NCBI GenBank assembly: GCA_951406725.2
Contig: OX597840.1
Span: 23,870,001-23,934,000 of the forward strand
Reading direction: 5' to 3'
DNA length: 64,000 bases
Origin: Octopus vulgaris
Taxonomy: Eukaryota
How positions within the stretch are numbered: the first letter of the stretch is position 1; each line of letters begins with the position of its first letter. Below the pieces are notes generated by a model. It ran no database searches. It was given only the letters and a program-made list of their open reading frames with translations, and was not told the DNA's origin. This document shows positions 1 to 64,000 of the stretch, piece by piece. Made by a program: the position numbers and the translations under genes.

Positions 1-3000
1 TTTATATATATGTATATAAATATATACAAATTATATATATAATTATATATAATTTGTATATATTTATATACAAATATATAATTTGTATAGGTTTATATAC
101 GAATATATAATTTGTATACGTTTATATACATATATATAATTTGTATACATATATATAATTTGTATATATTTGTATACATATATATATAATTTGTATATAT
201 TTGTATATACAGATATATAATTTGTCTACCTATATATAATTTGTATATATTTGTATACATATATATAATTTGTATATATTTGTGTACATATATATAATTT
301 GAATATATATTTATATACATATATATATTTGTATATATTTATATACATATATATAATTTGTATATATTCATATACATATATATAATTTGTATATATTCCT
401 ATACACATATATAAGTTGTATATATTCATATACAAATATATAATTTGTATATATTTATATACATATATATAATTTGTATATATTTATATATATGTATATA
501 AATGTATACAAATTATATATATATAATTATATATAATTTGTATACATTTATATACAAATATATAATTTGTATACGTTTATATACAAATATATAATTTGTA
601 TACGTTTATATACATATATATATATAATTTGTATACATATATATAATTTGTATATATTTGTATACGGATATATAATGTGTATATATTTGTATACAGATAT
701 ATAATTTGTATATATTTGTATACAGATATATAATTTGTATATATTTATATTCATATATATAATTTGTATATATTTATATGCATATATATAATTTGTATAT
801 ATTCATATGCATATATATAATTTGTATATATTTATATACATATATATAATTTGTATATATTTGTATGCATATATATAATTTGTATATATCTATGTGCATA
901 CATATAATTTGTATATATTCATATGCATATGTATAATTTGTATATATTCATATGCATATATATAATTTGTATATATTCATATGCATGTATGTAAATTGTA
1001 GATATTCATATGCATGTATATAATTTGTAGATATTCATATGCATGTATATAATTTGTATATATTCATATACATATATATAATTTGTATATATTCATATAC
1101 ATATATATAATTTGTATATCTTCATATACATATATATAATTTGTATATCTTCATATACATATATATAATTTGTATATATTCATATACATATATGTAATTT
1201 GTATATCTTCATATACATATATATAATTTGTATATATTCATATACATTTATGTAATTTGTATATATACATATACATATATGTCATTTGTATATCTTCATA
1301 TTCATATATCTAATTTGTATATCTTCATATACATATATATAATTTGTATATATTCATATACATATATATAATTTGTATATATTCATATACATATATATAA
1401 TTTGTATATCTTCATATGCATATATATAATTTGTAGATATTCATATGCATTATATAACTTGTATATATTCATATACATATATAATTTGTATATATTCATA
1501 TACATATATATAATTTGTATATATTCATATACATATATATAATTTGTATATATTCATATACATATATATAATTTGTATATATTCATATACATATATATAA
1601 TTTGTATATATTCATATACATATATATAATTTGTATATATTCATATATATATATATAATTTGTATATCTTCATATACATACATATAATGTGTATATCTTC
1701 ATATACATAATTTGTATATCTTCATATACATATATATAATTTGTATATATTCATATATATATATATATATAATTTGTTCATATTCATATACATATATATA
1801 ATTTAGATATATTCATATACACATATATAATTTGTATATCTTCATATACATATATATAATTTGTATACATTTATTTACATATATATAATTTGTATATCTT
1901 CATATACATATATGTAATTTGTATATATTCATATACATATATGTAATTTGTATATCTTCATATACATATATGTAATTTGTATATCTTCATATACATATAT
2001 TTAAATTGGATATCTTCATATACATATATGTAATTTGTATATCTTCATATACATATAAATAATTTTTATATATTCATATACATATAATAATTTGTATATA
2101 TTCATATACATATATATAATTTGTATATATTCATATACATATATATAATTTGTATACATTTATTTACATATATATAATTTGTATATCTTTATATACATAT
2201 ATATAATTTGTATACATTTATATACATATATATAATTTGTATACATATATATAATTTGTATATATCTGTATACATATATATAATTTGTATATATTTGTAT
2301 ACATATATATAATTTGTATATATTTGTGTACATATATATAATTTGAATATATATTTATATACATATATATATTTGTATATATTCATATACATATATATAA
2401 TTTGTATATATTCATATACATATATATAAGTTGTATATATTCATATACATATATATAATTGTATATATTCATATACATATATATATTTATATACATTATA
2501 TAACTTGTATATATTCATATACATATATATAATTTGTATATATTCATATACATATATATATTTTATATATTCATATACATATATATATTGTATATATTCA
2601 TTTACATATATATAAGTTGGATATTTTCATATACATATATATAATTTGTATATATTCATATACAAATATATAATTTGTATATATTCATATACAAATATAT
2701 AATTTGTATAAATTCATATACATATATATAATTTGTATATATTTATATATATGTATATAAATATATACAAATTATATATATAATTATATATAATTTGTAT
2801 ATATTTATATACAAATATATAATTTGTATAGGTTTATATATGAATATATAATTTGTATACGTTTATATACATATATATAATTTGTATACATATATATAAT
2901 TTGTATATATTTGTATACAGATATATAATTTGTATACATATATATAATTTGTATATATTTGTATACATATATATAATTTGTATATATTCATATACATATA

Positions 3001-6000
3001 TATAATTTGTATATATTTATATACATATATATAATTTGTATATATTTATATACATATATATAATTTGTATATATTCATATACATATATATAATTTGCATA
3101 TATTCATATACAAATATATAATTTGTATATATTCATATACAAATATATAATTTGTATATATTCATATACAAATATATAATTTGTATATATTTATATACTT
3201 ATATATAATTTGTATATATTTATATACATATATATAATTTGTATATATTTATATATATGTATATAAATTTGTATACAAATTATATATATATAATTATATA
3301 TAATTTGTATACGTTTATATACAAATATATAATTTGTATACGTTTATATACAAATATATAATTTGTATACGTTTATATACATATATATATATAATTTGTA
3401 TACATATATATAATTTGTATATATGTGTATACGGATATATAATGTGTATATATTTGTATACAGATATATAATTTGTATATATTTGTATACAGATATATAA
3501 TTTGTATATATTTATATTCATATATATAATTTGTATATATTTATATGCATATATATAATTTGTATATATTGATATGCATATATATAATTTGTATATATTT
3601 ATATACATATATATAATTTGTATATATTTGTATGCATATATATAATTTGTATATATCTATGTGCATACATATAATTTGTATATATTCATATGCATATGTA
3701 TAATTTGTATATATTCATATGCATATATATAATTTGTATATATTCATATGCATGTATGTAAATTGTAGATATTCATATGCATGTATATAATTTGTAGATA
3801 TTCATATGCATGTATATAATTTGTATATATTCATATACATATATATAATTTGTATATATTCATATACATATAAGTAATTTGTATAACTTCATATACATAT
3901 ATGTAATTTGTATATCTTCATATACATATATATAATTTGTATATATTCATATACATTTATGTAATTTGTATATATACATATACATATATGTCATTTGTAT
4001 ATCTTCATATTCATATATCTAATTTGTATATATTCATATACATATATGTAACTTGTATATCTTCATATACATATATGTAATTTGTATATCTTCATATACA
4101 TATGTTTGATTTGGATATCTTCATATACATCTATGTAATTTGTATATATTCATATACATATATATAACTTGTATATATTCATATACATATATATAATTTG
4201 TAGATATTCATATGCATGTATATAATTTGTATATATTCATATACATATATATAATTTGTATATATTCATATATATATATATTTTGTATATATACATATAC
4301 ATATATTTAATTTGTATATCTTCATATACATATATATAATTTGTATATCTTCATATACATATATATAATTTGTATATCTTCATATACATATATATAATTT
4401 GTATATCTTCATATACATATAAATAATTTGTATATCTTCATATACGTATATATAATTTGTATATCTTCATATACATACATATAATGTGTATATCTTCATA
4501 TACATATATATAATTTGTATATCTTCATATACATATATATAATTTGTATATATTCATATACATATATATATAATTTGTTCATATTCATATACATATATAT
4601 AATTTAGATATATTCATATACACATATATAATTTGTATATCTTCATATACTTATATATTGAAATTTGTATATCTTTATATACATATATGTAATTTGTATA
4701 TATTCATATACATATATGTAATTTGTATATATTCATATACATATATGTAATTTGTATATCTTCATATACATATATGTAAGTTGTATATCTTCATATACAT
4801 ATATATAATTTGTATATATTCATATACATTTATGTAATTTGTATATATACATATATGTCATTTGTATATATTCATATGCATATATGTAATTTGTATATAT
4901 ACATATACATATATATAATTTGTATATATACATATACATATATATAATTTGTATATATTCATATACATATATATAATTTGTATATATTCATATACATATA
5001 TATAATTTGTATATATTCATATACATATATATAATTTGTATATATTCATATACATATATATAATTTGTATATATTCATATACATATATATAATTTGTATA
5101 TATTCATATACATATATATAATTTGTATATATTCATATACATATATATAATTTGTATATATTCATATACATATATATAATTTGTATATATTCATATACAT
5201 ATATATAATTTGTATATATTCATATATACATATATATAATTTGTATATATTCATATACATATATATAATTTGTATATATTCATATACATATATATAATTT
5301 GTATATATTCATATACATATATATATAATTTGTATATATTCATATACATATATATAATTTGTATATATTCATATACATATATATAATTTGTATATATTCA
5401 TATACATATATATAATTTGTATATATTCATATACATATATATAATTTGTATATATTCATATACATATATATAATTTGTATATATTCATATACATATATAT
5501 AATTTGTATATATTCATATACATATATATAATTTGTATATATTCATATACATATATATAATTTGTATATATTCATATACATATATATATAACCTGTAAGT
5601 ATATATTCATATACATATATATATAACCTGTAAGTATATATTCATATACATATATATAATTTGTATATATTCATATACATATATATAATTTGTATATATT
5701 CATATACATATATATAATTTGTATATATTCATATACATATATATAAATTGTATATATTCACATACATATATATAACTTGTATATATTCACATACATATAT
5801 ATAACTTGTATATATTCACATACATATATATAACTTGTATATATTCACATACATATATATAACTTGTATATATTCACATACATATATATAAATTGTATAT
5901 ATTCACATACATATATATAACTTGTATATATTCATATACATATATATAATTTGTATATATTCATACACATATATATAATTTGTATATATTCATATACATA

Positions 6001-7805
6001 TATATAATTTGTATATATTCATATACATATATATAATTTATATATATTTATATACAAATATATAAATTGTATATATTTATATACATATATATAATTTGTA
6101 TATATTTATATACATATATATAATTTGTATAAATTTATATATATGTATATAAATATATACTAATTATATCTATATTTATATATATTTTGTATATATTTAT
6201 ATCGAAATATACAATTTGTATACGTTTATATACGTATTTATAATTTGTATACGTTTATATACATATATATAATTTGTATAAATTTATATACATATATATA
6301 TAATTTGTATACATTTATATACATATATATAATTTGTATACATTCATATACATATATATAATTTGTATATATATACATATATATAATTTGTATATATATA
6401 TAATTTGTATATATATACATATATATTCATATCATTATATATTGTATATATTCATATACATATATGTAACTTGTATATATTCATATACATATATGTAATT
6501 TGTTTATATTCATATACATATATGTAATTTGTATATCTTCATATACATATATGTAATTTGTATATCTTCATATACTTATACATAATTTGTAAATATTCAT
6601 ATACATTTATGTAATTTGTATATATTCATATACATATATATAATTTGTATATATTCATATACATATATATAATTTTGTATATATTTATATATATGTATAT
6701 AAATATATACAAATTATATATATAATTATATATATTTTGTATATATATATATACAAATATATAATTTGTATACGTTTATATGCATATATATAAGTTGTGT
6801 ACGTTTATATACATGTATATAATTTGTATACGTTTATATACATATATATAATTTGTATACGTTTATATACATATATATAATTTGTATACGTTTATATACA
6901 TATATATAATTTGTATACGTTTATATACATATATATAATTTGTATACGTTTATATACATATATATAATTTGTATACGTTTATATACATATATATAAGTTG
7001 CATACATTTATATACATATATATAATTTGTATACGTTTATATACATATATATAATTTGTATACGTTTATATACATATATATAATTTGTATACGTTTATAT
7101 ACATATATATAAGTTGCATACATTTATATACATATATATAATTTGTATACGTTTATATACATATATATAATTTGTATACGTTTATATACATATATATAAT
7201 TTGTATACGTTTATATACATATATATAATTTGTATACGTTTATATACATATATATAATTTGTATATTTATATACATATATAATTGCATACATTTATATAC
7301 ATATATATAATTTGTATACGTTTATATACATATATATAATTTGTATACGTTTATATACATATATATAATTTGTATACTTATATATAATTTGTATATATTT
7401 GTATGCATATATATAATTTGTATATATTTACATGCATATATACGGTTTGTATATATTTACATACATATATGCGGTTTGTATATATTTACATACATATATG
7501 CAATTTGCATATATTTACATTCCTATATGCAATTTGCATGTATTTACATACCTATATGCAATATGCATGTATTTACATACCTATATGCAATATGCATGAA
7601 TTTACATACCTATATACAATTTGCACGTATATACATACCTATATACAATTTGCATATATTTACATACCTATATACAATTTGCACGTATATACATACCTAT
7701 ATACAATTTGCATATATTTACATACCTATATACAATTTGCATATATTTACATACCTATATACAATTTGCATATATTTACATACCTATATACAATTTGCAT
7801 ATATA
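1..7805. repeat. AT-rich 29-bp satellite (consensus TATATATTCATATACATATATATAATTTG) with sub-variants and a ~2.7-kb higher-order duplication
   Basis: Period 29 read directly at 4981-5570. The variant CAATTTGCATATATTTACATACCTATATA occurs at 7500-7800. Diagnostic variant blocks at 1, ~893 and ~1281 recur at 2742, ~3661 and ~3990. Confidence 0.95.
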
Positions 7806-8189
7806 CAATTGTCTATAAAGCATACAATGTAGAGAAAAAAAAGAAGATTTGAACACCTGGAGGAAAGCACCATCGAAAAGTGTCTTGGTGCGACTATGAA
7901 AGATATCCCCGCAGAAGTAGAGGTAGGCTGGATTGTAGTCACACTTCTACACCAGAGGTAGGACAAAATACAATTGGTCGAAATTGCAAGAGACGGACCT
8001 ACAATTCCAGTCTGTTATATATTTAGAGTATTGTTATCACTAGCGATATCAAGATATAACATTGTATTTTGTATTTTATGTGTAAATGTATATATATATA
8101 TATGTGTACATGTAATATGAACACATATATATACTCATATATACATTGACTAGCACTATGACCCGGCAACGACCGGGTCATAATGCTAG
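7806..8189 (+). mobile_element. 3' part of a non-autonomous Helitron, ending in hairpin + CTAG
   Basis: ATGACCCGG-caacga-CCGGGTCAT hairpin followed by CTAG|T at 8186-8190. Homologous (reverse complement) to 46375-46590 of the complete Helitron-like element. Confidence 0.8.
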
Positions 8190-8193
8190 TATA

Positions 8194-8324
8194 TCGATAT
8201 ATATGAAACTAAGAATGTGTATCTGTCTGTCTGTGTGAATCCCTATAACTTGAGAACTACACAACCAATTTCATTCAAATTTTACACACGCCTTGCTTAA
8301 GGGTCCAAGGAGTGTCAGGAGCAG
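8194..8324 (+). mobile_element. 5' end of a second, head-to-tail Helitron of the same family
   Basis: A|TC start at 8194, then GATATATATGAAACTAAGAATGTGTATCTGTCTGTCTG...CTTGAGAACTACACAACCAATTTCATTCAAATTTTACAC, matching the reverse complement of 46975-47086. Confidence 0.8.
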
Positions 8325-11260
8325 GGCTCTGGGCGCCATTGGGCTCACTGTCCACGGCTACGAGACAACGGTGAGGGCTATGGCGACCAGAGCTCGCTCT
8401 GGGCGCCATTGGGCTCACTGTCCACGGCTACGAGACAACGGTGAGGGCTATGGCGACCAGAGCTCGCTCTGGGCGCCATTGGGCTCACTGTCCACGGCTA
8501 CGAGACAACGGTGAGGGCTATGGCGACCAGAGCTCGCTCTGGGCGCCATTGGGCTCACTGTCCACGGCTACGAGACAACGGTGAGGGCTATGGCGACCAG
8601 AGCTCGCTCTGGGCGCCATTGGGCTCACTGTCCACGGCTACGAGACAACGGTGAGGGCTATGGCGACCAGAGCTCGCTCTGGGCGCCATTGGGCTCACTG
8701 TCCACGGCTACGAGACAACGGTGAGGGCTATGGCGACCAGAGCTCGCTCTGGGCGCCATTGGGCTCACTGTCCACGGCTACGAGACAACGGTGAGGGCTA
8801 TGGCGACCAGAGCTCGCTCTGGGCGCCATTGGGCTCACTGTCCACGGCTACGAGACAACGGTGAGGGCTATGGCGACCAGAGCTCGCTCTGGGCGCCATT
8901 GGGCTCACTGTCCACGGCTACGAGACAACGGTGAGGGCTATGGCGACCAGAGCTCGCTCTGGGCGCCATTGGGCTCACTGTCCACGGCTACGAGACAACG
9001 GTGAGGGCTATGGCGACCAGAGCTCGCTCTGGGCGCCATTGGGCTCACTGTCCACGGCTACGAGACAACGGTGAGGGCTATGGCGACCAGAGCTCGCTCT
9101 GGGCGCCATTGGGCTCACTGTCCACGGCTACGAGACAACGGTGAGGGCTATGGCGACCAGAGCTCGCTCTGGGCGCCATTGGGCTCACTGTCCACGGCTA
9201 CGAGACAACGGTGAGGGCTATGGCGACCAGAGCTCGCTCTGGGCGCCATTGGGCTCACTGTCCACGGCTACGAGACAACGGTGAGGGCTATGGCGACCAG
9301 AGCTCGCTCTGGGCGCCATTGGGCTCACTGTCCACGGCTACGAGACAACGGTGAGGGCTATGGCGACCAGAGCTCGCTCTGGGCGCCATTGGGCTCACTG
9401 TCCACGGCTACGAGACAACGGTGAGGGCTATGGCGACCAGAGCTCGCTCTGGGCGCCATTGGGCTCACTGTCCACGGCTACGAGACAACGGTGAGGGCTA
9501 TGGCGACCAGAGCTCGCTCTGGGCGCCATTGGGCTCACTGTCCACGGCTACGAGACAACGGTGAGGGCTATGGCGACCAGAGCTCGCTCTGGGCGCCATT
9601 GGGCTCACTGTCCACGGCTACGAGACAACGGTGAGGGCTATGGCGACCAGAGCTCGCTCTGGGCGCCATTGGGCTCACTGTCCACGGCTACGAGACAACG
9701 GTGAGGGCTATGGCGACCAGAGCTCGCTCTGGGCGCCATTGGGCTCACTGTCCACGGCTACGAGACAACGGTGAGGGCTATGGCGACCAGAGCTCGCTCT
9801 GGGCGCCATTGGGCTCACTGTCCACGGCTACGAGACAACGGTGAGGGCTATGGCGACCAGAGCTCTGCTCTGGGCGCCATTGGGCTCACTGTCCACGGCT
9901 ACGAGACAACGGTGAGGGCTATGGCGACCAGAGCTCGCTCTGGGCGCCATTGGGCTCACTGTCCACGGCTACGAGACAACGGTGAGGGCTATGGCGACCA
10001 GAGCTCGCTCTGGGCGCCATTGGGCTCACTGTCCACGGCTACGAGACAACGGTGAGGGCTATGGCGACCAGAGCTCGCTCTGGGCGCCATTGGGCTCACT
10101 GTCCACGGCTACGAGACAACGGTGAGGGCTATGGCGACCAGAGCTCGCTCTGGGCGCCATTGGGCTCACTGTCCACGGCTACGAGACAACGGTGAGGGCT
10201 ATGGCGACCAGAGCTCGCTCTGGGCGCCATTGGGCTCACTGTCCACGGCTACGAGACAACGGTGAGGGCTATGGCGACAGAGCTCGCTCTGGGCGCCATT
10301 GGGCTCACTGTCCACGGCTACGAGACAACGGTGAGGGCTATGGCGACCAGAGCTCGCTCTGGGCGCCATTGGGCTCACTGTCCACGGCTACGAGACAACG
10401 GTGAGGGCTATGGCGACCAGAGCTCGCTCTGGGCGCCATTGGGCTCACTGTCCACGGCTACGAGACAACGGTGAGGGCTATGGCGACCAGAGCTCGCTCT
10501 GGGCGCCATTGGGCTCACTGTCCACGGCTACGAGACAACGGTGAGGGCTATGGCGACCAGAGCTCGCTCTGGGCGCCATTGAAAAAGGCTCACTGTCCAC
10601 GGCTACGAGACAACGGTGAGGGCTATGGCGACCAGAGCTCGCTCTGGGCGCCATTGGGCTCACTGTCCACGGCTACGAGACAACGGTGAGGGCTATGGCG
10701 ACCAGAGCTCGCTCTGGGCGCCATTGGGCTCACTGTCCACGGCTACGAGACAACGGTGAGGGCTATGGCGACCAGAGCTCGCTCTGGGCGCCATTGGGCT
10801 CACTGTCCACGGCTACGAGACAACGGTGAGGGCTATGGCGACCAGAGCTCGCTCTGGGCGCCATTGGGCTCACTGTCCACGGCTACGAGACAACGGTGAG
10901 GGCTATGGCGACCAGAGCTCGCTCTGGGCGCCATTGGGCTCACTGTCCACGGCTACGAGACAACGGTGAGGGCTATGGCGACCAGAGCTCGCTCTGGGCG
11001 CCATTGGGCTCACTGTCCACGGCTACGAGACAACGGTGAGGGCTATGGCGACCAGAGCTCGCTCTGGGCGCCATTGGGCTCACTGTCCACGGCTACGAGA
11101 CAACGGTGAGGGCTATGGCGACCAGAGCTCGCTCTGGGCGCCATTGGGCTCACTGTCCACGGCTACGAGACAACGGTGAGGGCTATGGCGACCAGAGCTC
11201 GCTCTGGGCGCCATTGGGCTCACTGTCCACGGCTACGAGACAACGGTGAGGGCTATGGCG
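8325..11260. repeat. 70-bp GC-rich (45/70 GC, 6 CpG per unit) imperfect-palindromic satellite, ~42 near-identical copies
   Basis: Unit GGGCTCACTGTCCACGGCTACGAGACAACGGTGAGGGCTATGGCGACCAGAGCTCGCTCTGGGCGCCATT. Only rare indels (~9866, ~10278, ~10582). Confidence 0.97.
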
Positions 11261-12165
<905 letters not shown>

Positions 12166-12859
12166 TACATAGAGAACTATAGCATGAAGGCAGCATATAA
12201 GAAAAACAACTCTTCCCTAGTTGTTGGTAGTTTTACTTACTCCGCATTGCAACAAGATGTGTCTTCGTCAAAGCAACTGCTCCCCCGAAGCAAAGTAGAT
12301 AAAATTTGAGATATGTGGAACGTCAAAGCTGCTAACAAAATCAGGACAGTAAAAAGTTTCGGTAAGGGCTGTTTAACCCTGACGGGGTGACCGCTGGAGA
12401 AAGAAAGCTTTGTCAGGCGACAGACGGGAATGCATGAACGAAAAGAAATACATTTAGAAATAGATCTATAGTTATTGAGGACAGAATTTCTGTTAGAAAT
12501 AGAGAACTAGGAATATTGAATTATGCATAGAGCGCTGACTTACATTCGGGGCTTCCAATTTCTCTGTAAAATATAAGATAGTCGCAAAATCATCGCACAT
12601 GTCGCCATCGATTACAAATGCCGGTGGAAGATAAACGTTCCAGAGGACATTCTTGTTCTTTCGTTCGTACAAGGATCGTATTATGTTTCGGCTTAAAATA
12701 AATTATAGATATAAATATAATGTATAGAAATATATAAAAGCCAGAATAGAAAATAAACGTCTTAGGCATATAAAATGAGATAACATGAGATATCAAGGTG
12801 TAATAAACTTGAAACTTACTAGAATATCATAGATTATATATATCAAGTCATCCAGTCAG

Positions 12860-13977
12860 TTCTTATTATTGAGTAAACTTTCTCTTTCAACATACCCCAG
12901 AAAAAGAAATCAAGAGGAGAAAGGTCTGGTGAACGAGGGGACCATTCCATATGACCCATTCTTCCAATCTAGTGAGGAGGAAAAGTGTCATTAAATCAAT
13001 CTCTAACAGTTGTGGCAAAATGGGTAGGGGCCCCATCCTGCTGAAACCAATTCGGAAGGCCCTCGCCTAGGCGCTCAATTTAAGATATTAATTTGTCTCT
13101 CAATATATTTGCATAAGTCTCATCCGTTACATGTTAAATGAAGAAGGGTCCTAGAACATGAGCTTTCCAAAAACCACACCACACCACACCACACCATCAT
13201 CTTTTTGCTGTCTTGCTGTTTGGATAGATCCATCCAATGTGGATTACCTCGAGACCAGTATAGAAGATTCTGTCTGTTGACCTCACCATTTACATAAAAC
13301 GTAGCTTTGTCACTGAACAACAAAGTTTTTCGTAAAATTGATATTTTCATCCAATTTATCAGAAAACCATTCGCACGTCTACATTCGTCTATCAGGATCG
13401 TCTTCATTTAAGTGATGCAATATCTGTAGGTTGTATCGATGAAACTTTTCCTCAACCAGCATTTTGTGGATGGTTGGTTTTGGAACACCTAACACCGTAG
13501 ATGTCCGACGAAGTGATTTTTGGGGCTAGCTAGCAGAAACTTTAGCCTCGACAGCCTCTTTAGTTTCATCTGAAGTCTTTGGTCGCCCGGAACGGGGTTT
13601 ATTCGTAACACTGCCTGTTTCTTTAAATTTCTTGATCAATTTCCTGACGGCAGTAAAATAAATAGGTTGCCTACAAGGGTGTGGAAGATTAAATTCTTCC
13701 GCAATTTTGCGATAAGACCATCCCTCTCGTCCACTTAATAATACTAACTCGATTCTTTCTTCTTTAGACAGATTCATCATTCGATCTGGGATTCTTTCTT
13801 CTTTAGACAGAGCCATCATTCGATCATCTGTAGAAAAAATAACAAATAAATTTAGAAAAGTAAAGTATTTTTTTTTTATTTAATTTAAACAAAAGTAAAA
13901 AGGAAAATTATTATTTCTTATATTTATTTGTTTATGTTATGATTTTATTCCATAAACCCAGACTTCGTGGACACCCT
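12860..13977 (-). mobile_element. Degenerate Tc1/mariner-superfamily transposon (AGGGTGTCC-type terminus)
   Basis: Minus-strand fragments KFKETGSVTNKPRSGRPKT, FSDKATFYVNGEVNRQNLLYWS, MVWCG and an FQQDG-like motif near 13030-13048. Terminus reverse complement AGGGTGTCCACGAAGTCTGG at 13958-13977. Frameshifted, other end missing. Confidence 0.8.
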
Positions 13978-13984
13978 AAAATTG

Positions 13985-15075
13985 CTTTGATTAAAACCCT
14001 TTCAACATGGAAGTATCCAAGGAGCATTTAAGGCACATATAATTCTTTATGAGTATAATAAAGGTAACTCTGCTGCCGAAGTGACTCGAAACATACACTC
14101 AGTTTATGGCAAAGTGCTCGAATGAAAGAACTTGCAGGAGATCGTCTGCAAAATTGAAGATGAATATTGAACAGGATGTCCAGTTGAGTTTGACAAGCTC
14201 CTTGAGGCATTACTTGAAGAAAATCCGTCATTATCAGTTGAAGAATTGACAATAAAGCTTACTTCAAACCATACAACAGTTCATCGTCATCAACAACGTG
14301 GAAAGGTTCCTAAACTTGGAAAATAGGTGCCTTATGTATTGTCCGAAAGCAACCGCAAATCCCGAGTTGGCATCTGCTCTTCTCTCCATTCTCGCAAACT
14401 CATTTCACCCTTTTTCGATAGACTTGAGATGAAAAATGGATTTTCTATCGAAATGTTAGACGTCGTAAACAGTGGTTTGGTAAAAGGGAAAATTCTCAAC
14501 CACAACCGAGAAGGGAACTTCATGGGAAAAAGGTTCTACTCTCTATCTGGTGCGATTGCAAAGGCGTAATTCACTTTATATTGTTACCACCTAATGCAAC
14601 AATCAATGCTCAAGTCTACTGTCAGCAATTAGAGCGTTTGAACCAAGCTTTGAAGGAAAAAAAGAGCCGCTTTAGTGAGTCGAAAACGAGTGATGTTTCA
14701 TCAGGACAATGCGCAACCCCACACTGCAAAGATCACATCACAGAAGATCGAAGGGGTCGGTTTGGAAAAGTTTCTTCATCCAACTTATTCTCCCGACCTT
14801 ACTCCTTCAGGATACCATTTGTTTCATAGTTTACAGAATTAGTAGGGGGATACACTTTCGCAAGCCAGGGGGAGGTCGAACCTGACATTTCAGAGTTCTT
14901 CGCTTTCAAACCAAAAGAGTTTTACGTTGATGGGATTAAAAAGCTTGTAAATAGATGGAGGTAAGTCATAGATAATTAGGGAAAGTACATTGATGATTAA
15001 CTTTCAATTAAATATAACATTTGATCACTTGTATTCTTTATCCAAAATTCAGACAGAACTTATGGGATGACCTGA
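13985..15075 (+). mobile_element. Degenerate mariner (DD34D-type) transposon
   Basis: ATG at 14007 (MEVSKEHLRHI), LPPNATINAQVYCQQLERLNQAL, HQDNA and YSPDLTPSGYHLF motifs. TIR-like end GAACTTATGGGATGACCTGA. Multiple stops and frameshifts. Confidence 0.85.
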
Positions 15076-15475
15076 GATATATACACTGGCGAAAATATAT
15101 TTAAGACAGACGATAACAGTTCTATTTCTTACAAAATATTTTGTTACTAACACCATACAAATTATTTTTTATCTTTTACACCTTATGCAAAATTTATTTC
15201 GCTTTCGAATGATGCAGACAATAACCATTTTTATACTACCTGAAGAATTCTAATGCTAAATATAATTTTAATGGAGATAACCTGCAGTATATAGTACAAC
15301 ATTTTTGTCTCCGTATATGAGCTAAGTATTAATAAAATGTGGTATACGATAAAAATTTCGGATATTTGTCTTAAAACATTCAGACAAGAAAATTCAGATG
15401 TAGCACATGAGGTATTATTCCATACGAATATCCACATATTTATATTAAGAATTTCATGATAAAAATATAGAAATA

Positions 15476-15948
15476 TTGGGTTGTCCGGAAAGTTCTTGCA
15501 GATTTATAGTAGCTTATCTTTCGACTTATTTTAGAACATGTTTGAGTCCATAAAATACACCTCCATTTGGAGCACAGTTTAATCTATCTTTTCGTGGAAG
15601 AAGGTTTATGTTCCAATAACCTGTGTTAATCCTGTAACCCTTTAAATTAAAAGATGAGAAAAATTCATTATCGGCATTTGATGCTTTGGGAACCAGACAA
15701 AAATTGCTGCAGCTTGGCTGGGGTGACTTACCCCACCCTCCATATTCACCAGATATTACTCCTTCGGATTTCCACTTATTCAGGTCTCTGCAGAATAGTC
15801 TTAATGGTGAAAATTTCAATTCCTTAGATGACGTAAAAAAGATACCTTGATGAATTATTTGCCTTGAAACCACCCCAATTCTGGGAAGAGTATTTAGTGA
15901 CCATGTACTTTCCTTTAAAAATCGGAACGAACTTTCCGGACAACCCAA
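15476..15948 (+). mobile_element. Internally deleted mariner (MITE-like) with intact TIRs and TA TSD
   Basis: TA|TTGGGTTGTCCGGAAAGTTC ... GAACTTTCCGGACAACCCAA|TA. Internal remnant HPPYSPDITPSDFHLFRSLQNSLNG. Confidence 0.9.
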
Positions 15949-16329
15949 TATAAACATAACAATGAAATACAAATAAAAACATGAACAATGAAAACCTAAA
16001 TTGAAAGAGGCGATTAAATTTTTTTTCCTAACCTGCAGCCGTTTGTTGTACGAAGTATTCGAAATTCAGCCCTCCTTCCTCAGGGTTCCTTTTTCGAGGT
16101 AAAATCCAGCAGAAAGCACTACATGACGAGTATTCAGTTCGTGAAAGTTCAGTTTTTGAGTATCGATTTTTTTCTCAAGTTTTTCAAGAGGATTGCCACG
16201 TTTAAATAAGAAATGAAAATCGTTTAGTTAATCATGCAATTTTGGGAATATTCCATTTTTTTACTGATATATACTACAATAACAAAGAAATTATTTAAGA
16301 TTTTAGATTTATGCATAAGTATTCTTATG

Positions 16330-16605
16330 GTTCCAAAACGCATGGTTCTCAGTTCAGTCCCACTGTGTGGTAATTTGGCATGTGTCTTCTACTATAGCCT
16401 GAGACCAACCAAAGCCTTGTCAGTGGATTTTGTAGACAGAAACTGAAAGAAATCAATCGTATATATATGTATGTATGTAAGTCTGTGTATGTGTCTTTGT
16501 GTTTCTCCCTCATCACTGCTTCACAACTGGTCTTCGTTTATTTACATCCCCATAACATACTGGTTTCACAAGAAGAAACTGATAGAATAAGTACCAGGCT
16601 TATCA
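16330..16605 (+). mobile_element. Diverged tRNA-derived SINE (family A)
   Basis: B-box-like GTTCAGTCCC; homologous to the complete copies at 45440, 49316 and 61775. Confidence 0.7.
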
Positions 16606-16850
16606 AAATTTAAAAAAGCTCTACGCAGTGTCTCACATTTTTATTTGTCCACTCAGTTGTATCTATCAATTTATCTTTGTGTGTGTGTGTGTGTACATAC
16701 ATATATATATGTATGTATATATATATATATGTATATATATATAGAAATTCGGGGTGAGCACTTGATAATTGTAAGCACCTGTATATACCGTTTGGTGGTG
16801 TAGGTGGAGGAGTAAATTGATCAAAATAAAAAAACATGATGCCAAGGATT

Positions 16851-16873
16851 CAGCGGTACATATGTTTCGGGCC
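16851..16873 (-). ncRNA. 3' half of a putative minimal hammerhead ribozyme (5' half would lie in the gap)
   Basis: Minus strand reads GGCCC-GAAAC-ATAT-GT-A-CCGCTG with palindromic stem III (ACATATGT). Confidence 0.4.
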
Positions 16874-16931
16874 TTTATTAGACAGATTTATAACATTATG
16901 TCGTACGCGAATGAGAGGATTTGCATCCCCA

Positions 16932-17031
16932 NNNNNNNNNNNNNNNNNNNNNNNNNNNNNNNNNNNNNNNNNNNNNNNNNNNNNNNNNNNNNNNNNNNNN
17001 NNNNNNNNNNNNNNNNNNNNNNNNNNNNNNN
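16932..17031. other. Assembly gap (100 N)
   Basis: Run of N. Confidence 1.
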
Positions 17032-18476
<1,445 letters not shown>

Positions 18477-18512
18477 CACTGTGATAAATCTATTACTCTC
18501 TCTCTCTCTCTT

Positions 18513-19040
18513 ATACTTGTTTCAGTCATTTGACTGTGGCCATGCTGGAGCACGTCCTTTAGTCGAGCAAATCGACCCCAGGACTTATTCTATGTAAGCC
18601 CAGTACTTATTCTATCGGTCTCTTTTGCCGAAATGCTAAGTGACAGAGACATAAACACACCGGCATCGGTTGTCAAGCAATGCTAGGGGGACAAACACAG
18701 ACACACAAACACATACATACATATATACGACGAGCTTCGTTCAGTTTCCGTCTACCAAATCCACTCACAAGGCTTTGGACGGAAACTGAAAGAAGCCCGT
18801 CGTATATATGTATATATATATATATATGCGTGTGTGTGTTTGTGTGTCTGTGTTTGTCTCCCTAGCATTACTTGACAACCGATGCTGTTGTGTTTATGTC
18901 CCCGTCACTTAGCGGTTCGGCAAAAAGTGACCGATAGACTAAGTACTGGGCTTCCAAACAATAAGTCCCGGGGTCGATTTGCTCGACTAAAGGCAGTGCT
19001 CCAGCATGGCCACAGTCAAATGACTGAAACAAGTAAAAGA
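18513..19040. mobile_element. Inverted pair of SINE family A bodies (fold-back, ~240-260-bp arms, ~25-nt loop)
   Basis: 18513-18752 is the approximate reverse complement of 18778-19040. Paralogous copy at ~32928-33457. Confidence 0.9.
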
Positions 19041-19541
19041 GTAAAGAGTATATATAAATATATACTCACACACACAACAGTCTTTCATGCAGTTTCCATC
19101 CATCAAATCCACTCACAAGGCTTTGGTCAACCTAGGGCTATAGAAGATCTTTGCCCAGGTTGCTGCTCTGTGGGATTGAACTGCAAACCTCTTGGTTGCA
19201 AAGCGAGCTTCGTAATGGCACAGCCCTGCCTCCACCTATGTTGTTTTGGAACAATGAAATGAAGTCAGGTGAGGCAGAACCAACATCCACAGTCAATCAT
19301 GGAACGCAAAGAGGTGGTGATTACAATTTCTGCTTGAACAGTATCAGCATAGATTGCTATAAGAGTAGAGAAGATACAATAGAGAGAGAGAGAGAGAGGG
19401 GCAACTACAGAGACATTGAAAGCTACTGAAAGAATTATATCACAACTGATAAGGAACAGTTCGCCAACATGAGTAGCAGTTATATATATATATGGGTGTA
19501 CCTCCTCTGATATTCATATTTAATTTTGTTTGTACTTCATA

Positions 19542-19667
19542 ATCTCTGGAGAGGCCTTGGGATATTTTTGTAAGTGTCTCATTTATAACCACATATTAAC
19601 CTATCACACATAGCTAATATGAGCATAATGAGGACCCATATCTGCATGGCTGAAACAGCTGTAAGAT
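19542..19667 (+). ncRNA. Degenerate type-I hammerhead ribozyme motif (core CUGGAGA)
   Basis: ATCT-CTGGAGA-GGCC...GGCT-GAAAC-AGCT-GT-A-AGAT. Stem I ATCT/AGAT, long stem II, palindromic stem III. One core substitution. Confidence 0.55.
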
Positions 19668-19952
19668 GTAGTTTATATTTATATTTGTATTTATTTATAT
19701 TCACTTATACATACTGTACTTATTGTATCATATTACTCATTGATGTGCATTGTTTTGTTCTTTATTATTATGTTTGGCCTTTATGTTCATATGTAGTGGT
19801 TTAATAAATTATGTGATTGGGAATTATCTGGTAGTTTATCATTGATTAAGATGTGTTTCTCCATTTTCTTATTTTGTGTATATACATATATATATATATA
19901 TACTCTTTACTCTTTTACTTGTTTCAGCCATTTGACTGTGGCCATGCTGGAG

Positions 19953-20285
19953 CATCATCATCGTTTAACGTCTGCTTTCCATGCTAGCATGGGTTGGACG
20001 GTTCGACCGGCATCTGGTAAGCCATGGTGGCTGCACCAGGCTCCAGTCTGATCTGGCAGTGTTTCTACAGCTTGATGCCCTTCCTAACGCCAACCACTCC
20101 ATGAGTGTAGTGGGTGTCTTTTACGTGCCACCGGCACAGGGGCTAGAGCAGGCTGGCAAACGGCCACGATCGGTTGGTGCTTTTACATGTCACCGACACG
20201 GACGCCAGTCAGGCGATGCTAGTAACTGCCACGCTCGAATGGTGCTTTGTACGTGTCACCGGCATGGGTGTCTTAACTACAATTT
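19953..20285 (-). mobile_element. SINE family C (GGTTGGCGTTAGGAAGGGCATCCAGCTGTAGAAAC domain, (GAT)n tail) with internal ~63-bp repeats
   Basis: Same family at 34378-34900, 47385-47600, 59903-60550 and 62398-62582; plus-strand copies at ~22768-22925 and ~36872-37030. Confidence 0.7.
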
Positions 20286-21235
20286 GCGGAGTAAAATAAA
20301 GGCAAGGAATCGGGTGAATGCTTAATAGTATATTTATTGATCCTTTCGTAAAGAAAAAGGTATCTGTCTGTGAGCAACAGGAAAACTTCCATATAATGCC
20401 TGGCAGAGGATGAAAATGAAGTAGGAAGGCTGAGGAGTAAAGGCTGGAAGTTCTTGTTTGTTGAAGATGAGAAATGGTAAGTTGATTCACAACAAGAATA
20501 ATAATATAAAGCAATTTTTTTATTCTCAGACAGAAAAGGTAAACGTAATTACATAAGTAATCCACATTAAAATCCAAATTTTAAAAAAATAGATAAAATT
20601 CTTGGTTGTTTTGATTTCAGTATTTTATGGTCAATCATCTGACAATAAGAGTCTGTAGAATGTATTCTCCTTATGACCACGACCTTTGGCATCAGGCCAT
20701 GCAAGTGACCAAGACCTTTGGCATTATGCTGTGTTTGAGAAGACCCATCAAGCCAAGCGAAATTGTAGTTGTGGCAGATACTAGTGTCACACAACTGGTG
20801 CCAGTGCACATAAAAGCGCCCATTATACTCTGAGAGTGTTTGGTGTTAGGAAGAGCATCCAGCCATAGAAACCATGCCAAACTAGACTAGAGTCTGGTAC
20901 AGCTTGCCAGCCCTGGTCAAACCGTCCAACCCATGCCAGCATGGACAACAGACATTAAATGATGAGGATGATGATTGTGAAAAACAGAATAATGGATAAC
21001 AATCCTTGTTGAAACAGTATACAGTCACCAGAAGTCCATCTTTTTTGGAAAATGTGCAGCACCGTGGGCAAGTGTCTTCCATCATAGTCTGGGCTAACCA
21101 ATATTGTGTGAGTGAATTTGGTTGACAGAAACTGTATGGAAGCCATCATGCATATGTGTGCCTGTGTGTGTGTGTGTGTGCTTGTTCGCCCATTGTTTGA
21201 TAAACTGTGTTGGTTTGTTTAAGCACCTGTAACCT

Positions 21236-21909
21236 TTGAATATTTCAAGTTTGAAGTCTCTACTTAGATTTGATGACCAGATCTTATGCATGTCATTACA
21301 GGCTGACCAGGCCATACCCTTTCTAGTTAGAAAGTCTTTTTCAGATGATGATATGTATGACCCAAGATATTTGTAATCAGAAACCATATTTAAAGGTGCA
21401 CTGTTGAGAGTGTGGATGATGCAATCACTGTTGGACAGGCACTTGTTTATTTATTCAGTTTTGGTCTCATTGAGGTAAAGACCTACACAATTTGAGGCTT
21501 GTTCTACTATATGGCTCAGAAACCTGGACGTTATCAAAGAAGCTTGAGAGGCGGTTGGATGGAACCTACACTCGCCTCCTTATGAGAGCTCAAAATCTCT
21601 CGTGGAGGTGCCATCCAACTAAAATGCAAATATATGGGAAATTACCACCTGTGTCATCTCTTGTGAAAGGTAGGAGAGTGCAGTTTGCTGGACATTGTTG
21701 TAGAGCTGAAAAAGAAGTAATTTCTACTCTTCTCCTCTGGAAGCCATCTACTCGCAACACCAGAGGGCGCACACTCTCCTACCCTGATGTAATCTCCAGG
21801 GATACAGGCATCCAGCAACAGGACCTCCGTAATGCTATGATGGACCGTGAAGTCTGGCGCAACATGGTAAATTCCATTGTCTCGACCACGGTCGAACAAT
21901 GATGAAATG
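21236..21909 (+). mobile_element. 5'-truncated, 5'-inverted RTE-clade LINE with 11-bp TSD
   Basis: TSD ACCTGTAACCT at 21225-21235 and 21910-21920. Minus part 21236-21490 encodes ...YKYLGSYI...WSSNLSRDFKLEIFK; plus part encodes VLLYGSETWTL...RRVQFAGHC...DREVWR. Empty site at ~35856. Confidence 0.92.
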
Positions 21910-22149
21910 ACCTGTAACCTAGCAGTTTAACAAAAGAGACCAATAAAGTAATATTATTGGATTTCCATCTTCGCATTGGTTAGACTTTTGACAGGGGCTG
22001 GCAAGGCTGGAGAGCTGCACCAGACTCCAGTCAGCTATTCTAGCAGGGTTTCTACAGCTGGATGCTCTTCCTGATGCCAACCACTCTACCGAGTGCACTG
22101 GGTGTCTTTTACGTGCAATGAAATCGTTTTGTTGGAGTAAACCCTTTAA

Positions 22150-22368
22150 CCCTTTAGCATTCAGATTATTCTGTCAAATATAATATTTATTCATCATATT
22201 GTTTTAAGCGAATCATGTCATTATTTCGTAGCTTTAAGATTTTGATGATGTTATCACCTGTTTTTAGATTGACATTATAGGCTGATGTGAGATACCAAAT
22301 GTGGGCAGTTTTAACAGAAAACAGGTAGATTATTTGGGCCGGATATGGCCGGTTTAAACACTAAAGGG
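22150..22368. mobile_element. piggyBac-like MITE (TTAA TSD)
   Basis: TTAA|CCCTTTAG ... CTAAAGGG|TTAA. Paralogue at ~36088-36306. Confidence 0.8.
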
Positions 22369-22439
22369 TTAAGGCGGTGCTCCAGTATGACCGCAATTCA
22401 ATGATCGAATCAAGTAAGAACATAAAAGATATTGCACTG

Positions 22440-22781
<342 letters not shown>

Positions 22782-23070
22782 TTAGGAAGGGCATCCAGCT
22801 GTAGAAACACTGCCAGATCAGACTGGGCCTGGTGCAGCATTCTGGCTTCCCAGACCCCAGTTGAACCGTCCAACCCATGCTTGCGTGGAAAGAGGACGCT
22901 AAATGATCATGATGAGGATGATGATATAGCCCAGGCGTGAACAAATAAATTATTTGTTCACATCTGGGCTACAAAAGGTGTTTGTATATTTTTGGGGGTC
23001 GTAATCATTCATAACAGTCTGTAATTCCTGATGAGGAATTTCATTGAAGAGTTTTTCATCTCTACCTTTG

Positions 23071-23640
23071 GAATGTTCCTCGTGCCATTCAGTGACAACT
23101 TTAGCTGTGTGAATTGGTGCATTATCATCCTGAAAGCTTGCGTTTCCCTCCAGAATCAGTTCCGCAACCATAGGATGAATTTGATCAGATAAAATGCTTA
23201 AATAGTCTTGACTATTAATTCTGCCATGAAGGGGAACCATTGGGCTGGCAGATTTCCAAGATATAGCTCCCCAGATCATTACAGATCCTCCTCCCTGTTG
23301 AACAGTTGGAAGAAGGCAGTCTGGGTCAAATGCTTCTTTTGGCTCTCTTCACACGTATACTCGGCCGGTGGTCGGAAATAAGGTAAAGGATGACTCGTCC
23401 TAGAAAATAACATTCTTCCACTGCTCTTGGGATCATTTCTGTAGGTTTTTACTCCACTCTAAACGCTTTGCAACGTTTGTTTTTGAATGTAGTGGTTTTC
23501 TGATTGCAGCCCTCCCTTGAAATCTGGCTTTGTGCAGCTCCCAGCGAAAAGTTTTTGTGGAAACTTGGTTCTTGAGGCGGTCATTAAGCCCTGCAGTAGT
23601 TTTGGGGGCTGTACTTTTGTGATCCTTTCTGACAATTTGT
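23071..23640 (-). mobile_element. Tc1-like transposase relic (copy 1 of 3)
   Basis: MIWGAISW...GRINSQDYLSIL...FQDDNAPIHTAKVV. Copies at 37175-37745 and 47833-48402. Confidence 0.85.
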
Positions 23641-24496
23641 TGAATTAATTAATTGTCATTTAAACCCGAAGCTAAATAAAAATATTGAGGACTTTTGTTG
23701 AAGGAAGAGTTACTTCCCCTCGTCCATTAACCGTTCAGTCTTGCAAATTCCGTTTATTTCCAGCTATAGTTTCATACAAATCTTTATTCCTTGATCAATT
23801 CCACTTTATAACTGATAATTATTAAGAGACCGGAATCAGATACGAATGATTTCATATCTAATTTCATATCTAACGCACAACTCAGAAAAAAGGAAGGACT
23901 AAAAAAAATTACTTAAACAAAGTTACATAATTTCTGTCACTGTTTCGTTTTCCTTTTCACTGCCCATTCCAATTTTTTTATTTCCCACATTTTGCTATTA
24001 ACCATTTCTTAATATCCTCACCATTTCTATACAGACATTTTTATACATCGTGGATCCCCGTCGTTCGCCGATGAAGATTCAGGTGTAAGACCAACTGAAT
24101 CCCCTGCTCCGGAATTCCCGTGAGTCGCCGAGGATTCCGCTGGAATCATACAAGAACCTCTGCGACCCGAAGCTGACCTCTTTGGAATTCCTGGGTTCAG
24201 CACTTTCCCCTCTGTCCGATTTCATTCAGGTCAACTGGACACTGCAGAAAGTGTTATTTGCCCAAAGTGTCTCGCAGTAGGACAGAACGAGGGACCTCGT
24301 GGTTGTTAAGGGATCTTCTTGACCATTCGGCCGTACTCTGCCTACACACACACACACACACACACACGAAGCACCTGCTGAAGATGACGTGCAACTTCCA
24401 AAGAAAGTTTTAACACTGGAAAACTTCAAGGTGCGTACGTCAAAGTTTATTTCTTTAGCATATCTGTGCCTGTCTATCTCTGTCTGTCTATCTATC

Positions 24497-24743
24497 GGTA
24501 CTACTTGAGAAGAGTGATCCCGGTGCGCGCACTCGCGTACTCGTGCATCCGCGCTAGCTAGTCATGACTAGTCGATCCTTACTTTGTGTTTTTGTGTTTT
24601 TTTTATTTTAACAAAAATTATTTACTTTGTGTAAAAAAAATTATTTTGTGTAGTATTTACTTTGCTAGCTAGTCGTAGGATCGACTAGTCACGACTAGCT
24701 AGCGTGAGTGCGCGCACCGCGACCACTGTTCTCAAGTAGTACC
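24497..24743. mobile_element. Palindromic MITE
   Basis: GGTACTACTTGAGAA...TTCTCAAGTAGTACC termini, with internal inverted GCTAGCTAGTC...GACTAGTCGATCC blocks. Only the left half survives at 38586-38690. Confidence 0.8.
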
Positions 24744-24997
24744 CTATCTATCTATTTGTCTATCTATCTGTCTGAAAAGGAAGTTGTTCCGCTTGAACGC
24801 ACACAGAAACCTGCCAGTCTGGCCTTAGAAGATACAAAGAAGTAAAGACAACCCTTACTGCTATAAACATGGCCACCACCACCAACATGAACACTCAAAG
24901 CAATTTTGCTGAAGCTTTAAAGCTGAAGAAAAGAATCGTCCTTTTCGAAGGAAGAACTGCTTCTATCTGTCTATCCATCTATCTGTCTGTCTGTCTT

Positions 24998-25030
<33 letters not shown>

Positions 25031-25204
25031 ATCTATCTATCTATCTTATCTGTCTCTCTATTTATCTATCTGCCTACCTACCGACCTATCTATCTACCTG
25101 TTTATCTATCTATCTCTCTTTACTCTTTTACTTGTTTCAGTCATGTGACTGTGGCCATGCTAGAGCACCGCCTTTAGTCGATCAAATCGACCCAAGGACT
25201 TATT

Positions 25205-25535
25205 CTTTAAACTTCGTATACTGGTAGAATGTATTTATAAAACATCTTTTTCTCTTGGATTTCTTGAGAAAATTCTGTAGCTTGTAAGCTATTTGTTGTT
25301 TAATTTCTTGCATTTCGGCAATTTCAACCAATCAATGACGTCTATTGAGGTGAATACAATATCTGCCGTAGTTTATCAACAGCAATAATTGTAGCTTACA
25401 AACTACAGAATTTTCTCAAGAAACCCAAGAGAAAAAAGATGATTTATGTAACAAATTCTACCATTACACGAAGTTTAAAAGTGTTTAGTCACCTAGAAAT
25501 TATGTTAAAAACTGCTGTTCAAACCGAAAAGATAG
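25205..25535. mobile_element. Long-TIR fold-back MITE (partial)
   Basis: AAACTTCGTATACTGGTAGAAT...CTTGAGAAAATTCTGTAG pairs with CTACAGAATTTTCTCAAG...ATTCTACCATTACACGAAGTTT. Copies at ~39467-39795 and 59411-59702. Confidence 0.75.
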
Positions 25536-25852
25536 GAGGGAACAGACAAGGACAGACAAAGGGATTAAGTTGATTACATCGACCCCAGTGCGTAACTGGT
25601 ACTTAAGTTTAAAAGTGTTTAGCTACAGAGAAATTATTTTAAAAAATCTGCCAGTCAAAACGAAAAGATCCAGGGAATCGAACTCACTAACTCGCGATTG
25701 ATAGCCCGATGCGCTAACCACCGAGCCATGCGCCTTCCGCTTAGACAGTAACCATGGTGATAGTCAACAACAATATTACGTTTCCCCTTCCTTCTTAGTT
25801 TCGCTTTTGTGTCAGCAGCACTCTTTGTGGTTTCATATATTAAAGAGTCTAA

Positions 25853-25959
25853 GTCACATGACGCACCTTACTTCCGGCTTGTCACGTTTCCTCGATTCTT
25901 TGGAGACGAAATCGAAAGTAAATAAATATTTATTTATTTATTAAGCATCAGGGGTAAGT
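25853..25959 (+). promoter_or_regulatory. Putative promoter and non-coding first exon of ZNF2; splice donor at 25954
   Basis: GTCACATGAC (E-box/CLEAR-like) at 25853, ACTTCCGG (ETS) at 25870, GGG|GTAAGT donor. Matching acceptor TTCTTTTTTATTTCAG| at 29786. Conserved in the paralogue. Confidence 0.6.
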
Positions 25960-26307
25960 TATTATATATATATGTATATATATTGGAGAGGAATACGATC
26001 TGATTAAAGATGTTGTATAGCAAATACTGCGATTTATAGAAATGCCGTAGTTTGTTGTGTATTGATGTAGGCTGGGCAGGAATGGAGTGGCGGTCAATCG
26101 GAATAGCGGATAACGTTATCAGCCGGTTATTGTTATCAAAATTAATTGGTTCAGACTTTATATTTGTTTAACGTCATCTGTTAGGTGTTGGCCAATGCTG
26201 TACGGAAATGATCACAATAAGCGGCTTCCACTATATATATGATTCTTGTGAAATACCTTTGTAATCGCCAACTTTTGTGTGTGTGTATGTGCATATATAT
26301 GTATATA

Positions 26308-26784
26308 CAGCACTTGGCATCTTTATTTAGGAGCCTTTAATTGTATAACCACATGAATAATATTTTTCTATATGAATAATATTTTCGTCTTATGACTAAT
26401 TCGTCTTTTGTGCTGGGCACCTGGTAGTAAATAATATTACTACCCTTCTTGTTTATATTCGCATACTACATGATGAATTTATTCGTAAAATTCTTCCCGG
26501 CATCCCCGTGTAAATTTTGCGTCTGCGCAGAGATTTTAAAAGTTAAGATCTGCTAGTAGTCGGGTTTAACATATAGCCCCACATCGCTGCGGACCTCGAT
26601 TAAATTCAGGCGACTCGCTGATGAAGCCAGCCTTAGCAAACATATTCTGTGTTTTGCTAGAAAGAAGCAGAAACCGCGGTACGAGTTGTTAAAATTATCG
26701 GTAAACGTTTTTGATTTTCACTCTCGATAAATTCATCCCCTTTTTGTGTTCCCAGCACTTGGCATCTTTATTTAGGAGCCTTTA

Positions 26785-26792
<8 letters not shown>
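26308..26792 (+). mobile_element. 445-bp retrozyme/Penelope-pLTR-like insertion with 40-bp terminal redundancy
   Basis: CAGCACTTGGCATCTTTATTTAGGAGCCTTTAATTGTATA at 26308 and 26753. Contains a hammerhead. Absent from the paralogous (TA)n site at ~40570. Confidence 0.75.
26611..26688 (+). ncRNA. Type-I hammerhead ribozyme, predicted cleavage after GUA (26681)
   Basis: CGACTCG-CTGATGA-[stem II with TAGCAAA/TTTGCTA]-GAAAC-CGCG-GT-A-CGAGTTG. 7-bp stem I, intact core, palindromic stem III ACCGCGGT. Confidence 0.75.
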
Positions 26793-26825
<33 letters not shown>

Positions 26826-27310
26826 GTTTTTACGAATGCACATATATTTATATAGACGTTTTAACTTAGTATTTTTCCATTTTTTGTGGGGGGGGGGCAT
26901 ATATATATTCATTTTTTGTATATGCGTGTGTATGTATGCGTATATAAACATGTGCGGGTATGTACATATATGGGCGTGTGTGTGTGTATGAGTGCATAGG
27001 GGCATGTCCGTATATGAACGTGGTTTTTATGCTTTGTATACTTCCTTATGTTTTTTTTCTGTTACCTTTAACCATGGTTTTTCTTGTGTTTGTGCGTATA
27101 TAGACGTATGTATGAACTTTTACGGTACGCATGTGTGTGTGTATGAGGTTGTATATATATGCGTATATATTTGGCGAAAAATGCGAGTGAAGATGTGTAT
27201 GTTTCCATAGTGACGTATAAGTACGCACGTGGGTTTTCGCGCGCAGAATTATAATACAGTAATTTCCCTTTATATAACGGTATTTTTTCATAGCGTTTTT
27301 TCAGATGGCC

Positions 27311-27373
27311 AGATAACCGAAGAGATGGTGTTGTGGATTTCCACTTCGGCATCTGAAACTCAGAGTTTTATCT
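27311..27373 (+). ncRNA. Type-I hammerhead-like motif (core CCGAAGA)
   Basis: AGATAA-CCGAAGA-GATG..GTGGA tt TCCAC..CATC-T-GAAAC-TCAGA-GT-T-TTATCT. 6-bp stem I. The paralogue at 41111-41160 lost the 3' part through an 18-bp deletion. Confidence 0.55.
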
Positions 27374-27879
27374 TGACTATTGAGTAAATGTAACATATTA
27401 TTTTATAGATAAATTTCCTCTATTTACATAATATTGAGGTCTCTTTCTTTCATTTGTTATCTTACCGTTTTACCGATATATATATATATATGTATATATA
27501 TATAGGTCCCGGGTTGAGTCGGGGTTAACCACAGTAAATAAGAGAGTAATTAGTAATAAAGTAAACATACACTCATACATACATACATACATACATACAT
27601 ACATACATACATACATACACACACACATACATACATACACACATACATACATACACACACATACATACATATACATACATACACACACACACACATACAC
27701 ACACACACAGTATTGAAGCTTGAGAACAATCAGATACATTTGCAACACATCTGTTGAAAATATTATTGTTCACACACATACATATACATATATACATACA
27801 GACAGATAGACACACACACACACACATGATCCAGCATGGCCACAACCTCAAGGCTGAAACATATAAAAGAATAACAGAA

Positions 27880-28245
27880 TATAAATGTGTGCAAAGTACA
27901 AGAAATATTAATGCAGTATATGGGGATTGGACAATAAGCGTAAGGCAGTGTCAATGGTGGTTCCAGAAATCCCGAGCCATAAACTACAGCCTAGAAGACG
28001 AGCCTCATCCTGAAAGATCTGTAGAACTCGACAAGGACATCCTGAAAACCCTGGTGGAACAAAATATCATCGTAACTGTTGAGGAACTAGCAGAGAAGCT
28101 TGGATTTGGTCATTCAACCATTCATTGACACCTGTGTGCTATCGGAAAAGTCAGCAAATTGGGTCAATGGGTTCCTCACGAACTTTCCGAGTCTAATTGC
28201 ATGCAGAGAGTGAATGTATGCTTTTCTTTGCTGTCATATCTCACC
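27880..28245 (+). mobile_element. Mariner transposase relic
   Basis: WFQK...SLEDEPH...VEELAEKLG...GKVSKLGQWVPHEL, with a stop at 28126-28128. Confidence 0.85.
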
Positions 28246-28263
28246 ACTACTGTGCTATGTATA

Positions 28264-28900
28264 TCTATATATATAAAACTGTAGTTGTGTGAGTGTCTGT
28301 CCCCTTCGATTTAGATTCCTAACTACTCCCACATTTTGCGGTACAGTTTAACCAAATTCGGGTAGCTTATAGTCGTGATTCATATCGAGCCCGTCTGAAT
28401 ATTAGCGCGCGTCTACGATGAGTCTACGATTTTAAAAATAATTTAACATCATTTTTTATTCCATTTTAATGCATAATTTTTCGTGTGTCGATGGTGGCGG
28501 AGTTGGCGTCTGCGCTCACACCTGCACCTGTGGGGAAGGGAGTGTAAGGAAATCAACGTCGTAATGCGTTGTCAAGGAGACCAGTGTTCTTTTAGAACAA
28601 CGACTTCATGGCTTGAAGACACCAAAACAGAAATGGCTAAGAAAGCGTCTACATGAGTGTACGATTTAAAAAAAAATTTACCATCATTTTTTTTCCATTT
28701 TAATGCATTTTTTCGCTATTATATAAGGGAAGTAACTCTCTAAAAATGTCTACGATGAGTCAACGATTTAAAAAAAAATTTACCATCATATTTTTTCCAT
28801 TTTTAATGCATTTTTTGCTATTTTTTTGCTATAACTCTCTAAAAATGCTTATATAGTTATTTCCCTTACAAACCCGAGCAACGCCGGGCGATACTGCTAG
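28264..28900 (+). mobile_element. Complete non-autonomous Helitron (637 bp) with three internal related repeats
   Basis: A|TCTATATATATAAAA ... ACCCGAGCAACGCCGGG hairpin ... CTAG|T. Internal GTCTACGATGAGT..CGATTTAAAA..CCATTTTAATGCAT at ~28410, ~28647 and ~28748. Confidence 0.9.
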
Positions 28901-28911
28901 TATATATATAA

Positions 28912-29125
28912 AGGTGGCGAGCTGGCAGCAACATTAGCACGACGGGCGAAATGCATGTGTCTTTACGTTATGAGTTCAAATTCCACTGAGGTCGACTTTG
29001 CCTTTCATCTTTCAGGGTCGATAAATTAAGTACCAGTTATGCACTGGGTTCGATGTAATCGACTTAATTCCCTATGTCTGTCCTTGTTTGTCCCCTTTTT
29101 GTATATCCCCTTGTGGGCAATAAAT
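28912..29125 (+). mobile_element. tRNA-derived SINE family B (GCCTTTCATCCTTTCGGGGTCGAT, Nin-like domain)
   Basis: Head GGTGGCGAGCTGGCAG..GAGTTCAAATTCC. Copies at 30090-30285(-), 41484-41695(+), 42820-43200(-, dimer), 50155-50395(-) and 63350-63945(-, trimer). Confidence 0.75.
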
Positions 29126-29238
29126 ATATATATATATATCATCATCATCATCATCATCAACCGTTTCAATGTAAACATTAGTCCTTGCTCTTTTTAACAC
29201 AATAACTTCTGGTATTTCATATAAAACAGATGTAAGTG

Positions 29239-29445
29239 GAGGCGAAATGGCCCAGTAGTTAGGGCAGCGGACTCGCATTCGGAGAATCGCGGTTTCGATT
29301 CCCAGACCGGGCGTTGTGAGTGTTTATTGAGCGAAAACACCTAAAGCTCCACGATGCTCCAGCACAGGGTTGTGGCGACCCCTGTTGTACTGTTTCGCCC
29401 CAACTTTCTCTCACTCTTTCTTCCTGTTTCTTGTCCCCCGACTTC
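29239..29445 (+). mobile_element. tRNA-derived SINE family D (partial)
   Basis: TGGCCCAGTAGTTAGGGCAGCGGACTCG..GGTTTCGATTCCC A/B boxes. Copies at 38692-39060, 41810-42175 and ~46060-46180(-). Confidence 0.75.
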
Positions 29446-30364
29446 CAGCAGATGTAAATTATACGTTCTTCGTTGGTTCAAAACTTTTTGGGAATTTTTA
29501 GAAAACTCTTGCGAATCTGTAATTCATAGGATTGTGCAAAAACCAAAACAAAATTTTTGAAATTGCTGCGTGATTTAAGAGCTATTTAACTATTATTTTT
29601 AGCACATCCCATAACTACCTTATAATCTCCTTGTTTGTTTGTCAGACTGACGTGTTAACGTTTATTTGGCCAGCTAAAGGTTTATATCTCCAGTTTATCA
29701 GTATAAAAATGTAATAAAATTTTCATTATTTAATCTTTACTTTTCAAGTATATTCTATATCTCATATTATTTCTTTTTTATTTCAGAGTATCAGAGAGGA
29801 TATTTAGCATAAAAGAAGATTTTACATCGAACACATCATGAATATATATGATATATTCTTTGAGATGAAACTAAGATGCTACACAGAAGAAATATTACCC
29901 TGTTTATATAAATCGATTATAGTATTGTAAACGATTTTCTTTGGGAGTGTGATTATTAGCAGCATTTCTGTACTTTACTGCCTGGAATAGGTGCAAGAAA
30001 ACCAATCATGTATTCCAATTAAACCTGGATTGCAAAGGAATTGGCAGCCCCCTCAGATATTGACAATGATTAAAGTTGATGGAAATATATATTTCTTTAT
30101 TGCCCACTAGGGGGCTAAACATAGAGGGTACAAATAAGGACAGACAAAGCGATTAAGTCGATTATATCTACCCCAGTGTGAAACTGGTACTTTATTTATT
30201 GACCCTGAAAGGATGAAAGGCAAAGTCGACCTCGGTGGAATTTGAACTCAGAACAAAAAGACAGACGAAAGACCGCTAAGCATTTCAAGCAACAGAAATA
30301 ACTGGGGAATAGAATATAAAAAAAAAGAAAGACATTTGGACTTTGTGGTGAGAGGAGAAAAATA

Positions 30365-32230
30365 ATGGAAAATGAATTACGTGATAATGAGGTTAATTGT
30401 AATACACAGTCGTTAAGGATTGATTTTACTGAAGATGAAACAGAAGAAGAAGAGAAAACATCATTTCACTGTGATGTCTGCAACAAGTCCTTCTTTCTCA
30501 AAGATGAACAGACGATTCACAAATGTTTCCATGCAGGAGAGGATCTCTATCGCTGTGACATCTGTGGTAAATCATTCTCTGAAAAGGTTCGTTTGACCAC
30601 ACATAAACACATTCACACAGGTGTCGAGCCGTATCGCTGTAACACCTGTGGTAAATCATTCTCTAAGAATCACCACTTAACTACTCACAAATACATTCAT
30701 ACAGGAGAGAAACCTTATCAGTGTGATATCTGTGGTAAATCATACTTTAGAAATAGCGACCTAACCACTCACAAACGTATTCATACAGGAGAGAAACCAT
30801 TTCATTGTGATATCTGTGGTAAATCATTCTCTAAAAATAGTCAGTTAATTGAACACAAACGTATTCATACAGGAGAGAAACCATATCATTGTGATATCTG
30901 TGGTAAATCATTCTCTCAAAATCACCACTTAACCACTCACAAATACATTCACACAGGAGAGAAACCTTATCAGTGTGATATCTGTGGTAAATCATTCTCT
31001 CGAAATCATTACTTAACTACTCACAAATACATTCACACAGGAGAGAAACCTTATCAGTGTGATATCTGTGGTAAATCATTCTCTAGAAATAGCGACCTAA
31101 CCACTCACAAAAACATTCACACAGGAGAGAAACCATATCAGTGTGATATCTGTGGTAAATCATTCTCTCAACGTAGTCAGTTAATTAAACACAAACGTAT
31201 TCATACAGGAGAGAAACCTTATCATTGTGATATCTGTGGTAAATCATTCTCTCAAAATCACCACTTAACTACTCACAAATACCTTCACACAGGAGAGAAA
31301 CCTTATCACTGTGATATCTGTGGTAAATCATTCTCTCGAAATCATCATTTAATTACTCATAAGCGCATTCATACAGGTGAGAAACCCTATCCCTGTAATA
31401 TTTGCGGTAAATCTTTTTCTCAAAGTTACCACTTGAGTAAACACAAACGTATTCATACGGGAGAGAAACCATATCATTGTGATATCTGTGGTAAATCATT
31501 CCCTGGAAATAGTGAGCTAACCACTCACAAACGTATTCATACAGGAGAGAAACCATATCATTGTGATACCTGTGGAGAATCATTCTCTCAAAATAACCAC
31601 TTAACTACTCATAAATACATTCACACAGGAGAGAAACCTTATCACTGTGATATCTGTGGTAAATCATTCTCTCAAAATCACCACTTAACTGCTCACAAAT
31701 ACATTCACACAGGAGAGAAACCATATCAGTGTGATATCTGTGGTAAATCATTCTCTTTAAATCATCTCTTAGCTAAACACAAACGTATTCATACAGGAGA
31801 GAAACCTTATCATTGTGATATCTGTGGAGAATCATTCTCTCAAAATCAAAACTTAACTAAACACAAATACATTCACACAGGAGAGAAACCTTATCATTGT
31901 GATATCTGTGGTAAATCATTCTCTGAACGTAGTCAGTTAATTAAACACAAACGTATTCATACAGGAGAGAAACCTTATCATTGTGATATATGTGGTAAAT
32001 CATTCTCTCAGAATCACCACTTAACTACTCACAAATACATTCACACAGGAGAGAAGCCTTATCACTGTGATATCTGTGGTAAATCATTCTCTCAGAATCA
32101 CCACTTAACTAAACACAAATACATTCACACAGGAGAGAAACCTTATCAGTGTGATATCTGTGGTAAATCATTCTCTGAGAATCAAAACCTAACTAAACAC
32201 AAATACATTCACACAGGAGAGAAAACATAG
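30365..32230 (+). CDS. C2H2 poly-zinc-finger gene 2 (621 aa, 21 fingers, short acidic N-terminus)
   Basis: Single ORF with tandem TGEKP-linked fingers. No KRAB, SET or BTB domain recognisable. Confidence 0.92.
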
Positions 32231-32891
<661 letters not shown>

Positions 32892-32927
32892 CACTGTGAT
32901 AAATCTATTACTCTCTCTCTCTCTCTT

Positions 32928-33457
32928 ATACTTGTTTCAGTCATTTGACTGTGGCCATGCTGGAGCACGTCCTTTAGTCGAGCAAATCGACCCCAGGACT
33001 TATTCTATGTAAGCCCAGTACTTATTCTATCGGTCTCTTTTGCCGAAATGCTAAGTGACAGACACATAAACACACCGGCATCGGTTGTCAAGCAATGCTA
33101 GGGGGACAAACACAGACACACAAACACATACATACATATATACGACGAGCTTCGTTCAGTTTCCGTCTACCAAATCCACTCACAAGGCTTTGGACGGAAA
33201 CTGAAAGAAGCCCGTCGTATATATGTATATATATATATATATATGCGTGTGTGTGTTTGTGTGTCTGTGTTTGTCTCCCTAGCATTACTTGACAACCGAT
33301 GCTGTTGTGTTTATGTCCCCGTCACTTAGCGGTTCGGCAAAAAGTGACCGATAGACTAAGTACTGGGCTTCCAAACAATAAGTCCCGGGGTCGATTTGCT
33401 CGACTAAAGGCAGTGCTCCAGCATGGCCACAGTCAAATGACTGAAACAAGTAAAAGA
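32928..33457. mobile_element. Inverted SINE pair downstream of ZNF2
   Basis: Paralogue of 18513-19040. Confidence 0.9.
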
Positions 33458-33958
33458 GTAAAGAGTATATATAAATATATACTCACACACACAACAGTCT
33501 TTCATGCAGTTTCCATCCATCAAATCCACTCACAAGGCTTTGGTCAACCTAGGGCTATAGAAGATCTTTGCCCAGGTTGCTGCTCTGTGGGATTGAACTG
33601 CAAACCTCTTGGTTGCAAAGCGAGCTTCGTAATGGCACAGCCCTGCCTCCACCTATGTTGTTTTGGAACAATGAAATGAAGTCAGGTGAGGCAGAACCAA
33701 CATCCACAGTCAATCATGGAACGCAAAGAGGTGGTGATTACAATTTCTGCTTGAACAGTATCAGCATAGATTGCTATAAGAGTAGAGAAGATACAATAGA
33801 GAGAGAGAGAGAGAGGGGCAACTACAGAGACATTGAAAGCTACTGAAAGAATTATATCACAACTGATAAGGAACAGTTCGCCAACATGAGTAGCAGTTAT
33901 ATATATATATGGGTGTACCTCCTCTGATATTCATATTTAATTTTGTTTGTACTTCATA

Positions 33959-34084
33959 ATCTCTGGAGAGGCCTTGGGATATTTTTGTAAGTGTCTCATT
34001 TATAACCACATATTAACCTATCACACATAGCTAATATGAGCATAATGAGGACCCATATCTGCATGGCTGAAACAGCTGTAAGAT
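33959..34084 (+). ncRNA. Degenerate type-I hammerhead motif (paralogue of 19542-19667)
   Basis: Same CTGGAGA...GAAACAGCTGTAAGAT architecture. Confidence 0.55.
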
Positions 34085-34295
34085 GTAGTTTATATTTATA
34101 TTTGTATTTATTTATATTCACTTATACATACTGTACTTATTGTATCATATTACTCATTGATGTGCATTGTTTTGTTCTATATTATTATGTTTGGCCTTTA
34201 TGTTCATATGTAGTGGTTTAATAAATTATGTGATTGGGAATTATCTGGTAGTTTATCATTGATTAAGATGTGTTTCTTCATTTTCTTATTTTGTG

Positions 34296-34329
<34 letters not shown>

Positions 34330-36377
34330 CTTTACTCTTTTACTTGTTTCAGCCATTTGACTGTGGCCATGCTGGAGCATCATCATCGTTTAACGTCTGC
34401 TTTCCATGCTAGCATGGGTTGGACGGTTCGACCGGCATCTGGTAAGCCATGGTGGCTGCACCAGGCTCCAGTCTGATCTGGCAGTGTTTCTACAGCTTGA
34501 TGCCCTTCCTAACGCCAACCACTCCATGAGTGTAGTGGGCGTTTTTTACGTGCCACCGGCACAGGGGCTAGAGCAGGCTGGCAAATGGCCACGATCGGTT
34601 GGTGCTTTTACGTGTCACCGACACGGACGCCAGTCGGGCGATGCTAGTAACTGCCACGCTAGAATGGTGCTTTTTATGTGCCACCGGCACAGGGGCCAGA
34701 GATGGCTGCCAAACGGCCACGATCAGTTGGTGCTTTTACGTGCCACCGGCACAGGAGCCAGGTCAGGCTGGCAAACGGCCACGATCGGTTGGTGCTTTTA
34801 CGTGTCACCGACACGGACGCCAGTCAGGCGATGCTAGTAACTGCCACGCTCGAATGGTGCTTTTTACGTGTCACTGGCACGGGTGTCTTAACTACAATTT
34901 CCGGAGAAAAAAAAAGGCAAGGAATTGGATGAATGCTTAATAGTATATTTATTGATCCTTTCGTAAAGAAAAAAGTATCTGTCTGTGAGCAACAGGAAAA
35001 CTTCCATATAATGCCTGGCAGAGGATGAAAATGAAGTAGGAAGGCTGAGGAGTAAAGGCTGGAAGTTCTTGTTTGTTGAAGATGAGAAATGGTAAGTTGA
35101 TTGACAACAAGAATAATAATATAAAGCAATTTTTTTATTCTCAGACAGAAAAGGTAAACGTAATTACATAAGTAATTCACATTAAAATCCAAAAAAAAAA
35201 AAAAGATAAAAATCTTGGTTGTTTTGATTTCAGTATTTTATGGTCAATCATCTGACAATAAGAGTCTGTAGAATGTATTCTCCTTATGACCACGACCTTT
35301 GGCATCAGGCCATGCAAGTGACCACGACCTTTGGCATCAGGCCATGCAAGTGACCAAGACCTTTGGCATTATGCTGTGTTTGAGAAGACCCATCAAGCCA
35401 AGCGAAATTGTAGTTGTGGCAGATACTAGTGTCACACAACTGGCACCTGTGCCAGTGCACATAAAAGCGCCCATTATACTCTCAGAGTGTTTGGTGTTAG
35501 GAAGAGCATCCAGCCATAGAAACCATGCCAAACTAGACAAGAGTCTGGTACAGCTTGCCAGCCCTGGTCAAACCGTCCAACCCATGCCAGCATGGACAAC
35601 AGACATTAAATGATGAGGATGATGATTGTGAAAAACAGAATAATGGATAACAATCCTTGTTGAAACAGTATACAGTCACCAGAAGTCCATCTTTTTTGGA
35701 AAATGTGCAGCACCGTGGGCAAGTGTCTTCCATCATAGTCTGGGCTAACCAATATTGTGTGAGTGAATTTGGTTGACAGAAACTGTATGGAAGCCATCAT
35801 GCATATGTGTGCTTGTTTGCCTATTGTTTGATAAACTGTGTTGGTTTGTTTAAGCACCTGTAACCTAGCAGTTTAACAAAAGAGACCAATAAAGAAATAT
35901 TATTGGATTTCCATCTTTGCATTGGTTAGACTTTTGACAGGGGCTGGCAAAGCTGGAGAGCTGCACCAGACTCCAGTCAGCTATTCTAGCAGGGTTTCTA
36001 CAGCTGGATGCTCTTCCTGATGCCAACCACTCTACCGAGTGCACTGGGTGTCTTTTACGTGCAATGAAATCGTTTTGTTGGAGTAAACCCTTTAGCATTC
36101 AGATTATTCTGTCAAATATAATATTTATTCATCATATTGTTTTAAGCGAATCATGTCATTATTTCGTAGCTTTAAGATTTTGATGATGTTATCACCTGTT
36201 TTTAGATTGACATTATAGGCTGATGTGAGATACCAAATGTGGGCAGTTTTAACAGAAAACAGGTAGATTATTTGGGCCGGATATGGCCGGTTTAAACACT
36301 AAAGGGTTAAGGCGGTGCTCCAGTATGACCGCAATTCAATGATCGAATCAAGTAAGAACATAAAAGATATTGCACTG

Positions 36378-36886
<509 letters not shown>

Positions 36887-37174
36887 TTATGAAGGGCATC
36901 CAGCTGTAGAAACACTGCCAGATCAGACTGGGCCTGGTGCAGCATTCTGGCTTCCCAGACCCCAGTTGAACCGTCCAACCCATGCTAGCATGGAAAGCGG
37001 AGCTAAATGATCATGATGAGGATGATGATATAGCCCAGGCGTGAACAAATAAATTATTTGTTAACATCTGTGCTACAAAAGGTGTTTGTATATTTTTGGG
37101 GGTCGTAATCATTCATAACATTCTGTAATTCCTGATGAGGAATTTCATTGAAGAGTTTTTCATCTCTGTCTTTG

Positions 37175-37745
37175 GAATGTTCCTCGTGCCATTCAGTGAC
37201 AACTTTAGCTGTGAGAATTGGTGCATTATCATCCTGAAAGCTTGTGTTTCCCTCCAGAAGCAGATCCACAACCATAGGATGAATTTGATCAGATAAAATG
37301 CTTAAATAGTCTTGACTATTAATTCTGCCATGAAGGGAAACCATGGGGCTGGCAGATATCCAAGATATAGCTCCCCAGATCATTACAGATCCTCCTCCAT
37401 GTTTAACAGTTGGAAGAAGGCAGTCTGGGTCAAATGCTTCTTTTGGCTCTCTTCACACGTATACTCGGCCGGTGGTCGGAAATAAGGTAAAGGATGACTC
37501 GTCCTAGAAAATAACATTCTTCCACTGCTCTTGGGATCATTTCTGTAGGTTTTTACTCCACTCTAAACGCTTTGCAACGTTTGTTTTTGAAAGTAGTGGT
37601 TTTCTGATTGCAGCCCTCCCTTGAAATCTGGCTTTGTGCAGCTCCCAGCAAAAAGTTTTTGTGGAAACTGGGTTCTTGAGGCGGTCATTAAGCCCTGCAG
37701 TATTTTGAGGGGCTGTACTTTTGTGATCCTTTCTAACAATTTGTT
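37175..37745 (-). mobile_element. Tc1-like transposase relic (copy 2)
   Basis: MIWGAISW...FQDDNAP. Confidence 0.85.
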
Positions 37746-38691
37746 GAATTAATTAATTGTCATTTAAACCCGAAGCTAAATAAAAATATTCAAGACTTTT
37801 GTTGAAGGAAGAGTTACTTCCCCTCGTCCATTAACCGTTCAGTCTTGCAAATTCCGTTTAGTTCCTGCTATAGTTTCATACAAATCTTTATTCCTTGATC
37901 AATTCCACTTTACAACTGATAATTATTAGGAGACCGGAATTAGATACGGATGATTTCATAACTAACGCTCAACTCAGAAAAATAGAAGGACTAAAAAAAA
38001 ATTACCTAAACAAAGTTATATAATTTCTTTCACTGTTTCGTTTTCCTTTTCACTGCCCATTCCAGGTTTTTTCTTTCCTACATTTTGCTATTAACCATTT
38101 CTTAATATCCTCACCATTTCCATCTATACCTATACAGACATTTTCATACATCGCGGATCCCCGTCGTTCGCCGATGAGGATTCAGGTGTAAGACCAACTG
38201 AATCCCCTGCTCCGCAATTCCCGTGAGTCTTCGAGGATTCCGCTGGAATCATACAAGAACCTCTGCGACCCGAAGCTGACCTCTTTGGAATTCCTGGGTT
38301 CAGCACTTTCCCCTCTGTCCGATTTCATTCAGGTCAACTGGACACTGCAGAAAGTATTATTTGTCCAAAGTGTCACGCAGTAGGACAGAACGAGGGACCT
38401 CATGGTTGTTAAGGGATCTTCTTGACCATTCGGCCGTACTCTGCCTACACACACACGAAGCACCTGCTGAAGATGACGTGAAACTTCCAAAGAAAGTTTT
38501 AACACTGGAAAACTTCAAGGTGCGTACGTCAAAGTTTATTTCTATAGCATATCTGTGCCTGTCTATCTCTGTCTGTCTATCTATCGGTACTACTTGAGCA
38601 GAGTGGTCCTGGTGCGCGCACTCGCGTACTCGTGCATCCGCGCTAGCTAGTCATGACTAGTCGATCCTTACTTTGTGTTTTTGTGTTTTAT

Positions 38692-39060
38692 TTAGTGGTT
38701 AGGGCAGCGGACTCGCGGTCATAGGATCGCGGTTTCGATTCCCAGACCGGGCGTTGCGAGTGTTTATTGAGCGAAAATACCTAAAAGCTCCACGAGGCTC
38801 CATCAGGGGATGGTGGTGATCCCTGCTGTACTCGTTCACCACAACTTTCTCTCACTCTTACTTCCTGTTTCTGTTGTACCTGTATTTCAAAGGGCCGGCC
38901 TTGTCACTCTCTGTGTCACGCTGAATATCCCCGAGAACTACGTTAAGGGTACACGTGTCTGCGGAGTGCTCAGCCACTTACACGTTAATTTCACGAGCAG
39001 GCTGTTCCGTTGATTCGGATCAACCGGAACCTTCGTCGTCGTAACCGACGGAGTGCATCC
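38692..39060 (+). mobile_element. Near full-length tRNA-derived SINE family D, specific to duplication unit B
   Basis: A/B boxes at 38692-38745. Replaces the right half of the MITE seen at 24497-24743. Confidence 0.85.
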
Positions 39061-39265
39061 ACTATCTGTCTGAAAAGGAAGTTGTTCCGCTTGAACGCAC
39101 ACAGAAACCTGCCAGTCTGGCCTTAGAAGATACAAAGAAGTAAAGACAACCCTTACTGCTATAAACATGGCCACCACCACCAACATTCATGTTGGAAGCT
39201 TTAAAGCTGAAGAAAAGAACCGTCCTTTTCGAAGGAAGAACTGCTTCTATCTGTCTATCCATCTA

Positions 39266-39297
<32 letters not shown>

Positions 39298-40112
39298 TCA
39301 TCTATCTTATCTGTCTGTCTATTTATCTATCTGCCTACCTACCGACCTATTTATCTACCTGTTTATCTAGCTATCTCTCTTTACTCTTTTACTTGTTTCA
39401 GTCATGTGACTGTGGCCATGCTGGAGCACCGCCTTTAGTCGATCAAATCGACCCCAGGACTTATTCTTTAAAATTCGTAGACTGGTAGAATGTGTTTATA
39501 AAACATCTTTTTCTCTTGGTTTTCTTGAGAAAATTCTGTAGCTTGTAAGCTATTTGTTGTTTAATTTCTTGCATTTCGGCAATTTCAACCAATCAATGAC
39601 GTCTATTGAGGTGATAACAATATCTGCCGTAGTTTATCAACAGCAATAATTGTAGCTTACAAACTACAGAATTTTCTCAAGAAACCCAAGAGAAAAAAGA
39701 TGTTTTATGTAACAAATTCTACCATTACACGAAGTTTAAAAGTGTTTAGTTACCTAGAAATTATGTTAAAAACTGCTGTTCAAACCGAAAAGATAGGAGG
39801 GAACAGACAAGGACAGACAAAGGGATTAAGTTGATTACATCGACCCCAGTGCATAACTGGTACTTAAGTTTAAAAGTGTTTAGTTACAAAGAAATTATTT
39901 TAAAAATCTGCCAGTCAAAACGAAAAGATCCAGGGAATCGAACTCACTAACTCGCGATTGATAGCCCGATGCGCTAACCACCGAGCCATGCGCCTTCCGC
40001 TTAGACAGTAACCATGGTGATAGTCAACAACAATATTACGTTCCCCCTTCCTTCTTAGTTTCGCTTTTGTGTCGGCAGCACTCTTTGTGGTTTCATATAT
40101 TAAAGAGTCTAA

Positions 40113-40220
40113 GTCACATGACGCACCTTACTTCCGGCTTGTCACGTTTCCTCAATTCTTTGGGAGACGAAATCGAAAGTAAATAAATATTTATTTATTT
40201 ATTAAGCATCAGGGGTAAGT
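40113..40220 (+). promoter_or_regulatory. Putative promoter and non-coding first exon of ZNF3; donor 40215, acceptor 42513
   Basis: GTCACATGAC, ACTTCCGG and GGG|GTAAGT; acceptor TTCTTTTTTATTTCAG|. Confidence 0.6.
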
Positions 40221-40576
40221 TATTATATATATATGTATATATATTGGAGAGGAATACGATCTGATTGAAGACGTTGTATAGCAAATACTGCGATTTATAG
40301 AAATGCCGTAGTTTGTTGTGTATTGATGTAGGCTGGGCAGGAATGGAGTGGCGGTCAATCGGAATAGCGGATAACGTTATCAGCCGGTTATTGTTATCAA
40401 AATTAATTGGTTCAGACTTTATATTTGTTTAACGTCATCTGTTAGGTGTTGGCCAATGCTGTACGGAAATGATCACAATAAGCGGCTTCCACTATATATA
40501 TGATTCTTGTGAAATTCCTTTGTAATCGCCAACTTTTGTGTGTGTGTATGTGCATATATATGTATATACATATATA

Positions 40577-40621
<45 letters not shown>

Positions 40622-41253
40622 GTTTTTACGAATGCACATATATATATATATAGACGTTTTTACTTAGTATTTTTCCATTTTTTTGTGGGGGGGGGACATA
40701 TATATATTCATTTTTTGTATATGCGTGTGTATGTATGCGTATATAAACATGTGCGGGTATGTACATATATGGGCGTGTGTGTGTGTATGAGTGCATAGGG
40801 GCCTGTCCGTATATGAACGTGGTTTTTATGCTTTGTATACTTCCTTATGTTTTTTTTTCTGTTACCTTTAACCATGGTTTTTCTTGTGTTTGTGCGTATA
40901 TAGACGTATGTATGAACTTTTACTGTACGCATGTGTGTGTGTATGAGGTTGTATATATATGCGTATATATTTGGCGAAAAATGCGAGTGAAGATGTGTAT
41001 GTTTCCATAGTGACGTATAAGTACGCACGTGGGTTTTCGCACGCAGAATTATAATACAGTAATTTCCCTTTATATAACGGTATTTTTTCATAGCGTTTTT
41101 TCAGATGGCCAGATAACCGAAGAGATGGTGTTGTGGATTTCCACTTCGGCATCTGAAACTATTGAGTAAATGTAACATATTATTTTATAGATAAATTTCC
41201 TCTATTTACATAATATTGAGGTCTCTTTCTTTCTTTTGTTATCTTACCGTTTT

Positions 41254-41290
<37 letters not shown>

Positions 41291-41356
41291 GGTCCCGGGT
41301 TGAGTCGGGGTTAACCACAGTAAATAAGGTACTCAATACATAGCAGAGTAAAGTAA

Positions 41357-41448
41357 TTTATTTTATAGAAGGAGCTTCTACAGGACTAGAACTGTTTCAT
41401 CTAAATGAAACAGTTCTAGTACTGTATATAATCCTTCTATAAAATAAA
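41357..41448. repeat. ~90-bp fold-back inverted repeat
   Basis: TTTATTTTATAGAAGGA...TACAG-G-ACTAGAACTGTTTCAT ctaa ATGAAACAGTTCTAGT-A-CTGTA...TCCTTCTATAAAATAAA. Confidence 0.85.
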
Positions 41449-43293
41449 ATAAAATATATACATATATATATATATATATATAAAGGTGGCGAGCTGGCAG
41501 CAACATTAGCACGACGGGCGAAATTCATGTGTCTTTACGTTATGAGTTCAAATTCCACTGAGGTCGACTTTGCCTTTTATCTTTCAGGGTCGATAAATTA
41601 AGTACCAGTTATGCACTGGGTTCGATGTAATTGACTTAATCCCTATGTCTGTCCTTGTTTGTCCCCTCTTTGTATATCCCCTTGTGGGCAATAAATATAT
41701 ATATATATATATATCATCATCATCATCATCAACCGTTTCAAAGTAAACATTAGTCCTTGCTCTTTTTAACACAATAACTTCTGGTATTTCATATACAGCA
41801 CATGTAAGTGGAGGCGCAATGGCCCAGGGCAGCGGACTCGCGGGTTCGATTCCCAGACCGGGCGTTGTGTGTGTTTATTGAGCGAAAAACCCTAAAGCTC
41901 CATGATGCTCCAGCAGAGGGTGGTGGCGACCCCTTTTGTACTCTTTCGCCCCAACTTTCTCTCTCTCTTTCTTCCTGTTTCTTGTCCCCCGACTTCCTAC
42001 GCAACCACCGAGCCTGGATGCGCATTCATCCATCCGTCGATGCTCTCCGTGTAGAGGGGGGGGGCTGACCTTCTTTCTCTTCTGCGGGTCTTACGAATAG
42101 CAAAGGACCACGTTTCTGACTTCTTCCATCTTGCGAGCTCTGGGACGAAGACCGCTTCGCTCAACAAACAAACAGCAGATGTAAATTATAAATTCTTTGT
42201 TGGTTCAAAACTTTTTGGGGATTTTGAGAAAACTCTTGCGAATCTGTAATTCATAGGATTGTGCAAAAAGCAAAACAAAATTTTTAAAATTGCTGCGTGA
42301 TTTAAGAGCTATTTAGCTATTAGTTTTAGCACATCCCATAACTACCTTATAATCTCCTTGTTTGTTTGTCAGACTGACGTGTTAACGTTTATTTGGCCAG
42401 CTAAAGGTTTATATCTCCAGTTTATCAGTATAAAAACATAATAAAATTTTCATTATTTAATCTTTACTTTTCAAGTATATTCTATATCTCATATTATTTC
42501 TTTTTTATTTCAGAGTATCAGAGAGGATATTTAGCATAAATGAAGATTTTACATCGAACACATCATGAATATATATGATATATTCTTTAAGATGAAACTA
42601 AGATGCTACACATAAGAAATATTACCATGTTTATATAAATCGATTATAGAATTGTAAAAGATTTTCTTTGGGTGTGTGATTATTAGCAGCATTTCTGTAC
42701 TTTACTGCCTGGAATGGGTGCAAGAAAACCAATCCTGTATTCTAATTAAACCTGGATTGCAAAGGAATTGGCAGCCCCCTCAGATGTTGACAATGATTAC
42801 AGTTGATGGAAATATATACTTCTTTATTGCCCACTAGGGGGCTAAACATAGAGGGGACAAACAAGGACAGACAAAGGGATTAAGTTGATTATATCTACCC
42901 CACAGTGAAACTGGTACTTTATTTATTGACCCCGAAAGGATGAAAGACAAAGTTGACCTCGGCGGAATTTGAACTCAGAACGTAACGACAGACGAAATAC
43001 CTATTTCTATTTCTTTACTACCCACAAGGGACTAAACATAGAGGGGACAAATAAGGACAGACAAAGGGATTAAGTCGATTATATCTACCCTAGTGTGAAA
43101 CTGGTACTTTATTTATTGACCCAGAGAGGATGAAAGGCAAAGTCGATCTCAGTGGAATTTGAACTCAGAACAAAAAGACAGACGAAATACCGCTAAGCAT
43201 TTAAAGCAACAGAAATAACTGGGGAATAGAATATAAAAGAAAAGAAATAAAAAAAGAAAAACATTTGGACTTTGTGGTGAGAGGAGAAAAATA

Positions 43294-45411
43294 ATGGAAA
43301 TTGAATTACGTGATAATGAGGTTAATTGTTATACACAGTCGTTAAGGATTGATTTTACTGGAGACGAAACAGAAGAAGAAGAGAAAACATCATTTCACTG
43401 TGATGTCTGCAACAAGTCCTTCTTTCTCAAAGATGAACAGACGATTCACAAATGTTTCCATGCAGGAGAGGATCTCTATCGCTGTGACATCTGTGGTAAA
43501 TCATTCTCTGAAAAGGTTCGTTTGACCACACATAAACACATTCACGCAGGTGTCGAGCCGTATCGCTGTAACACCTGTGGTAAATCATTCTCTCAGAATC
43601 ATAGCTTAGCTATTCACAAATGCATCCACATTGTGGTTAAGTCACATCATTGCGATATCTGTGGCAAATCATTCTCTGGAAATAGTGACCTAACCACTCA
43701 CAAACGTATTCATACAGGAGAGAAACCATATCATTGTGATATCTGTGGTAAATCATTCTCTGGAAATAGCGACCTAACCACTCACAAACGTATTCATACA
43801 GGAGAGAAACAATATCAGTGTGATATCTGTGGTAAATCATTCTCTAAAAGTAGTCAGTTAATTCAACACAAACGTATTCATACAGGAGAGAAACCATATC
43901 ATTGTGATATCTGTGGTAAATCATTCTCACATAATCACCACTTAACTACTCACAAATACATTCACACAGGAGAGAAACCATATCAGTGTGATATCTGTGG
44001 TAAATCATTCTCTCGAAATCACCACTTAACTACTCACAAATACATTCACACAGGAGAGAAACCATATCAGTGTGATATCTGTGGTAAATCATTCTCTCAT
44101 AATCACCACTTAACTACTCACAAATACATTCACACAGGAGAGAAACCTTATCAGTGTGATATCTGTGGTAAATCATTCTCTCAGAATCACCACTTAACTA
44201 CTCACAAATACATTCACACAGGAGAGAAACCATATCATTGTGATATCTGTGGTAAATCATTCTCTCATAATCAGCACTTAACTACTCACAAATACATTCA
44301 CACAGGAGAGAAACCTTATCAGTGTGATATCTGTGGTAAATCATTCTCTCATAATCACCACTTAACTACTCACAAATACATTCACACAGGAGAGAAACCT
44401 TATCAGTGTGATATCTGTGGTAAATCATTCTCTCAGAATCACCACTTAACTACTCACAAACGTATTCATACAGGAGAGAAACCATTTCAGTGTGATATCT
44501 GTGGTAAATCATTCTCTAAAAGTTGTCAGTTAATTAAACACAAACGTATTCATACAGGAGAGAAACCATATCATTGTGATATCTGTGGTAAATATTTCTC
44601 TCAGATACACCACTTAACTACTCACAAATACATTCACACAGGAGAGAAACCTTATCACTGTGATATCTGTGGAGAATCATTCTCTCATAATCAAAACCTA
44701 GCTAAACACAAATACATTCACACAGGAGAGAAACCCTATCACTGTGATATCTGTGGTAAATCATTCTCTCAGAGTCAAAACCTAGCTAAACACAAATACA
44801 TTCACACAGGAGAGAAACCCTATCACTGTGATATCTGTGGTAAATCATTCTCTCAGAATCACAACTTAACTACTCACAAATACATTCACACAGGAGAGAA
44901 ACCATATCAGTGTCATATCTGTGGTAAATCATTCTCTAGAAATGGTGACCTAACCACTCACAAACGTATTCATACAGGAGAGAAACCATATCATTGTGAT
45001 ATCTGTGGTAAATCATTCTCTCAGATACACCACTTAACTACTCACAAATACATTCACACAGGAGAGAAACCTTATCATTGTGATATCTGCGGTAAATCAT
45101 TCTCTCAGAATCAAAACCTAACTAAACACAAATACATTCATACAGGTGAGAAACCCTATCCCTGTAATATTTGCGGTAAATCTTTTTCTCAAAGTTACCA
45201 CTTGAGTAAACACAAACGTATTCATACGGGAGAGAAACCATATCATTGTGATATCTGTGGTAAATCCTTCTCTCAGAACCATACCTTAATTTCTCACAAA
45301 CACATTCACACAGGAGAGAAGCCTTATCACTGTGATGTATGTGAAAAGTCTTTCTCTCAAAAAGGTAACTTAACTACTCACAAACATATCCACGCAGGAA
45401 AGAAACCATAA
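43294..45411 (+). CDS. C2H2 poly-zinc-finger gene 3 (705 aa, 24 fingers)
   Basis: Intact ORF. N-terminus near-identical to ZNF2 ([21 protein letters not shown]); ends HAGKKP*. Confidence 0.93.
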
Positions 45412-45439
45412 CACTGTGATAATTCTATTACTCTCTCTT

Positions 45440-45830
45440 TCTCTCTCTCTTTTACTTCTTTCAGTCATTTGACTGTGGCCATGCTGGAGCACTGCCTTTA
45501 GTCGAGCAAATCGACCCCAGGACTTATTCTTTGTAAGCCCAGTACTTATTCTATCGGTCTCTTTTGCCGAACCGCTAAGTGACGGGGACGTAAACACACC
45601 AGCATCGATTGACAAGCAATGCTAGCGGGACAAACATAGACACAAACACATGCACATACATATATACGACAGGCTTCTTTCAGTTTCCGTCTACCAAATC
45701 CACTCACAAGGCTTTGGTCGGCCCAGGGCTATAGCAGAAGACACTTGCACAAGATGCCACGCAGTGTGACTGAACCCAGAACCATGTGGTTGGTTAGCAA
45801 GCTACTTACCACACAGCCACTCCTGCACCT
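45440..45830 (-). mobile_element. Full-length tRNA-derived SINE family A
   Basis: Reverse-complement head AGGTGCAGGAGTGGCTGTGTGGTAAG..GGGTTCAGTC. Flanking TCTATTA at 45424 and 45830 is a possible TSD. Confidence 0.85.
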
Positions 45831-46374
45831 CTATTAAATCATTCTCTCGAATAAATAGCTTAACTTGATGGAAGTGCTTCTTGCAATTGTGTTGTGGTAA
45901 ATTATTCTCTTACACAGTTTTATTACATGCCAGTATATTTATTATTTTTATTTATTTATGCGCCCTTTACAAACCTAGCCAGGCTCATGGGCCCGGTTTC
46001 TGTGGAATATGTGTTACACCACCAGCTGGACAGGATGCCAGTCCATCGCAGCATTACTCAAGAAACAGGAAGAAAGAGTACAGCAGAGATCGACACCACC
46101 CCCTGCCGGAGCCTCTTGGATCTTTAGGTGTTTTCGCTCAATAAACACACACAACGCCCGGTCAGGGAATCGAAACCGCATTAAATAAATGTTAGATTAG
46201 TGAGTTATAGTAAAAATAGTATCATATGAATGAGAGAACAACGTGATCACATTTATAACTTTGTTAAAGAAATTGATTGAACTGATATAGATAAATTAGA
46301 AAATAATTAAATCGATACATTATAAAATAATTATAGTGAGAAATATAACTCACTATCTACCATTTATTTACCAA

Positions 46375-47086
46375 CTAGCATTAAAGACCCGTCGTTGCCG
46401 GGTCATAGTGCTAGTGCATGTATATACGTGTACATATTACAAGTACATCTATCTATATACATCTACACATAAAATGCAAAATACAAAGTTATATCTTGAT
46501 GTCGGTTGTGATAACAATACTCAAAATATATAACAGACTGGAATTGTTAGCTCTTCTTTTTTCTCTATATTGTATACTTTATAGACAATAGTCTTTTTTA
46601 AGTTTAATTTTGTATTATCCATCTGGACTATTCCATTTCTGCACGCTAATTATATTTTTAATTTATTCCCATTCATGTGAAACCACTTATTCAAGTTCAA
46701 ATCACTGATGCAATTTTATACCAATTGCTATTTTTACTTTTTTATGTTACGATTATATTATACTTTAGTTTGATTTTAATTATTACTTGCTACATATAAT
46801 TCAATTGTTATTATTATTTTTGTTGTTAAAGTGAAAGCATCTGACATAAAATAGAGAAATATTTTTGTTTCACTTTTAACATGTAATACTGAAATAGTGG
46901 AGAAAATATGATATTGCTATGGGCTCGCTCTAGGCAAGAAGTTGAACTTTTTTTTTGCCCATGAAACTACATGGACCCTAAGTAAGGCATGTGTAAAATT
47001 TGAATGAAATTGGTTGTGTAGTTCTCAAGTTTTAGGAAAACACACAGACAGACAGACACACATTCTCAGTTTTATATATATAAAGA
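46375..47086 (-). mobile_element. Complete non-autonomous Helitron (712 bp)
   Basis: Minus strand A|TCTTTATATATATAAAACTGAGAATGTGTGTCTGTCTG ... GACCCGGCAACGACGGGTC hairpin ... CTAG|T. Confidence 0.88.
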
Positions 47087-47213
47087 TTATTACCCTTATA
47101 CAACCTGTTACCCACTGGCCAAGATTTATACCAATATTAGTAATTAAAAAAAAGTTTTTGTCTGTTGAGATGTTTTGGAAGAATAACGTGATAACCTAAC
47201 GATATGTCTTTTT

Positions 47214-47297
47214 CATTCCTCTGATGAGATTTTGCCCAATTAAATGTTTTAATTATTGGAATTTCTTTTGAGCAAAATCGAAACAGCTGTAAGTGTA
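47214..47297 (+). ncRNA. Type-I hammerhead motif with intact core but decayed stem I
   Basis: CTGATGA-GATTTTGC...GCAAAATC-GAAAC-AGCT-GT-A. Stem I only ~2 bp. Confidence 0.55.
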
Positions 47298-47705
47298 CAT
47301 GTTGAATTTTTTGAGTGAATAAACTATATTAATGCTACTTCTCTTTTTCCTGGATTTTAATTTGTATATATATCATGATCGTGATCATCGTTTAACGTCC
47401 GTTTTCCGTGCTAGCACGGGCTGGACGGCTCGACCAGGGTCTGGGAAGCAAGGAGGCTGCACCAGGCCCAGTCTGATCTGGCAGTGTTTCTACAGCTGGA
47501 TGCCCTTCCTAACGCCAACCACTCCGCAAGTGTAGTGGGTGTTGTTTACATGCCACCAGCACAGGTGCCAGGGAAATCTGGCAGCGGCCACGATCGGTTA
47601 TATATATATATATTGTTAATCCAAACAAGAAAGCACAAAAAAAACACAACAACGCGAGGGCGTGGGACAAATATAGTATTATTGGACGCTCAGGAAAGAA
47701 GGAGG

Positions 47706-47740
47706 GTTTAACGTTTCGAGCGGAGCTCTTCGTCGGAAAC
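47706..47740 (-). ncRNA. Minimal hammerhead-like motif
   Basis: Minus strand GTTT-CCGACGA-A-GAGC tcc GCTC-GAAAC-GT-T-AAAC, with palindromic ACGT stem III. Confidence 0.5.
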
Positions 47741-47832
47741 ATAGGAGAAGGAAAGATCTGCTGTATATGAAATACCAGAAGTTATTGTGTTAAAAAGAGC
47801 AAGGACTAATGTTTACTTTGAAACGGTTGATG

Positions 47833-49190
47833 AATGTTCCTCGTGCCATTCAGTGACAACTTTAGCTGTGTGAATTGGTGCATTATCATCCTGAAAGCTT
47901 GCGTTTCTCTCCAGAAACAGTTCCCCTACCATAGGATGAATTTGATCAGATGAAATGCTTAAATAGTCTTGACTATTAATTCTGCCATGAAGGGGAACCA
48001 TTGGGCTGGCAGATTTCCAAGATATAGCTCCCCAGATCATTACAGATCCTCCTCCATGTTTAACAGTTGGAAGAAGGCAGTCTGGGTCAAATGCTTCTAT
48101 TGGCTCTCTTCACACGTATACTCGGCCGGTGGTCGGAAATAAGGTAATGGATGACTCGTCCTAGAAAATAACATTCTTCCACTGCTCTAGGGACCAAGTC
48201 TGTAGGTTTTTACTCCACTCTAAACGCTTTGCAACGTTTGTTTTTGAAAGTAGTGGTTTTCTGATTGCAGCCCTCCCTTGAAATCTGGCTTTGTGCAGCT
48301 CCCAGCAAAAAGTTTTTGTGGAAACTGGGTTCTTGAGGCGGTCATTAAGCCCTGCAGTAATTTTGGGGGCTGTACTTTTGTGATCCTTTCTAACAATTTG
48401 TTGAATTAATTAATTGTCATTTAAACCCGAAGCTATATAAAAATATTGAGGACTTTTGTTGAAAGAAGAGTTACTTCCCCTCGTCCATTAACCGTTCAGT
48501 CTTGCAAATTCCGTTTATTTCCTGCAAATCTTTATTCCTTGATCAATTCCACTTTATAACTGATAATTATTAGGAGACCGGAATTAGATACGAATGATTT
48601 CATATCTAACGCACAACTCAGAAAAAAGGAAGGACTAAAAAAAATTACTTAAACAAAGATATACAATTTCTTTCACTGTTTCGTTTTCCTTTTCACTGCC
48701 CATTCCAATTTTTTTATTTCCCACATTTTGCTATTAACCATTTCTTAATATCCTCACCATTTCCATCTATACCTAAACAGACATTTTTATACATCGTGGA
48801 TCCCCGTCGTTCGCCGATGAGGATTCAGGTGTAAGACCAACTGAATCCCCTGCTCCGCAATTCCGTGAGTCGCCGAGGATTCCGCTGGAATCATACAAGA
48901 ACCTCTGCGACCCGAAGCTGACCTCTTTGGAATTCCTCGGTTCAGCACTTTCCCCTCTGTCCGATTTCATTCAGGTCAACTGGACACTGCAGAAAGTGTT
49001 ATTTGCCCAAAGTGTCTCGCAGTAGGACAGAACGAGGGACCTCGTGGTTGTTAAGGGATCTTCTTGACCATTCGGCCGTACTCTGCCTACACACACACAC
49101 ACGAAGCACCTGCTGAAGATGACGTGCAACTTCCAAAGAAAGTTTTAACACTGGAAAACTTCAAGGTGCATACGTCGAAAGTTTATTTCT
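47833..49190 (+). repeat. Third copy of part of the duplication unit (minus-strand Tc1 relic at 47833-48402 plus exon-like blocks)
   Basis: Colinear with 23071-24450 and 37175-38540. Confidence 0.9.
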
Positions 49191-49315
49191 ATAGCATATC
49201 TGTGCCTATCTATCTATCTATCTATCCATCCATCCATCCGTTTATCCATCTATTTGTCTGTCTATTTATCTATATATGTCTACCTATCTATCTCTATTTA
49301 TCTATCTATCTATCT

Positions 49316-49708
49316 CTCTTTACTCTTTTACTTGTTTCAGTCATGTGACTGTGGCCATGCTGGAGCACCGCCTTTAGTCGAGCAAATCGACCCCAGGACT
49401 TATTCTTTGTAAGCCTAGTACTTATTTTATCGGTCTCTTTTTGCCGAACCGCTAAGTTACGGGAACGTAAACACACCAGCATCGGTTGTCAAGCGATGTT
49501 GGGGGGACAAACACAGACACACAAACGCACACACATACACATATATATACATATATACAACGGGCTTCTTTCAGTTTCCGCCTACCAAATCCACTCACAA
49601 GGCTTTGGTCGGCCCGAGGCTATAGTAGAAGACCCTTGCCCAAGGTGCCACGCAGTGGGACTGAACCCGGAACCATGTGGTTGGTAAACAAGCTACTTAC
49701 CACACAAC
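49316..49708 (-). mobile_element. tRNA-derived SINE family A
   Basis: Homologous to 45440-45830. Confidence 0.85.
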
Positions 49709-51247
49709 CCTATCTATCCATTTGTCTATATAGAAATATAGTGAAATTTCCATTGTTGAAGTTCTACTCATTAAGTTTCCTCAATATCTTTTACTGTTTT
49801 TCTCTTATTTCAGAATATCAGAACAATTCAAGTGTTTAAGAATATCTGACTTCAGTTCTCTCATCAATTTTGTGTGTTAAAGACTAATGGAAGATACCCA
49901 AAACAAACACCTTCATTTTTGTATTAATCTCTGCAGAATTACAGGGAAATATTTCTTGTGAATTGAGATTGAGAACAAAATCTGTCCACTTCACAATTAG
50001 GAATTTATTCAAAATGATTTGATATTCAAATGAAAATTGGAGAAAATTTACCTTGAAAATTGGAGAAATTGAATTTCATGGTTATTCCAGTAATGATCTA
50101 CAAAAAAGTTGGAGAAAATTTACCTTTTAAATGTGAAATAAAAATTCATAGTTATACCTATTTCTATTTCTTTACTACCCACAATGGGCTAAACACAGAG
50201 GGGGACAAACAAGGACAGACGACTGGATTAAGTCGATTACATCGACCCCAGTGCGTAACTGGTACTTATTTAATCGACCCCAAAAGGATGAAAGGCAAAA
50301 TCGACCTTGGTGGAATTTGAACTCAGAACGTAAAGGCAAACGAAATACTGCCAAGCATTTCGCCCGGCATGCTAACGTTTCTGCCAGCTCGGCGCCTACT
50401 AGAGGTGATGTTAAATATCTTATGAAAATATCTAGCTGGGAAAGTTTAAGAACTGATTTATATTTTCGGTCAAGAGATGGCAAAGCCGTTACACCAGTGT
50501 GATGTATGTAAAAAGACTTTCTCTCGTGGAGGTAACCTTGCTACCCACAAACGTATCCATACAGGAGACAAACCCCATCACTGCGATATCTGTGGGAAAT
50601 CATTCTCTAGAGCAAGTACTTTAACTACACACAAATATATTCATACTGGAGAGAAGCCATATCGCTGTGATATCTGTGGTAGATTATTCTCTGTTGACAG
50701 TAGCTTAACTCGACACAAACGTATTCATACGGGAGATAAACCATATCGGTGTGATATCTGTGACAAGTCTTTCTCAGATGCAGGTAGCTTAACTGCTCAC
50801 AAACGATTCCATACAGGTGAGAAGCCCTATCACTGTGATGTCTGTGGTAAATCATTCTCTCAGAGAGGTACCTTATCTACACACATGTTTATTCGCACAG
50901 GAGAGAAAAAATATCACTGTGATATCTGTGGTATGTTGTTCTCACGCAGGTTTCACTTGACTCGACACAAACTCACCCACACAGGTGAGAGATCGTACAG
51001 CTGTGATATTTGTGGAAAATCATTCTCTGAAAGTAGCATCATAATTAAGCACAAACGTGTTCATACCGGAGAAAAACCGTATCACTGTGATATCTGTGGG
51101 AAATCATTCTCAGGGGGAAGTACCCTGACTATTCACAAATGGATTCACTCAGGAGAGAAACCATATCACTGTGACATTTGTGGTAAATCTTTCTCTGCAA
51201 GTTTTGGTTTGACTAGACACAAACGAATTCATACAGGAGAAAAGCCG

Positions 51248-57124
<5,877 letters not shown>

Positions 57125-57753
57125 ATTATGTGACTGGCCATCATCCTCATTCAACATCTGTTTTCCATGCTGGCATGTGTTGAACGGTTTTTGACATGCA
57201 AGCCAGGGGATTGCACCCAGCTCTACTGTCTGCTATGGCATGGTTTCTATTGCTGGAGGCCCTTCCTAATAGCAACCACTTTACAAAGTGTACTGGGTGC
57301 TTTTGACATGGGCCCAGCGCTAGCGAGGACAAACACATTCATACAAATTTACCCACAAGGCATTGGTCAGCCTAGGAACAGAAGGCAATTGCCTAGGGTG
57401 CTGTTAATGGGACTCTGCCCCCAAACCATGTGGTTGCGAAGCAAATGCCTCACGGCCATCTCTTCATTTCAGATCATTCTCTGAAAGATGTAACTTATGT
57501 ACTTACATACAAACGCTTTCATACAAGACACCAACCATGTTACCGAGATATCTGTGGGAAACCAATCTCTCTAAAAATATCAATTAACTATTCTGTGTAT
57601 TCATATTAACGAGTAACACTTAATATCAAAATTAGTTCTTTGAAAAAAATTTATCTTATATAACCACATATGTATACACATGGGAAAGACTAACTGTGCA
57701 AACACCCTATCAACAATCTATATGACTATCTCCACCCTGTTGAAATAACTTAA

Positions 57754-58214
57754 CTCTTTCATTACCAACCCGGCTGAAACTGCCTCTGGTTCTGTAGTAC
57801 AAATGTCTTGTTTTCATAAGTTCTGAAATAAAATCTTCCACCAAACCTTAGTCACAATTTATGTCCCTAACCCTAGCTTAATGATAACTAAGATATTTTA
57901 CTAAATTCTTTGTTACATTTAAAGTAATTGAAAGAAACACAGAGCATCTCAACAGAAATATGGTAACAAAAGGGTTAACAAATGATTAATTTAACCCTTT
58001 TGATACCAACCCAGCTGAAACCACCTCTTGCTCTGAGTACAAATGTCTTGTTTTCATAAGTTTTGAATTAAAATCTTCCACCAAACCTTAGTCACAATTT
58101 ATGTTCCTAACACTAGCTGAATGATAACTTAGTTATTTTACTAAATTCTTTGTTATATTTAAAGTAATTGAAAGAAACACAGAGCATCTCAACAGAAATA
58201 CAATAACGAAAGGG
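57754..58214. mobile_element. Two tandem piggyBac-like MITEs (57754-57974 and 57995-58214), each TTAA-flanked
   Basis: TTAA|C(T/C)CTTT ... AAAGGG|TTAA twice; bodies highly similar. Confidence 0.85.
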
Positions 58215-58651
58215 TTAAGGTATTTTTAATATGGGGTAGAAAGGGCTCCTTAGCCGTAGTGAAGGCAATCTGCTATGGAGATAACCTCACAATAAATCAC
58301 TGGGTCCGTAGCTTAGAAATACTGGGTTGACGTCCAGCGGGAACAGCTTTGTTACATGGAGGAGGAAAGATCTTCTTTAGTACTTGGTTGTACAATGCTT
58401 TCCAATGTGTGTAGTAGTGGCGCGCGCACACATTATTAGCCATTTGAAAAGACTATGAAAGTCTCGACCACGGTCGAACAATGATGATGGTGATTTTTAA
58501 TAAAAGAATTCTTTTATAATATTTGTAATTTATTCTGTTTCCTGTTTCTTTTATGTTTGCCTGTCAAAGTGATGAGGGTCATTTGGTCATCATTAAGAAT
58601 GGCTAATGACTTGCACAGTGACTTTGTCATATGTGCATTACAAGACCAGGT

Positions 58652-59080
58652 TTCGGATGCGTAAATGACTGACGAATGACTTCCCAAACAGATCTTCTAC
58701 TCCCAACTCAAAGACGGCAAGCGTACAAAAGGAGGCCAGAAGAAACGCTACAAGGACTCCCTGAAAATGAACCTCAAAAAGTGTGACATCGACTTCACTG
58801 AGTGGGAGGAAACAGCAAAAAACAGACCACTCTGGAAAACCACCATCCATGAGGGAACGGCGACTTTCGAGTCGAAAAGGCCTTCAGTGCTGGAGGAGAA
58901 AAGACGACGATGGAAGGAGCGCCAACAACAACCACGTGCGACTCTCCCTTCCAGCACTAGACGTTCGCACTGCGACCGATCTTTTCAAGCAAGAATTGGT
59001 CTTATCAGTCACCTATGGACTCACCAGTAAATTTGCGTGAAGGCCATCATCCTCGACCTTGAGGGATTGCCATCATCACC
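58652..59080 (+). mobile_element. 5'-truncated RTE-clade LINE 3' end with 12-bp TSD
   Basis: LPKQIFYSQLKDGKRTKGGQKKRYKDSLK...FQARIGLISHLWTHQ*, CAT-rich tail, TSD ACAAGACCAGGT at 58640 and 59081. Confidence 0.92.
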
Positions 59081-59410
59081 ACAAGACCAGGTCAAGATGT
59101 TTGGGGATGGAGACTGAGGCAGTGGATGACCAAGAGGTCTTGCTTGCCTCATCTTTCTTTCTTTCCACGGATGAGTGACCCAGGCTCTTCTATACTACCC
59201 TTGGCCTGAACAAAGGATTTACCGCTTGTTTTGACAAGCAACAAGCGGGTGGATTTGGTTCCAAATCTCAGGCAGGGCCAAGTGAGGTCCCTACATGATA
59301 CAGCTTGGCACCAGTGACGTCGCAACTCATTTCTACAGCTGAGTGAACTGCAGCAACGTGAAATAAAGTGTCTTGCTCAAGAACATAACACACAACATGG
59401 TCCAGGAATC

Positions 59411-59702
59411 GGATCTTTTTGTTTTGACTGGCAGATTTTTAAAATAATTTCTTTGTAACTAAACACTTTTAAACTTCGTATACTGGTAGAATGTGTTTAT
59501 AAAACATCTTTTTCTCTTGGATTTCTCGAGAAAATTCTGTAGCTTGTAAGCTATTTGTTGTTTAATTTCTTGCATTTCGGCAATTTCAACCAATCAATGA
59601 CGTCTATTGAGGTGAATACAATATCTGTCGTAGTTTATCAACAGCAATAATTGTAGCTTACACACTACAGAATTTTCTCAAGAAAGCCAAGAGAAAATGA
59701 TG
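59411..59702. mobile_element. Fold-back MITE (same family as 25205), right end truncated
   Basis: GGATCTTTTTGTTTTGACTGGCAG terminus and internal inverted arms. Confidence 0.75.
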
Positions 59703-60062
59703 TTGCCTGACTGTGTTCCAAATTTCTCTCATCTTTTACTGACCAGTTACGCTGGCAAATTTTTACCCCTAAAGACGATGTAATATTTGCAATTTAAGGA
59801 TTTTAAATAGAAAGGAAGAAAAAAATCAAAAAGCAGAAATTACTCATTTTGTCTCAGTTACTTATTTTGCCCCTCCCCCCCCCCCATATGGAAGAGTAAA
59901 TATCATCATCATCGTTTAACGTCCGCTTTCCATGCTAGCATGGGTTGGACGGTTCAACTGGGGTCTGGGAAGCCAGAAGGCTGCACAAGGCTCCAGTCTG
60001 ATCTGGCAGTGTTTCTACAGCTGGATGCCCTTCCTAATGCCAACCACTCCATGAGTGTAGTG

Positions 60063-60530
60063 GGTGCTTTTTACATGCCACCGGCACAGGTGCCAGATGA
60101 GGCTGGCAAACGGCCATAATTGGATGGTGCTTTTTACGTGCCACCGGCACAGGTGCCAGACGAGGCTGGCAAACGGCCATAATTGGATGGTGCTTTTTAC
60201 ATGCCACCGGCACAGGTGCCAGATGAGGCTGGCAAACGGCCACAATTGGATGGTGCTTTTTACGTGCCACCGGCACAGGTGCCAGACGAGGCTGGCAAAC
60301 GGCCACAATTGGATGGTGCTTTTTACGTGCCACCGGCACAGGTGCCAGACGAGGCTGGCAAACGGCCTCAATTGGATGGTGCTTTTTACGTGCCACCGGC
60401 ACAGGTGCCAGACGAGGCCGGCAAACGGCCACAATTGGATGGTGCTTTTTACGTGCCACCGGCACAGGAGCCAGATGAGGCTGGCAAACGGCCACAATTG
60501 GATGGTGCTTTTTACATTCCACTGGCACTG
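60063..60530. repeat. 63-bp minisatellite (7+ copies) inside SINE family C
   Basis: GGTGCTTTTTACGTGCCACCGGCACAGGTGCCAGACGAGGCTGGCAAACGGCCACAATTGGAT at 60063, 60126, 60189 ... 60504. Confidence 0.95.
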
Positions 60531-60769
60531 GTACCACAACTACAATTTCCATTGATGTTGATCGATTTTGATTTTAAATGTTATAAATGGTGCCATAAAA
60601 GAGAAGGACCCAGGATTTGTTGCCAAGTGGTTGTTGTTAAGAAGGGCATCCAAGCTGTAGAAGCCTTGCCAAAGCAGGACGGCGGAGTGTGCTGTCGTCC
60701 TTGGAACTGTCGAATCCTGTCAAACTGTCCAAGCCATGGAAGGCAGATGTCGGATTATGATGACAAGGA

Positions 60770-61132
60770 TGTGATGGCCATAATGATGATGATGATGATA
60801 ATGACGATGATTATGATGATGATGAGGAAGTGACAAAGACAAGATGATGCTGGTAATGACAATGATGATGATGACAGTGATGATAATGACGGTGGTGGTG
60901 GTGGTGGTAGTGGAGAAGGAGGAGGAGGAGGAGGAAAAGGATGATGATGGGGATGAGGAAGTGATAGTGACAAGATGATGCTGGTAATGACAAACATGAT
61001 GATGATGATGATGAAGATGGTGGTGGTGGTGAGGAGGAAGAGGGGGAGGAAAAGGATAATGATAATGATGGTGATGATGATGAGGAGGAGGAGGAGGAAA
61101 AGGATGATGATGATGATGGGGAGGTGGAGGAG
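60770..61132. repeat. Degenerate (GAT)/(GGT)/(GAG) trinucleotide low-complexity tract
   Basis: Seen directly. Confidence 0.9.
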
Positions 61133-61774
61133 GCTAAACTTAATGTACAACCTAAATGTATGTGAAAAAGGGGTCTAAACCCCCACCCCCCAAAAACCAA
61201 CTACAATGACTGCATTTGTACATTATATATATATATAATACAATTGCAACTTGTGTGTCTGTGTTCCATTAATGTTTTGTGGACACCGCACCAGCCGATG
61301 AAGTAGGCCAACCCAATACGTAGACATAGAGGGAGAAGTCTAGACGTTGGGGGTTAAGTAGAGGTCAATAAACATGCTGATTAACAACCTCATTTCGTGT
61401 TGGTGAATGCTGGTTAATATTTCTAAAGCAGTTTGGTAGAAGCAAATTTCATATCAGCAGCCTGAGAAATTAGTTAACGGATGGCCTTCACGGGGTGGGG
61501 TGATGGGGGAAATACTAACTACAAAAAGTATTTCAAAATGTAACCCAGTTTTTTAAAATTTATTTTGATCTTAACCTATTTTTACTGTAATTTAATATTA
61601 CAGGCTTTGATAAAGAATTCGGAGACCACATGAGGAACATATATCTGCTGTGACTTTGTAAATTAATGTTTACGTGGCAACTGGTAGAAAGTAGGAACTA
61701 AAACAGAGGAAAGCTTTGAATATTTGAGGTGAGCCTTTTAAAATTTATGAGTCGTTATTAGTCCTTTATATCTC

Positions 61775-62178
61775 TCTTTTACTCTTTTACTTGTTTCGGT
61801 CATTTGACTGTGGCCATGCTGGAGCACCACCTTTAGTCGAGCAAATCGACCCCGGGACATATTCTTTTGTAAGCCCAGTACTTATTCTATCGGTCTCTTT
61901 TGCCGAACCGCTAAGTGACGGGGACGTAAACACACCAGCATCGGTTGTCAAGCAATGCTAGGGGGACAAACACAGACACACAAACACATGCACATACATA
62001 TATATACATATATACGACAGGCTTCTTTCAGTTTCCGTCTACCAAATCCACTCACAAGACATTGGTCGGCCCGGGGCTATAGCAGAAAACACTTGCCCAA
62101 GATGCCACAAAGTGGGACTGAACCCAGAACCATGTGGTTGGTTAGCAAGCTACTTACCACACAGCCACTCCTGTGCCT
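61775..62178 (-). mobile_element. Full-length tRNA-derived SINE family A
   Basis: Homologous to 45440-45830. Confidence 0.85.
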
Positions 62179-62792
62179 GCAAGACATTCAGTTAATATCT
62201 TACAGAGAATTAGTTTGATTATATAGTAATCTAGACTTTGGAATAAGTCATTTGATTCCAACCCATATGAGATTGTTCCTGGTTCTATAATCAAACTTTC
62301 TTTTTAAAAGCGATTCAAATTAAAACCTTCCACCAAAATATCATGATTTATGTTCCAAACATCACAGAAATAATAACAGTTATCTCACTAAATTCTTCAT
62401 CATCATCATCATCGTTTAATGTTCATTTTCCATGCTAGCATGTGTTGGACGGTTCGACCGGGGTCTGGGAAGCCAGGAGGCTGCACCAAGTCTGATCTGG
62501 CAGTGTTTCTACAGCTGGATGCCCTTCCTAACACCAACCACTCTGTGAGTGTAGTAGGTGCTTTTTACGTGCCACCGGCACGGAAGCTGGCCTCATTATT
62601 TTCAAAATTAATTGAAATAAAGGCTTTATTTCAAAAGACAAAAAAAAAACAGTAATGAAAGATTAAAGTGATCTAAATTCAAATTTTCCATCAATATTTC
62701 ATGTTAATTAATGTCCCAAACACCGGTTTGCCCAAATTTGCCAAAATTAATTCTTACAGAAACTCTAACTTATGGTTGTGTGAGGGAGGAGG

Positions 62793-62851
<59 letters not shown>

Positions 62852-63349
62852 TATGTACTTCAAAAACAATGACAATTCTCCAGAATTTTCAAAATTAAAT
62901 GAAAAGAAAGCAACGTATTTCTGGAGAAATATAGTAACAAAAAATGCTAAAGAAATTTGATCAATGATAGAAGTGGAGTCTTATGTTTTGCCAATATTAA
63001 TTCTGACAGAAACTAATGATATTCATATTTCTACATCTGATATCATTCTTCCTGTTTCTTCAAGATCATGTTTCACCACTTCATTCTATATTCTCCTGGG
63101 TCTGCCTCTTCCACACATTTCCTCCTTCTTTACACAGCTGTCCTCTTCCATATGCATCACATGACTATACCAGTGCAGTCGTCTCTCTCTTGCATACAAG
63201 TGTTATTTCCAATTTGCTTCTATCTAGAAGTCAAAGGAAGAGACTTCTATTCCCTTCAAACTTTGCTTTTGTCACCTGGACATCAAAGTTTTGAAACTGG
63301 TCTATTTTCCATTACAATTTTGACAGATTCAGCACTGAGTTGCTGCAGC

Positions 63350-63945
63350 AGAAATACCTATTTCTTTACTACCCACAAGGGGCTAAACACAGAGAGGACA
63401 AACAGGGACAGACAAACGGATTAAGTCGATTATATAGACCCCAGTGTGTAACTGGTACTTATTTAATCGACCCCGAAAGGATGAAAGGCAAAGTCGACTT
63501 TGGCGGAATTTGAACTCAGAACGTAACGGCAGAGGAAATACCTATTTCTTTATTACCCACAAGGGGCTAAACATAGAGGGGACAAACAAGGACAGACATA
63601 GGTATTAAGTCAATTACATTGACCCCAGTATGGTACTTAATTTATCGACCCCGAAAGGATGAAAGGCAAAGTCGACCTTGTCGGAATTTGAACTCAGAAC
63701 GTAACGGCAGAGGAAATACCTATTTCTTTATTACCCACAAGGGGCTAAACATAGAGGGGACAAACAAGGACAGACATAGGTATTAAGTCAATTACATCGA
63801 CCCCAGTATGGTACTTAATTTATCAACCCCGAAAGGATGAAAGGCAAAGTTGACCTTGGCGGAATTTGAACTCAGAATGTAGTGGCAGACAAAATACCGC
63901 TAAGCATTTCGCCCGGCATGCTAACATTTCTACCAGTTCACCACC
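63350..63945 (-). mobile_element. SINE family B tandem trimer (~180-bp period)
   Basis: AGAAATACCTATTTCTTTA...CCCACAAGGGGCTAAAC...GGAATTTGAACTCAGAA repeated three times; the tRNA head appears only once, at ~63900-63945. Confidence 0.85.
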
Positions 63946-64000
63946 TTAGTTCTGCATCAGAAATATCGTCATAGCAAGTATTCTGCTCAATACCACAGAT

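Follow-up and report, generated by a model that had tools for sequence, protein, structure and literature searches.

What is a short non-coding element with a self-cleaving ribozyme motif doing upstream of a zinc-finger gene in an octopus, and how did it get there? The element lies in a 64,000-nucleotide stretch of the Octopus vulgaris genome (contig OX597840.1, positions 23,870,001 to 23,934,000; hereafter the window), and its features are collected in Table 1. This young copy belongs to a repeat family, here called family A, whose 445-nt non-coding unit carries a hammerhead motif. Very probably it is a non-LTR retrozyme that moves as a non-autonomous passenger of Penelope-like elements (PLEs), and its position near the zinc-finger (ZNF) gene is probably incidental.

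Table 1. Features of the element and its surroundings, in window coordinates
Feature	Position	Strand	Remark
Complete insertion (family A, 1.09 units of 445 nt)	26308..26792	+	5' truncation near unit position 1; short-site 3' end (unit ~36-40)
40-nt redundancy, first copy	26308..26347	+	Unit 1-40
40-nt redundancy, second copy	26753..26792	+	Stops at the family's short 3' end (TTGTATA)
(TA)n target repeat	26789..26822	none
Conserved tail stem, 3' arm	26410..26420	+	Pairs with 26746-26758 in a circle or tandem
Conserved tail stem, 5' arm	26746..26758	+
Conserved 8-bp hairpin	26423..26444	+	Just before the long 3' ends
Family long 3' ends (unit 151 and 158)	26458..26465	+	Unused as an end in this copy
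TGCGTCTGCGCA motif	26518..26529	+	Common to families A, C and D
Type I hammerhead variant	26610..26689	+	Sequence reading; stems covary in sister families
Stem I, 8 bp with two G-U	26610-26617 paired with 26682-26689	+
Core CUGAUGA	26618-26624	+
Long stem II, A·A at base	26625-26669	+
GAAA	26670-26673	+
Palindromic stem III, ACCGCGGT	26673-26680	+
C2H2 zinc-finger ORF	30365..32230	+	Downstream host context
Paralogous site, empty	40561..40618	none

The two copies of the terminal redundancy are 100% identical and spaced by 445 nt, in agreement with the 40-bp redundancy and roughly 1.09 monomers described in the initial annotation. The redundancy exists because this copy is a short-site arm of 1.09 units, with an overshoot of 0.09; it is not a family terminus. 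Nor is it a target-site duplication (TSD), a reading we rejected since the paralogous (TA)n site near 40570 has neither the element nor the 40-mer, as had been noted before. The element is absent from all nine paralogous loci that could be read (the anchor missed two of eleven), so that it occupies one of the ten paralogous sites read. About 10 nt of target were lost on insertion, and there is no TSD. The copy diverges by 0.3-1.3% from its ten closest arms, which together with the empty paralogous sites bears out the proposal that the insertion is recent.

The hammerhead is predicted to cut after A26681 (26681/26682), at unit 374/375. The core and the palindromic stem III of the intact type I hammerhead first described are there, but stem I is 8 bp rather than 7 bp, and the motif is not a minimal one: its core halves lie 45 nt apart, and stem II has an internal loop, a distal helix and an A·A at its base. 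In our alignment, this position (10.1/11.1) is A·A in family A and G-C in the sister families. The three-helix type I core expected of a non-LTR retrozyme is present, with this variant at 10.1/11.1. The A·A, together with an extra C·A pair in stem II of a young subfamily of family A, is predicted to weaken stem II. Stem III of this copy is 2 bp.

The Rfam check proposed earlier returned no hammerhead in the element, whether at the gathering score or at E<=10. The isolated region is no more stably folded than shuffled sequences (z=-1.3), and its minimum-free-energy fold is not the hammerhead. A search for the core pattern gave 112 exact genome matches and a reversed control gave none. All three stems covary between families A, C and D, with 94.5% of cells paired and nine double-sided changes; none of 500 shuffles scored as high, a figure that covers only five sequences from three families and is not a probability, because the five are related. 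The core nucleotides are fixed, while N7 and H17 differ between subfamilies. Judged from these sequence comparisons, the motif is more than a chance match, given the 112 versus 0 matches and the covariation of its helices.

Several other hammerhead repeats occur in this genome. Families C (430 bp; L163-L187) and D (399 bp; L188-L207), both with a canonical G-C stem II base, and a degenerate family F (L129:2040-2310) are homologous to the element along the unit. Family B (L032-L052) has a tandem unit of ~350 bp and a small hammerhead whose stem II starts from A·G or A·A at its base; it gave 2781 first-look candidates, and following its minimal hammerhead led to no ORF. Inside the window, family E at 27243-27504 has a hammerhead that is degenerate, reading CCGAAGA at 27317; in L100, versions with an intact CTGAAGA form an inverted pair. 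Family E is older, because the paralog has it too.

A genome search with the element yielded at least 137 matches, from 40 of 1072 candidates scored, and a 20-mer from the family-A tail matched exactly 293 times. We mapped 68 loci and dropped one that was rearranged (L118), leaving 67 in set 1. The 40 further loci of set 2 were picked by the tail 20-mer, a choice biased towards loci with one long end or more and not against those with two. Copies are dispersed, in tandem arrays with a 445-bp period, or in head-to-head inverted pairs in (TA)n, and arm length ranges from 0.08 to 9.85 units. The unit has 37.5% GC, and its longest ATG ORF when tandemised is 28 aa. PLE fragments lie near some copies; none of the 107 loci (6 with only 1.5-kb flanks) has a PLE ORF attached in sense, and none has an RT plus GIY-YIG ORF between pseudo-LTRs (pLTRs). 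The earlier proposal of a mobile, multi-copy, tandem-forming ribozyme family is thus upheld by the 112 core matches and the arrays of up to 9.85 units, and two of the findings named as counting against it, a single-copy sequence and attachment of all copies to Penelope ORFs, were both looked for and are not what the genome holds. Two or more consecutive hammerhead units in an arm, the criterion for an active retrozyme locus, occur at 20/67 loci; the copy in the window holds one and therefore cannot release a monomer by itself.

Rare variants within insertions are present in all units of a locus in 14 cases (6 of which span both arms), in one unit in 79 and in some units in 6. The partially shared variants, as in L132 and also L131, point to later unequal exchange. 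A C>T change at 26413 (unit 106) is seen repeatedly, in single units of several insertions that are unrelated, and preserves a G-U pair in the tail stem; it is possibly a hotspot of RT error.

The ends of family-A insertions are highly ordered on one side only. The 3' ends sit at two fixed sites ~115 nt apart, one short (unit ~36-40) and one long (~147-159), and TA repeats adjoin 93/100 of them. The 5' ends are scattered round the unit (KS p=0.08). They are overrepresented near unit 423-12, in part because of the query start; an excess just past the cleavage site (6 versus 2.5 expected, p=0.04) is weak, and we do not rely on it. Permuted start points, which the initial annotation had anticipated, are therefore seen at the 5' ends and not at the 3' ends.

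Head-to-head inverted insertions make up 33/67 loci in set 1 and 22/40 in set 2, where end classes were read by hand, or 55/107 overall. Exactly one long end is found in 52 of these 55, two in one and none in two; if arms were independent, 13 insertions with two long ends would be expected where one is seen (p=8e-13). Set 1 alone has exactly one long end at 33/33 inverted loci. The same holds for 14 of 16 inverted insertions of sister family C, which include one double-long case, and no inverted arm appeared among 16 family-D loci, for whose selection the query stopped at the long site. A systematic search for tiny second arms in single-orientation copies gave a clear one only for L128.

The two arms of an insertion also share their sequence type. 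Opposite arms differ at 2/235 diagnostic sites, compared to 38% between insertions, and sites within insertions are concordant in 534/550 cases, where ~293 would be expected. Together with the long/short pairing, this concordance suggests that both target ends prime on one RNA template, which is probably a circle. Concordant arms would also be expected if only one source locus were active. A DNA fold-back in which one arm is copied from the other is ruled out, because the other arm extends further upstream than the long arm in 19/51 insertions. Cut linear monomers are likewise rejected as the template, since 80/101 arms traverse an intact cleavage site. In 12/51 cases versus 4.6 expected (p=0.002; a post hoc count that is partly ascertainment-biased), the long arm ends in unit 1-40, a little beyond the short site, as if it had met the second primer. 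The second site is passed by 47/51 arms, which requires strand displacement.

Family A thus carries the marks of PLE mobilization, namely 5'-truncated partial tandems, inverted 5' copies, a (TA)n target and no clear TSD. It also has the PLE 'tail', with two alternative 3' ends and an extension at one end only, at a length of ~115 nt instead of 30-40. Between the two 3' ends, a stem and a hairpin are kept in families A, C and D and in the degenerate fourth family, and the tail stem covaries across all four, with double-sided changes. We infer from this modelled structure that the stem and hairpin may form an RT recognition element. The circular family-A unit folds well as a whole (z=-4.0), and the hammerhead is not formed in that fold. 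The TGCGTCTGCGCA motif could be an internal promoter site.

Potential partners are present in the same genome, which has many intact 781-aa ORFs with an RT, matching just under the Pfam cut-off, and with GIY-YIG at the C terminus. These PLEs finish in (TA)n at either of two ends separated by 38 nt, and a second autonomous family has a 32-nt tail. At PLE loci L088 and L095, the inverted pair combines a long end with a short end. Minimal-hammerhead-like motifs occur in the 3' regions of autonomous PLEs. One young two-ORF PLE (L083:430-5672) has a 456-bp pLTR and, close to its 3' end, a minimal-hammerhead-like motif (U3-A8); we take its repeats to be CCAAT- and CRE-like. We scored 150 of 6136 GIY-YIG candidates, and blastn and nhmmer searches of PLE loci for an autonomous partner gave no similarity to the element in the PLE 3' ends sampled. 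The CxxxxCxxC linker of the 781-aa PLEs, compared to the description in PMC8557442, suggests a Neptune type. According to the text seen of PMC11167929, a PLE extends both target strands in vitro from two internal RNA sites bounding the tail, the start sites are alike between strands, the hammerhead is dispensable for insertion, and unprocessed RNA is the main substrate.

Taken together, these observations lead us to a model, to which we assign a probability of roughly two in three, in which a PLE RT/GIY-YIG protein acting in trans copies a probably circular 445-nt RNA into (TA)n by two-site priming. Loci with two or more hammerheads would be transcribed into RNA that cuts itself, the palindromic stem III likely serving to form dimers, and the product would be ligated to a circle; in the text seen of Li et al. 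(bioRxiv 10.64898/2026.07.22.740005), cleavage occurred in only one of nine retrozyme dimers. The PLE protein would bind the stem-plus-hairpin tail domain and nick both (TA)n strands. One target end would start reverse transcription at the long site, matching the ends seen at unit 151/158, and the other would start on the same template at the short site, unit ~36-40, or at a nearby TATA. Each arm would then run for a variable length through the uncut ribozyme, giving the 0.08 to 9.85 units of the genomic pattern, and the arms would be joined head to head or to the flank, as genomic copies are. Against this model stand the weakened stem II, the partially shared variants, the low cleavage rate of retrozyme dimers, the results of PMC11167929 on the hammerhead, on unprocessed RNA and on the start sites of the two strands, and the failure to find an autonomous partner by sequence among the PLE loci sampled.

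The template could instead be an uncut linear read-through of tandem arrays, copied as the same PLE passenger, with arrays lengthened later by unequal crossing-over and a hammerhead that is weak or dispensable. We think this unlikely, yet it deserves the most weight among the alternatives. It fits the preference for unprocessed RNA in vitro (PMC11167929, text seen in part), the A·A at the stem II base and the partially shared variants in L132 and L131, and unit-junction contigs are expected from tandem DNA or linear multimers too. However, where variants private to a locus occur in all its units and on both arms, a bottleneck of one unit is required. The fixed core nucleotides, in a motif whose N7 and H17 differ between subfamilies, and the covarying helices across A, C and D also count against this alternative. 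An improbable reading is that the unit is the detached pLTR of an autonomous PLE outside those sampled, and that its insertions are ordinary 5'-truncated PLE ends. All end features are indeed PLE-like, the GIY-YIG candidates scored are 150 of 6136, and Xenopus retrozymes are described as related to pLTRs (bioRxiv 10.64898/2026.07.22.740005, text seen in part); against it, the arms wrap into further units and not into unique upstream sequence, no ORF is attached in sense at any of the 107 loci (1.5-kb flanks only for 6), and the 3' ends of the PLE families seen have no similarity to the unit.

Could the copy nevertheless have been co-opted to cut or regulate the ZNF pre-mRNA? It has the same strand as the downstream C2H2 ORF and lies ~350 nt past a donor-like site at 25954 that is kept in paralogs, and its predicted hammerhead could possibly cut the transcript, as had been suggested. 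Nevertheless, co-option is highly improbable, because a copy present at 1/10 paralogous sites read and 0.3-1.3% from its ten closest arms is too recent for selection to be visible. Its one hammerhead has a stem III of 2 bp. No contig joint among the joints listed splices across the element, and the ZNF 5'UTR intron of the initial annotation is no more than a possibility. An exon-like stretch at 27306 was rejected as an exon, since it belongs to another repeat family. None of the sequencing runs that contain the unit is recorded as RNA; in those guessed to be RNA, individual contigs span the unit or bridge it: X6 with 475 nt (the unit plus 30), X2 with 455 nt, running through the cleavage site, and X3 with 382 nt. 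X1 and X2 have the three C5-array-type alleles. At 26504 and 26537, every one of these runs departs from the copy in the window and has another copy's alleles. Since circles, linear multimers and tandem DNA all predict junction-bridging contigs, these contigs do not discriminate among them. Related haplotypes are present in runs labelled as other organisms.

The neighbourhood is itself repetitive. The ZNF upstream region exists in 19 full-length copies on the same contig, including this locus, with 96-100% identity (G000:C27:23.77-24.35 Mb), which from their sequence are a recent cluster expansion, and in several paralogs the (TA)n site of this region received different insertions. The ZNF array at 50542-56982 comprises ~77 84-bp units with a 95% match. 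A transposase-like fragment at 27900-28230, absent from the paralog alignment, reads WVPHEL, presumably the mariner motif. Satellites with a 29-bp AT-rich unit (37-7804) and a 70-bp GC-rich unit (8326-11260, 99% match) also occur.

Returning to the two-site copying of a circular RNA, a broader reading is that small circular ribozyme RNAs, forming a superfamily with at least families A, C, D and F as members, parasitise the genome's PLE enzymes through the conserved, structured ~115-nt tail, that this tail positions two start sites for a PLE dimer, and that the cut ends each prime rolling-circle reverse transcription on the same circle. We offer this tentatively, as somewhat short of an even chance. 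If true, it would explain the inverted repeats and one-sided tails of PLEs generally, and it would be direct genomic evidence that retrozymes move from circles by PLE machinery; both retrozyme movement and the origin of tandem, inverted and tailed PLE insertions are stated as open in the literature as seen in part. Short, young and high in copy number, family A records an almost strict long/short pairing and one haplotype per insertion. It also provides a 445-nt substrate for circle templating and two-site priming in vitro, alongside the intact 781-aa PLE ORFs.

Retrozymes, their proposed PLE origin, the PLE tail and the two start sites are already in print, in sources seen in part. Our literature search, which covered neither supplements nor repeat libraries that may list family A, found no cephalopod retrozyme, and, again excluding supplements, no count of long/short end pairing; the main text of PMC13282606, as far as seen, does not contain 'ribozyme', 'hammerhead' or 'retrozyme'. 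Among systems known from partly seen texts, non-autonomous Chlamys elements such as MRC1 (PMC8557442) resemble family A as PLE passengers with head-to-tail insertions. These passengers generally resemble their autonomous partner at the 3' end, whereas no partner matches family A, and Chlamys mostly lack the canonical hammerhead that family A has in variant form. Minimal PLE hammerheads, by their description in what was seen of PMC4209133, share the type I topology and a palindromic stem III suited to dimers. Family A differs in its 8-bp stem I, in the internal loop and distal helix of stem II, and in lacking the G10.1-C11.1 pair (register from families C and D), which is highly conserved according to Cervera 2014 (PMC4209133).

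Neptune/Naiad-type PLEs, in the portions seen of PMC8557442 and PMC11167929, share with family A the 5' truncation, partial tandems, inverted 5' copy, one-end tail, (TA)n preference and a hammerhead upstream of the ends, but family A has no RT or GIY-YIG ORF. Its tail is ~110-120 nt and structured, whereas published tails measure 30-40 bp and those of the autonomous PLEs here 32-38 nt. Metazoan non-LTR retrozymes (PMC7229834; bioRxiv 10.64898/2026.07.22.740005), as far as these sources were seen, share with family A a non-coding, low-GC tandem unit in the 150-450 bp range, a type I hammerhead with a palindromic stem III, monomers to multimers, a well-folded circular unit and PLEs in the same genome. 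Family A is set apart by its long stem II, its A·A base and the lack of a pLTR homolog among the PLE loci sampled. No retrozyme description of this kind turned up in the literature as seen: family A shows the marks of PLE integration directly, in its two fixed ends, its inverted arms and its (TA)n target.
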